Of a stretch of 10,127 nt of DNA, positions 1 through 10,127 are shown piece after piece (position 1 is the first letter of the stretch; the number at the start of each line of letters is the position of its first letter). The notes under the pieces are model-generated. The model was not told where the DNA came from. It saw only the letters and a program-made list of their open reading frames with translations, and made no database searches. Source of the DNA: a virus; the UHGV virus genome UHGV-0213869. One strand, given 5' to 3'. A program made the translations under genes and the position numbers.

Positions 1-494
1 ATGCCGACGGGCAGGTCGGGCTGCCGGTTCGTGGCGCTGTCCTGACGGTGTATATCGGCTGGAAAGGTTTTGCCCTGGTATGCAAAGGGAAATTTACCGT
101 TGATGAGGTTGAACACCGGGGCGCGCCGGATGTGGTTACCATCCGCGCCCGGAGTGCAGATTTTCGCGGGACGCTCAATTCCCGCCGTGAAGGCTCCTGG
201 CATGACACCACGCTCGGTGCGATTGTTGAGGCGATCGCCTCCCGTAACAGGCTGGAAGCCAGTGTCGCTCCGTCACTGGCCGGAATTAAAATCCCGCACA
301 TCGACCAGTCGCAGGAGTCCGATGTGAAATTCCTGACCCGTCTTGCTGAACGCAACGGCGGTGAGGTGTCGGTAAAAATGGGAAAACTGTTGTTTCTCAA
401 AGCGGGGCAGGGAGTGACGGCCAGCGGTAAAAAAATCCCGCAGGTCACCATAACCCGCAGCGACGGCGACCGCCATCATTTTGCGATTGCTGAC
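1..494 (+). pseudogene. D: Internal fragment of tail protein D (P2 gpD-like), about residues 57-219, encoded on the plus strand, opposite to the rest of the operon
   Basis: Plus-strand frame reads ...DADGQVGLPVRGAVLTVYIGWKGFALVCKGKFTVDEVEHRGAPDVVTIRARSADFRGTLNSRREGSWHDTTLGAIVEAIASRNRLEASVAPSLAGIKIPHIDQSQESDVKFLTRLAERNGGEVSVKMGKLLFLKAGQGVTASGKKIPQVTITRSDGDRHHFAIAD, then leaves the gpD sequence as I recall it. It is open at the left edge of the window. Confidence 0.7.
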
Positions 495-645
495 CGGGCG
501 CGGATGGTGACTACATCCGGTGCGCCCCGGTGTTCAACCTCATCAACGGTAAATTTCCCTTTGCATACCAGGGCAAAACCTTTCCAGCCGATATACACCG
601 TCAGGACAGCGCCACGAACCGGCAGCCCGACCTGCCCGTCGGCAT
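1..645. repeat. Imperfect inverted repeat inside gene D: arm 1..152 is the reverse complement of arm 494..645 (149 of 152 identical)
   Basis: Hand alignment of the reverse complement of 1-152 with 494-645. The three mismatches (arm positions about 509, 512 and 521) are all synonymous third-codon positions in the D frame. Confidence 0.85.
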
Positions 646-811
646 CGTTCAGTTCAATATCAAGCTGGTCAGCCTCAAAGCCCCGGTTATCCGTCAGGGT
701 CATACTCATCAGACGGTCGCTGATATTGCCGGTAATATCCCTGCTGTCGAGCATCAGCATGTAATCCGGCGTCAGCGTACTGCCTGCATCAAATGTCAGT
801 GCATCCAGCAT
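476..811 (-). CDS. D: Tail protein D (P2 gpD-like late control D), N-terminal 108 residues only; ORF ends prematurely in IAK-stop at the orientation breakpoint
   Basis: ATG at 811..809 overlaps the U stop (TAATG). Translation is MLDALTFDAGSTLTPDYMLMLDSRDITGNISDRLMSMTLTDNRGF...VVTIRARSA followed by 3 unrelated codons and a stop at 476-478. Confidence 0.85.
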   Translation of the reverse strand: MLDALTFDAGSTLTPDYMLMLDSRDITGNISDRLMSMTLTDNRGFEADQLDIELNDADGQVGLPVRGAVLTVYIGWKGFALVCKGKFTVDEVEHRGAPDVVTIRARSAIAK

Positions 812-1290
812 TATCCCGCCCCCGTCATATCCGTGAATTTAGTCGCCATACTGCCAGCCTTACCGATGAGCGATTCCGCCTGTTTACCGATATCGCCATA
901 AAGCGCGGCCAGTGATTCATCAACGCGGGTGAGCGACAGCGTAAAATCAATTTTCCGGGGTGTGCCGTCTGCAAAGAAAATACTCCCTGTTTCACTCACC
1001 CTGCTGATGACATACATGCCGTAAATCATGCCAGTGCCATCCAGCAACGGCCACGCCCGGCCTTCCTCTGCCATCAGCCTGAGCGTGGTCATCGTCAGCT
1101 TTCCGCCGGTCAGTTCGGGATAAAGCACACCGGCAAGCGTCATGTTTTCCTCACCCACACCGAGAAACTGATAGGCATCCCGTTTACCAATACGGGAATT
1201 TGACGGCCAGCGATAATCCGATTCACGTTGCATGGTCTGGTGCGGCAGCGTCTGGCGCATAAAAACAAACATCCCTAACGCGAGCATCAT
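811..1290 (-). CDS. U: Phage tail protein U (P2 gpU), 159 aa, intact
   Basis: 159-aa ORF MMLALGMFVFMRQTLPHQTMQRESDYRWPSNSRIGKRDAYQFLGVGEENMTLAGVLYPELTGG..., same length as P2 gpU; sits between T and D as in P2. Confidence 0.93.
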   Translation of the reverse strand: MMLALGMFVFMRQTLPHQTMQRESDYRWPSNSRIGKRDAYQFLGVGEENMTLAGVLYPELTGGKLTMTTLRLMAEEGRAWPLLDGTGMIYGMYVISRVSETGSIFFADGTPRKIDFTLSLTRVDESLAALYGDIGKQAESLIGKAGSMATKFTDMTGAG

Positions 1291-1304
1291 TTTTCGTCAC
1301 CTCC

Positions 1305-2906
1305 TTAACCGTCATGCATCATGCTGGCACGGGCGCGCGCACGTTTATCCCGCTCGTATTTTTCGAGCGCATCCTGTAACTGGCGGTCGAGCTGTGTTCC
1401 CGGTGCATTACCACCCGGCAGGCTGATGTGATATTCGTTTTTACTCTGGTCTACATACGAGCGGCCAGCCGGTGCCGTGACCGGCTGGTAAGCCTGATAG
1501 CCTGCATAAGAGCTGGTCGCCGGAATATAACCACCTGTGCCATACGTGGCGGCATGAGTTCTGGCGGCAGTCTGGTCAAGTGCGTCAGACTCTTTGTTGA
1601 TGACGCCGAGTTTTTCCAGTACCCAGTCAATACCGCTGCGCAGTTTGTTGAACGCATTAAGCGGCAGCATCAGCGCGTCAGCCAGTGCCTGCCCGAACAT
1701 GACGCCCGTGTCACGGCAACGGTTCAGGGTGTCCTGGGTGGCTTTGACCGGGGCAATCAGGTTTTTAAACCACTGCCACGCGGCCTGTAACTTTTCGCCC
1801 AGCCAGTCAAACACCGGTTTCAGTGGCGAGAACAGCTCCCCCACCGGCGCAAATGCTGCTTTCAGCCCTTCAACCACACCACCAAAGAATGCGCTGACAG
1901 GCTCCCAGTATTTACGGATAAGCAACGCCCCGGCGACAATGGCAGCCACCACAGCCACAACCGGCCAGCTAATAGCCCCGATGGCGGTCATAACAGCACT
2001 GCCAACCGTCGTGAAGATTGCCCCCATTGCGCCTGCTGCCGCGATGATGGCATTGATGCCGGTGATAACCGGCCAGGCTACAAGACCAATTGCACCGATG
2101 ATGCCAATCAGCGCCAGCGCGCCACCGGCAATGAGGCCAATGGTTGACGCCAGTGATTTGTTTTTCTTGATCCAGCCGTCGAGTTTTAACACATACTTTG
2201 TGGCCGTCTGCGTGAGATTACGCAGTGCGCCTTCCTGCTGGTCAAACAGGTCAGTCCCCACCGCCTCATAAGCAGACTGAAACTCCTTAAAGTCACCGCC
2301 GAGGTTATCCTGCATGATATTTACCAGCTCGGCGGTCTTCCCGTCTGAGGCTTTAAACGCAGCGGTCAGTTTGTCCAGCTTTCCGGTTGAGGCGGCAGTC
2401 ATCAGCACGGCGGCGGCTGAGCTGGCTTCCTCCCCGAAAATGGTTTTCATGTATTCAGCCTGCTGGGCAGTACCGAGCCGGTTTTTCTCAAAACTGGCCT
2501 GCATTTCTTTCAGAATGGTAAATACTGGTCGGGTGTTTCCCTTACTGTCTGAGGTTTTCACGCCAAGCTCTTTGAGTGCATCCCATGCTTTTCCCGTCGG
2601 TGCCTGCAGGCGACTTAACACGGCACGGCTTCCCGTCCCCGCCATTGAGCCTGTGATTTTTGCATCATGCAGCGCTCCGACCATTGCGGCGGTTTCTTCA
2701 ATGCTGACACCGGCATTTTTTGCCACAGGTGCAGCATAGGTCAGCGCATCGCTCATACCGTCAAAATCGGCGGCGGTTTTGTTCATCGTCATGGAGAGAA
2801 CATCCCCGATATGAGCGACCTTATCGTTTGAAAGCTGAAAGGCGGATTTCATCCCCATCAGCAGGGCAGCGTTTTCTTCCATCGTGCGACGGTTCGCCAG
2901 CGCCAT
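1305..2906 (-). CDS. T: Tail tape measure protein T (P2 gpT-like), C-terminal part, about residues 283-815 (533 aa ORF starting at an internal Met)
   Basis: ORF begins MALANRRTMEENAALLMGMKSAFQLSND... and contains a glycine/alanine-rich hydrophobic stretch typical of tape measure proteins. With the other two pieces the residue count is 815, the P2 gpT length. Confidence 0.88.
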   Translation of the reverse strand: MALANRRTMEENAALLMGMKSAFQLSNDKVAHIGDVLSMTMNKTAADFDGMSDALTYAAPVAKNAGVSIEETAAMVGALHDAKITGSMAGTGSRAVLSRLQAPTGKAWDALKELGVKTSDSKGNTRPVFTILKEMQASFEKNRLGTAQQAEYMKTIFGEEASSAAAVLMTAASTGKLDKLTAAFKASDGKTAELVNIMQDNLGGDFKEFQSAYEAVGTDLFDQQEGALRNLTQTATKYVLKLDGWIKKNKSLASTIGLIAGGALALIGIIGAIGLVAWPVITGINAIIAAAGAMGAIFTTVGSAVMTAIGAISWPVVAVVAAIVAGALLIRKYWEPVSAFFGGVVEGLKAAFAPVGELFSPLKPVFDWLGEKLQAAWQWFKNLIAPVKATQDTLNRCRDTGVMFGQALADALMLPLNAFNKLRSGIDWVLEKLGVINKESDALDQTAARTHAATYGTGGYIPATSSYAGYQAYQPVTAPAGRSYVDQSKNEYHISLPGGNAPGTQLDRQLQDALEKYERDKRARARASMMHDG

Positions 2907-3262
2907 ATTCAGCGAACTGGCCGGAAATATGGCCTCGGTGGGCGCTGCCGGTGTGGGGATTGCGGCGGCGGGAACGATGGCCGGAGTTAAGCTGCTGATG
3001 CCCGGTTATGAGTTTGCGCAGAAAAACTCAGAATTGCAGGCCGTGCTCGGAGTGGCAAAAGACTCCGCCGAAATGGCTGCACTACGCAAACAGGCGCGCC
3101 AGCTCGGCGACAATACCGCCGCCTCGGCAGATGATGCAGCCGGTGCGCAGATTATTATTGCGAAAGCCGGTGGGGATGTTGATGCCATTCAGGCGGCAAC
3201 GCCGGTCACGCTGAACATGGCGCTGGCGAACCGTCGCATGAGGCCATATTTCCGGCCAGTTC
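2885..3262. repeat. Two nested short inverted-repeat pairs bounding the inverted T segment: 2885-2906 with 3217-3238 (22 bp, MALANRR codons) and 2914-2936 with 3240-3262 (23 bp, ELAGNMAS codons)
   Basis: Exact reverse-complement matches read directly from the sequence. Confidence 0.85.
2914..3238 (+). pseudogene. T: Inverted internal segment of tape measure gene T (about residues 182-289), coding on the plus strand
   Basis: Plus-strand translation ELAGNMASVGAAGVGIAAAGTMAGVKLLMPGYEFAQKNSELQAVLGVAKDSAEMAALRKQARQLGDNTAASADDAAGAQIIIAKAGGDVDAIQAATPVTLNMALANRR bridges exactly the end of the N-terminal piece (..ELAGNMAS) and the start of the C-terminal piece (MALANRR..), but in the opposite orientation. 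Confidence 0.8.
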
Positions 3263-3805
3263 CTTTCCGGCCTGATAACGCTGTTTTACTGCGTTAAGTT
3301 TTGCCTGTTGCGCACTGACACGCACCAGCGCATCACGCTGACGGTTAAGCTGTGCGGTGGTTTCACTGATACGGTTTTTCAGTCCCTGCTCATCATGTGC
3401 AAGATTGCGGGTATTAATTCCCACAGCGGCCAGTTCCCGTTGCTGGCGTTTAACGGAATCCGTCAGGTGGTTACATTTCGCCTGTAAGTCCTCCGCCGCA
3501 CGCTTTGCGGATTCCAGCACTTTCGCCTGAGCACGGGTCGGACGTTCGGTGTTTTTAAACTGTGTGGCAAGGGCTTCGGCTTCCTGCCGTGCCTTTTCAA
3601 GTGCATGACCAGTCACGGCAAGCTGTGCGCTGGTCTTGCGAAATCCCTCAATACGGGATGCGTGACCGTTCAGCTCGCGCAGTGATTTTTGTGTTTCCCG
3701 GATATCCCCCGACAGCGACTTACTCGCTGTGCGGATGGATTTAAACGGGCGGGATGCCTGGTCAACAGCCCTGAGCAATACCTGTAATTTTACATTGTTA
3801 CTCAT
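3206..3805 (-). CDS. T: Tail tape measure protein T, N-terminal part (residues 1-189 at 3239..3805), followed by 10 aberrant codons and a stop
   Basis: ATG at 3805 overlaps the E' stop. Translation MSNNVKLQVLLRAVDQASRPFKSIRTASKSLSGDIRETQKSLRELNGHASRIEGFRK...QRYQAGKELAGNMAS, then CDGSPAPCSA-stop, which is antisense of the inverted segment. Confidence 0.88.
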   Translation of the reverse strand: MSNNVKLQVLLRAVDQASRPFKSIRTASKSLSGDIRETQKSLRELNGHASRIEGFRKTSAQLAVTGHALEKARQEAEALATQFKNTERPTRAQAKVLESAKRAAEDLQAKCNHLTDSVKRQQRELAAVGINTRNLAHDEQGLKNRISETTAQLNRQRDALVRVSAQQAKLNAVKQRYQAGKELAGNMASCDGSPAPCSA

Positions 3806-4225
3806 TCGTGTTTCCGCTTCGCCGGAGCGCCTTTTCGCGCCATGTGATGAGTTCGGTCAGGCTCATGGGATACAGTTCTGATGGCGGCCAGTGAAATATC
3901 ACTGCCACATCCGCCATCAGGTCATCGACCGAGAGATTTTTCGGAAACGTCACTGCACCGAGTTCGGCGACAAAAAACCGACCACCTTACCGGCCAGCGC
4001 CACAAGGTCAGGCAGTTCCAGCGCAGCGACTTCCTGCTCGGTCAGCATCGGTGCCGTCATGCGCGGCAGCACCTTAATCAGTGCATCGACTTCGGAGTTC
4101 GCGACCGCTGCCAGACTGACACCGCGCAGCGTCCCGGCATTGGGTTTCATCAGCGTGACCTGTTCGATAACCTGCTCACCACGTTTGACCGGATTGTCCA
4201 GGGTAATGACATTTTCTTTGTTCAT
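3798..4225 (-). CDS. E': E+E' fusion (P2 gpE+E'), made by programmed -1 ribosomal frameshift near the 3' end of E; the extension ends at TAA 3798-3800, overlapping the T start
   Basis: Slippery heptamer TTTTTTG on the minus strand (3977..3971). Reading from it in the -1 frame by hand gives FVAELGAVTFPKNLSVDDLMADVAVIFHWPPSELYPMSLTELITWREKALRRSGNTNE-stop, ending in the ATGAGTAA overlap with T. Confidence 0.8.
3950..4225 (-). CDS. E: Tail assembly chaperone E (P2 gpE), 91 aa
   Basis: 91-aa ORF MNKENVITLDNPVKRGEQVIEQVTLMKPNAGTLRGVSLAAVANSEVDALIKVLPRMTAPMLTEQEVAALELPDLVALAGKVVGFLSPNSVQ; position between FII and T as in P2. Confidence 0.92.
   Translation of the reverse strand: MNKENVITLDNPVKRGEQVIEQVTLMKPNAGTLRGVSLAAVANSEVDALIKVLPRMTAPMLTEQEVAALELPDLVALAGKVVGFLSPNSVQ
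3971..3977 (-). promoter_or_regulatory. Programmed -1 frameshift slippery site TTTTTTG for E/E'
   Basis: Heptamer T6G lies 6 codons before the E stop; the downstream -1 frame is open to the T start. Confidence 0.8.
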
Positions 4226-4281
4226 GGTTTTCTCACTTCTGAATCGGGGTTAACCGGTCAGCCAGGCTGACCGGATGAAAA

Positions 4282-4800
4282 TCACAGGCCGATATTGCGG
4301 CGGTGTTGCTCCAGCCGGTCGACGCCGTTCACCTTCTCAATCATGTTGATGGTGTCGATTTCGACCAGCTCCTTACCGTCCATCGTCAGCCGGAAATAGG
4401 TGCAGACCACGGAGATTTTCGACTCGGTGTCTTCTCCCTGTTTGCCCTCGCCGGTGTCGATTTCTTTCTGACGTCCACGCATGACCACCTCGACGGCCAC
4501 CGTTTCGCCGGTATCGTCGCGCTGGTAAGAGCCTGCAAAACGAATCGGTACGGCATCCACACCGGTTGCGGCGTAAAGCTCCCAGATAACCGAATCCGGG
4601 AAGCCACCGAGCGACCACTCCATTGACAGCGCATCGTCATCAAGGCCGAGGTCTACCGGTGCGCTGCCGTTCATCCCCGCACCGCGATAGTTTTCGAGCT
4701 TACGGGTCAGTTTTGGTAGCGTGACGGACTTCGCGACGCCCTGATAGCTGTAGCCGTTCAGAAAGACGTTCATTAACTTGAGTTTGCGCGGCATTGCCAT
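4282..4800 (-). CDS. FII: Tail tube protein FII (P2 gpFII), 172 aa
   Basis: 172-aa ORF MAMPRKLKLMNVFLNGYSYQGVAKSVTLPKLTRKLENYRGAGMNGSAPVDLGLDDDALSMEW...; same length as P2 FII; directly downstream of FI. Confidence 0.94.
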   Translation of the reverse strand: MAMPRKLKLMNVFLNGYSYQGVAKSVTLPKLTRKLENYRGAGMNGSAPVDLGLDDDALSMEWSLGGFPDSVIWELYAATGVDAVPIRFAGSYQRDDTGETVAVEVVMRGRQKEIDTGEGKQGEDTESKISVVCTYFRLTMDGKELVEIDTINMIEKVNGVDRLEQHRRNIGL

Positions 4801-4812
4801 CGGTCAGGCTCC

Positions 4813-6003
4813 TTAATTGCTGTTAACCGAGGTGACCAGATTTGCCAGGTATTTATCGGTAATACGCTGGCGCAGGGTCAGGTTTTCAAGAGGAGGCACC
4901 GGTGTATAGTCGTAGTCGATATACAGTTTTCCGGCCTTGAGGGTTTCCGCATCGTTGGATTCTTCGCTGAACCAGCAGGTCGCATCCACGATATAGCCGT
5001 TTGTTTTCAGCTCACGGAATTTGGCATTGATGCCGTCAACGATGTCGCGAATCAGCGTTGCGGTGATGGGCTTGTCCACCGCCCACATGTGCGCCTCAGC
5101 CATCGTGTCGGCCATCACCTGCGCGGTGCGGGTGTAGTTTTCAAAGAGGAACAGCGGGTCATCAGAGCAGGTACGGTTACCCCAGAAGCGGAAACCGTCG
5201 CGGCGAATCAGCGTTGTGACGCCTGCCTCGTTCAGCAGGTCAGCATCGGTGCCGGACTCCTGCAAATCCCAGAATACAGATGCGCTGATGCCGGTAACAC
5301 CGTTTACCCCGACGTTGGACAGCGTTTTATGCCAGCCCTGCTCCTGGTCGATTTTAGCACGCAGCCCCAGCGCACGGGCGGTGGCATACGCGGTGGCGGT
5401 AGTGCTGCTGACCGTATCCCATGCGAGGAAATCCGGCCAGATGACCATCAGCTCACGCTGGCTGAAATTCTGGCGGTAGGCTTTCACCTCGGAAATGGTT
5501 TTACAGCCCCATGCGCTGATATACCCGAAAGCGCGCAGCTTCTGACAGACTGATGCCAGTGCAACAGCCACCTCTTTGGTGTCCAGTCCCGGCACGCCGA
5601 GAATACGCGGTTTAACACCGGTTACCGACTCTGCCGCCAGCAGGGCTTTCAGTCCGGTATACTGACCGTTTTCGTCAGTGGTGCCGATGATATTGGAAAC
5701 GGTCTGCGCGAGTTTCGTTTCTTCGTCGTCGCCGGTGCCGTCTTCAACACGCACGACAACGGTGACCGGTTTTGACTGGTCAGCGATGGCCTGCAACGAT
5801 GCCGCCAGCGTGCCTTTTTTACCGGCCTTTGCAATTGCGCTCTGCACATTGGTAATCAGCACCGGTTTATTGAGGGGGAAGGTTTCCGCATCCGCATCGC
5901 TGGCCGTGCAGACCATGCCGACAATGGCAGTGGATACAGTGGAAATGACGCGGGTGCCGTCGTTAATCTCCAGCACCTGCACGCCGTGATGATAGTCACT
6001 CAT
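4813..6003 (-). CDS. FI: Contractile tail sheath protein FI (P2 gpFI), 396 aa
   Basis: 396-aa ORF MSDYHHGVQVLEINDGTRVISTVSTAIVGMVCTASDADAETFPLNKPVLITNVQSAIAKAGKKG...; same length as P2 FI. GGAG ribosome-binding site about 8 nt upstream of the ATG at 6003. Confidence 0.95.
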   Translation of the reverse strand: MSDYHHGVQVLEINDGTRVISTVSTAIVGMVCTASDADAETFPLNKPVLITNVQSAIAKAGKKGTLAASLQAIADQSKPVTVVVRVEDGTGDDEETKLAQTVSNIIGTTDENGQYTGLKALLAAESVTGVKPRILGVPGLDTKEVAVALASVCQKLRAFGYISAWGCKTISEVKAYRQNFSQRELMVIWPDFLAWDTVSSTTATAYATARALGLRAKIDQEQGWHKTLSNVGVNGVTGISASVFWDLQESGTDADLLNEAGVTTLIRRDGFRFWGNRTCSDDPLFLFENYTRTAQVMADTMAEAHMWAVDKPITATLIRDIVDGINAKFRELKTNGYIVDATCWFSEESNDAETLKAGKLYIDYDYTPVPPLENLTLRQRITDKYLANLVTSVNSN

Positions 6004-6107
6004 CCGTTTAACTCCGTGGTTAATGGGTGCAACTATTTTCTGTTGGGCAGTGCATGAGACGCTATTTGACCTGACTGGTCAGTGGATGAAACAACAGATT
6101 AAAGAAA

Positions 6108-6128
6108 AGGCGGGCAATTCGCCCGCCT
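6108..6128 (-). terminator. Rho-independent terminator hairpin (8-bp GC-rich stem AGGCGGGC/GCCCGCCT, loop AATTC), followed on the minus strand by a U-rich tract
   Basis: Stem 6108-6115 pairs with 6121-6128. The minus-strand sequence just 3' of the stem is TTTCTTTAATCT. The plus-strand side has an A-run before the stem and only a weak T tract after it. Confidence 0.6.
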
Positions 6129-6451
6129 GTCCTGATTTGAACTCACTCATTTTCCGACTGACAATTTACATAGCCCAAAAGTTATCAAATCTGACAGTCT
6201 GCTTTGAGTGAGAAGCAGACATTTACTTAACCGGATAGCAAGAGACTTCATACTACAGCTCATACATCATGGTTGATCCCGGAGTTTTCAGCAATGGAAA
6301 TTGCCCACATGATCGTACCGTAACCACATTAGAAGCAGGTTCACTTTGTGAATTTTGATTGTGTCACCCTATCAGTTTTGAATTTTTATAAAAAATATTC
6401 GCAAATTTGTGAATTATGAGAGACATACGAGCATGGACAACCAATGTTACT

Positions 6452-6481
6452 TTCATACACAATGAAGCAACATGATAAAAA
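6452..6481 (+). promoter_or_regulatory. Putative sigma70 promoter of the cargo gene: -35 TTCATA (6452-6457), 18-bp spacer, extended -10 TGaTAAAAA (6473-6481)
   Basis: By-eye match to the consensus in the AT-rich region about 35 nt upstream of the start codon. Several alternative hexamers exist, so this is weak. Confidence 0.25.
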
Positions 6482-6506
6482 TACACTGACTTTAGTAAGT
6501 AAATTT

Positions 6507-6511
6507 AGGAG
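6507..6511 (+). promoter_or_regulatory. Ribosome-binding site AGGAG of the cargo gene, 6 nt upstream of ATG 6518
   Basis: AGGAGattgcgATG. Confidence 0.7.
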
Positions 6512-6517
6512 ATTGCG

Positions 6518-10127: not shown

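Follow-up and report, generated by a model that had tools for sequence, protein, structure and literature searches.

Mis-oriented assembly pieces as the probable source of an inverted half-copy of gene D in a P2-like prophage sequence

The stretch of DNA analysed here, hereafter the window, comprises 10,127 nt of the virus genome UHGV-0213869 and opens with an inverted partial copy of the tail gene D that abuts a truncated D gene, which raises the question of whether a prophage was rearranged in its host or whether the sequence was put together in the wrong way. According to the ORF list, the Pfam matches and the comparison with phage P2, the window represents the late tail-gene block of a P2-like prophage and is read mainly from the minus strand, with the gene order from D on the ogr side through U, T, E/E' and FII to FI being the same as in P2 (Table 1). 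The Pfam scan of the 10 principal ORFs revealed tail genes and one FRG-domain gene. An intact prophage residing at yegQ in two complete genomes, namely those of E. coli S1-ZIM-01-A from Switzerland and E. coli A3024 from China, is 99.9% identical to window positions 494-9944. A reference copy of this prophage, L002, was the sequence against which the window was aligned by blastn.

Table 1 Features of the window. Alleles A and B are those discussed in the text; reference positions are those of L002.
Feature	Window position	Strand	Details
Flipped piece P0, in D	1-493	plus	D codons 57-220; L002 6152 down to 5660; allele A over 1-389, allele B at 7/7 A/B sites in 390-473
Left repeat arm	1-152	plus	D codons 57-106; A-type, 100% identical to L002
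Allele-B patch at J1	390-521		132 nt, 10 substitutions; straddles J1; possible extent up to 348-703
Truncated D ORF	476-811	minus	111 aa; 106 native codons followed by codons read from the flipped piece
Junction J1	493/494 (491-496)		reference descends to 5657-5660, ascends from 6001; offset ~344 nt; 3 nt (CCG) common
Right repeat arm	494-645	minus	D codons 57-106 in native context; B-type bases at 509, 512, 521
D	811 down to 494	minus
First long piece	494-2913
U	811-1290	minus
Tape-measure gene T	1305 to ~3805	minus	followed by E/E'
Overlap X	2885-2914		L002 8392-8421; inverted copy at 3209-3238; sole mismatch 2907/3216, at an A/B site
Junction J2	2913/2914		reference ascends to 8421, descends from 8716; offset 295 nt
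Flipped piece P1, inside T	2914-3238	plus	L002 8716 down to 8392; A-type over 2937-3090, B-type at 3216
Allele-B patch at J3	3216-3335		straddles J3; possible extent up to 3091-3439
Junction J3	3238/3239 (3238-3241)		reference descends to ~8390, ascends from ~8693; offset ~301-305 nt
Overlap Y'	3239-3262		L002 8693-8716; inverted copy at 2914-2937; sole mismatch 2937/3239, at an A/B site
Second long piece	3239-9944
Tail tube gene FII	4282-4800	minus
Tail sheath gene FI	4813-6003	minus
Cargo slot, one gene	6518-7852	plus
Tail-fibre assembly gene G	8083-8610	minus
Tail-fibre gene H, C-terminal part	8612-9937	minus
Junction J4	9944/9945		reference ascends to 15398, descends from 15714; offset 316 nt; no common bases
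Flipped piece P2, in H	9945-10127	plus	H residues ~177-236; L002 15714 down to 15532, 100% identical

In P2-like E. coli prophages gene D, coding for a tail/baseplate protein, is intact, whereas in the window it is split, with codons 1-106 in their native position, codons 57-220 on the other strand and the remainder beyond the window. Instead of a single uninterrupted D ORF of ~387 codons beside U and ogr, there is one that stops after 111 codons, the rest being located on the opposite strand. The inverted partial duplication and the truncation of D reported in the preliminary description were confirmed. The two arms of the repeat are 152 nt long, 98% complementary and 341 nt apart, and a repeat search of the window showed them to form its longest inverted repeat, far beyond chance. 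They differ at three third positions, pairing 125/521, 134/512 and 137/509, all of which are synonymous and fall in D codons 97, 100 and 101.

At the DNA level, the D fragments share 98-100% identity with annotated D genes, the values being 98.6-99.0% for genes named "phage late control D family protein", and the plus-strand fragment matches the Pfam family PF05954 (Phage_GPD, E=5e-14). The truncated ORF reproduces reference D residues 1-108 exactly (also residues 1-108 of WP_024216726) and then ends with IAK and a stop codon. The extent of 108 residues given earlier for the minus-strand part thus holds for the protein match but not for the DNA, where collinearity stops after codon 106 at window position 494, Ser107 and Ala108 being re-created by chance from the flipped sequence (TCA GCA replacing AGT GCA). 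As for the plus-strand fragment, previously given as residues 57-219, its start was right and its end had to be moved to residue 220: bases 3-494 correspond to residues 57-220, with codon 220 lying within the 3-nt CCG common to both parents.

The flip in D is one of several. Compared with L002, the window contains four strand-flip junctions in 10 kb (J1-J4), which bound three flipped pieces located in D, T and H, and both window ends fall inside flipped pieces. The flips in T (2914-3238) and H (9945-10127) had been missed in the preliminary description, and the recurrence of the same kind of flip in these two genes speaks for a systematic artefact instead of one isolated event. T is split by its flipped piece into fragments of 199 and 533 aa, while H has no N-terminal part in the window and its residues ~238-280 are absent. 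Three essential tail genes are broken in this way in a prophage that is otherwise unchanged compared with the intact copies from two countries.

When the flipped pieces in D and T were re-oriented, a gapless and collinear 9,739-nt tiling of L002 was obtained, with T (815 aa) and U intact and D open over codons 1-219. Overlaps of 152, 30 and 24 nt link the re-oriented pieces to their neighbours, and apart from these nothing is gained or lost, so that collinearity with the closest reference is restored at no cost, as would be expected of a misjoin. The inverted repeats of the window, namely the D arms and two further ones in T, are these overlaps between neighbours, with one copy in each orientation. 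The coordinates of J2 and J3 agree within 30 and 24 nt, and these junctions therefore mark the two ends of one mis-oriented piece rather than independent events. The most probable explanation is that the D half-copy was produced when overlapping contig pieces of a two-allele sample were joined in the wrong orientation, and not when the prophage was rearranged in its host.

The invertible tail-fibre segments of the Mu Gin, P1 Cin and e14 Pin type and shufflons have in common with the window that a few hundred bases within phage tail genes are flipped. Inversion of tail-fibre segments is known from some relatives of P2 and Mu, and H is indeed the site of one flip in the window. Programmed inversion of the tail genes, whether of a Gin/Cin/Pin-type segment or by a system resembling a shufflon, is nevertheless effectively refuted here, with hardly any probability left to it. 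No recombinase was found among the 10 principal ORFs scanned with Pfam, and the segment ends carry no conserved inverted crossover sites. The reading frames of D, T and H are broken instead of having alternative ends swapped, two of the flips affect D and T, which are not host-range genes, and no other complete E. coli genome shows either orientation as a variant.

The breakpoints themselves show no sign of a recombination-site mechanism. Junction microhomology amounts to 3, 1, 0 and 0 nt at J1 to J4, respectively, and no motif common to the eight breakpoint contexts beyond chance was detected. The longest word common to unrelated contexts among these eight is the 8-nt GCCATATT in T, which is direct and not inverted, and which falls in the upper tail of the random-pair distribution (words of at least 8 nt in 16 of 300 random pairs). 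A restriction-site or proximity-ligation origin was rejected as well: although CCGG occurs at J1, it is missing there from the left parent, and no site is common to the other junctions.

What distinguishes the junctions is the allele found around them. All of the 18 listed mismatches to L002 are located within ~105 nt of J1 or J3, the remaining ~9.7 kb being 100% identical. They form two patches of a second allele, B, in the backbone of allele A, and the probability that two such patches, randomly placed, would both straddle one of the four junctions is P ~0.0025. Over 348-703 and 3091-3439 the window does not differ from the prophage of E. coli D5 (L005), and its positions 3242-3400 match the T genes of other E. 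coli genomes at 100% identity. Every listed mismatch except the one at 3239 matches this second natural allele as found in the D5 prophage; that at 3239 is an effect of junction placement and vanishes with allele B taken as the parent, J3 then lying at 3238/3239.

The earlier suggestion of two naturally diverged D alleles is borne out, the variant bases being exactly those of the D5 prophage. The divergence had been regarded as synonymous only, which is true within the arms but not beyond them, where the plus-strand fragment carries two non-synonymous changes relative to the backbone allele, H192Q and I204V. The idea that the plus-strand piece is the foreign allele had to be abandoned, as positions 1-389 are 100% identical to the L002 backbone and the foreign bases (509, 512 and 521) sit on the minus-strand arm. 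With regard to the two origins proposed, inter-prophage recombination and strain-chimeric assembly, the second one fits, whereas homologous recombination is not supported, with only 3 nt in common at J1, where D nucleotide 318 is joined to nucleotide ~660 on the opposite strand. Recombination of this kind between two prophages lying in inverted orientation was also rejected, as it would keep the local gene order and cannot create such a join.

The two copies of each of the three overlaps are of different types, A and B, at 5/5 informative sites (three in the D arms and one in each of the two T overlaps), which implies that the sequenced material contained both alleles. Had a duplication arisen in one molecule, its arms would have been identical at the start, so the two-allele overlaps speak against a single-molecule origin. 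At J1 and J3 the breakpoint coincides with a switch to the co-assembled allele, as would be expected of a misjoin. A point against misassembly is that J2 and J4 join A to A outside any B patch, which leaves these two junctions unexplained by the patches.

E. coli A3024 (NZ_CP191562.1) contains two P2-like prophages (L006 and L007), adjoining pflB and yegQ, which have identical D proteins (WP_024216726.1) but different cargo and tail fibres; co-resident near-identical D genes thus occur naturally. About 15% of the genomes with this D family hold more than one copy of it (1,826 places in 1,590 genomes). Together with the A3024 pair, these multi-copy carriers make a real two-prophage genome plausible as the source of the window. 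The second P2-like prophage of A3024 (L006) was considered as the donor of allele B and rejected, being A-type at every patch site.

Since E. coli cells with two P2-like prophages exist (A3024 and ~15% of the carriers), it could be supposed that a prophage was scrambled in such a cell by template switches during replication or by illegitimate recombination, leaving local inversions bordered by inverted duplications, and that the junctions were later patched through gene conversion from the other prophage. Staggered breaks or template switching are known to yield inversions flanked by short inverted duplications. We nevertheless consider this scenario quite unlikely, as four illegitimate joins together with at least four A/B crossovers would be required within 10 kb of a prophage otherwise free of mutations, and three essential genes would have been destroyed at once. 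Duplications made in one molecule should moreover be identical, whereas the informative sites of the overlaps are all allelic. The arms produced by an in vivo fold-back or staggered break would be identical at origin and acquire random mutations later, which is not what is seen here: all the arm differences coincide with natural A/B polymorphisms.

Searches for the rearranged sequence elsewhere also speak against a scrambled prophage. Of the 5,426 complete E. coli genomes searched, 1,594 gave a match, but in no case did it span J1; the T flip was likewise absent from this set, and no phage record spanning J1 was found. The exact junction sequences had no match in viral contigs (J1, J2 and J4), metagenome contigs (J1 and J3) or species-representative genomes (J1 and J2), and an exact protein look-up returned no record for the truncated D or for either of the T fragments. 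It is very unlikely that the window is a faithful read of a recently scrambled prophage with fold-back or staggered inversions in D, T and H and conversion tracts from a second prophage at two junctions. If true, this would represent a bacterial clustered template-switch rearrangement between co-resident prophages, which would be modestly interesting but is not supported here.

Inverted joins may also form in the tube, by phi29 multiple displacement amplification (MDA) or by a library template switch, if such chimeras are abundant enough to assemble. An origin of this kind is still an artefact, although a physical and not a computational one. At least 85% of MDA chimeras were described as "inverted sequences with intervening deletions", most of which joined nearby parts of one molecule (Lasken and Stockwell 2007, PMC1855051), with the distance between the joined parts peaking at ~250-300 nt (PMC4595205). 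Junction complementarity of at least 2 bp was reported for 93.5% of the proximal inverted chimeras (PMC1855051), and the overlaps peak at 6 nt (PMC4595205).

The window resembles the MDA chimeras of both studies in its inverted geometry and in joining segments ~300 nt apart on the same molecule, its four offsets of 295-344 nt being near the published peak. It differs from them in that its junctions mostly have no microhomology, with just one of the four showing at least 2 nt where complementarity of at least 2 nt, typically 5-8 nt, would be expected. The T flip is also balanced: at J2 and J3 the reference is tiled exactly and the overlap is small on either side, a fit that independent template switches would not produce. 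Finally, the arms belong to different alleles, and template switching leaves these two-allele overlaps unexplained. Overall, in-tube chimeras are an unlikely source of the window.

The reading preferred here, that of mis-oriented assembly pieces, would involve the following steps. The sample would have contained two close P2-like alleles, either in two prophages of one genome or in two strains, with allele A belonging to a prophage identical to the yegQ copy in E. coli S1-ZIM-01-A and A3024, and allele B resembling the E. coli D5 prophage in D and T. The assembly would have broken at the allele differences, giving short pieces (≥493, 325 and ≥183 nt) whose overlaps with the long neighbours measure 24-152 nt. 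These overlaps would have remained unmerged because their two copies carry different alleles, and the pieces would then have been chained end to end without gaps, every short piece being reversed. An unmerged overlap combined with a reversed piece yields an inverted repeat whose arms differ only at A/B polymorphisms, the 152 nt in D being the largest one. We infer that the flips were introduced either in silico, during assembly, scaffolding or the ordering of contigs, or by chimeric molecules in the library.

Misassemblies are known to include inversions, and the co-occurrence of closely related strains in a sample has been named as one of the causes (PMC9661791). As in the inversion-type misassemblies considered by QUAST/MetaQUAST and metaMIC (PMC9661791), the window shows local strand flips relative to a near-identical reference, breakpoints where related sequences differ together with allele switching along the contig, and collinearity restored by re-orienting the pieces. 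Unlike in those cases, its pieces abut without Ns and overlap by variable lengths, and no specific assembler or scaffolder behaviour could be matched. The overlaps of 152, 30 and 24 nt are not a constant k-mer length and fit no specific assembler model, and the N spacers that most scaffolders insert are absent; both points count against misassembly. So does the orientation of the detectable joins, 4/4 of which are flips, with no direct join among them; under random orientation the chance of this is ~1 in 16, which points to a systematic cause.

Several specific routes to such an error were considered. The constant k-mer overlap of a de Bruijn assembler found no support, since the distance from the breakpoint to the nearest A/B site on the excluded side is 0-119 nt and follows no pattern. 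Natural inverted repeats traversed in the assembly graph were rejected, neither allele having one at the breakpoints. It may be speculated that read 1 and read 2 were concatenated, or that mates were appended without being reverse-complemented, which would fit the 295-344-nt offsets but leaves the balanced T flip unexplained.

As written, the record would be annotated with D, T and H pseudogenes, and the element might be classified as a defective prophage or taken to document recombination between prophages. The D half-copy is real in the base string and most likely not real in the organism. The sequence comparisons point to a source that would be an intact circulating P2-like prophage, identical to the copies in the Swiss and Chinese complete genomes and mis-assembled beside a second allele. 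The combination of short flipped pieces, inverted-repeat arms differing only at known polymorphisms and mismatches clustered at junctions may be useful in genome scans as a flag for this class of error that needs no sequencing reads.

Outside the flipped pieces, the window carries a cargo gene (6518-7852, plus strand) in a variable slot between FI and G, coding for a 444-aa FRG-domain protein (PF08867) that matches the PADLOC candidate defence family PDC-S15 (E=7e-99). In relatives the same slot is occupied by genes for Shedu or an Sll1717-family P-loop ATPase, or by hypothetical genes. The identical 444-aa protein is recorded in 2,907 blocks of the assembly collection, and in 10/10 places shown (L008-L017, 10001-11335) it belongs to a lambdoid prophage of the Rac/Qin type and not to a P2-like phage, being located between hok/gef-Rem and DUF977/YdaT/Cro-CI genes. 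The same cargo is thus found in two unrelated families of temperate phages. The slot is bounded, where similarity to P2 stops and resumes, by a 36-nt imperfect inverted repeat (83%, 6188-6223 and 7995-8030), each copy of which looks hairpin-like by eye and might be a putative terminator. A 46-nt direct repeat in the H fragment (9950-9995 and 10082-10127, 132-nt spacing, 87% identical) also matches H of P2 at several offsets and is suggestive of repetition within the shaft of the tail fibre.

Follow-up and report, generated by a model that had tools for sequence, protein, structure and literature searches.

The inversion with duplicated edges in the tail tape measure gene T is most probably a chimeric product without a function, and fold-back joins of this kind number at least three in the 10,127-nt stretch of viral DNA analysed here (the window). 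Our preferred reading, to which we give a probability of roughly 0.6, is that the joins of the window are an in-vitro or in-silico chimera drawn from a mix of two P2-like sequences, and we infer that this chimera did not originate in a living cell. The reference throughout is the intact P2-like prophage of E. coli S1-ZIM-01-A, to which all reference coordinates refer.

Layout of the inverted segment in gene T

The initial annotation described an internal inverted segment of ~325 bp in T, with nested inverted duplications at both edges and a layout other than that of a clean inversion, and BLAST, translations and a repeat finder bear this out. Positions 2914-3238 are the reverse complement of T residues 182-289. 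The alignment to the intact P2 T gene that it called for gives three blocks, the middle one inverted: whether phage P2 or the closest intact prophage serves as the comparison, the window runs collinearly over 494-2914, matches the opposite strand of the neighbouring 325 nt over 2914-3238, and is collinear again from 3239/3240. The repeat finder recovers both pairs of inverted repeats, namely block X (23 nt, 100% identity) and a second pair at 2882-2914 and 3209-3241 (33 nt, 94%). The duplicated core of the latter, block Y, is 30 nt long and consists of a 22-nt exact run (2885-2906), one mismatch (A at 2907 against the equivalent base 3216) and seven further matching bases. Along the plus strand the order is thus A-Y-rc(X M Y)-X-C (Table 1). 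These repeats are far beyond chance, because across 100 windows simulated with a Markov model the maximum length of an exact inverted repeat had a mean of 13.7 nt and never exceeded 20 nt, and the equivalent region of the intact relative has none longer than 16 nt.

Table 1 Features of the inverted segments, junctions and allele tracts in the window.
Feature	Position	Strand	Description
Second event, inverted gene D fragment	1..496	+	reverse complement of reference 5657-6152
Phage-P2-type allele tract spanning Ja	390..521		10 informative sites; outer limits 348-703
Gene T collinear 3' part, residues about 290-815	1305..2884	-	PF10145 match 1.8e-35
Block Y, collinear copy, 30 nt	2885..2914	-	reference-type allele at 2907; holds ATG of MALANRR ORF
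Junction J1, right end to right end	2914..2915		reference 8421 forward joined to 8716 inverted
Block X, inverted copy, 23 nt exact	2914..2936	+	
Block M, single-copy 272-nt core of inverted segment	2937..3208	+	plus strand encodes T residues about 190-280
Block Y, inverted copy, 30 nt, T residues about 280-290	3209..3238	+	P2 allele at 3216
Phage-P2-type allele tract spanning J2	3216..3335		7 informative sites; outer limits 3091-3439
Junction J2, left end to left end	3238..3239		reference 8392 inverted joined to 8693/8694 forward
Block X, copy 1, T residues 182-189, collinear orientation, 23 nt exact	3240..3262	-	inverted-repeat pair; alignment
Gene T collinear 5' part, residues 1-181	3263..3805	-	translation; collinear BLAST to P2 and S1-ZIM-01-A prophage
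Third event, inverted tail-fibre gene H fragment	9945..10127	+	reverse complement of reference 15532-15714

A segment flanked by inverted repeats, as this one is in its present state, could suggest a programmed invertible element of the Hin/Gin/Cin or inverton type, or recombination between pre-existing inverted repeats, that toggles T expression. The flanking repeats are, however, products of the rearrangement, since no inverted repeat above 16 nt occurs in the region in intact relatives, and this absence of boundary repeats from the collinear state refutes programmed inversion, to which we assign a negligible probability. In addition, 53 nt have been added, and, judging from the layout, recombination across either pair of repeats would turn the segment around without removing the extra 53 nt or the frameshift. 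No recombinase was found among the ten window ORFs scanned with Pfam (tail genes and an FRG-domain gene), none is annotated in the 21-kb locus of the closest relative, and the inverted state occurs in none of the 1,573 E. coli genomes, 97 phage records and 20 plasmid records that carry the region. The initial annotation had already set site-specific recombination aside, and the missing recombinase, the missing pre-existing boundary repeats and the gain of 53 nt all agree with it.

Gene T lies in the same FETUD operon context as in phage P2. Its three blocks are 96.6-97.2% identical at the nucleotide level to P2 gene T (tail length tape measure protein, NP_046782; PF10145) and 99.4-99.9% identical to T alleles of E. 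coli prophages. In contrast to P2 T, the frame in the window is broken into three ORFs, as first described and as the translations show: a 199-aa ORF (T residues 1-189 plus ten junk residues), a 137-aa ORF on the opposite, plus strand that includes T residues 182-289 and, over block M, gives a partial PF10145 match, and a 533-aa ORF that begins with MALANRR at T residue 283. A single continuous gpT ORF of ~815 aa is therefore absent from the window as written and appears only after repair in silico: reversing the flip takes out 53 nt, and the resulting T reads through without interruption for 815 aa and differs from WP_024216728 at one amino acid. Draft assemblies, for their part, often break the T region of P2-like prophages into contigs of 250-700 nt.

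Further junctions and the alleles around them

The T inversion has company. Three inverted events are present in 10 kb (1-496, 2914-3238 and 9945-10127), each the reverse complement of nearby reference sequence, and they disrupt the essential tail genes D, T and H. At junction Ja (about 494-496), inverted D is joined to collinear D from reference 6001, producing 152-nt arms (1-152 and 494-645) that differ at three sites; the plus-strand ORF at 48-764 matches PF05954. At J3 (9944/9945), collinear H ending at reference 15398 meets the inverted H fragment. Microhomology amounts to 3, 1, 0 and 0 nt at Ja, J1, J2 and J3, without extended imperfect homology. Measured in the reference, the jumps at the four junctions cover 344, 295, 305 and 316 bp, and these similar lengths suggest a physical constraint on fragment size. 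By inspection, no recognition site is shared among the four junction sequences, on which ground we rejected proximity-ligation or restriction-site junctions. Intermolecular blunt ligation of library fragments was likewise rejected, all partners lying within about 300 bp of each other.

Rearrangements aside, only 17 bases differ between the window and the S1-ZIM-01-A prophage, with no mismatch over 522-2913 and 3336-9944. All 17 lie within 106 nt of Ja (about 495) or J2 (3238/3239), on both sides of each, and at every one of them the window carries the allele of phage P2 (NC_001895). The remaining 115 informative sites are reference-type, the nearest being at least 148 nt from Ja and J2. With R for reference-type and P for P2-type, the order of informative sites along the window is R13-P10-R92-P7-R10, and the switches fall within identical stretches of 42-182 nt; the reference-type site 347 and the P2-type site 390 are just 43 nt apart. 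Each junction has the same allele type on its two sides, P2-type at Ja and J2 and reference-type at J1 (sites 2907 and 2937) and J3. As to the source of the P2-type alleles, three other natural lineages match them at just 5-11 of the 17 sites, and a P2-identical T allele is carried by 7 of 1,565 E. coli genomes with gene T. The mosaic of alleles, even if made collinear, was found in no natural genome, the best matches reaching 98.5% (3240-3640) and 99.0% (1-493, reverse-complemented).

The two copies of a duplicated arm also differ in allele (2907 against 3216 in Y; 125/134/137 against 521/512/509 in D), one copy being P2-type each time. One molecule copied once cannot yield arms of different alleles, and two related templates must therefore have contributed. 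Gene conversion from a collinear donor after the inversion was considered and rejected, since both tracts extend across an inverted junction, which no collinear tract could do. A diversity-generating retroelement was rejected as well: the substitutions are natural P2 alleles and not adenine-specific.

The arm alleles also bear on a quite different mechanism, in which two staggered double-strand breaks are filled in and joined, as proposed for Drosophila inversions, so that the overhangs (Y, 30 nt; X, 23-24 nt) end up on both sides of the flipped piece. This model predicts exactly the order A-Y-rc(X M Y)-X-C, and the breakpoint sequences are indeed inversely duplicated on both sides, with homology-free joins that fit it. 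We nevertheless regard it as very improbable. It requires end joining, and the Ku/LigD pathway is generally held to be absent from E. coli; it would have to strike three times simultaneously, with overhangs whose lengths are irregular (23 nt, 30 nt and 152 nt or more); and it leaves the allele differences in the Y copies and the 152-nt arms unexplained.

We also searched for the junctions elsewhere. Among 5,426 complete E. coli genomes (1,573 with a match) no place covers 80% of the T-junction region, nor does any of 97 phage or 20 plasmid records at that coverage. The exact J1 and J2 strings were not found in GTDB representative genomes, JGI metagenomes or IMG/VR. The exact products of four of the five junction-truncated ORFs have no record, and the chimeric ends of the 137-aa ORF are covered by no protein among 5.8 billion. 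A 441-aa H fragment matching an ENA metaSPAdes contig was considered as independent support and dismissed, because the alignment shows that J3 is absent there and the truncation coincidental. A look-up of the FRG gene returned lambdoid-prophage contexts only.

Origin of the joins

The initial annotation proposed a fold-back or template switch, or else an artefact. Both stay as options; the weight has moved towards an artefact or mixed templates because of the additional junctions in D and H, the clustering of P2 alleles at junctions and the absence of the junctions from public data. If the window is such a chimera, the source DNA sample or read set would hold a pair of related P2-like genomes. 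The major genome would be identical to the prophage shared by E. coli S1-ZIM-01-A and A3024, and the minor one would carry canonical phage-P2 alleles. Strand-switching chimeras would form during amplification or library preparation, and the assembler would thread through them, merging short P2-type fragments (120-350 nt) into the path of the major genome on both sides. Candidate routes are phi29/MDA-type strand displacement, another polymerase switch, or an assembler path error. The 30 nt of Y would equal k-1 for k=31, as in a de Bruijn overlap signature, but the mismatch in Y, the 23-24 nt of X and the 152-nt D arms leave no consistent k. A scaffolder pasting mis-oriented small contigs would account for pieces that tile the reference with overlaps, but the overlaps contain allele mismatches, one gap measures 133 nt and there are no Ns; we retain this only as a sub-variant of the artefact reading.

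Several points count against an artefact, which is itself deduced from the sequence. Assemblers normally drop low-coverage chimeric links, and four such links in 10 kb imply an unusually chimera-rich library. The sequence around J1 and J3 is purely reference-type, which means that both templates would have to have been affected by the artefact. For a de Bruijn path to switch between sites 347 and 390, k could not exceed 43 unless true recombinant reads existed. Finally, a cell with two templates is biologically plausible, because A3024, the nearest relative, carries two P2-like prophages.

This last point favours a genuine replication or repair error in vivo, which we consider possible but doubtful. 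Here a nascent strand would switch to the complementary strand ~300 bp ahead, copy back and switch again, in a four-point template switch (3-1-4-2) or a U-turn or MMBIR-like event; if the cell were a double lysogen, the strand would also stray briefly onto a second prophage, of P2 type, and the outcome would be a non-functional tail module with three short inversions that carry inverted duplications. That each inverted junction has one allele type to its left and right is what one would expect if each fold-back were intramolecular, and the damage would be tolerable since prophage tail genes are dispensable to the host. Such an origin, however, calls for at least four non-homologous template switches and at least four homologous ones within 10 kb, and for 9 kb that stayed free of any other mutation. 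It has to place P2-type tracts at junctions and nowhere else among the 115 informative sites, from a donor of the rare canonical P2 type, and to produce an arrangement never seen in the 1,573 E. coli genomes with the gene region. Replication-based template switching is generally described as microhomology-dependent, whereas microhomology at these junctions is at chance level, and the short template switches that have been described typically copy tens of bp, far less than the 325 nt copied here. A more specific version, which we think unlikely, is that the window is a true record of one catastrophic episode of replication or repair, in an E. coli cell with two P2-like prophages. A nascent strand would have taken at least four U-turns without homology and hopped homologously several times from one prophage to the other, giving three inversions of about 300-500 bp with inverted duplications, and short donor-allele tracts at alternate junctions.

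The two origins differ in what follows from them. If the joins are artefactual, it would be wrong to interpret the window as an invertible element or as a tape-measure gene that became a pseudogene naturally, and it illustrates the signs by which such chimeras might be recognised from sequence alone: several nearby fold-back joins, homology-free junctions, otherwise perfect identity to an intact relative, and foreign-lineage alleles only within about 100 nt of junctions. If the joins arose in vivo, multi-template switching between co-resident prophages would kill a prophage tail module in one step, which would be relevant to research on bacterial genome instability and prophage decay.

Comparison with known rearrangements and artefact classes

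With the 3-1-4-2 template switch (Löytynoja & Goldman 2017, PMC5453318) the T segment shares a reverse complement overlapping both flanks and nested inverted repeats, and the switch points follow its order in reference coordinates (8392 < 8421 < 8693/8694 < 8716). It departs from that type in its fragment of 325 nt instead of tens of nt, in the P2-type alleles around one junction, in the presence of three events in 10 kb, and in its non-identical arms: a single template gives arms that are identical when formed, whereas the Y copies and the 152-nt D arms differ. The single-episode version would be a bacterial, prophage-scale analogue of chromoanasynthesis or MMBIR. The inversions of Ranz et al. 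2007 (PMC1885836) have the same end product, with inverted duplications on both sides and homology-free joins, but are large and eukaryotic, need end joining and leave the arm allele differences unaccounted for.

Among artefact classes, chimeras that join nearby sequence in inverted orientation are the main artefact of MDA, making up 85-91% of its chimeras at about one per 10-22 kb, and are a known source of inversions in assemblies (PMC1855051; bioRxiv 10.64898/2026.06.11.730069). The window resembles them in that its inverted joins connect stretches of one molecule lying some hundreds of bp from each other, at a density of the order of one per several kb; its four joins span 295-344 bp, well inside the 10 kb taken as the limit for nearby MDA joins. 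On the other hand, 93.5% of nearby inverted MDA joins show complementarity of at least 2 bp (Lasken & Stockwell 2007, PMC1855051), as against just one of the four junctions here, which counts against an MDA route. Chimeric de Bruijn contigs from strain mixtures share a further trait with the window. Lineage switching alone makes no inverted junctions, and the junction k-mers need read support, but such contigs switch between two lineages of about 97% identity within identical stretches, and the alleles of the window do the same along one contig.

An inverted, edge-duplicated segment in the tape-measure gene

The whole window comes from the part of a P2-like prophage that carries the tail genes, and BLAST gives it ~96.6% identity to phage P2. 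Positions 494-9944 are 99.9% identical to prophages in the complete genomes of E. coli S1-ZIM-01-A and E. coli A3024, each of which has the tape-measure gene T as an unbroken 815-aa gene. Between the sheath gene and G lies a gene for a 444-aa FRG-domain protein matching the PADLOC candidate defence family PDC-S15 (E 7e-99); an identical protein occurs in lambdoid prophages, flanked by hok/gef and DUF977 genes, and the cargo at the fun(Z) position differs in relatives (e.g. Shedu or hypothetical proteins).

Features of the window and their counterparts in L002, the intact prophage locus of S1-ZIM-01-A
Feature	Window	Strand	L002 counterpart or position	Basis
D, U, T, E/E', FII (tube), FI (sheath)		minus		
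FRG-domain gene	6518-7852	plus	position of P2's fun(Z), after FI	
G (tail-fibre assembly), H (tail fibre)		minus	beyond FRG-domain gene	
Inverted gene D piece	1-496		reverse complement of 5657-6152	BLAST
Collinear block	494-2914		ends at 8421	BLAST
Inverted block	2914-3238		reverse complement of 8716-8392	BLAST
Collinear block	3239/3240 onward		from 8693/8694	BLAST
Inverted H piece	9945-10127		reverse complement of 15532-15714	BLAST
P2-type sites near Ja	390-473, 509-521			
P2-type sites near J2	3216, 3266-3335			

Within T, a repeat finder returned two inverted-repeat pairs, one of 23 nt and exact (2914-2936/3240-3262), the other of 33 nt at 94% (2882-2914/3209-3241). Base-level comparison places the true duplicated core of the latter at 30 nt (2885-2914/3209-3238), that is, the 22-nt exact run of the initial annotation plus one mismatch and 7 further matches. 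A chance origin is excluded, since the longest exact inverted repeat in simulated sequences averaged 13.7 nt with a maximum of 20, and the longest in the equivalent region of the intact relative is 16. Block boundaries, set by BLAST against P2 and against L002 (closest relative), give the plus-strand order A-Y-rc(X M Y)-X-C, where Y and X are duplicated in inverted orientation and M is the single-copy core. This is the layout initially described, seen from the opposite strand, and translations bear out the three T ORFs and residue numbers reported with it. When the 272-nt core is turned back in silico and the 53 surplus bases are taken out, an 815-aa T results that differs from the relative's protein at one amino acid. 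Repeats, BLAST blocks, translations and repair together confirm the inverted, edge-duplicated segment.

Could the segment be a programmed inversion? We consider this vanishingly improbable. Site-specific or homologous inversion is excluded on four points: no recombinase gene was found near the segment (window ORFs and the relative's locus), the boundary repeats are missing from the collinear state, the rearrangement gains 53 nt and, from the layout, a flip on either repeat pair never yields an intact T. The first three also uphold the original exclusion of site-specific recombination. Inversion at staggered breaks with fill-in predicts the same product, an inverted-duplication layout (PMC1885836); we regard it as very unlikely.

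Further inverted junctions in D and H

The same BLAST comparison revealed two more inverted pieces, in D and H, and the window therefore contains four inverted junctions, Ja (~495, gene D), J1 (2914) and J2 (3238/3239), both in T, and J3 (9944/9945, gene H), which break three essential tail genes. At Ja, the inverted piece is joined to collinear D beginning at L002 6001, a fold-back that leaves 152-nt inverted arms within window 1-645 (124 nt exact, 3 differing sites). At J3, collinear H ending at L002 15398 is joined to the final 183 nt of the window, whose source lies 134-316 bp further along H and whose far end is outside the window. Reference jumps at Ja, J1, J2 and J3 span 344, 295, 305 and 316 bp, with 3, 1, 0 and 0 nt of microhomology; no extended imperfect homology was found at any of the four, and this level is the expectation for random blunt joins.

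Allele tracts around two of the junctions

Rearrangements aside, the window differs from L002 at 17 bases, all within 106 nt of Ja or J2 and on both sides of each, with no differences in 522-2913 and 3336-9944. The window has the allele of phage P2 at each of the 17 sites, and sites informative between P2 and L002 run R13-P10-R92-P7-R10 (R, reference-type; P, P2-type); the closest reference-type sites to Ja and J2 are at least 148 nt away, and the surroundings of J1 and J3 hold reference-type alleles only. P2 alleles thus occur at the two left-left junctions and not at the others. Three other natural P2-like lineages match at just 5-11 of the 17 sites. The canonical P2 allele at these sites is rare in natural E. 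coli, a P2-identical T allele being present in 7 of 1,565 genomes with this gene.

Because the P2-type tracts are confined around Ja and J2, the duplicated copies differ in allele, both in Y (2907 vs 3216) and in the D arms (125/134/137 vs 521/512/509). One molecule copied once could not produce this, so the sequence had two related templates. A subsequent gene conversion with a collinear donor was rejected, as a collinear tract is unable to cross an inverted junction. No natural genome with this allele mosaic, even collinear, was found.

Origin of the junctions

The T arrangement was absent from all 1,573 matching E. coli genomes (5,426 searched), 97 phage records and 20 plasmid records. Exact junction strings had no match in GTDB representative genomes, JGI metagenomes or IMG/VR, no record was found for four of the truncated ORFs, and no protein out of 5.8 billion covered the 137-aa ORF at its chimeric ends. 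A metaSPAdes contig (ENA ERZ15610526 NODE_19094, 3974 nt) carries the same H/G/FRG region; its ends (1-150, 3877-3974) jump to distant prophage positions, in a baseplate gene and gene D, at ~97% identity, more divergent than its 99.9% core. Either this contig is chimeric as well, or it is what remains of a degraded prophage.

The T feature is most likely not biological, and we put the probability of an in-vitro or in-silico chimera at roughly 0.6. Two P2-like genomes mixed together would have given rise to chimeric molecules or reads, which would then have been threaded into a single assembled path. A mixed-template chimera is the simplest account because three events fall within 10 kb of sequence that otherwise differs from an intact prophage at only 17 bases, because the joins are homology-free with a narrow 295-344-bp span, and because short (120-350 nt) tracts of rare foreign alleles are centred on alternate junctions and absent elsewhere. 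Pure assembler error fits less well, as the reads would have to contain the junction k-mers. A genuine in-vivo event with multiple template switches is plausible because closest relative A3024 holds two P2-like prophages, and we rate it as unlikely, at less than half the weight of a chimera. The original reading, fold-back or template switching or an artefact, is thus supported and sharpened towards an artefact or mixed templates.

Draft assemblies often split T and its surroundings in P2-like prophages into 250-700-nt contigs. T residues ~186-420 recur on such contigs in many NCBI drafts as partial proteins (P0001, P0003, P0010, P0013), in clusters of up to 235 member sequences each. Assemblies thus seem to break frequently in this region, probably owing to multiple P2-like prophages per genome.

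Taken at face value, the sequence leaves T unable to make a tape measure and also breaks D and H, so that the prophage would have no tails. Should the joins be artefacts, what lies beneath them is a normal, intact P2-like prophage. In phi29 amplification the dominant artefact is the inverted chimera that joins nearby sequences, and such chimeras are a known cause of inversions in assemblies (PMC1855051; bioRxiv 10.64898/2026.06.11.730069). However, ~93% of these inverted MDA chimeras have at least 2 bp of complementarity, whereas just one of the four junctions here does, which argues against a textbook MDA origin.
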